From Podarcis liolepis (taxonomy: Eukaryota): DNA of 64,000 nt. The first letter of the stretch is position 1. Each line of letters starts with the position of its first letter. The translations under genes and the position numbers were made by a program. The notes beneath the pieces are model-generated. The model did not search any database and was not told the origin of the DNA. It saw nothing but the letters and a program-made list of their open reading frames with translations. Where the stretch lies: assembly GCA_965112155.1 (NCBI GenBank), contig OZ218100.1, one strand, 5' to 3'. This document shows, piece by piece, positions 1 through 64,000 of the stretch.

Positions 1-1284
1 ACAGCATCTCAGGCCCATGTGCTCCCCAATCATGTGCTAATCTGGGGGTTTCGATCCCAGTCTCTTAACACCATAACACCATAGTTCCCTGGTTCCACTG
101 TAATGGGGACTTGCAGATTAATGTTAGTTTACTAGCTACAATTTTAAAGCACGGTCTGATTCCTGGCAAGTTAAACCAACATCAAATGACTGCTCCCCAT
201 TTTGGATGTAACAGAAAACCATACTTTAAAGAGGTCAGGACCGAATGGTCAAAGTCACTGAGCAAGACAGGGAAGCTAAGGGAGGGTACAAGAGTCAACA
301 ATTTTTCCTGGCTTGATCAACTACAGTTTATGAAGCCACAAGTGTTACATGCAGACCAGACCTTGGTGGTTAATCCATCATTCAATTCACATTTACTTTA
401 CATGCAAATAACAGAAGAGGGGTTTCTCAGTGGAAGACAGCATTGTATCCTCCAGCACTACCTCAAAGACGTTGAAATTTTGAAAATTCTAGAATTAAAG
501 TAGCCTTCATCTTGACCACAATCAAGAACACAACAGTTCCATAAAGACTCAAACGTTTTAAATCCAAATTGATAAAACTAACACAGATTCCTAGAAGAAC
601 TATAATATCAGTGTTCCTATTAGTGCTGTGACTGTAATGGAAGGCCAAGGTTTACATTTTCTTATCTATAAAATAAACACAACTATACATATTAAGAACA
701 AAAGCCAGGAAGAGAAGCATCAGATGAAATGTTCCAAGTAATTGGCTGCAGAATAAGAAAAAGGACCTCTGCAGCTCCTGCTTAAAAACTTTACTGGGGA
801 TGCCAAGACTAATTTTAGGATGGGCTATAGTTCCTGCCAAACAATGGCTCAGCATCATTGAAGACTTGGAGAGTAAAACCTTCCCCATATCAGGATGTCT
901 AAAGACCCAGATCCTCTGTAACCTCTATTTATAGGTGTATAAATATCACGCACTGCTGAACTGTCCCTACCCCAAGTTGCATTGCTGCTTTAATTATGGT
1001 TTAATATAATCCCTAAATATGGGGTTCCTCATCCTGCATTCCTGAGGGATGTCAAGATATAACAATCAATTGTGAATTTGGATGTGTTGAACTTGGGACA
1101 ATCAAGAATCTATTTTCTCAAGTGCATTTTGCTTCGCTCTAAGTAAAACTGAGAACTTGATCAGAATTGGCTAGGCCTTGAGAAAAATCATCACACAGTT
1201 TTGCTTAATGTACATGAAAGAAAATATATAAAACAAAAAGAGTCAAGGATAGAATAAAAAGAGTTTTACAGACATACGACTTAC

Positions 1285-1365
1285 CCAATGAACTGGACCC
1301 AGTGGTTTTGACAGTAAAGGTTTTCCTACATGATTTGCAGGAACCTTTGCTAATGTTTCTTTTAA
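1285..1365 (-). CDS. FAM98A: FAM98A coding exon 5 (81 nt)
   Basis: LKETLAKVPANHVGKPLLSKPLGPVHW, acag acceptor and gtaagt donor. Confidence 0.9.
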
Positions 1366-4300
1366 CTGTAATAAAAAAAATACTATGTTAGTATAGAATA
1401 GCACAGTATCGTAATGCTTGCTCTCTTCCCCACCAAACATATGGATTTGGAAGGGGAATTTGAATGCTTCATATATAATAGAAGCTGCACAAAAGAATAC
1501 ATTCCTAAAATTTTCAGATAATTGTGTTGGTTTAAAATAAGAATCTTCTGCAATTCTTTAATAACATCATTATGACATCAGTAAAGTAAACAACCTCTTA
1601 TTAATGTGGGAAGGACAGACAACTTAAAAAAAATTCTCAATTCAAGAATGAAAGCCTTTTAACCATATGTCTCGGTAAAAATAAGTTGCAGTGAGTTCTT
1701 CTGCTCAGGGTTCCAGGTGCTGTATTCCATTCCCACCAGTGAACATTCTTTGCCCACTGAGCATGCTTAATTCTCACTGGCCGGTTGTTTGTTTTGCAAT
1801 GGGGATGTTCTTGGGCCCAACCCTAGCTACATTAAAATTTCTGATCACTCCATTAATATCTATGGGCAGGCCTCACTTCCACATCCCTGGAGACAATTTA
1901 AAATAGCTTCTCAGTGTGAACTGGGAAGTGACCTATTCACACAATGAGATAGTGCTTTATAAACTTTCATTTCTAGCCATCCTATTCCGACAGTTTCCCC
2001 CCCCCCCCCTTAGTCTCTCAATATCCCATGCCACTTAAGAGGATTTGTTCCCCTGCCCCCCCCCAAAAAAACTGGATTTCCCCTCTAAAGAAAGTGAGTA
2101 TCTGCAAACCTTAGCCTAACCCTAAATCTGCTGATACCGTCTTGTGTGCATGGATGGTACATTTTTGGCCACAAGCACAGGAAAACTTGCATTGCTGTTA
2201 GAAATAATGATACTGAAGGACAGGCTTCCATCCAGTAGGTAGTGCCATGACACACACACAAAACCTTTTCACTCTCAAGGGTTAGTTAAAACTGCTGGAG
2301 GTTGTCCTTAAGAATGAGTCTATCCTGTATACTAAGATAATCTTTGGAAGCCCTTTTCCAAGGGTCCCCACTAAATGCAGCAAGGTGGGGGAAATGGAAG
2401 AAAAGGGCCGTCTCAGCGGTGGTGCTACATTAGTGGAAAGCTCTCTCCAAGGTGGCTTGCCTGGTGCCTATTCCAATGTCTTTTCAGCACCGTTCCTTTC
2501 CTGGCCTTTTCACTCCCTAATTTTACCCACTGTATGTTTGATGCTACTTTATCTGCAGTATTTCAAATTCATTGCTTTAAACTATGCATTTTTCGTTGTA
2601 TCTTATTATTTGATTTGTAAGCAGCCCTGAAATATGTTTACTGAAGAGCAGCATATAAATCTATTAAGTAAACATAAAAAGAAAAGCCTAATGAATAAGA
2701 GAGCTTGGATCCCAGGGTTTGCTTACGGTGCTCTATATACGCATTCGAACTTTCCCACCTATCTATTCTTGCCATAGTCCATCATGCTCCCAGAAAAGTC
2801 ACTTGCTTTCTTCAGAATGCCATTCCACTGCAGCAGGATGGCAGCTGTAAATCATGGATTCAAGCCTATGTACCTCAAAACCCTCAGTTCTTACCTTTTT
2901 TTCTATTCCACTGAAGAACTGGAACATAGTTATGTTGGCAGGAGGCTTGGACATGCCCAAAGCAATACATATGCCTTTCAGCTCCTGAAAGACTTCACTA
3001 CCACCCCCCTCCTGGGCTTTTTTGGGAGGAGCATTCACACAGAGCATTCTGGCAGCTTCCAGTTCTGAGATGAGGTATGCTGAAGGAAGAAAAGCTGCAA
3101 TTTAGCACCTTTTAACAAATATCTGCCTTAGTTAGCTGTGAACATAAAAGAAACTATTCTGGATTCCATAACATATTTATGTTAACTGAATGAGAGGTGA
3201 GGTTCAGATAAGCAAGGATTTAAAAAACAGAATACCAAGTGGCAGATCTGCTAAGGGTAACAGTGCTCAAGCAAGGATGGCATGCCTTTGCAGAATGTGA
3301 TTTATTAATTTAGATATTTAGACATTGCTTTTCAAGCAAACCTCACAAAGTTGTTTACATAAGAATATGGTAGAGCATGAGACTTTTAATCTCAGGGTTA
3401 TGGGTTCAAGCCCAACGCTGGGCAAAAGATTCCTGCACTGCAAGGGGTTTGAGTAGATGACTCTTGTGGTCCCTTCCAATTCTATTAACATAAATATCAA
3501 TTAAAACTCTGTACTAAGACAGCACAGACAAAGCACAAATAGGGGTGGGGGAAGCTAGATCTCTTCCAAGAGCAGGATGGTTCTTAAGTAGCTGGGGAGA
3601 GCTGCTATTCCTTCGTGTTTACTACATCACATCTGAATGAGATGTCTTTTCACTTTCAAATGCTGACAAAGTTTGTTCATAACAAGCAAAGAGAAAAATG
3701 CTTGGTTATTCTTGTTTTTACTTGGACAGCTTCCAATATGATACAGACGATATGAATGCAAAGCTTCAACAGATCCGACTACATTCTCTTTCTAAATATC
3801 ACAGTATCATAAGTTCTTAAGAAGGATCAGGGAAAGGACAAGTGTCCTAATTATCTCCACAGTGGCACAAAAAGAAACAAAAAGATTTTCTTATTTTCAA
3901 CTTACTGAGCAGCAGCAGGCAGTTCTTCTGATTGAGAAGGCGCTTGGTGACATCTCCTGATATTAGTGTTGTATATGGGCAGTTCATTTCACCCAGTAAC
4001 CCACTCATTTCAAGCTGGAACTCATCTGCTTCCGTGGGACCTTAAGACACAGATCATTTTCATTTAAGAGGTTCAACTATTAACTCTTTGCCACGAGTTA
4101 AGACAAAGTTACATTATGAAGAGACTGCTTCCATACATGTTATCAAGATTCAAGGCTGAAGATTAAAATAGCCTTTTCTTTTTTAAAAAACCCAAAAAAT
4201 ATGATTAACATTTCAAACAAAATTAAGAACTCAGGTGATACAGAATGGCAAAAATAGTGTCTTCAAATGAACACTTGGGTGGGGGGAAAGCTCACTTGTA

Positions 4301-6811
4301 CAAAATATAGTGAAGACAACTACTAAATTTGATTCCATGGGTATGTAGGCAAAAACAGAATGTGGCATTGGGCACAGTATTCAGCTTCCTGAGAAGTTCA
4401 ACTTGCATGTGAAAAACCTTTCACATCAGATTTGGAAGCATCTATACCAGCACAAGTTTTCAGACTTAATATGAAAGACATAAATAAATAAATCAATGGT
4501 GTCAGACTCATGATTACTCACTGTTAGTCGCTTGCACATTTTCTTCTAGTTTGCAAAATAGCCTTAACTCTGACACTAGCCAAGCACAGAGTTTAGTATA
4601 TTCAGGGGAACTGGCCCCCCCAGAAGCTGCCTGGGTCAGAGCACCGTCTTCTAACAATGGGCCTTTGTAACTGGCAAACAAACAAAAATAAGAACATGTT
4701 ATTAAAAGCCACTGTACAATTTCTGAGGTATGTAATCCATGCATATTTGGTGATAACACCACTAACACTTCAATATATTTATCTGGAACACCAGTGATTT
4801 CAAAGGTACTTCCTTCAAAGTAGCATGCTTTGAATTGAAGTCTATATCCTCATCAGCATCTTTATTTTTTTGCTCACAATTTTCCCTTGTTATAATTATC
4901 TCTCTCATTCCTTCTTCTCCCTAATGTTTGATGCCCTTGCCTCTTTCTCCCTTTGGTCCTTCCTCTACTGCTCCTTGCCCTTGCAAAGTTTAGATTATAA
5001 GCTCCTTGGAGCAAGGAACTGTCCTCTTTTTGTCAGCGGCAGGATTGCATTTAGACTGGAGATGTAAGATACATCTAAACAGCAATAAAAGTATAGTAGT
5101 GAAGATAAGGGGGAAATATACATTCATTTTTGGCTGCACTAGCATGCTACTTCTCCCCACCACCACGTCCCTGAACAACAGAATCAAGGAGAGAATTCAA
5201 AGAACTGATGCAGATGTTTTGGGACAACTGCCCAGCCAGCCATAACAATGCCAAAGAGATAAGCCCCTGTTCTGCTTTAAAAGCAGCTTTTCTCTTTCAA
5301 ACTGGGAACTACTGTACTCACAGTACTACCCCATGCATGCACTTTCAGCACTTCTTTGGATCCCAATCCAGGTCTTTACTGAATAATGCAAGCAAATTTG
5401 TTTTTGAGAACACACATGACAAAATTCCTTACCATTCATAGTGTATTATCTATTACTACTATTTACAGAAAACTCAGAAGATTTGCAACAGTAAGTAAAA
5501 TCCTCTGTTGCAGGCATTTTAAAATTTCCTGCAGCAGGTATTTCTAAATATTTGCTAGCTTATCATCTTTTTTTCCTGAAAAGCCAAACAAATCAAAACA
5601 AAAACTACAGGAATTGTGCCATCTTACAAAAAAGAAGCAGCAGCAGTTAGAGAAATGTTCCAAAAGCAATGAGAACCTTTTGTACAGTATGCTTTTAATT
5701 ATGTGGGTCCAAGAGAGAAATAGCATTACTAGTCCCCACACCACATAAACGGAGCATCACACTTGCCTCATAGAAAAGGCTAAAGCATGAGTAACATTAG
5801 TCTAGGCAGGTTTCCTTGGTACTATGTCTCACTGTGTTCATTTAGGCTTACTTTTACGTATGTGTAGGGCTGCAGCATGAGAAATACTTTGTGCTAAAAG
5901 GGAAGGATGAATGGCAACTGATTCATATTGTAGAATATATTTATAGGGAATAACAGTAAATATTATGGAGAAGGAGCACTGAGGTGGTGGGGGGGGGTGT
6001 CAACATTGTAGAAATTTCTTTGTGGAGGTTTTTTAAATGATGCTGGACTGCCAGATATATTTTTTTTTAAGTCTGCTGAATGAATGTGGCCCTGCCTTCA
6101 TGCACAGCACACGGCAGTAACACCAAATACTCTGTGATCTTGGGATGCCTTGAAAGGTGGTGGAGGCAGACGGTTGATTTGCATTTTCAACCATTTTTAG
6201 TGCTATTAGACAACGCTGTGAGATTCACAAAGCAGTTCATAATTCAGTTGAACGTAAGTTAGTTTCATTTGCAGGTGATATACTTTTGTTCATTTCAGAA
6301 CCTCAGACCAGTATACCCATCTTGATGCAAATGATAAGACGCTTTTGGTAAAATATCAGGTTATTCTGCTAATTGGTCCAAATCAAAACCCTCCTCCAAA
6401 ATAAAGCTCATAGTGGTTTCCAATTCAGTTAATCTCCACAGCTGCTTTATTTCAGAAATAAATCATATGGTTCGAGACTGTTTACTAGGCCAAAGAGAAT
6501 GGATCTTTAAATGCGCAGAATGTTATCTTGTTAAGAAACCGCTATAGATATTGCCTTTTTCTAACACTGAGCGCTAACCTCACCTCCACGCAACTCCCCC
6601 CCTCCAAAAACACTTCAAGAATTAGTGATGATTAGTACTGTAAATGATTGCCCCACAAAACACAGAGCACGGGGGTGAGGACACATAACAAAAAACACAC
6701 ATTTTTTAAAAAAAATCCAAAGTACAAGTTATTTAGACATATTTGCTCTCATACATACCCGAGGTCTTCCAGCGACTCTAGGATGTCATTCTCCATGAGC
6801 TCAAACTCCAT
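1285..6811 (-). CDS. FAM98A: FAM98A (DUF2465 family, tRNA-ligase-complex associated), 5' part: coding exons 1-5; gene continues off the left edge
   Basis: Exons 6811-6759, 4670-4522, 4040-3906, 3079-2895 and 1365-1285 join in frame with GT-AG introns to give MEFELMENDILESLEDLGYKGPLLEDGALTQAASGGASSPEYTKLCAWLVSELR...MLCVNAPPKKAQEGGGSEVFQELKGICIALGMSKPPANITMFQFFSGIEKKLKETLAKVPANHVGKPLL, which I recognise as FAM98A. Confidence 0.93.
2895..3079 (-). CDS. FAM98A: FAM98A coding exon 4 (185 nt)
   Basis: YLISELEAARMLCVNAPPKK...FFSGIEKK, donor gtaaga. Confidence 0.92.
3368..3484 (+). mobile_element. tRNA-Lys-derived SINE with CR1-like 3' tail
   Basis: ggtagagcatgagacttttaatctcagggttatgggttcaagcccaacgctgggc is tRNA-Lys-like; followed by aaaagattcctgc...gtcccttccaattcta. 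Confidence 0.75.
3906..4040 (-). CDS. FAM98A: FAM98A coding exon 3 (135 nt)
   Basis: PTEADEFQLEMSGLLGEMNCPY...KNCLLLL, donor gtaagt. Confidence 0.92.
4522..4670 (-). CDS. FAM98A: FAM98A coding exon 2 (149 nt)
   Basis: ccag|TTACAAAGGC ... AACA|gtgagt; YKGPLLEDG...VQATN. Confidence 0.92.
6140..6390 (+). mobile_element. Ancient L1-like RT fossil in FAM98A intron 1
   Basis: With one frameshift reads SFAGDILLFISEPQTSIPILMQMIRRF-GKISGYSANWSKS, like the L1 (Y/F)ADD...SGYK.NWSKS region. Confidence 0.5.
6759..6811 (-). CDS. FAM98A: FAM98A coding exon 1 (53 nt)
   Basis: ATG at 6811, MEFELMENDILESLEDLG, donor gtatgt. Confidence 0.9.
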
Positions 6812-6849
6812 TTCCGGGGCTTCAGAATGAGCACAAAAGAAAAAGGGGG

Positions 6850-7780
6850 TTGGAAAAACCTAGAACCTGCAATTAACAAACCCAGACTCGGTTAGCAACG
6901 CCTGAGAGAATGCAGCGGTCACCATAATGACTGGCGCAGAGTGGCTTGAATGCCCTGCTCGCCTCACGGTTCGCCTGGGGAGGGGGATATCGAGCTCGCC
7001 CCACACAGACCTGCCCCCCACACCAGGAACAGCCCCACTGAATGCCCGACCACCGACCCCCCCCCTTCCCAGGCGACACTGTCCCAGAGGTGGGCAGGCG
7101 TTCAGGGGCTCCTGCTTCCGTTAAGAACTGGCTCTGGCCTGCCTAGCCCCCACCTCCCCGCCCTACTGAGGGGCGCCGTTCCATCCCGCCCAGCAGCGCC
7201 CCAAACCTCCTACCCCGCAACCTACCTTTCGTGCAGCTGCTCCGCCGCCGACTGCTGGGTTGGCATGTCAGGAGGTGGGGGAAGGGCGAGGAGAGGGGGA
7301 AGGCCCCCTTTGCCTGACCTTTCACCTCACGAGGGGGCCGCCGCCAATCTCGCCTGATTGAAAAAAATGCTCCGCTCTACGCCTTGACAACCCTCCTGTT
7401 CCCTCACACTCTACCTCGAACGGTTCATATTGGTCTAAGAAAGCCTCTCTTTTTATCCCTTATCGCAGGAAGTTATATTTCAGAGCGTCAATAAATATTT
7501 TCTTCAGGCACAACTGTTGGACAGCCCTAAGCGGACTTTCTCGCTTTCCCTTTCCTATCTCTATATAAAGGAACCACGTTGGGGGGAAAAACTCCTGGGC
7601 CTGAAAGGAGGAGGAGTGGACGTTGTGGGAGAAGGGACAAACTACTTCAAGAGACGGGCGTTTCCGCTTTGTGAAACTACACGAACCAGCATGCAATGGT
7701 TCACCTTTCGCTACTATGCTAGCCGTTCAGCTTTTATGGAAGCTGCGCTGAAGGAGCAAATATCGGCGTCCTCCTGAGAA
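6850..7780. promoter_or_regulatory. CpG-rich promoter / 5' region of FAM98A, with a probable upstream exon ending at 7226
   Basis: High GC and CpG content against an AT-rich background, directly upstream of the FAM98A ATG; minus-strand donor AAG|gtaggt at 7225. Confidence 0.65.
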
Positions 7781-10137
7781 ATGGAATCTCTTCTAGTTAT
7801 TGAGGATTGCTGAAGCATGATGAAAATAGTATAGAGTGGCGGCCAACAATAGCTATTGCAAATTACCACTTTCAGCCCCGAAAAGTGGTAATTTTGCAGT
7901 AGCTATTACCACTTTTGCAAACTAAGGAATAAAAGTATGATACAGGGTCTTCTCAGGAGCACAAAAAGTAGATGAGCAGGTAAAACTGTTCCAGGACTGT
8001 ACCACTTCAGATTGCAGGTGTGATAATCAGGAAAGAGAGAGAGACCTTCCCACTGACCTCCCTAGCCCAGTGCTGCTGACATTGCAATGTGTCCACTCAG
8101 AAATAAGCCATGCTGCCTTCTAGCAGTCTTATTCCCAGGTAAGCAAGCATAGGATTCCAGCCTGCCTAAGCCTTCCATTTGTAGCCAGCCAGTCTGTAGG
8201 ATGGTGAAAGAAGAGACGGCAAGGCCCATTTCCATCAGCTGTATTTTATTTTTATTTTGCTAGTCACACATCTTATGAAAACAGGATTGTAATAGAGATT
8301 AAGGAGAACAGATAGCCATTTCTTTAACATGCAAAGAAGTAACCTGTGACTTTTCAGATGTTGGACTCCCATCAGCCCCAGCCAGCTAAGGCAAAGGTCA
8401 GGGATGATGGGAGTCCAAAAACCAGTCTTTGCTCCATGTTAGATTCTATGTGTGAATCCCACCCCCAAAGTAATTCAACCTACCTCAAGGGTTGTTGTGA
8501 GGATAGGTGAAGAACCATGTACTGTACACCACCATGAACTCCTTGGAGCAAAGTCAGGCTATAACTGTAAAATATATCTGCCTTTCATAGTCCAGTAGCA
8601 ATTTCAGTGCTTTATTTCTTAGCACTATTACTCCCTGCCCCCACCATTGATGACCACTTTCTCTCATTCTACCAGCTTCGCCCATCTTCCTCCTGTCATG
8701 GTTTATAAAGTGAGAACTGTCAAATGATAATTGTTTTATGTGAGTTTTTCTAAATAACATAGGCAGAGGTGTATGAATACTTCATTTTGTTTATGGCAAG
8801 AAAACTGTCTCTGCAAGGAAAGATGGGGTTTGCCCAGCAGTGCTTCTTAGTGGATCAAAGGCTTGATCCCTGTAAGAAAGCAGCTACAGCAGAAACGAGG
8901 CAACCCAAAGCTCTCAATGCTACTGTCAAGGATGTTCTTTAGGAAAGGGCAAATCCTATCTAGTTGGGCCCTGAGAGACTAGCTGAAAAGGTGCTTCACG
9001 GTTTATATTTGAAAAGGAACCAGCAAGTTCACAAATGTTCTAAGATAAACTGTAAAATGCCTCTTTGAGCTCAAGCAAAATGTGCTACAAATAATTTACA
9101 TGCTTGAGACACATCTTGGGCGAAAAGATATAGTGGGCAAAGAATAATTTATAGCCCTGAAGAACTGGCCTGCTCCAAAGACTTTATGAAAAATACAAAT
9201 CATTGGGGTGGCAGTGCAGCAAATTTTCTGGAGAATACAGTAAATCTACCACATGGGTAGTATGAGGCTGGACTCACACCAGAGAGACTTAAACAACCAA
9301 GTGATCTAGATATAATTTGGCATTGAACCAGAAGACCTCAGGTTTATATGGCTGCAGTTGGCCATCCCAAAATGCAGAATGATGCCACTTGCAGAGGTAC
9401 TGCCTTGTCATATTTTCAGATTTAGATTTAGATTGTGGAAGATAACTTTATCCAAGATCTGTTAAATCGGCTAGCAGAATCAGAACCTCTTCTTTGGCAT
9501 GTCATTCTGGAGCAAAGAAAGTGCTGGTGTGAGGCTGTTGGAAGGTGACTTTCCCAGCTCTCCAAGAAGACTCTCTTGAGTGACCCTCCTGAATAGGAAA
9601 AAGAATCACAAAAAATAGACATCCTGCTCACAGGAGGTGCTTGTCTGCTTTTTAGACATCCACAACTTTCCACGAACCATTCTTCACCCATTCAGGAGCA
9701 TTTCCCAACTCTCAGAATGTTTTTTGAGGAACTTGGAAAACTGCTGGGAGCAAGAGAGGTTGGGGAAGTCATAACCTAAGAAAAAAGCCCTGCTGGCTCA
9801 GACCAAAGGCCCATGTAATCTAGCATTTTGTGGGCAAGCTTAAACCTGCATGAATATCCCATTTTTAGCTGCATTCATTTCCTGAAACATAATTGTGTTG
9901 TAGGAGATTCATGAGATATACTGCCCCCCTACCCTGGCTGGATCACACCAAAGGCAAGGCCTATCCAGCATTCTGCTTAGTAGCCAGCCTATATGAGAAG
10001 CCCACAAGCAAGGAATGAGCACAACAGCATGCACCCTTCTCTCCTACTCATGCTTCCCGGCGATTCATTTTCAGAAGCATCAGACTAGATACAGTGTCAA
10101 GTCAATTCCATTGTTAAACTGAATGCTGTTTGAAGTA

Positions 10138-10379
10138 CAGTGGTACCTCAGGTTAAGTATTTAATTCGTTCTGGAGGTCCATTCTTAACTTGAAACTGTT
10201 CTTAACCTGAAGTGCCACTTTAGCTAATGGGGCCTCCTGCTGCTGCCACGCCACCGGAGCACGATTTCTGTTCTCATCCTGAAGCCAAATTCTTAACCCG
10301 AGGTACTATTTCTGGGTTAGCAGAGTCTGTAACCTGAAGCGTCTGTAACCTGAAGCTTATGTAACCCGAGGTACCACTG
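10138..10379. mobile_element. Tc1/mariner (Tigger/pogo-like) MITE, family A
   Basis: TA|CAGTGGTACCTC...GAGGTACCACTG|TA terminal inverted repeats and TA TSD. Confidence 0.85.
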
Positions 10380-13339
10380 TACTTCATTTTGTCCTGAATC
10401 TCTCACCATTCAACTTTAATGGTTGATCCCAGAGTCTAGTATTATGGGAGACCTATCCACCTTTTCTACAGCACCATGCATGGCATGCTTTGGCAGCCCC
10501 ATGCTTCCCTGGATCCAAGCATCATTTTTAAAACAACTGCTAGATAGGCTTCATGAAATAGTGACTGGAAGCACTGTATCAATCAGGTCCTGGTTTAACA
10601 TTTGAATTTTTAATCAGTTTTCACACTGAGATAAGGAATAAGACACTTGCTGCTCTGCACTGAAATAAAGTTAATTATGTAGTTCAGGGCTGGGGGAAAA
10701 TTGCTTTCCAGAAGTTGCTGAACCACCACTCCCATAATCTCTTACAAACATTGGCCATGTTGGCCAGGACTGATGTAAGTTGGAGTCCAACATTTGGGGC
10801 TGCAGATACCCCACACTGATGTAGTTACTAAAAAAAGTTGTTGAAATAATGTCATGATGCAAAAAGAAAACCCAGACACCAGAGTAATTTTACAATAAGC
10901 ATTTTAATGTATTTGTTTAAAATACAGTGATTTGACACATTTCAGTGATACCAGAAATTTTATAGTAACAGGTAACTATGGATAATTAACTTTCATTTTT
11001 GTTATCTACCTCTTTTTCTTTTACATTATGAAGCTCACCTGAAATATTCCACTCCAGTATACCTTCAGGACAGGAAGAACTGGGCAAGAAAACTCCCCCC
11101 CAGAAAAAAAGGGGGACACAGTTCATGCAAATAAATACCAACCTTGTTATTGTTAGATCTGTTCAAATATTCTCAGGAAGTATCAGAATTGCTCAAATAA
11201 ACTAGAAATAAATGGTGGTCATCAAGAGTGAACACTGCATATTTATCAAACCATTGCTTTTTGCCCTGTCATTACCGTTGTTTTATTTTGTCTATGCTAG
11301 AGGCTTCTGCTGTGCAACCCTCCCCAAGGCTTCTCTAGAATGGAATGCCAAGGTCTCCTGCAAAAGTACTGGCTGGTCACAACATAAAAATTACTCTGCT
11401 CCCGAGGCCTGAAATGCATACAGGATTGCCCTGTTGCCATACTTTAAAAAACAGCAACTTGGAAGTTACTTAAAATACTTTTCCCCCACCCCACCCCCAT
11501 TCTAATATTGCCAGGTATTTTGGCAACCAGTCTTATTTCTGTTCCACTAACCTATGTTCAGCTGCTGACTTTTCAACTAAATGTTAAAAAAGATTCAGAG
11601 GACTTTCTCCCAGTGTTAAAGCTAAAAAGCTAGAATTAGCATTGTGCTTTGCTCGTTCCGATGGTGTTGGATTTTTTTTGTGCTGGAGTGGAGGAAAAAG
11701 ATAACTTTAATGCATGGAAGCTGCCAGTAGCTTCTCCAGGTATATTATTTTTTAAAAGTTGGAGTGAGGGTGGAGATGCAAAATCCCTATCCATAGAAGA
11801 ATACAAGCCCCGCCCCTAACTTTTAAAAATTGTAAATGTCAAGACACCAGCAGGAGGAAGAATGTGTTGTTCTTTAAGTGCTCTCAAGAGACACTAATCG
11901 GGGTAGTCAATGCAGTGCCCTCCAAATGTTGTTTACAGCTACCATCACTCCTCAGTACAGGCCATGCTGGCTGAGAGCTACAGTTCAAAACACCTGGAAA
12001 GCACTACATTGGACCTCCATGCAGTAACCAACAGGCTCCCCTGCAATTAGGGTAGTGAGGGAGGGGAAGGCACACTAATTCAGCAGCTAACAGGCAAGAT
12101 CCCAGGAACAATTCAACAAGTTGCGAAACATCATCAGGATCTGACGCAAATCACTATGACTGCATATGCACCATACATTTAAAACACACACCTGAAGAAT
12201 CGTAAGAACAGCAGTTTGATAAGAGTGCTGGGAATTGTGGCTCCATGAGGTGCAAACCACAGTTCCCAGGAAGCATGGGTGGGTGGGTGGGTGTGCTCAA
12301 AATAGTTTGTGTACACCACTAAATCACTCTAATGTGATAAACAACCCCTTGTCTAGGAAGACTTAGAATGATATCCAACGTCAGTCATACTCAAGACTCA
12401 CTGGAAAAAATGAATTAACATAGCTTGTTTGCACTTTAACTACCTGTACTTTTTAATCTAAGGACTCAGCTATACAGCTGCAAATAAAACGTAGTGTTTT
12501 AAGTGCAATATACAGTGTTACACTAGATAGCGATAGTGAGCCTTATGCTAAGTTCAATGTATTTTTAAAAATGTTTTTTTTTTTAAAAAAAAAAGCATTT
12601 TCAGAACGATTTTTATATTTGTGTAGATTCCACCTAAGTGCCCTGAAATGTATCCATACCAATATTTATTTGCCCCCAAGTATTTAAAATTTAATTCTCA
12701 AATCTGAGCTTGGTGTTAGTAAAGTGGCCGATGACCACTTAAATCAAATGTAGCAACACACTAAAGCACATGTATTATGCAATCACATTCTATGAGAATC
12801 CTCTTATTCAGATTAGAATAAGAAATGTGCCAGAGAACAATACCCACAATATTCAAGAGGCTACTTATATCCCTCAATGCAACTATGCCATTGTCTCCCC
12901 AACTAACAGGAAGAATCCCAGATCCGTAACAAAAAAGACAACACTGTAGATGCATGCATGTTAATAACCTGAAACAATTCATTCTGAAAACCTAGAACTT
13001 AATTCAGCTTGCATAAACTTTAAACATTAACCTTCACTGAAGTTGCAGAAAACCACCCCAATGATCTTTGTTTACTAAGGTAGCTGGTGACCACAGATAT
13101 ATTTTCTAGTGCTTACAAGAAAATTAAATTGTATTTGACAAGAGAAGTCAACATGTGTCACACCTGTACACAACCAGCTGTCCTGTATACTACACCATTT
13201 CTACCCCTATTTCTAGGACCAGAAAAAAGTTTTTCCTGAAACTTCCAGCATTTGGCTTCATTGGATGGTCAAAATTATAGAATTAATTCTATGATTTTCT
13301 ACATCCTTATCATCACTTCTTGGCTTTTTGGGTAAGATC

Positions 13340-14400
13340 AAGTGTACTCACCTCTTTTCTAAAATAAAGAGCCTGAATGTTGTTAACCTTTCCTTATGTA
13401 CTTGTTGTTCCAGTCCCTTGATCCAATTTGGTTGCCTTTTTCTGAACCTTTTCCAACTTGCGGTGACCAAAACTGCACACAGTATTTCAAGTGTGGTCTC
13501 ACCAGATATGTATAACATTATATTGACAGTTTTAAAGATCCCGAACGTGGACATCACTTTTGCCATTTGGTTCACGCTTATCCTCTGTGTGTCTCATTCC
13601 TGGCCAGTCACTGAAAATTCAGGTCCCATTAGCATATATATAGTACTTAAAAGTATGATCTCTCTGCACCTTACTTTGAATTGCATTTGCCATCTTACTG
13701 CCCATTCACCCAGTTTGGAGATCCTTTTGGAACTGCCTGCAATTCTTTTTAGCCACATTGAACAATTTGCTATCAGCAGCAAACCTGGCTCCCTCCCTGA
13801 TCAACCCAAACTCTAGATCATTAATGAATACATTAAGAAGTACAGGTCCCATACTGATCCTTTGGAGTCCTCCACTGGGAGAACTGTCCATTTATTCTTA
13901 CTCTGTGCTTCTTGCTACTTAACCAATTCCTGATCCATAAGAGGACCTCTCATTTCATGTCTGTTATGCTTACTCAGGAGTCTTTGGTGAGTTACTTTAT
14001 CAAAAGCTTTTTAGAAGTTTTAAGTACACAGTATCAACCGGGTCACCTCAACCGATATGCTTGTTGACACTCTCAGAGAACTCTAGAATGTTGAGACAGG
14101 ACTTACCCTTGCAGAAGTCATGCTGGTTTTGTTTCAACAACTCTTGTACTTTTATATACCTCACAATTCTATCTTTAATAATGCTTTCCACCAATTTTCC
14201 TGGAACAGATGTTAAGCTAACTGGCCTGTTATTTCCCACATCCCACCCACCGCCCCCCAAAAAAGTTGGCTACTTTATAATCCCCAGAGTGTGTCTGATC
14301 TTAGGAACTGTATTTTTGTTAAAAGACCAGCAATTTAACATTTGAAATCTTTTAAGAAATGCCAGGTAGATGCCACCCAGACCCTGTGATTAGTTAATTT
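13340..14400 (-). mobile_element. Degenerate CR1 LINE, reverse-transcriptase region
   Basis: Broken frames give NNRPVSLTSVPGKLVESIIK...QHDFCKGKSCL, GPVLLNVFINDLE, LGEWAVRWQMQF, IKGLEQQVHKERLTTFRLF. Confidence 0.85.
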
Positions 14401-14781
14401 TTGTTAATAAGGGCAATCCCTTGTCATCACAATTTGTTTCCGTTTTACCACATTGTCAATTCATGTGCATAGGCAAACTCTTACCATCTTGCTATTCAGT
14501 ATCGTTTTCTACTGTAATGCAATTTTCACATTGAACTGTCTGAACTAAAAGAACTTCTCTCAACATGAACTAACATCAATTAAGTTACCCGTTACATTTT
14601 TAAACTATAATTCTATCAGTAAAATGAAGGCATTTAGAATTTTAAAAAAAAGGTTTTTCCCCTTTCCTTTTGGAGCATTCTTATACATGAAGTAGGAGTT
14701 TCAATCCAAGTTTGTGAGGGGAAAAGCATAGTCATGGTAGGTAATATGGATAAGAAAATAACAAGAGATTGTGGTGTAATG

Positions 14782-14915
14782 CAGGGATGGCCAATGTAGT
14801 ACACCTTCCAGATACCGTTGGACTAAAACTCCCATCAGCCCCAGAAAGCATGGCTTTTGGCCAGGGATTATGGGAACTGTAACCCAACATCTGGAAGACA
14901 TTGGATAACACCAGT
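14782..14915. mobile_element. Degenerate palindromic MITE-like element (related copies at ~8340-8435, ~10685-10818, ~11900-12022)
   Basis: ccttccagat...ttggactaaaactcccatcagcccc...gggattatgggaactgtaacccaacatctggaag. Confidence 0.5.
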
Positions 14916-17296
14916 GTGGAAGAGATACCTCCTCAGCTCTGAAGCTCATTGGGTAGCCTTAATCTAGTCACCATTTCTTAGCTCAATATACCTCATAGAA
15001 CTGTTGATTATTATAAAATGGACAGAAGAGAGAGTCTGTAACTCCTTGAAGGAAGGATAAAATTGGAAGAAACATCAGATGAAACCAGTGTTTATTGGAT
15101 TTCACTGGAATAAGTTATGAGGCAGAAAATGTTTACTAAACTTACTTCTTTGATCAAAACCACGAATCCACAGATGTGTGCAGATGCAACAGCAGTGTGA
15201 CCTCTACTGCACCTGTTGATATTCCAAGCAGAGTAAGAAGCATGTCTTTGCTGCCCCACCACCTGAAATCCTGTTCATATATACTATCACACAGAGTACA
15301 GAACTGTAGCAGCAGAGTTGGCTTCCGAGTTGTCAGTAACCTATGGATACAGACAAGCAAAGCAACCACAATCCCACCTCTTCCTTTATGCTATCTTGCT
15401 TCTGATATTGGTAATGGTGGTTGCTAGCAGCAATTTCTACTTTTGTTCCTGTGTAATGTTCTGGGTCAGTACAGAAGTGCTAGTGCAACAGTGCAGGCTG
15501 AACAACTGATAGCACAAGTTAATTGTATTTCCACCATAAATACTTATTTACTTAATTCAGCTGCATTTTAAATTAGCATAAACCCTTTTCCTGTTTTTTA
15601 ACAGTTCATTCATATCCCACTTTACAAACACTAACTTTATTTGTGGACATCTTTTAAAACATAATGGGGAGAAAAACCAGAAGTTTTCAAAGCATTTTTA
15701 CCATACTGTTTTCTTTTAAAATTGAAAGAATGTAAGTTACACACCGTGTTTAACCTGATGAATATTTAAGCAAAGTTTTGTCATAATGCTGCATAATTCA
15801 TGGCTTGATTTAATTTCCAGTGTGGTGAAAATGGGAAATTAACTGAAGAACCAGTTGTCTGAATGTTCACAAAAAACAACTTGTAGAACCACTTATTTAA
15901 AGAACAAAGGGGAAAATGGCAACATCTTTGATATATTGGGTTTATTTTAGATTTACAGATAAACCTTTTATATAGATCCATGCAAACGTTTACTTCATAT
16001 CTTGACAAGCTGAATAAGTGAAAAACCTTCACAAAACAGTATTTTGCGGCTCAGGGGTTCATTCAGGCATGTAATGTCTGGGTATGTGAAGTGAATCCAA
16101 TCCTGAGAGCAAAGTTGAGATCTTCTATTTCTTCTGAGCTGGGCAGCTGCTAAACAATTCAACACAAACAGTTACTGCATTACAATACAATGAAATGAAA
16201 TGTGATTTCAAATCATGTAAGTGACCTCAATATGCAGAGTCCAGTTGTTGGGCCACAGCCTTACCAAATAGTTTCCGTCTCCAAAAGTGAGTTGGTAGAT
16301 TTTTCTTCTTTGCTCAGCGAGATGATATCCACACACACAGTAACATGGCATTACAGTCTGGATTACAGATTCAATTCAACAACGTAATTACAAGTCAAAA
16401 CTGCAGAACAATCTTTATGCATTTTACATTTTGTGCAACAAAACATGCATAACATTTCAAATAAACTTTCTGCTCAAATGTTTCAGCAAGAGCCTTCTTT
16501 TTTCTTCAAGTTCTGAACAGGTTTTCTTGCGCTCGTCACTGTTGCACTTGGAATGTTACTTACAAAAGCTGTGTAAATCAGAAACCATTAAAATAGTCAA
16601 AGAAAAATGCAAAACCCCCCACAAAACCCATATATGCCCCAACAGCAAGAAACCCTCCAAAGGCCCACACACACACTGGCTGCATTCCCACAAAATGCCA
16701 AACTACTGTTTAAGCATTACAAGGAAAATCTGCAGCAAGCCGTGAGCTCACTTGCTACCACCTTTTTCCTCCAGTACAGTCATGACATTTGGAAACTTTC
16801 ACTTCCATTTTAGACCAACTGTAGCTTAGCTTGTCTTGCTGTCCATATCCAGAGAAAATGCAGCTAGTCCTATGGTTGGTGGAAACAAGCCAACTTCATA
16901 TAATAATTTATGAAGCTTAAGATTAACCACAGTTTGTGTTTCAGACATCATGTGAAACTGTGATTAATGCAACGTTCAATTTCCTCACAGTCACACCAGG
17001 AGAGGTAAAATGAAGTGTACAAGCTAAAGGTTCACTGTTACGCATTCTGATAATGCTAAACCATGGTTCTGTATTATATGTGAAGGTCAGTTATAGATGA
17101 GTAATTGCATTTTAACTGCAAGAAATAGAAATGAAATGTTCTAAGTTCAACAAAAAAAATGTTTATACAATCCAATATGTACAATGGTGTATATTTTTCA
17201 GGGCAAATGAAGTTCAGGCTTTAGCAAATATCTACTTCAAAATATCTAACATATCAAACTCAAACAGAATATTTACAAAATCTACACAACAGCTAC

Positions 17297-20200
17297 TCAA
17301 ACATCAGGATCAATATTATCTGAACTTACCAGGTACTCTGCAGAGCTTTCAGTTACTTCTGAAGTCAACTTACTGTTAATCTCATATCTACTATCATTAT
17401 TTTCCACTTCATCTGTCTTGTTTAACTCCCTTGCAGATGCCTGCATCTCATTCTTGACAATGTACAATTCGTTGTCACCTGAGCCCCCCACTTCTATAGA
17501 TGTTTTCTGTAGATCTAGAAGGAAGGATTCCTTGCACTCAGTTGCTTGGCATTGTACATTTTTTTCATCGCTACTTAATGGTGGCATATCAGAAGTGCTG
17601 TCTCTGCTAACATCTGATTGCAATACCATGGAAATTGGAGGCATGTCCTGCATTTCGATGAGTGACATGCTTGGTCCAGCAGTGCTACCATTTGATGCAG
17701 GAGACACTATGTCTGGGACAATTACATCAGAAACCAAGGAGCAAAATTTATCCTCTTCCTCACCAGATGCTAACTCAACAAAAGCAATCATTTCTGGTTC
17801 AATTGTAGGTTGCTCAATGCCCAATTCTCTAGTTTTGTTGGACCCTAAAGAAATGGATGAAATGGTTTCTAACTTTGGACTCCCTACAATATCCTCATTC
17901 AGAATTTCAGATGGTAGGATGCCCAGATGTTCACGTTCTACCTCAATATCTCCCAGACTAAAATTAATGGTTTCTATTTCCAGGCTTGGTTTCAATCTAG
18001 GAGAATCATTAGGCTTTATTTCTCCAGACTTTGGAGAAGGGGTTGTAGAATGATCAAAGTTAAGTTCTGAATAAGTGCTATTCAAGTCCAAGTCACCAGC
18101 TGCTGAGGTATCCAAGATCCCAGTGTTCATGTCTGTGAATGTAAGGGCTACCTCTCCAAGATGCTCAACACTGATTTCTGTTGGAAGAGCACCTAGTGGT
18201 TCTTGAACCATCTCTGGCTGAACACTGGAAAAGTGAGTGCTATATGTTTCTACAGAACCTCTCTCTGCATTGTCATTTAAACTGAGATCAGATTCAGAAG
18301 GCCCACACCCATTATTTTTTATAAACATTAATTCTGCACTGGAATGAAGTTCATCATTTGCAGAAGACATACTGCCCAAAGTTTCAGCTCCCTTAGCTTG
18401 GGAATCCTTGGTTTCACAGCTTAATGGATGTTGACTAATTTCTTCATGTTTCCCTAGTGTACTGCTTATCATTGTTACGTTAACAAGGCACTCATTTGAC
18501 ATCTCTTCTGATACTGGAACACCAACTACATTACAATTTTCATCATCGTTTGGTTGAGAACTAGTCAACAATTTTTGTTCATTATTTATACAGGAATTAT
18601 TAAATTCATCTGCATTTAAAGGCTTCAATCCAGGATCTATGTTCTGGACCTCTGAAGTCTGCGGACTTTCACCACTGACTGCTGATTCAAGCCTATCAAG
18701 GCCCACATTGCCCCATTTTAGATCCAATAATGGTTCTTTATTGGAACTCTGATCTATCATTGCTATTTGAGGATTTTCTTTATTCACTTTTGAAGATGAG
18801 GCTGGCTCCCATGCCAGTGGACTCTGAACACGCGCCTCTGAAACCCACATAGAAATTGTTGATTCAGAGCTGTCATCAAGTTGCTTATCTTCTGTTATAG
18901 TATGGCCTTCTCCCTTAGGGGTATCAATTTGTGTTTCAAATAACCGAGACTCATGCTCCTGACTAACAACAAACTGATGTCCTGCAAATTCTGTATGTTC
19001 TCCTCCTACATCTCTCTCACCTAAACTTGTCAAATATGCTTTCATCTCCAAACTTTTACTGATCTTGTTTAATTTGGATTTATCCATTTTCTGCTGGTCT
19101 TGTAACTCGTCGCTGATGTCTGTGCCACTTGCCACACCAAGATCTTCAGCAGTAAAGTCAGTCTCATTTTCTGCCATTTGCATTATTAACTCTTTCTTAC
19201 CAGGAAATTTAAACTCTGCCATCTCATGCCCCAGAGGTTTATTGCTAACATCTTTTAGAAGAGCCTCTTGGTCTTCTGACAATTGCCGGGCTAATTCTTT
19301 ATCATCAGGAGATTTATACTCTGCTGCCCTGCACTCCAATGAATTCTGGCAAAATTCTTCCAAAGAAGTATTGCTTTCTGGCAACTGCATGGCTAATCCT
19401 GCTGTCTTAAATTCAGGTCGTTTCTTGCTAACATCGTGCTCTTTTAAAAGAGCAACATAGTCTTCTGACATATGTAAGCCTAATTCCTTATCATCTGGAA
19501 ATTTAAAGTCTGTTGTCTCAAAGTCTGCAGGTTTGTTGCTAAAATCATCCAAAGGAAAAACACTGCTTTCTGACAACTGCACTGTTAGTTCTTTATCGTC
19601 GGGAGATTTAGCATCTGTTGTCTTAAGGCCTGTGGGCTTCTTGGTAACATAATCCAAAGGAGGAACACTGCTCTCTGGCAACCGCATAGCAAATTCTGCT
19701 GTCTCCAGTTCTGATGACTTCTTATTATCATGTTCCTGTGACAACTGCATTGCTGATTCTTTATCATCAAGAGATTTAAACACTGCTTCCTCACACACAG
19801 ATGGATTCTTGTGAAGTTCTTCCAAAGGAGAAGCATTGCTTTCTGGCAACTGCATGGCTAATTCTGCAGTCTCCAGCTCTGATGGCTTCTTGCTAACATC
19901 TTCTAAGAGATCAACATGGTTTGCTGACAATTTCATTGCCAATTCTTTATCATCATCAGATTTAAAATCTGTTGTCACAAGATCAGCGGGTTTGTTGCTA
20001 AAGTCATCCAAAGAAGGAACACTGCTTTCTGGCAACTGCAGCACAAATTCTGCTGTCCCCAGCTCCGATGGCTTCTTAGTACCAGGTTTCAGGGATAACT
20101 GCATTGTTAATTCATCATCATCATGAGATTTAACCTCTGCTGCCTCACATACTGAGGAATTCTTGTAGAGTTCTTCCAAAGGAGAAGCATTGCTTTCTGG

Positions 20201-22027
20201 CAACTGCATAGCTAACTCTATTGTTTCAAGTTCAGATGGTTTCTTGCTAACATCTTCTAAAAGAGAAACACAATCTACTGACAACTGCACTGCTAATTCT
20301 TTATCATCATCAGATTTAAAATCTGTTGTCTCAGGGGCATTTACTGAAAAATCACTGGATTCATATTTTAATATTGACTGTGCATCTGACAGAGAGATTT
20401 TCTTTGATTCCCTCTCAACACCAGTTTTAAAGTTTTCTTCATAGGCTGCCAAAAGTTTCTCAACTTCAGCATCATCTGTTTCTGGGGTCTTGTCATTTAA
20501 AGGGATTTTGCTAACATCTGAGGTACTGTGTATGTTTTGTAGAGTTTCTTGTGTGACAGGCTTGCTGCTTGGTTTGGGATCTGCCAGCTGGTCTGCTTTT
20601 TTCTGTCTCTCAACAGGATTTGATTTAATTTTATCTGAAGTTGCAGAGTTCACAGACTTGCTATCAGCTGGACTCCTCCCACTGCGGTTGTAGAAAATAT
20701 CGTATAGATCTTTGGCATTACCTGCTGCTAGGCAAGAGTTCTTTTTCTCCAGTTTTTTAACATGGTCTCTGAAAATAGTTGGTGGTGGCAAAGGATGGGG
20801 ACACATGGGCACTGCCAGTATGTTTTTATCATCCTCAGACACACCAGGAGCCATGTCATCTGCAAGGATGGTTGCTTGTTTGGGTGGCACTGCGGGCGGA
20901 GGTGGGAATGCCATTGCTGGTGGTACTGGCAGTGCTACTGACAGCGGTGGTCCTGATGGCAGTGGAAGTAGAGGACGCCGTCGATTAGGTCTCTCAAAAA
21001 TACCCAATCTTGTAATTTGCTCCTTTATCACAGCAGCAAGTTCCCGTGCCTTTGCTTGTGCTTTTGCCACAACATTTGCTTGCTCCTGTGCCTTTGCTTC
21101 TTGTTCCTGTGCTATTGCTGCAGTCGCCTTTGCATGTTCCGCAGCTTTTGCATGTTCTACATCCCGGGACACAGCTTCATGATCAGGTTTCTCTGTTTGT
21201 TCTGGTACCGTTGCATTCTCCTGTGAACCCTTTAAAACTACTACTTCTCCCCCAAATGCTTTCGAAATAATATCAGGAGGTAGAACAAGTTCTGGATTAC
21301 CCTCTTTTACAACAGGAAGTGGCTTGGTGCTGGCACCAGAGGATTTTATGGACAAGAAAGTATTCAAAGGTGCAGGCTTGCTTACTGTTGCTGTTGCAGA
21401 CTTTCTGAGAACCATCATGGGGGCTGGTAAATTGGGCCTGATTTTTGCTTGTGATGATGTCGAAACAACTGGTGTCCAGGGACTAGTGTGTGGGATAACA
21501 GTTTTCCCAGACAATTTAATTGCAATTGGCTTTGAATTTGGTTTTCCAGATTGTGACTTGCTTTCTTTATCTTTACTTTCCTCAAAGCTCTCCTCCTTAG
21601 AGGCAGTTACATCTTTGCCTTGATTTTTTTCATCTCTCTCAGTCTTCCTCCAGCTGAACTTTCCAAAAGATGTCATTCTTGACTCCTTTGGTGGTTCCTC
21701 TTTTTCCCCTTCCTTCTTTTCAACCTCTTTGTCATCTTTTTTCAATTTAAGCTTAACCCCACATTTCTGGCCATTAGAAACTCCTTTCCTTTTATTAGAC
21801 TCATTTTCATTATCCCCATCTCCTAGTTCTTTGGAATTCTTTGGTTCCTCTTTACTTTTTCGTTCCTCTTTCCTTGCCACTTTCACTGCTTTTTCATCTC
21901 TCTCTTCTTTTTGCTTTTCACACAGCTTCCGTTTCAACCGGCGTTCTGTTTCTTGAATCACAGACAATCCTGCCTGACGGTCAATGTTCCTTCTCTCTTC
22001 ATAGAGTGGATTTTCATCCACATATTT
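17297..22027 (-). CDS. ZNF318: ZNF318 exon 10 (4731 nt to stop)
   Basis: cacag|KYVDENPLYEERRNIDRQAGL...; uninterrupted ORF to TGA at 17297. Confidence 0.92.
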   Translation of the reverse strand, partial: KYVDENPLYEERRNIDRQAGLSVIQETERRLKRKLCEKQKEERDEKAVKVARKEERKSKEEPKNSKELGDGDNENESNKRKGVSNGQKCGVKLKLKKDDKEVEKKEGEKEEPPKESRMTSFGKFSWRKTERDEKNQGKDVTASKEESFEESKDKESKSQSGKPNSKPIAIKLSGKTVIPHTSPWTPVVSTSSQAKIRPNLPAPMMVLRKSATATVSKPAPLNTFLSIKSSGASTKPLPVVKEGNPELVLPPDIISKAFGGEVVVLKGSQENATVPEQTEKPDHEAVSRDVEHAKAAEHAKATAAIAQEQEAKAQEQANVVAKAQAKARELAAVIKEQITRLGIFERPNRRRPLLPLPSGPPLSVALPVPPAMAFPPPPAVPPKQATILADDMAPGVSEDDKNILAVPMCPHPLPPPTIFRDHVKKLEKKNSCLAAGNAKDLYDIFYNRSGRSPADSKSVNSATSDKIKSNPVERQKKADQLADPKPSSKPVTQETLQNIHSTSDVSKIPLNDKTPETDDAEVEKLLAAYEENFKTGVERESKKISLSDAQSILKYESSDFSVNAPETTDFKSDDDKELAVQLSVDCVSLLEDVSKKPSELETIELAMQLPESNASPLEELYKNSSVCEAAEVKSHDDDELTMQLSLKPGTKKPSELGTAEFVLQLPESSVPSLDDFSNKPADLVTTDFKSDDDKELAMKLSANHVDLLEDVSKKPSELETAELAMQLPESNASPLEELHKNPSVCEEAVFKSLDDKESAMQLSQEHDNKKSSELETAEFAMRLPESSVPPLDYVTKKPTGLKTTDAKSPDDKELTVQLSESSVFPLDDFSNKPADFETTDFKFPDDKELGLHMSEDYVALLKEHDVSKKRPEFKTAGLAMQLPESNTSLEEFCQNSLECRAAEYKSPDDKELARQLSEDQEALLKDVSNKPLGHEMAEFKFPGKKELIMQMAENETDFTAEDLGVASGTDISDELQDQQKMDKSKLNKISKSLEMKAYLTSLGERDVGGEHTEFAGHQFVVSQEHESRLFETQIDTPKGEGHTITEDKQLDDSSESTISMWVSEARVQSPLAWEPASSSKVNKENPQIAMIDQSSNKEPLLDLKWGNVGLDRLESAVSGESPQTSEVQNIDPGLKPLNADEFNNSCINNEQKLLTSSQPNDDENCNVVGVPVSEEMSNECLVNVTMISSTLGKHEEISQHPLSCETKDSQAKGAETLGSMSSANDELHSSAELMFIKNNGCGPSESDLSLNDNAERGSVETYSTHFSSVQPEMVQEPLGALPTEISVEHLGEVALTFTDMNTGILDTSAAGDLDLNSTYSELNFDHSTTPSPKSGEIKPNDSPRLKPSLEIETINFSLGDIEVEREHLGILPSEILNEDIVGSPKLETISSISLGSNKTRELGIEQPTIEPEMIAFVELASGEEEDKFCSLVSDVIVPDIVSPASNGSTAGPSMSLIEMQDMPPISMVLQSDVSRDSTSDMPPLSSDEKNVQCQATECKESFLLDLQKTSIEVGGSGDNELYIVKNEMQASARELNKTDEVENNDSRYEINSKLTSEVTESSAEYLVSSDNIDPDV

Positions 22028-25000
22028 CTGTGAGGACAAGGAAAAGTTTCAGCGCTGTTACTTAATGTGAAATTTCAGTAGTGGTACAGGTTTGTCTTCC
22101 TTAATATTTTATCTTCCACATCACCACCCCACTACTAATTGTACTTGCTTAGAAATGCAAGAGGGAGGAGAAAGAGTGGTTTTCCTATACAATTATTATT
22201 CAGAATATCTACATTAGCAAAGCTCAGTCGATATAGCATGAGACACTCTCAGGTTCATAGGTTCGAGCCTCACTGGGCAAAAGATTCCTGCGTTGCAGGG
22301 GGCTGAACTAGATGGCCCTTGTTGTCCCTTCCAACTCTACACTTTTATATATAAAGTAATATGAGAAAAGCTTTATTCCAATGAGGTGACAAAACTGCAG
22401 CATAAAACAAATCTAGTACAGTAAAATTTCAGTAACACACAACCAAAGTGTCAACTGGGAACACAGTCCAACAATATTATCTACAGATAGGTAGCCGTGT
22501 TGGTCTGCCATAGTCAAAATAAAAAAAATCCTTCCAGTAGCACCTTAAAGACCAACTAAGTTAGTTCTTGGTATGAGCTTTCGTGTGCATGCACACTTCT
22601 TCAGATACACTGAAACAGAAGTTGCCAGATCCTTCTATATAGTGAGAAGGTGGGGAGGGGTATTACTCAGAAGGGTGGTGGGAATGGGAGATTGGCAGAT
22701 AGCTGAGATGAGCCTGTTGACGACTCTTAACGACTGTAATAGGTCTTACAGGAAAAGGCAAGGGGTGAGAAGGTGAGAAATGGCTTAGTCATGTATAATG
22801 ACATGTATACAGTCGTTAAGAGTCGTCAACAGGCTCATCTCAGCTATCTGCCAATCTCCCATTCCCACCACCCTTCTGAGTAATACCCCTCCCCTCCTTC
22901 TCACTATATAGAAGGATCTGGCAACTTCTGTTTCAGTGTATCTGAAGAAGTGTGCATGCACACGAAAGCTCATACCAAGAACTAACTTAGTTGGTCTTTA
23001 AGGTGCTACTGGAAGGAATTTTTTTATTTTGAATATTATCTACAGTGACTCAGAAAGATTAAAAGTCCTTCCCAGCTCTACCTGGAGATGCCAGGGACAG
23101 AATTCAGAAGCTTTTGCATATTAAGTATATGTCATGCCACTTAGCTATAGCTTCTCCTCCCTTTTACAACGGAAGACTTTAAGACTTCAATAAGATGACT
23201 TTTAAACATTTTTATTCAAAACAAATACTCCAGGTACCTTATATTTCTCGTTATGTGGATTATTTTTCACATGTTGTTCTGCTGATATCTGATCTCCAAA
23301 AAATTCTTGGCACAGCTGACAGTAATATCCAGTGACCGGGATTAGAAATTCAGAACCTGAAATGCCGCCCAAAACAATCAATTACAGAAATAAGATAATA
23401 AGACACACTACAGATTTGAACAACAAAAAATCCAAACAAAACACTAAAAGTACACAAAAAAGCCCTACAATTGAAATGAGCCAGTTAACCATGGATTCCA
23501 CTTGAAACAAACTGATCTGAAGAATGGAAACCTACACTTGTTCAACAATTCTTATCACTGTATACAGTGGTACCTCGCAGGACGAATGCCTCGCAAGACA
23601 AAAAACTTGCTAGACGAAAGGTTTTTCCGTTTTCGAGTTGCCTCGCAAGACAAATTTCCCTATGGGCTTGCTTCGCAAGACGAAAACGTCTTGCGACTTT
23701 GTTTCCTTTTTCTTAAAACTGTTAAAACAAAGGGTGCTTAGCTTGAACAGCTACAGTTGCGACTTGACTTCGAGGAGCAACTGTTAGCACGTGGTTTTGC
23801 AGCCTTTTCTCAGACTTTGCTCACTTTTGAAGCTTTTCCAAAACTTTTCCAGAACTTCTCTTGCATCCATTTGGTAAGTTAAACTTTTAAAACTTTTTTT
23901 GGGGGGGGGGTTGGATTTTGGGTTGGGGTGTTTGGGATTCAAGGACTTGGTGTTGTGGGGGGTTTGCGATAATCTGGGAGCTTGTGGGCCTTTTTTGGGA
24001 ATTTTTATGATTTTCTGTGACCATTGGGCCAGTTTGTTTTTTTTTCAATTTTTTTTTCCCTGAGTTTGAATTTCTGAGTGCTGGCTGGCTGGGGGAACAG
24101 CTGGAGAGGTTTCTGCAGGAATCTGGGAGCTTGTGGGGCTGTTTTGGGAATTTTTATGATTTTCTGTGACCATTGGGCCACTCTGCTGTTTTTTTAAAAA
24201 AATCTGGATTTGAATTTCTGTGTGGTGGGTGGCTGGGGGAACAGTTGAGGAGGGGGTTCTTCAGCAAGAAGCAAAGAGTGGAAGAGGAGCCTTCTTCGAG
24301 TGGTCCCCCAGAGTCTTAGAAAATGTACTGTACACTTTGTTGATTTTTAAATGTTTTTCTGTCATGTTTATAAAGTTAATTTATTTTCCCTTCAATTTTT
24401 GAACTGCTCTTTACAGTATGTGTGACTTTAAAGAGCAGTTAATAAACTCTTGTTGTACCAAATTTGGCTTTGTTTGGACTTTTTTTGACCATAGGAACGC
24501 ATTAATTGATTTTCAATGCATTCCTATGGGATTTCGTGATTCGCAAGACGAAAAATTCGCTAGACGACAAAACTTGCGGAACGAATTAATTTCGTCTTGC
24601 GGGGCACCACTGTACTTTGTTTATCATTCAAATACAAAATTATGTTGCATTTCAATCCCCCACTAATTCAGTAACAGAGCAATTCATGCAAACAAAATAG
24701 CTGTCAGACATTTACTTGGAAGTGACAGTCTTTTGTTGACACTAATAAGACAAAACATTTCTTGGCAGTAAGGTGAACAATCTGGCCCTCCTAAGCACCA
24801 CTTAAACTATAAAAAGCAACTTACCTTTAGCAGGAACTGGTATCTTGTCAATGCGTTTTGTAAGGTCTTGCTTTGTTTCAGTTTGAGTCTTCAAATCCCA
24901 AGGTCTGTTATATGGATCCAAGGTCTATTTACAATGACAAAAGAAATATTAAAATGAGGTCTGCTTTCCTGCCAAATGCTAAAAGCACTGAGGAAAAACA

Positions 25001-28000
25001 GAACTATACATACCAAGTGGGCATGTACTGAACTGTCTCACTCAAAATGAAGCTGGGATTCAAATAGTTACCCTCAGACATTGAATATGTAAGAAAATAT
25101 AAAAGTTGTTCTGTTTGATGTTTAAAATATTGGTATCTTAATTGTGGGTTCAAAAAAACAGAGGGCGTCTTATACATGAAAAAATATAGTAAGTGACAAA
25201 CCATACCAAAAAGATTAGGAATAAGAACTTATTCCAAACTATTTTCTAAAAGGACAGTTGATTGGCATGTAGTTCTTTGCTTTCTACAAAACATTATTTT
25301 ACAACTTGGAAGAGCAAATTAAAACTACTTAATGAAAACCTGATAGCACACACCTGCCTGTGCTTCTTATTATGCATATGTGTGAAGAAATCAAACATGG
25401 TCCCACAGATGGTATTGCAGTCCTTGCACCAGTGGTTTCCTGTGTCATAATAGTCATAAATATTGGTTTCCTGGGAATGCTGTTTGGATGGCTGAAAATG
25501 AGGTTCTGTAGACTTGGGGCTCCTGCACCCAGGTTTGTCATTAGTTTTTAAATCCTAAATTGGAAAAAAATGAAATATTACTAACTGTGGAATGACAGCC
25601 AGTGCCTCAAAACTAGCCTTTAGTAGAAACCACACAAAATATACATAGATGTAACTATATATCACCTGCTTGTCAATGCCCAGGATAATTCCACCATTTC
25701 AGTGAGCAGGCACTGCCGACTCAGATGTTGTTCAGTCAACAGGAAAGAACTTCCAACGAGACTCAAGCATGTTGCCAAGGTTGCAGGTACTAAGCAATCA
25801 AGGGATGACATCCCATGGAGTACACGGTGCATGTGTGCAGTATGCATACTTAAGTACAAAATACTTAAGTACAAAATACCCAGCAACTCCCAATGAATTT
25901 GTAAATTCTCAAAAACACTTAAAAGTCTTTGAAAAAGCCAGGCACTTTGCATACTCTCTCTATATGAAACGAAATAAAACAAACACACACTTCTTCAGAT
26001 ACACGAAAGCTCATACCAATAACCAACCTAGTTGGGTCTCTAAGGTGCTACTGGAAGGAATTTATTTATTTATTTATTTTGTTTTGTTTCGACTATGGCA
26101 GACCAACACGGCTACCTACCTGCAACTACTTTATATGATGCACTCTATATTGTGGCAAAACACAAGTGCTCAGGTTATAAGGTTCTAAGCTGTCAATGAA
26201 GAAAGCTTGCAGCAGAAGAATCTGGTCTGTCTCAAATCTTGAATTACTGACTCTGCTATTGCATTTAACATACATGAGAAATGGTGTCTATTATGTCATG
26301 CTGTTTGACTCTTTGATCCCCTAGAGTATAATATACGTGATAAAACTATTTAAAAGTCCACATCCCTAGGAAAGCCTCCCTAAACGAGTTGTAAAGAGTT
26401 GCAGGGGAAACATAAATTGCTCTTCCAACCTATTGTAAGAACTGACTGGATCACGAGACCAGAGTACCAACATAAGACCCTTGTATTCCAATCAATATAT
26501 TGTAGTTTTTTCTTCCAAAAATGTTTGTCAGTCAGTGAAGAAAAGCATTATGTTTAATGTTGTGTGCTCATATCCTCTCGCTCCCTTCTTTGAGAATCAT
26601 AAAGAATGTTTTGGCACTATATAGACATCCCCCTCCTCTTCCACTGATCTGCTTGCTCCCACAAATAATGGGCTGTGAGCTCTAACAACTGATTTGTCTT
26701 TATATGATTATAAGAGCAGCTATGCTGGGATGAAGCCCATCTAGTCTAGCATTCTGTCTGTGGGAAGCCTACAAGCAGGGTCTAGTCGGCAAAGCAGACT
26801 TAAGGAGATCACATATCCAGTGTTTTCCATAGTGTTTCACTTTCAGAAGAGCTAGGAAATTTCTCCCTCATAGTTTCCAAGTTAATGAGTAGCAGAAGGG
26901 AAAATCCATCCTGATGCAAGCAGGCTGTTAGGTTTTGGAAGGCAACCCAAATTAGAATTGCATTCCCACTCAATTTTCTTGGGGGTTTTCCTGTCATTTT
27001 TGCAGAGACTGTGTCACTCCACACTTGTGATCAAGAAGAAAAAACATGCATGTCTCCTTCCCGAATAATTATCAGATTCTTTTCATCAAACCAGAAAATG
27101 CCACAATGATTTCTTCCCTTTTTAAAATGTTTATTAAAGAAAATAAGGCTATTGCAGGAGCATAAAAACCTGCCTGAGGTAGAGAATTTCAAGTCAAAAG
27201 GTAATCATAGCAAGTCAAAAGGTAATCATAGCATTATTTAAGACAGAAAAAAACAGGAATGAATCATATTCAGCACCACATAGACTTCTCTCTTTATGCA
27301 CTTCCTCAGGCTGAAGGGGAGAAAAAAAATCAACATTATATTATGGGTGTTGTGTTTTTAGCAATTTCTATTAATTCCATTTATGTAAGTTTTTCAAAAC
27401 TGGACCACACAGAAAGCTATTTGAAATTAAAATTACAAACGCCATGAAATAATCAACATTCATGGTCCTTCAGAAACTACCTGATAACTTGTGCATAAAC
27501 ATTCTGGTTTTTTTCTACTCTGCAGAATGTCATCAGATTATTCTAACACCAGCCACCTCTTAAAATCATTCCCTCCACTCCTGGACCAGTGGAAAGGATT
27601 CAGGAAAGACTATTACCTCCCTGTCTTAGGCCTTTCTATCACCAACTTCCCTGTGGGAAGGATCTTGATTATTTTTTCTATGTTGATATTGTTTATTGTA
27701 TTTTTTATGAATTTAATGTTACTTTTAAGTCACATGGTAAGAATGTGTGACCCCCAAAGTCAGGATACTACTAATAAATAAAAATTATGTCAAACACAAG
27801 TGACAGCTTAACAAAGTTTGAACTTAATATGTAAGAAGAGGGTGGCAAGAAATTCTTCCAAACACCCTGTTTTTACCAAAAGTGAGAACATCAGTTAGAA
27901 TCAGCACTTAGAATTTTTACCTTGACTGAGTTGGAAGTTCTCTCCTGACCTTTTGCATTTTCTGACTTGTTTTTTTCTGATGAGTCCTTATTTTCTGAAG

Positions 28001-31000
28001 ATTGCTTCCGGGACTTCTCAAATATATTAATGCCCAGGATCTGAGCTACTTTGTCAAGCTCAGATTGTTTCTTCTCTGCAGCCTCTGCATGTAACTTCAG
28101 CTGAGAAATCTCTTTCATGATGTTGTCCTGTAGTTTGTTCACTTCTATTAGCAAAGGGTCTTTGTGTCCATCCTTCTCCCTACGTTTCTTCCGCAGCATC
28201 TCCCCTGAGTCGGTCCAAGTAGTGGAGTAGGAAGCATAAGAAAATCATGTTAACACATGCAAAATTATTTTGTGTGCCTAAAGGTGTCCCACACCATTCT
28301 GTTGGGCCCAAATGCCAGAAAGTTCTGTCCACATTACTGAATGCAGAACTGGCAATAATCAATACAGGATCCACAATAATTAATTCCTGTTTAGGATAAT
28401 ATTTAGGGGTGCCTAAATTAGTAGAAGTAAAAATAATCCTACACTTGGTATCACCACTATAGAGCATCACAGGGAAAAATGAGGCATAAAATGAGAGAAA
28501 GCAGTACCTTGCTGTTTTGAAAGTCGTTCTAATTCAGTCTTGAGATAGTGCAGTTTCTTCTGTCGTGCTTCCTGTTCAGACCTCAACTTCTCTCTTTCCT
28601 CCATTACCTAGAAAGTTAATGAAGGAAACAAAGGTATAAAAATACCCTCTTTCATGGACCAGTCAAAGAAATACTGCAAAGACCACTGGGATGACTCCCA
28701 CTGCTTTTTCTTGAATTTGAGAAATTCCAATAATCATGTTAAAGTAGCCTTGTGGATTAGTATCTGATGCAAATGCATCTCTGCTCAGAGGTTGCAGCTC
28801 ATTTATTCTATGCTGTATCTATGTTGATTTTTCAATCAAAATAAAAGTTTAATAATTAAGTAACTTTTGCTTTTCTCTCAACTACAGAGGAAGTTCTTTG
28901 AAATGAGTGAAGGGGCTGCAGATGGAAAAAAAGAATCATACACACCCCTTCCTGCTCACAGAAGCCTCCAGTCTGAAAGAATGTTCTGTCAAAGGAGGGC
29001 CACAACTGGATGTTTAATTAAAATTAAGCACGCTTAAGCCCACTGAAATCAATGGGCTGCAGCACATACTAACTGTTGGAACGTAGCCATAATCTACTGC
29101 AATGTAATAATATTAAGCATCCATTTTTGGAAATATTTGCCTGTTTTCCTGGTGAATTTAGTCTTGTACTAGTTACTATTCTAGAATCTTATTATTTAGT
29201 AGATGTTTCTCTTCACTCCTAAATGAAGACACCAAATGCACAAATGCAACTGAATATAAAAAGAAAACCTAAGAGAGATTTTTATGAGAACCTTGCTAAT
29301 TTGGGATATTTCACAGGACTGTAATCTGTTTCACTTTGTTTCAAGAATTTTAAATGCTACTTGAAACACACTAAGAAACTCAACTCAGTAATAAGATGTG
29401 TCCTTGTTTCAAGTGTTTATAAGGCATCTCCTGCCACAGATTAACTGAACAGTCAAATATTTTTAAACACTGGAGGCACATTCTATTCCAAAAATAGAAA
29501 TCAAGATTGAAAAATAAACACAGATACTCAGCCTTCTGATGCCTTTAGATTGTGTGTTGTAAGAAACAAAATTATCAACATCATTAAAAATACTCACCTT
29601 TAGCTTCTGAGAAGCCCGATTTCTTTCATCGGATATTCTTTCTTTAACACTTTTAAAAGGCTGAGAAAACTGAGGGGATAATTTTGAGTAAGTTGTAGCA
29701 CTAGGGATTTGTACAAGCACAGAGTCATCTCTCTTGGTATCGGGAGTCCCTTTGCCTGTGGAAACCGTCTCAATAACTCGGAGGTTGGGTCGCGTGGGAT
29801 TTGGTGGTACTGTCAGTGTGACAAGCCCATGTACATCTGAAAGTGTGGGGTCAGCCTGCTGAGGAGCACCATACATGGGCCAGCCAGATGCTGCATATGC
29901 CATATAGTGTCCATACGCATCATAACCAGGAGGGGGCACTGTGGGAGATGGATAGTTTTGTGGCAGTTGAGTTGCAGTGAATGGTGAAAAACGAGAAACT
30001 CTATACTGGGAAACCGAAGTGGAAGTAGAAGACAAATTAGGAAGAGGTGGAGCCGACGGCATTAGAGATATTGGGGGAACAGACTGTTCTGGTATAGGAG
30101 TGGGATTATTTTGCCCTACAGTTATGCTTTCTGTGTGCTCAGAATTTGAAATAGAGGGTATATCTTTAGATGGCGGGAAAGAACCAGAGGGAGAGAGAGA
30201 GTGATGCTGCCTTGATTCTGGAGAATGAGTGTCACTACGACTGCGACGCCTCTCCCTAGATTCCAATTTATGAGACGTTATTGAACGACGATCAGGAGAA
30301 CAAGATGCTTTCTTCCCATGGAGTCGTTCCTGAGTGCGGGCAGCAAGCTTACCAATTTCAGCTACCCCAATGTCAAGACCAATAGTTTTGAGCAAGTCAT
30401 GAATTTTCTCATACTCTGGTCTGGATTTTCCAGGTTTTACAGAGGGATTAGCAGGAGGTGGAGAACTTTCTTTCAGGCTTTCCAGTTCTTTAACAACACT
30501 AAGTGTTGGCTTTAGAGTAGCAGGGGAATTAATGCTAGAGTCATCTTCATCATCGCCATAAAGAAACTTCTCTTCATCCTCAATGTCAGGAAAGCCACGC
30601 CTTCTCTTTTCCTGAGCACTGGTAGAATCTGCCATCATACCAAGAATGCGTGAAAAGCCACTCCCATCCTGGCTGGCTCTTTCATGAGGAAGTAAGAAGT
30701 CATTGTGCCGGTCTTCAGGCTCTGATATGGACTCATGATAGTCTTTCTGTTTCAAAAAACTGCCGAAATTCTGTTCAAAGGGGGAAGTGTTTTGCTGTTG
30801 GCCAGAATTTAGTTTCCAATTATGCACACTCCCTTGAGACTCTTTATTTGTAGATTCTGCAACTGCACTTTTGTTGAACTGTTTAAGGAAATTCTCCACC
30901 TCAGATGAAAAAGGAGCAATGCTGCTATGCTTCTGCGAAGGAGGATGATCTGTAATAAGGGGAGGCTCTTTGACAGAGGCAGAACTGCTGGAAAAGACTT

Positions 31001-32440
31001 CAGGCTAAAAGAAAAAAGAAATAATTGTCATTTGTGAATACATTCAGTGATAACCAATAAAACAGAACAAAACTTTGATACACCAGGATCGTAGCCAGTG
31101 GTTTAGAACAGTAACAGTCAACCGTAGGAAGGTGTGAAAGAGACACAGCAGTTCCTAAATATGCTGTTATTTTGGCATTTAAGATTCCACAACAGCAAGG
31201 GTGACCTGGGTATTGTTCTGAGGGTATCTACTCCAGAGATTAAGTAAAATAAGATTTATTAAAAAGCAGCAAAGTGTAACTGACAGTTTAGTAAGGAGAG
31301 AAAAAAATATAGGCCAAACCTGCACAGAAGGATTGTCCACACGTTTCTTCAAGATGGACTTTTTGGGCATTGCTGGTGCTTCATCCGGTCTATAGAGATA
31401 CCGAGGTTCAGAAGACTGCAGTGGGTTGCTCCTGTCAGGGATCATATAACCATGTCCAGGCAATTCTCGACTCAAATTTCTGCTCAGCTCCTCTTCTCTT
31501 TTTCTCCTAGCACTTTCAAGCTCGCGGAAATCCAGATATGGTGGGCTTGGGCTCCTACTAGGACTTCGCTTACGATAGTTTCGTGTCCCTGGCAGGAAAC
31601 CCTGAGGCTCTATGCTCATGTCAATTAGTCTGTCGTCTCTGTCATATCGAGGACGTTTGGGCTCTCGCCCTCTATCCTCTGATGAATATGAGGACTTCCT
31701 AAGTAGTACACCATCCCTATCAGTTTCCCTTGGGAGAGCCTGTAGATGGTCATAGTTCATGCTATAGTCTGATTGGTGGAGGAAAACATCCCTACTGTGA
31801 GAGTCCTCATTATGTCTCATACTGAAAGGACTAGAAGCATGTTCCTCACAGGAGGGATATCGCTCAAGGCTTCGAGGACGTGAAAGGCCTCTGCTAAATA
31901 TTGGACCATCGGCCAAGTCATCCCTGATAAGAGAGGCACATAAGTTACAACAAAGTCAGGAACTTGGAACAGCATCCCCTGAACTCAGAGAGGCGTAAAA
32001 TGCATGATTCATGCTTTGAAGCTAAGATGGCTGGTTCTGGAGATGCTGCATATTAAGCAATACCTTCACCACTCATTTTAGAGGTCTTGATATTTATGAC
32101 CATGAGACATGCAACATAAACAGAGGAGAGCCAAGACCCGAGAGCACCTTGTTTCATGAGTGAAATTTTGCCCACAGAATTCTGGATCCAACCAAGTATC
32201 TTTATTTTAAGCATTAGCCTGGCAGCCAAAGGCAACAACGGGCTGCATGCAGGTGAGTGAGTAGGCTGGCAGAGGGACAGAGCGTTCTGCTACTTCTGAG
32301 CCCAACAGAGAAACCCAGAGGCTGCCAGAGGAGGAAAGCCTCCTCCTCTTGGCCCAGCACAGAAACACAGTGCTCTGTCCCTCCTTTGACCTGCAGGCTA
32401 GTAATTTTTGTAAGATTATTTCATTCATATATATATACAC

Positions 32441-32490
<50 letters not shown>

Positions 32491-35400
32491 TAATTGTTTT
32501 ACTTAAGTTTGTACTACATACATTACAATTCATTCATTCTTATGTCTGACTGACCATCCAGGGAAGCAATAACTTCATCAGGATGGAAATAGGAGAAGTG
32601 AGCAACATAATATTACTTAGAAGTATTTTTACACCATGGCTATTATGATTCCTCCATCATCAGCAACAATATTATAGAAGAAAACATAAGCATTTTCCCT
32701 GCTAGTATTTTCAAAACCTGCTTTCTGAGATTCCCCCCCCCCCATGCACCCAGCATTTAGAAGACAAAATATCACTGTCCTTAACAGTTCAAAGATTTTT
32801 CAAGAAAAACAGTGAAGTTTATATAATATATGCATGTAATGTAATTTGTGAATGAACAGTGAAATGTGGTTTTGCCGATTTCTTGTGCTTTGACATTATG
32901 AGCAGCTCATCACACAAACTGCTCAAATAATCAGACCAAAGTGTCCCAACCTCAAATATGAACTTTAAAACAGAACAGCAATGCCACTTTGACAGGAGCA
33001 AATAATACAGAATTACATTCTAAGGTCTTTCACAATCTATTGTGTACATCTGCAACCAAAAGGTAGTTAGTTCCCAGGAGAATAAGGTAGATAATGGCAA
33101 ATGGGACTCAACTCAGTTATCCAACACAGTGCTCTGGTTTAGCTATAGCACTTAAGCCACTATAGACCCAATTACACCTAAAACAAGTCCATAGGATCAG
33201 GATATCAATTGGAAGAGAGTTTCAATCAAAACTATGTTTGTTACCAAGATTAAGTTGCCACTCTGAACTAGCTACAAACAATGGACAGTGCAAGTATCCT
33301 ATATACAAAAAGTGAATTCAATTCTCCAGTACAGAAATTTACTTAAGTCAAAAGAGCAGCACTGATGCACATGAGGCAATTGTCAGCAGGCTCAGGAAAA
33401 CCTCAAGATTTGTAGAATTACACAAAAGACTTAAGGCAAAAGAATCCAAATGACAATTGAGTATATCCTGTAGACCAGGGATGTCCAACCGGTCGACCGC
33501 AATCAACTTGTTGATCCCCATGAGGTTTGAGTTGATCATGGTCAATTTTTCCTTTTGGGGGGGGGGGAATAGGACCTGGACCCGGCGCCTCCATTTGCGC
33601 ATGATCGCTAGAATAGAAGACGGAGTTTTCACTGTGAGGCTTTTTGTTTCCTGATCAATCTTTTGGTGAGTGATTTTTCCATTTCCCCCCAAAATAAAGC
33701 TCAACAACTTTGACTTTCCTCCCCAAAAGAAGCTCAACAACTTTGACCTGAACCCCGGAAGGTCATATTTTTTTTCTGTGAGTAGATCGCAGTCTCTTGG
33801 GAGTTGGACATCCCTGCTGTAGACAACAAATACTGACTCACTGTTAAGGGGCATGGACAGAAGGAAGATCCTGAAAGCAAGTATAGACAACTAGCACCCT
33901 AAGCATGGGCACTCAACTACAGATCCAACTTACGCCATCCTTGTTCTTATGACTTTGCTGTTACTTTTTATGTCTCAAAGACTCTTCCGTTTCACAAGAA
34001 ATATCAGAAAAATAAAGAAAATGAAAGCAGTTTCACCCTAGAAATAGTACTTCCCCCAAGAAGCACTAATTAGTAAATTTACTAAATGGGTGCTTAATTC
34101 TCTCTTGAACTTTGATTCATTTTCAGAAAGCAAATATTTCAGTTCCGTATTTGCTGTTATTGTTAACCTCTTAGATCAGAGTCTACTAAAAATAAAGTGA
34201 GCAGAAAAAAACAGGTAGTACTGTAGATTGAACAATTAAAAATCCTCATGATTTCAATTAAGGAAAAATGATTAAAAACCAGCTTTGTACTTTTTTGCCC
34301 ATCTCCCACCATTCTTCTTCAGAAAGGGTTGTGTGAAATTATCTGCATGCACCACACTCCTCAGATGCAAACATATTTTCAAAACCTCTCGTAATACTAT
34401 CATTGATGCTAGCAGAAGAACGCTGTTTTAAATCTATTGTTTCCCACTCTGTGGGCAATATTGTATACATTCGGCAAGAGTGGTATTCCGAAAGCTTGTC
34501 CTGGGTGTTTACTAAATATTCATACCAACGAGGCCCTGCTAAAGTGATGTTTGGTGTGAAGAGTGCACAAACATACACCAAAGGGCCACAATTCACACTA
34601 CATGTCCTACATATAGAGGAGGCGCATAAATAAATTCCCCCCCATCCTATATAGCACTACATGTGAACAAGCACTCAGCAATTTCTTATAATTACAATCT
34701 CACTAAACTGTAAATGGTCCACTCCTTCTCCAAAGCTTATTTACAATTCCTGGATCAAAGCAACTTTATTTTCTGCCACTGCAATCAACGTTGTAGTAAA
34801 CTCTGAAGGATTACATTATAGGTTAACTGTCTCTAAATGATTCCTCCCCTATATGCAAGTAAAATAATTAGTCATTTCCCACTCTTAATAATGCAGTGTC
34901 TGCCTTCACAAAAGCCAGCATGACAGGAAGGAGAAAAAGTATTCATCAGATTTCATAAAAGACACTCTCCTATTTATTTATATATACTGGGAATAAAGTA
35001 CCCAGAAAAACTTTACCAGCACTGCTACCACCATTCAGCAGGGAAGAACAAAATTTAAATGTACCCCTCCAGTCAAATGAGCTAATTAAAAAATAAAAAT
35101 AAATTATGCTTCACAAGATTCTAACATAAAAACTTTATCCACAGTAGTTCACCACTGAAATAAATTCTCATAAAAACTCAAGTGTTGATCTAGTGAGAAT
35201 CTTATGTTGCCTTCAGCCAACTAGCTGTTTAACTTCCTAATCTATGTTTTTTTATCTTCAACTTTATCCCTTTCTAATTTATGGGCATTTATAATATATT
35301 CCATCACTATCAACAACATGGTTAACATTACAGCAACAACAATCATACATTCATATTATTCCTGTACTTGTATGCATGCAGTTCTTCAGAATCTAATCTT

Positions 35401-38400
35401 ACTGCACAATTTTAGTTTAAGAGCTACCACCGGGTTTTGGCAAGTACTTGGGAGTACCAATACGACGTAAAAGTGAAGAAAGCAAAACATCTCTTAGATG
35501 TGGGATTCTTGATATATTCCATCCAATACAATTTCCATACAGTGGTGCCTCGCAAGACGAAAAACGCGCAAGACGAAAGAGTTTTCCGGTTTTTGAGTCG
35601 TTCCGCAAGACGAATTTCCCTATGGGCTTGCTTCGCAAGACGAAACGTCTTGCGAGTTCTTGCGAGTTTGTTTCCTTTTTCTTAAAGCCGCTAATAGCCG
35701 CTAAGCTGTTAATAGCCGCTAATAGCCGTGCTTCGCAAGACGAAAAAACCCGCAAGACGAAGAGACTCGCGGAACGGATTAATTTCGTTTTGCGAGGCAC
35801 CACTGTACCATCTCACAGCAAGTTGGTGATCATTTCTATCACCTATGATACAAGAACTAAAAGGTGTAATTCTGAAAGGCTATTCTTCAGAGGCATACCT
35901 GTCCAAATCACTTAGACTATCAACTGGTGAGCCTAGTCTATCAGATATTCTCTTTCTCTCAGGTGTGTCAATGCCGTAACGGTCATTGCCAACTGTGATC
36001 CGTAAATTCTGTTCCACTGAAGACTCAGAATGTCGACTTGGAGAATGCTGGCCTGGGGAACGTGAGCGCCGGCCCGGGGAACGTGAGCGCCGGCCCGGGG
36101 AACGTGAGCGCCGGCCCGGGGAACGTGAGTGCCGGCCCGGGGAACATGAGCGCCGGCCTGTGGAACGTCTCTGCAATTGGAGAAAAATACAGTTCCATCA
36201 TGCTAATTATTAGGATAGATTACGTTATTGTTGTAAGCTGCTTTGACATCACCTTTGTTGCTTTGAAATGAAAACTAATCAAATTAAATTCAAGGAATAA
36301 CCCAAAACCACTGTGAAATTAAACAATTTAAAGTGTTAACGCCAACTTAAATCAGACAATGCACATCAAACTTGCACTCATCTGCACTGAAGGCATCTGT
36401 GAACACATGCGTAGGCAATGGAACTAGATTGACAACTTTACCATTAAGAAAAATTGCAGCCAATAATGTAGAGCAGAAAATATCCCCAGTGATGTTTGTT
36501 TCTACAGAATATTCTCACTTTCTTGGAATATATTGTTTCATAAAATTAATTAGTAATAAAATGGATGGAAATAATAGAGTTAAATTTGGGGCATTTCAAA
36601 GTTTCAACAACATTTTTTTTGGTTAGATGACTGTCTCTGGAAAGCATCTTCTCTCTCACATGAGAACTACTGATTTGTAGATTTGTGTGCTCAAGAATGC
36701 ATGTATAAACAAGGCTTAATTAAAATCCAAAAACCAAATACAGTGGTACCTCTGGATACATACACCTCTGGTTGCGTATCCTTCGGGTTACGCATGCGGC
36801 AAAGCCGGAAGTATTTTTCTGGGTTTTGCCGCGTGCATGTGCAGAAGCGCTCTACCGCACCGCGTGCAGAACAGGCACCTCCGACTGCAAATTCCTCAGG
36901 ATCTGACCAGAACTCCGGAACGGATCCCATGCACAACCGGAGGTACCACTGTAATTCAAATAAACTAAATCCAATCCCAATCAATTTAAGGCACTGAAAA
37001 ATTCTGATTCAAAATTATTCAGAAAACTCACGTAACTGCTTTGCCACAGTACATGACTACTGGTGAATTCATGTTTATAAATATGCAATTTTATATGGGT
37101 AGTTTTATAAACTCCACCCATGTATCACTTATGCCATGAGCAGAAATAAAACCATAATTGCAGTTTGGGGCTCCTTTATCTAACCTGGAAGTGACTTATG
37201 TCCCTCTCAAGTAGGCTACTGTTCACTTCTAAGTTGGGTTTCAACTCCCCAGCTATCACAGGTTTTCAACCTTTCCTTTTCAGAACACTGGGCAGCAAGT
37301 CAGCAGTCTGGATTTTCAGGAAAATCTTTATACAATACTATTAATTTCCAGAAATCTTGCCTGAGTATTGTACAATTATTTTAAAAATGGCCTGAGTCAA
37401 TTTCACTATTTTTTAATGCCACTGAATATTTGGGGAAAGCTCCTGCTCGCTTGGTTGGGCTGATCACAAGCAGCTCTGCTCATTCTAAGCCAGAAGATCA
37501 AAAAGGACCAGTAGCAGGTTCTTACTCATACTCTAGGAGCTTTAATGAAAGGTCCCCACAATTCTGTTCAGTTTTCTTGATCTACATATTACATCAGTGC
37601 TGTGCCCCCAGCACTATTTTCCTTAGAGCAGAGGTAGCTAACCCCTGGCCTGGAAGCTGAATCAAGCCTCCCAAATCATTTCCCTGACCCTCTAAAAAAC
37701 CTACCAATTTTGGAAGCAAATGAGATAACACATTGGGGTGTGTGAAGTAAACAAAAACACACACACACAGTCTAGTGCCCTGATGACGATCCAATCAATC
37801 CCTGCCCAGCCATCAGTCTGATAACTTGATGAACAGGGAGGTCCCTGCTGGGCTGGGGAATGTGAGGGCCAGCTTGAGGAACAGCTAAGGGCCAAGGGCC
37901 TATGTGCCCTGTGTGCACATGTGAGTGTGGGTATGGAAGCATGGGATGGCCACATCCACCACTGGCATGAGGTCCCTGGAGGTCTGCTTAAATGTGTATG
38001 TGACCCATGGGTTAAAAAAAATCTATAATGATGGGAAAGGATTTGGCCCCACACTGCTTACAGCAGTTTTTCCTCAAACTTGAGTCCCCAGCTATTGTTG
38101 GATTACAACTCCTATCACCTTAAGTTAGCAGGACCAGTGGTCAGGAATGATGGGAGTTGTAGTTCAACAACAGCTGGGGATCCATGTTTGAAAAACACTG
38201 GAGGCTGCCACCTTTAATTTCCAAGAAATTGCGTGCTAGGCTAAAAAAAAACACCACTCTTGCTGTCTGCCCACATAACTGATTTATTTCCCTCAGTAAC
38301 GGCTAAGTATTTTCTAGTACTGCTTTAAGAGATGGGGTATAAAAAGTTTTTATTGTATAAACTTACGGTAATTTGTCTAACAGCAATCCTAAACAGAGTT

Positions 38401-39683
38401 ATCAGAAATCAAATCCCATTGAATATAAAGAGGCTTATTTTTGAGTCAATATGCTTAGGATTGTGTTATATTCTGCTATAGGAACAAGCATAGTAAAATT
38501 ATAAATCAAAACAAATATACTAAAACTCTTCTAAACCTATACTATGTTTAGTTTCAAACTTAGCATGGTCCTACGTTCCTATTCAATCCACAAAGAACTA
38601 AGCTCCCACAACCCACAAGCATTCTCTGCTTTTCTAAGAAAGAATAATGACCAAAGAACCTGAAGATAAATTCCCAAAAACATGTTGGGCAACCCTACCA
38701 TTAGGAAATGAAGAGTGTGCCTTAGGCAACTGCTTTTAAGGGTAATGGAAGGGCAGCGAATCTGTAGTAGTCTGTTATTGTTATCTTCCTACTGCCAGCA
38801 AGGGGGGTGGAAGAGGTTTTTCTGGATTTTCTGTCTCATGTTCCAAAATCACTGAACCAGCCTTGGATACCAAAATCACTGAACCAGCCTTATGAACCAT
38901 AAACGGAGGGCAGGTGTACCACTTGCTCCTTCACCTTAGGCAACCTCTTAGGTCAGCTCTAAACTTACTGAGACGTCTTACTAAATTAAATTACTGTCAA
39001 GTAAGTGTGCATAGGATTGCGTCCTCCGTGACTTTTTTTGGGGGGGGGGAGCCCGCCAACTTTGGCTGAACAACTATGCCTTTGTGTTAGTCCTCCCCTA
39101 ACCAAAACTGTGCTTGCAGGTACAACTGTTGGGGGATGCAAGAGGTTGCTAAGGCCCTGGCCCAGCGATGTGAGAGGTCTTTGTGCACTTCGGGAGGAAA
39201 GGAAGATTCGCCTTTCCTGAAACCTGCAGGAAAGGTGACGACAGGAAGAGACCAAAGGGGATATATCCTCCGTTTGTCACCACTTCGGTGTGTGGCTCAG
39301 GCGAGAAAGCGAGCGGCCAGGCAGGGAGCCGTTGCCATAGCCGTGGGGAGGGGGGGATAAAGGGGAGGGCGGACTAATATTCCCAAGGCCCGGTCCTTAG
39401 GTCGCTATGCCGGGCAAGCCTGCTCTGAGCCGGCCCGGTTCCGGCTCCCCACGGACGGAGACCGTACCCGACTACTGCGGCGCGGGGACGGCAAGCGGCG
39501 AGAAGAGCGGCTGCTGGACGGCGAACGGTACCGGCGGCCTCGCGGGGAAGGCGAGCGCGAGCGTGAGCGGCGCGGGCTCCGGCCCCGCGTCGAACCGGAG
39601 GCAGCGGAGCGGGAACTGCGCGAGCCCGATCTACTGCTCTCTTTGGACCGGCTGGAGGAAGACACGCTACTGGTACGGTACAT
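17297..39683 (-). CDS. ZNF318: ZNF318 (TZF) zinc finger protein, complete 10-exon CDS, about 2677 aa
   Basis: Exons 39683-39468, 36170-35899, 31923-31320, 31004-29598, 28607-28508, 28204-27921, 25554-25354, 24924-24825, 23356-23238 and 22027-17297 splice in frame (8034 nt). Recognised motifs: RS-rich N-terminus, LRITVGND, HERASQDGSGFSRIL, IEDEEKFLYGD, EYEKIHDLLKTIGLDIGVAEIGKLAARTQERLHGKK, matrin-type fingers HWCKDCNTICGTMFDFFTHMHNKKH and YCQLCQEFFGDQISAEQHVKNNPH. Confidence 0.95.
19163..20332 (-). repeat. Coding tandem repeat array (13 degenerate units, 354-nt higher-order period) in ZNF318 exon 10
   Basis: Recurring KSxDDKELAMQLS / ETAELAMQLPES; ttcttccaaa anchor at 20171, 19817 and 19355. 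Confidence 0.85.
22221..22340 (+). mobile_element. tRNA-Lys-derived SINE, second copy
   Basis: agctcagtcg...ggttcgagcctcactgggcaaaagattcctgcgttgcaggggg...gtcccttccaactctac. Confidence 0.75.
22571..22608 (-). ncRNA. Minimal type I hammerhead ribozyme motif (sense to ZNF318 pre-mRNA)
   Basis: GUAU-CUGAAGA-A-GUGUGC AU GCACAC-GAAA-GC-UC-AUAC: catalytic core, 6-bp stem II, 4-bp stem I, palindromic AGCU stem III. Confidence 0.75.
22938..22975 (+). ncRNA. Minimal type I hammerhead ribozyme motif (mirror copy)
   Basis: gtatCTGAAGAagtgtgcatgcacacGAAAgcTCatac. Confidence 0.75.
23238..23356 (-). CDS. ZNF318: ZNF318 exon 9 (119 nt, zinc finger 2)
   Basis: GSEFLIPVTGYYCQLCQEFFGDQISAEQHVKNNPHNEKYK. Confidence 0.92.
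23565..24612. mobile_element. Tigger-like non-autonomous DNA transposon, family B, long form (~1.05 kb)
   Basis: TA|CAGTGGTACCTCGC ... GCGGGGCACCACTG|TA; repeated subterminal CGCAAGACGA motifs; internal ~150-bp-period duplication (~23970 and ~24120). Confidence 0.8.
24825..24924 (-). CDS. ZNF318: ZNF318 exon 8 (100 nt)
   Basis: TLDPYNRPWDLKTQTETKQDLTKRIDKIPVPAK, donor gtaagt. Confidence 0.92.
25354..25554 (-). CDS. ZNF318: ZNF318 exon 7 (201 nt, zinc finger 1)
   Basis: YDYYDTGNHWCKDCNTICGTMFDFFTHMHNKKHRQ. Confidence 0.92.
25986..26122 (+). mobile_element. Short Penelope-like 3' fragment with a small inverted 5' piece
   Basis: cacgaaagctcatacc...taaggtgctactggaagga...gactatggcagaccaacacggctacc matches the 22.5-kb element; preceded by the inverted piece cacacttcttcagatacac. 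Confidence 0.75.
27921..28204 (-). CDS. ZNF318: ZNF318 exon 6 (284 nt)
   Basis: GEMLRKKRREKDGHKDPLL...ELDKVAQILGINIF...TSNSVK. Confidence 0.9.
28508..28607 (-). CDS. ZNF318: ZNF318 exon 5 (100 nt)
   Basis: VMEEREKLRSEQEARQKKLHYLKTELERLSKQQ, coiled-coil-like. Confidence 0.9.
29598..31004 (-). CDS. ZNF318: ZNF318 exon 4 (1407 nt)
   Basis: ttttag|PEVFSS...RNRASQKLK|gtgagt. Confidence 0.92.
31320..31923 (-). CDS. ZNF318: ZNF318 exon 3 (604 nt)
   Basis: DDLADGPIFSRG...PKKSILKKRVDNPSVQ; phases match neighbouring exons. Confidence 0.9.
32437..32488. repeat. (CA)n microsatellite
   Basis: Direct reading of the sequence. Confidence 0.9.
33476..33816. mobile_element. hAT-superfamily MITE
   Basis: 14-bp TIR CAGGGATGTCCAAC/GTTGGACATCCCTG with a perfect 8-bp TSD CTGTAGAC (33468-33475 and 33817-33824). 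Confidence 0.88.
35540..35805. mobile_element. Tigger-like MITE, family B, short form
   Basis: TA|CAGTGGTGCCTCGCAAGACG ... TTGCGAGGCACCACTG|TA; ends match 23565-24612. Confidence 0.85.
35899..36170 (-). CDS. ZNF318: ZNF318 exon 2 (272 nt)
   Basis: ttgcag acceptor; GRRSRSP repeats then LRITVGNDRYGIDTPERKRISDRLGSPVD; donor gtatgc. Confidence 0.9.
36051..36168 (-). repeat. 21-bp coding minisatellite (GRRSRSP, about 5 copies) in ZNF318 exon 2
   Basis: (ccggcccggggaacgtgagcg)n, central copies identical. Confidence 0.9.
36741..36951. mobile_element. Tigger-like MITE, family C
   Basis: TA|CAGTGGTACCTC ... GAGGTACCACTG|TA with a distinct internal sequence. Confidence 0.8.
38064..38200. mobile_element. 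Short palindromic MITE-like element (ctacaactcccatca family)
   Basis: tccccagctattgttggattacaactcctatca ... tgatgggagttgtagttcaacaacagctgggga forms a hairpin. Confidence 0.65.
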
Positions 39684-40060
39684 GGCGCTGCCGGTAGTGG
39701 CGGCGGCGGCGGCTCAAGGAGCCCCGGAGGCCGCCCGCCCTCACTCCTCGCCGAGGCCGCTCCTCCTTGCTCCTCCTGCTGACCATCCTCCCTCAGCACG
39801 CTCCATGCGTGCATGCGCGCGCGCACCGGACGCAAACGCAAGAGCCCGAGGTTACAAAAAGCTTCCTCGGGCCGCCCCGACAAAATGGCGGATAGGGAAG
39901 GCGGGTCACGTGTCGCGTGCGAGGGAAGAGGCGGGGTTGGGGGGAGATGCATCAGCTAGCCCTGCGAATGGCGCACGGACGGAGGAAATAGCGGGGGGCG
40001 GGCCTTGAGTCACGTGATAGGGAGGAAGGTCAGCGCAACGAGAGGCGGTCCCCAGTGTAA
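39280..40060. promoter_or_regulatory. CpG island / ZNF318 promoter
   Basis: Very high CpG density; NRF1-like TGCGTGCATGCGCGCGCGCA (39806-39825), YY1-like CAAAATGGCGG (39881-39891), two GTCACGTG E-boxes (~39905, ~40009), GC box at ~39995. Confidence 0.8.
39468..39683 (-). CDS. ZNF318: ZNF318 exon 1 coding part (216 nt, RS-rich)
   Basis: MYRTSSVSSSSRSKESSRS...RRSSR, donor gtacgg, inside CpG island. Confidence 0.82.
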
Positions 40061-40181
40061 ACTGCAGTGTTTATTAGGCTGCCCTAATAATATAGGTCCA
40101 ACCTCCGTCTCCCATGTGTGCGCTAACTCTCCCCTGCCAACGTCCTCTGAGCTTAATACGTCTGCTGGAAAAAGTTTAATA

Positions 40182-40407
40182 CAGTGGTACCTCGGGTTAC
40201 ATACGCTTCAGGTTACAGACCCCACTAACCCAGAAATAGTGCTTCAGGTTAAGAACTTTGCTTCAGGATAAGAACAGAAATCGTGCTCCAGCGGCGCTGC
40301 AGCAGCAGGAGGCCTCATTAGCTAAAGTGGTGCTTCAGGTTAAGAACAGTTTCAGGTTAAGTACGGACCTCCGGAACGAATTAAGTACTTAACCTGAGTT
40401 ACCACTG
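40182..40407. mobile_element. Tigger-like MITE, family A (opposite orientation to the 10138 copy)
   Basis: Same TIRs and TA TSD; body is the reverse complement of 10138-10379. Confidence 0.85.
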
Positions 40408-41649
40408 TAAACTAAGGAGGTTTACCTGTTAGCAACGTGCGGAGGGGAAGCGTCACCTGTTGAATGCGTGCCTGTGACGCGCTTCATTCAGGATATGAAT
40501 TTAGACGCATGGATTCAATTCTAGCGAATGATTTCTGATAAGTTTTTAACTGTTGTTCATGGTGATGCTGTTCTCGTCGCTGATTTTAGCTTTGTGTTTT
40601 CTTGAATCGTATGCAAGCTGCTTTGGGGACCATTCACGGGCAGTTAAGGGCATAGATGTTTTTGAGTAAATAAACAAAATACTTCTGAATAAACATTCTT
40701 AAGAATGCCATTGGTCACAGAAAGATTGATCATAAAATTTATCCTTATCTTCAGTAATATCACGAAAACAAGATAAGGTAGAACAAAGTCCAATGTGAAG
40801 GAAGTTACCATAATTCAAAGGCTGAGGGCACTTACATAGGAAGTCATTGGTAAATGGCGAATCTCTAGTGGTGTTTAACCACCTGTTTGGAGGTTACTAT
40901 ATATCATTAAAATGCAGTGAAGATTTTAGGTAAGTGTCAATTACTTTTTGTGTTGAATTTTCAGTTGAGAGGTCTTCTGGCCTTTTTATCAGGAACTAGA
41001 AGGCAGTGAGGAATGACAGGCAATAGACTTGTTGTCTATTCTGCTGCATCACCTTTAGCCTCTGGGATGGCAGGCAGATAACACCCACCAACTAAGCAAA
41101 TTTGGCCCAGGGGCTGCCAGAGCTGTAGCACTTTGCATGCAATCCTGGGAATCTTGAGGTAGAGCTGGGAAGGTGTTCCGTCTGAAATTCTGGAAAGTCA
41201 TTGCCTGTCAGTGTTGATAGTAGGTACTAAGTTACTACTACTGGACCAATGCTCTGAGTCGGTATCAGGCAGCTTCCTTTGTCCCTGTCTCTGAACCCTA
41301 CTTGACATTTTGCCTTTGGGCATTTTTGAAACAGAAGCCAAGCCAGTTATTATAAAAGAGATCCGTATGGATCATCATAGTACTTACAAAGGACCCACTC
41401 AAAACCACCATCAAATCATAGACTACCTCACACATATGTTCTGTGATTTCTTGGTGGCTTTGTTGTCAATATATGTAAAAATCATGAGGATTCTTGCCTT
41501 GGATCAATATTTTCTTTTGTGGTGCTGCCGAACACTAGAGCTGTGATTTATGTTCTGCTCTATTTCAATAATTTTGTGTACACTCTAACTCTCATGATCC
41601 ACTGCCCTGGAGGGGGTGGGTGGGAAGGTTGTAAAATCAAACTATGGGA

Positions 41650-43350
41650 AAGGATCTCAACATTACATAACCAGCAACGCGATTAGTTCACCCGCTGCCA
41701 GCTTCTGCTCGCCCTGCCAACATGCCGGGACACCCTCCCACCTCTAGAGGACGCTAGAGCGAAAGTAAGTTGGTTGCAGCAGGGGAACGAAATGCCCATA
41801 GACGAAAAAAGGGATAGAGCAACATACCCTTGGCTTCCTGTTTTTTGGAGGGGGCGGGGCTTTCATTTTACAATGGAAACAGCGTCCTCATTCAGGGAAG
41901 CGCAGGTCAAACTGCGCTGGGGTTTGATGGGGGCGATGTAAGTGACCACTCAACTGACATTTGCTTTAACGCGAGGTATGTTTTGAATGGGTTGTCTTTT
42001 TTCTGTTCTGCATTCTGTTTTCCATACAGTTGTGTGGAGCATTGCAGCTAACACAGAACACCTGCGCGGGCGAGTTCACCTGAAATACCTGTAACGTGTA
42101 TTGTGATGCCGTTGCTCTCCTATCTCTCTACTTTGCGGACGATTGCATCCCTGACGTTGCATTTTGCCAAAAGGCTGAGTAACAGGTGATAAGTTCTCAA
42201 AGCTGTCTATGAAACACGAGGAACCTCAGCCCCGTGTGCAACGTGGCGATCAAAATACCTCCAGAGTCCGAGGATAACAAACGTTGCATCCAACGTTAGT
42301 TACACTCAAACTAGACCCGTTGAAATGAGCAGGCGCATTAATTTCAGTGGGCTTCCTCTGAGCAAAACGTATAAAGTTGGATACAGCCTTGGTCTACATA
42401 ACAGGGGTGCTGTAAGCCACACTCTGCCCGTCTCACCACTTGCAACAAGGAGACAAGATTGCAAAACTGCTATAGATCACTCTCGGCCACTCGACCTTGC
42501 ACTAGGAGGATTTAACAGCAGGCAACCCGCAGTAAGAGCACAATAAATCCCAGCCTCCCCGCTCCTGCTTAAATTTTAAAACCAACCTAACACAACACGC
42601 ACACGTGTTGGTGTCGTTACAGATCCCACTTGGGTTATTTCTTGCTTTCGATTCTACTTTAGTTTGCTCAGTTGGCGAGGGGAGAGACGGAAAAGCACAG
42701 CTTTGATACAACCCCGGATTCCACTATTGTTTCCTATTTAGCAACTGTCACTTTCACGTTTCCTTAGTATGAAAAGGCAAAGCAAAACACAATGGCAAAA
42801 ATAACCAGGAAGCGCAGCGTTGTATTTATTTATTTATTTATTTGGTCATATGAAAGGAGCCGGCTTTGGAGTTCCGGTTCTGCCGCTGAGTCAAGGTAGT
42901 GCCTGGGAAAGAAAGGGCTTCGGTGGGTTGAACTATCCCGTCTCTGGGTGGGTCGACCGAAGCCTCCGTCAGGCTGGGGACCGACTGGAGGAGAGCGCCG
43001 GAGAGGAGCCGCTCGGCTTCTCCCACCCGCTCGCTCTGCTTCGTAGAGTAGGCTTCCGCCTCTCCTATGTGCACCCACAGCTCCCTGGAGGCTCTTTTGC
43101 ACTGCTCCGTTGCTCCTACGGAGGAAAGGGCATTTGCAACGTGCAACGGAAATTTTATGGTCACGTTTCAGAACAGACGGAAACGATAGACTCCAAGCCT
43201 TCATGTCATCATCCATCTGTCCATGCTAAGTCTCTCGTTGTGCGAAGGCGAAGGCCTTCCGCCACACCGGGCTTTACCGTGAGTTTGAGGCCGAGGCCAT
43301 GATTTCTAGGCATCGTTCACACGAGGTTGCTCTCAATTAGAGGCGCCCTA
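41650..43350. promoter_or_regulatory. CpG-enriched region, probable ABCC10 promoter / non-coding first exon(s)
   Basis: CpG-rich patches upstream of the ABCC10 ATG exon, which has its own acceptor at 44293; candidate + strand donors GAG|gtatgt (41976) and AAG|gtagtg (42896). Confidence 0.5.
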
Positions 43351-44327
43351 CCTCCTTTTAAGGATTTTCCCCATCCTTAAAAAAATCCGAAAAGGAACTC
43401 AGCTGCCCAAGCAATTCTGTTCTTGCCTGGCTGCCCGGCAGACAGTTGCTGTTCGCGTTTTCTTTATTTTAAGGTGGCACCAGAAAGATCTGTGCGATCT
43501 GAGGAAAGCCTGGGAGGAGGCGAGGGGTAGGAAATCCGTAGTTTGTGTTTGTTTGCAGAGTGGAAAAGGAAAAGAGACCTTCCTTCTGCTTTCTCACTTC
43601 CAGCCATTCATTGAAAACTGGAGAAGGAACCCACATAATAATAATGGGGGTGGATGGGCAGCATGGCTTTGACTGATAGAGGAAGGAGGTTAGTGCCTGT
43701 ATGAAGAAGCAGCACTTTGGAAGCCTTCAGTCTTAAAGGAGAAACATCTACTTGGCTGTTTGGTTTGTAAAACAATTGATTGCATTTAGGATCATGCCCT
43801 TGTATGGACCTGCCCTAAAAAGATCTGAAGTGTTGGCAAATCACCACCACCTCTTTTCAGTACTTATTGACAGTTTCAATGAAACCTACAGTAATGGAGA
43901 AGATTCTGTGAAAATGCATTTCTCTCACAGGAATGACTACAGCCACCACTCCTGCATCCTGGGATGGGGGGATTTTTATGCAGGTTAGACCTGGATACCT
44001 CTTTACCGTCACCAGTCATGTTGGAAACTTTAGCAGAAGGTCTCCCTCTCAAAAGTGCCAACATACAAGATTTTGTATTTGATGAGATTATGAATTTTAT
44101 TACTTTTTCTGACAGCTGGAAAAATGGTAGGTGGAATTAATGTGTGTATCTCATTTTGCAGTGCTTGTACAAAGAAAAGAAGGAAATATAGTGGTAAAAG
44201 GGTTTTATTCTTCATTGCAAGAATGTTCAGGTTGTGCCATAAATTACTTCTTCTTTATGCTTCATTCATTGTTTTCCTGTCTTTTCCTTTAGGAACTCTT
44301 GACCGTTGAACTTGTTGCTGACAGAGG

Positions 44328-62869
<18,542 letters not shown>

Positions 62870-62922
62870 TGAAGTGCTTCAGGAAGTATTAATTAGTATC
62901 AGTGCTTGGATTATGGGAGGAA

Positions 62923-64000
62923 AGAGAGCGTTGGTGGCAGAAAACTCACTCCGAATCTGACCGGACACAGGTTAGAGCTCAACGTCGAGCCTACCAAGTG
63001 GCGATAGCGACGGTGAAGAAGACTTTCTTCACCGCCTCTATTGCATCTGCAGAAAATAGTAGCAGGAGACTCTTTCAGGTGGTTCGCAATTTAACGGAAC
63101 CACCTTTACCACCGGGACCTTGTAAAGACCCCAAGATCTCCTGCAATGATTTTGCTAAGTTTTTTGCAGATAAAATCACTCATATTCGGAAGGAGCTAGA
63201 CACCACCGTGGGAGCAGGGCCGGGGCGGGAGAGTGCCAGAGCTCTGTCTGGTCAAGTTGCATGGAATCAATTTCAATCCGTTACCCCCGAGGATGTGGAC
63301 AGGCTGCTTGGACGCGTGAAACCAACCACCTGTCTCTTTGATCCTTACCCATCCTGGCTAATAAAAGCAAGCCGGGAAGGGCTGGGCGATGGGCTCTGCG
63401 GGGTGGTGAATGCTTCCCTCTGTGAGGGAACATTCCCAGATCCGCTGAAAGAGGCGGTCATTAAACCGCTTCTTAAAAAAACATCTTTAGACCCGGCCAG
63501 TATGGCCAACTATCGCCCAGTCTCAAATCTTCCATTCTTGGGCAAGGTGATTGAGCGCGTGGTTGCTGAACAACTCCAGGCACGCGTGGAGGATGCGGAC
63601 CATTTGGATCCCTTCCAATCGGGATTCAGGCCTCACCATGGGACTGAAACTGCCTTGGTCGCGCTGGTTGATGACCTCCGGCGAGCTAGGGACAAAGGTG
63701 AGAGTTGTTTCCTGGTTCTGCTGGATCTCTCAGCGGCCTTTGATACAATCGACCATAACATCCTTCTGGACCGTCTAGAGGGGCTGGGAGCTGGGGGCAC
63801 TGTTATACAGTGGTTTCGCTCCTTCCTCCTGGGCCGTGTTCAGAAAGTGGTGGTGGGGGATGAGTGTTCAGACCCCTGGGCCCTCACTTGTGGGGGTGCC
63901 TCAGGGTTCCGTCCTCTCCCCCATGCTATTTAACATCTATATGAAGCCGCTGGGAGAGATCATCAGGGGGTTTGGACTGGGTGTCCATCAATATGCAGAT
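62923..64000 (+). mobile_element. Young 5'-truncated L2-clade LINE, ORF2 (RT), in the last ABCC10 intron; runs off the window
   Basis: ANYRPVSNLPFLGKVIERVV...DPFQSGFRPHHGTETAL...LLDLSAAFDTIDH; after a +1 frameshift at ~63895 it continues [17 protein letters not shown]...HQYAD. Confidence 0.92.

What the first reader, a model, noticed from the sequence alone, without database searches (positions are those of the whole stretch)
22571..22975. Mirror-image pair of minimal hammerhead ribozymes, one in sense within the ZNF318 pre-mRNA and paired with its own antisense copy
Seen: both arms contain GUAU-CUGAAGA-A-GUGUGC-AU-GCACAC-GAAA-GC-UC/AUAC: intact CUGANGA and GAAA core, stem I GUAU/AUAC, 6-bp stem II, and a minimal stem III made of the palindrome AGCU. 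Established: Penelope repeats carry minimal type I hammerheads thought to cleave as dimers via a palindromic stem III. Whichever strand is transcribed, the RNA contains the antisense copy first and then one ribozyme. Inference: the inverted arm acts as a built-in lock that protects the host transcript from self-cleavage; editing or unwinding of the stem, or trans-dimerisation with other Penelope RNAs, could release cleavage between zinc finger 2 and the last exon.
Basis: partly seen in the sequence, partly recalled or inferred. Interest (0 to 1): 0.7.

Follow-up and report, generated by a model that had tools for sequence, protein, structure and literature searches.

The report
Mirror Penelope stub in lizard intron
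The mirror-image ribozyme pair is real, but it is the usual back-to-back stub left by a recent jumping-gene insertion that close relatives lack; its ribozyme is predicted to be trapped in a hairpin and is likely harmless debris rather than a switch for the host gene.

Summary
Observation confirmed; the lock or switch reading is mostly not supported. The two hammerheads lie in a 545-nt insertion (22487-23031) with a 14-nt target-site duplication, in the last intron of ZNF318 (98% to Podarcis muralis). It consists of two 5'-truncated ends of a young Penelope-like retroelement joined head to head, with a tail on one arm, the published layout for this class. The exact ribozyme occurs 10,551 times in the genome, and 46 of 86 sampled insertions are mirrors. 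Contigs of two related organisms show a clean empty site, so this is no conserved control element. The RNA is predicted to fold into a ~224-bp hairpin that traps the ribozyme, but published single copies do not cut unaided anyway. Family RNA reads from a relative show likely A-to-I editing at core A14 and A15.1, which would disable rather than release cleavage. Side results: 60% of intact-ribozyme copies begin within 9 nt of the core, below a TATA-like box; there is no excess at the cut site; arm geometry favours two separately primed cDNAs. The scan reported such stubs before, in sharks and in this genome.

The parts
22473..22486 (.). Target-site duplication, left copy (14 nt)
   Evidence: a single copy at the empty site in runs X4 and X5
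22487..23031 (.). Whole insertion, 545 nt: two head-to-head 5'-truncated ends of a Penelope-like element
   Evidence: 92.7-93.9% identical to the ends of the intact element in L112
22487..22514 (-). One-sided tail (about 28 nt); it holds the first codons of the element's ORF (ATG at 22511-22509)
   Evidence: absent from the other arm; matches the N-terminus of the L112 ORF; on one arm only in 45 of 46 sampled mirrors
22487..22804 (-). Long, tailed arm, in sense with ZNF318: last codons and stop of the GIY-YIG domain, 3' UTR/pLTR, hammerhead, tail
22571..22608 (-). Minimal type I hammerhead motif, sense in the ZNF318 pre-mRNA; predicted cut at 22575/22574
   Evidence: 10,551 exact copies of its 37-nt core region in the genome
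22635..22641 (-). TATA-like box of the long arm; inferred RNA start near 22610
   Evidence: sequence; copies pile up with their 5' end 31 nt below it; function not tested
22739..22807 (-). Unpaired middle: the extra 5' reach of the long arm plus a few filler bases at the joint; not a separate spacer
22808..23031 (+). Short, tailless arm; antisense in the ZNF318 pre-mRNA and transcribed first
22905..22911 (+). TATA-like box of the short arm; inferred RNA start near 22936, antisense to ZNF318
   Evidence: sequence; function not tested
22938..22975 (+). Second, identical hammerhead motif; predicted cut at 22971/22972; core A14 = 22966, A15.1 = 22967
   Evidence: family RNA reads carry A>G at these places
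23032..23045 (.). Target-site duplication, right copy (14 nt)
23238..23356 (-). ZNF318 exon with the second C2H2 finger, upstream of the host intron
22028..23237 (-). Host intron (GT..AG, 1210 nt; 651 without the insertion and one duplication copy); the last exon starts at 22027
   Evidence: the joined exons give the same protein junction as P0002

Best explanation
This is a recent, lineage-restricted, dead insertion of two truncated ends of a Penelope-like retrotransposon joined head to head, likely made when both nicked ends of the target primed separate cDNAs; in the ZNF318 pre-mRNA it is predicted to form a long hairpin that is spliced out with the intron and likely edited, so the ribozyme would stay inactive as a by-product and not as a host switch. 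Shown: the anatomy, the duplication, the parent ORF, the copy numbers and the empty sites. Inferred: (1) the element's endonuclease nicks both strands 12-14 nt apart; (2) reverse transcription starts at the two sites that bracket the tail, one per nick, on RNA not yet cut by the ribozyme; (3) the two cDNAs stop early, most often at the RNA's start just above the ribozyme, and are joined at their upstream ends; (4) in host RNA the antisense arm is made first and captures the ribozyme strand as it emerges.
For: TSD of 14 nt, one-sided tail and head-to-head arms, the layout described in PMC3846280 and PMC8557442. The arms are 92.7-93.9% identical to the ends of a 921-aa RVT_1 + GIY-YIG frame elsewhere in the genome. 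10,551 exact ribozyme copies against 0 for the reversed control. In the first 4.9 Mb of contig C1, 46 of 86 insertions are head-to-head mirrors and 40 single; 45 of 46 have the tail on one arm; 42 of 45 scored have a 9-16-nt duplication. Empty site: single contigs of X4 and X5 join both flanks over one copy of the 14-mer. The tailless arm reaches further 5' in 25 of 45 one-tailed mirrors, which fold-back of a single cDNA cannot give; the Anolis protein nicks and extends both strands from two start sites around the tail (PMC11167929). Exact counts fall only 2.3% across the scissile bond (neighbouring steps 1.6% and 2.9%) but 31% and 41% over the two 3-nt steps above the ribozyme. Every ribozyme base is paired as it emerges in prefix folds. 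Likely editing: A>G in 139 of 416 versus 0 of 328 reads by mate direction at 23000.
Against: No cleavage, splicing or expression was measured at this locus: the one RNA run laid is from organism H, where the site looks empty, and it had 1 read on the zinc-finger exon. Presence outside this assembly rests on one contig of X2 that enters the element by only 22 nt, below the tool's 31-nt bar; X1 has a hole there. The sample is one chromosome end and was picked by exact patterns, which catch mirrors twice, so 46 of 86 overstates their share. The editing signal lacks DNA of the same individual, could come from a few expressed loci, and no matching T>C excess was listed for the other mate direction at 5% or more. 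The 5' pile-up also sits on an AG that resembles a splice acceptor; no shared upstream exon was seen in the 46 junctions printed, but no RNA start was mapped.
Confidence: 0.9

Rival explanations
1. One reading: the inverted arm is a lock on an otherwise active ribozyme, and editing, unwinding or trans-dimerisation releases cleavage of ZNF318 pre-mRNA before the last exon.
For: The core is intact and in sense with the gene, and pairing with the upstream arm is predicted. The Anolis ribozyme does cut when the element's protein is present (PMC11167929), and the genome holds very young open frames of that protein family.
Against: Empty site in organisms C and D and probably H; the mirror form is routine; a single minimal hammerhead showed no cleavage and dimers little (PMC4209133); the dimer helix is -2.5 against -70.5 kcal/mol for the antisense duplex; likely editing falls on A14, A15.1 and stem I, and A14G abolishes cleavage (PMC4889925).
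Confidence: 0.03
2. Passive tolerance filter: mirrors are not built as locks, but solo sense copies in introns are removed by selection more often than self-pairing ones, so the hairpin does protect hosts at the population level.
For: Pairing is predicted to be complete and co-transcriptional; the family is young and abundant; a preprint reports depletion of related retrozymes from introns (10.64898/2026.07.22.740005, abstract and passages).
Against: Not tested: no gene annotation was available. Single copies are reported as nearly inactive, so there may be little to protect against, and long double-stranded RNA carries costs of its own (general knowledge).
Confidence: 0.1
3. Origin by fold-back self-priming: one cDNA turns on itself and copies back, giving the mirror.
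For: In this copy and in 14 of 45 sampled mirrors the tailed arm is the longer, as fold-back requires; a short palindrome and filler sit at the joint; self-priming was proposed in PMC3846280.
Against: In 25 of 45 the tailless arm reaches further upstream than the tailed arm, so it cannot be a copy of it, and a tailless first strand cannot supply a tail. BLAST ends inside the palindromic stem II are uncertain by up to 14 nt.
Confidence: 0.15
4. Mild effect on ZNF318 by another route: the arms' own TATA-like promoters fire (one antisense to the gene), or the AG just above the ribozyme acts as a cryptic splice acceptor, or the hairpin alters splicing of a short intron.
For: Unlike most stubs, both arms reach past the TATA-like box; the insertion nearly doubles the intron; a pyrimidine-rich run ending in AG precedes the ribozyme on the sense strand.
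Against: No RNA from a carrier was available; the AG is predicted to be buried in the duplex; both true splice sites lie more than 190 nt away and are intact.
Confidence: 0.08

Closest known systems
Insertion units of endonuclease-positive Penelope-like elements with inverted pLTR, one-sided tail and TSD (Adineta Pen2a_Av, PMC3846280; general scheme PMC8557442; Drosophila virilis, PMC2377424)
   Same: 5'-truncated copy with an inverted truncated copy at its 5' end, head to head; tail on one arm that runs into the first codons of the ORF; TSD; TATA-like box in the pLTR.
   Different: No ORF between the arms here beyond its last codons; the tail is about 28 nt and the TSD 14 nt (published examples 30-40 nt and 8-10 nt).
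Minimal hammerheads (min-HHR) of metazoan PLEs (Cervera and De la Pena 2014, PMC4209133)
   Same: CUGANGA and GAAA core, extra base between 9 and 10.1, G10.1-C11.1 pair, 4-bp helix I, palindromic remnant of helix III; that paper already notes dual motifs 100-700 bp apart on opposite strands and motifs in turtle and snakes.
   Different: Helix II is predicted at 5 bp plus a 4-nt loop (7-8 bp in Schistosoma); this lizard family is far more uniform (10,551 exact copies); its activity is untested.
Poseidon element PAc of Anolis carolinensis (Frangieh et al. 2024, PMC11167929)
   Same: Lizard PLE with a pLTR hammerhead, two reverse-transcription starts bracketing the tail, both strands nicked and extended, and cleavage not needed for insertion; this matches the lack of copies starting at the cut site.
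   Different: PAc is of the Poseidon clade with its ORF starting in stem II; here the long frame starts in the tail, and the RT-EN linker carries a Cys/His motif as described for Neptune and Nematis elements (by inspection; no tree built).
Hyper-edited repeats: lizard Penelope and frog Harbinger palindromes (Porath et al. 2017, PMC5625713)
   Same: Self-pairing repeat RNA edited by ADAR; lizard Penelope is named there as massively edited (over 40,000 sites); G is depleted upstream of edited sites, as seen here.
   Different: The passages seen do not link the editing to mirror insertions or to the ribozyme core.
Conserved host-gene intronic hammerheads of amniotes (HH9/HH10; recalled, not looked up)
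   Same: A hammerhead in sense within an intron of a protein-coding gene.
   Different: Those are recalled as single-copy, deeply conserved and able to fold alone; this one is one of thousands and absent from close relatives.

Membership tests
EN+ Penelope-like element insertion | [quoted passage not shown] | tested here: met
   arms 92.7-93.9% identical to the ends of L112, whose 921-aa frame hits RVT_1 (E 3e-12) and GIY-YIG (E 3e-05); a closer copy has GIY-YIG just upstream
EN+ Penelope-like element insertion | 5' truncation with an inverted truncated copy, head to head | tested here: met
   46 of 86 sampled insertions alike, none tail to tail within 600 nt; 1 plus-minus neighbour pair in each list of 100 hits
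EN+ Penelope-like element insertion | Tail of about 30-40 nt at one end only | tested here: met
   about 28 nt plus 5 nt shared with the TSD, on the minus-strand arm only
EN+ Penelope-like element insertion | Target-site duplication | tested here: met
   14 nt; one copy at the empty site in X4 and X5
Neptune clade of PLEs | [quoted passage not shown] | tested here: inconclusive
   a Cys/His-rich motif precedes the GIY-YIG domain (feature from PMC8557442); no tree with named elements was built
Minimal type I hammerhead of PLEs | Core CUGANGA, GAAA and a UH cleavage site | tested here: met
Minimal type I hammerhead of PLEs | Extra base 9/10.1, G10.1-C11.1 pair, short helix I, palindromic helix III remnant | tested here: met
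   sequence against the features listed in PMC4209133
Minimal type I hammerhead of PLEs | Structure supported by covariation | tested here: inconclusive
   66 fetched copies are identical and the listed variants are mostly single changes; the family is too young; the 38-mer alone folds no better than shuffles (z -0.44)
Minimal type I hammerhead of PLEs | Self-cleavage as a dimer or with protein help | not testable with these tools
   indirect only: no excess of genomic copies starting at the cut site
Rfam hammerhead families | Match to a covariance model | tested here: not met
   no hammerhead family at E<=10 in 21500-24000
Conserved host-regulatory ribozyme or RNA switch | Present at the orthologous site in relatives | tested here: not met
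   clean empty site in organisms C and D, likely in H; weak sign of presence in B; A not covered

The most novel reading that the evidence does not exclude
Penelope-like elements disarm their own ribozymes on landing: two-ended priming on uncut RNA writes an antisense copy ahead of the ribozyme in about half of all insertions, ADAR then converts core A14 and A15.1 to inosine, and this lets thousands of self-cleaving motifs sit in sense inside lizard introns where solo copies are selected against.
Probability: 0.1. Interest if true: 0.55.

Novelty: new member of a known kind. Interest (0 to 1): 0.18.

Why it matters
As a single locus it matters little: it is one of an estimated ~1,500 mirrors with two letter-perfect ribozymes (14 pairs among the first 100 of 10,551 hits; extrapolated from 5.7 Mb). 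The family is more useful than the locus. More than ten thousand near-identical copies record how Penelope-like elements insert, a cycle that PMC8557442 and PMC11167929 call unresolved. The counts suggest that the template RNA starts right at the ribozyme, is copied uncut, and gives two separately primed cDNAs. They also offer a source for the heavy editing of lizard Penelope RNA already reported. The empty and filled sites make a simple lineage marker.

Tried and rejected
Rfam scan: no hammerhead hit. ESM Atlas on a ZNF318 exon: only hits under 0.9, not used; the gene was named instead. One exploratory pattern search gave 0 matches and was not used. Run search: no RNA holder listed. The raw RNA run X23 gave 1 read on the zinc-finger exon, so nothing on splicing or RNA ends at this locus. 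X1 has no cover over 22362-22449, so its state is unknown. Lunse et al. (PMC5785218) is not held; its dimer result is known to me only through passages of the review PMC6765202. Assembly artefact rejected: the arms differ at 2 places, are asymmetric, carry a TSD, and the form recurs. Separate MITE-like family rejected: arm lengths and joints vary from copy to copy. Spliced-RNA origin of the 5' pile-up: not favoured, since no common upstream exon appears in the 46 junctions printed, but not excluded. The test for orientation bias in introns could not be run without annotation. Six literature searches showed no paper on this lizard family's ribozyme or on editing of its core; most subscription papers, Repbase/Dfam entries and all supplements were not seen, so absence from print is not established.

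Full report
Observation. They lie in arms of 229 nt at 99% complementarity with 69 nt between them. A 14-nt direct repeat at 22473-22486 and 23032-23045 bounds a 545-nt insertion. The minus-strand arm has about 28 extra nt at its 3' end that the other arm lacks. The last exon's first 300 residues match ZNF318 proteins, best Podarcis muralis at 98% (165 hits at E<=1e-10, 120 listed). Aligning that protein to the window places the insertion in the GT-AG intron 23237-22028, after the exon with a zf-C2H2_jaz finger. Rfam gave no hammerhead match. The 38-nt motif alone folds at -6.8 kcal/mol, no better than shuffles, with a 5-bp stem II.

What it is. Longer natural copies continue upstream into a GIY-YIG domain. 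A protein search of the genome found 6,216 candidates, of which 150 were scored, with open frames up to 921 aa. That frame (L112) has RVT_1 and GIY-YIG domains, sits in a tandem-plus-inverted unit whose repeats are 100% identical, and its ends match the window's arms at 92.7-93.9%. The long arm starts at the last codons of this ORF, and the tail holds its first codons. So both arms are truncated ends of a young Penelope-like element, probably of the Neptune type by its linker motif (inspection only). Inverted pLTR, one-sided tail and TSD are the published layout (PMC3846280 and PMC8557442, passages seen; PMC2377424, passages). Dual minimal hammerheads 100-700 bp apart on opposite strands were noted in 2014 (PMC4209133, parts 1-2 of 4 read).

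How common. The 37-nt ribozyme stretch occurs exactly 10,551 times, the reversed control 0 times; a 39-nt stretch just downstream occurs 13,748 times. I fetched 100 loci from the first 4.9 Mb of contig C1. Keeping arms of at least 85% identity that reach the 3' part gave 86 insertions: 46 head-to-head mirrors and 40 single. Of the 46, 45 have the tail on one arm, 20 span the ribozyme on both arms, and 42 of 45 scored have a 9-16-nt duplication. Mirrors are caught twice by this sampling, so their share is overstated. Among the first 100 listed hits, minus-plus neighbours number 31 (one search list, within 2 kb) and 14 (one search list, within 1 kb) against 1 plus-minus pair in each; the latter extrapolates to about 1,500 mirrors with two perfect ribozymes.

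Age. Both flanks were laid against public runs (5 contig runs and 1 RNA run of the 24 listed). One contig each from organisms C (X4) and D (X5) aligns to the left flank up to 22486 and to the right flank from 23032, overlapping by exactly 14 letters: a clean empty site. A contig from organism H starts matching at 23032 only, so the site is likely empty there. One contig from organism B runs 22 nt into the element, weak evidence of presence, and organism A has a hole. With about 99% identical flanks in these relatives and 2 differences between the arms, the insertion is recent and ZNF318 does without it elsewhere.

Does the arm lock the ribozyme? In read-through RNA, by prediction, yes: the insert folds at -447.9 kcal/mol, and each ribozyme base pairs with the upstream arm as it emerges. 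But there is little to lock. A single minimal hammerhead showed no cleavage and dimers little (PMC4209133). The Anolis ribozyme cut only with the element's protein, was not needed for insertion, and no RNA-seq reads ended at its site (PMC11167929, parts 1-2 of 4 read). The dimer helix is worth -2.5 kcal/mol against -70.5 for the antisense duplex. Editing would not free it. In RNA run X23 (organism H, 12% of the run read, family-level reads) A>G appears at 23000 in 139 of 416 reads of one mate direction and 0 of 328 of the other, and at 23001 in 80 of 416 versus 0 of 339, while DNA contigs show under 0.2%. A 57-read loose end differs from 22956-22985 at six places, all A>G, none after a G or a C, including A14 and A15.1. 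This fits ADAR (G depleted upstream; lizard Penelope is already reported as massively edited, PMC5625713, passages), and A14G abolishes cleavage (PMC4889925, passages). Limits: no DNA from the same animal, possibly few source loci, and no T>C counterpart listed.

What the copies say about the mechanism. Extending the exact pattern 3 nt at a time loses 2.9%, 1.6% and 2.3% of copies, the last step crossing the scissile bond (13,748, 13,345, 13,132, 12,831), so templates do not start at the cut. Above the ribozyme the losses are 31% and 41% (10,551, 7,257, 4,267): 60% of intact-ribozyme copies begin within 9 nt of the core. In the sample, 39 of 119 young arms begin 3-8 nt above it, with the mode at 6, which is 31 nt below a TATA-like box. 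I infer that this is the RNA start and that uncut RNA is the template; a splice-acceptor reading is not excluded. In 25 of 45 one-tailed mirrors the tailless arm reaches further upstream, in 14 the tailed arm, and 6 are level. A single cDNA folding back cannot explain the 25, whereas two cDNAs primed from the two nicks can, in line with both-strand nicking and two start sites in vitro (PMC11167929). This copy belongs to the 14 and fits either route. Both of its arms keep the TATA-like box, so internally started RNAs would carry an unpaired ribozyme; this is untested.

Verdict. Real, ordinary, and of a known kind. Other agents of this scan reached the same reading for sharks and for other pieces of this genome; these notes are not independent support. 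The counts on template ends, arm geometry and core editing are modest additions that I did not find in six searches of the open library, with supplements and subscription papers unseen. Interest 0.18.

Noticed in passing
window 25986-26116: A second, older stub of the same family in another ZNF318 intron: a tailed plus-strand arm cut inside stem II, with a 15-nt inverted piece holding the 5' half of the ribozyme; the ribozyme is broken.
   Followed up: partly
window 23563-24614: A MITE-like element with 24-nt terminal inverted repeats and internal repeats in the intron upstream of the zinc-finger exon; the X5 contig stops matching at 23544, so it may be absent in organism D.
   Followed up: no
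window 22229-22340: A short high-copy repeat, SINE-like by eye, in the same intron; very deep cover in all four runs.
   Followed up: no
window 19400-20300 (inside the last exon, minus strand): Degenerate coding repeats with 168-nt (56-aa) spacing in the 1576-aa last exon; squamate ZNF318 proteins listed are often longer than those of birds and turtles.
   Followed up: no
window 22482-22486: The five bases of the left duplication next to the tail equal the next five bases of the family's tail in other copies, a possible priming microhomology.
   Followed up: no
L112 (G000:C8:51195000-51204500): A full unit of a sister subfamily: a 921-aa RT + GIY-YIG frame, a truncated tandem copy and an inverted copy, with repeats 100% identical, so very recent.
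   Followed up: partly
window 44963-60435: An ABC transporter gene on the plus strand (ABC_membrane), head to head with ZNF318; likely ABCC10 by recalled synteny, not tested.
   Followed up: partly
window 62893-63933: A 346-aa frame resembling a non-LTR retrotransposon reverse transcriptase fragment, by eye.
   Followed up: no
RNA run X23 laid on window 22985-23003: A few reads (3 each at two joints) switch strand inside the element, as very short transcribed mirrors or library artefacts would give.
   Followed up: no
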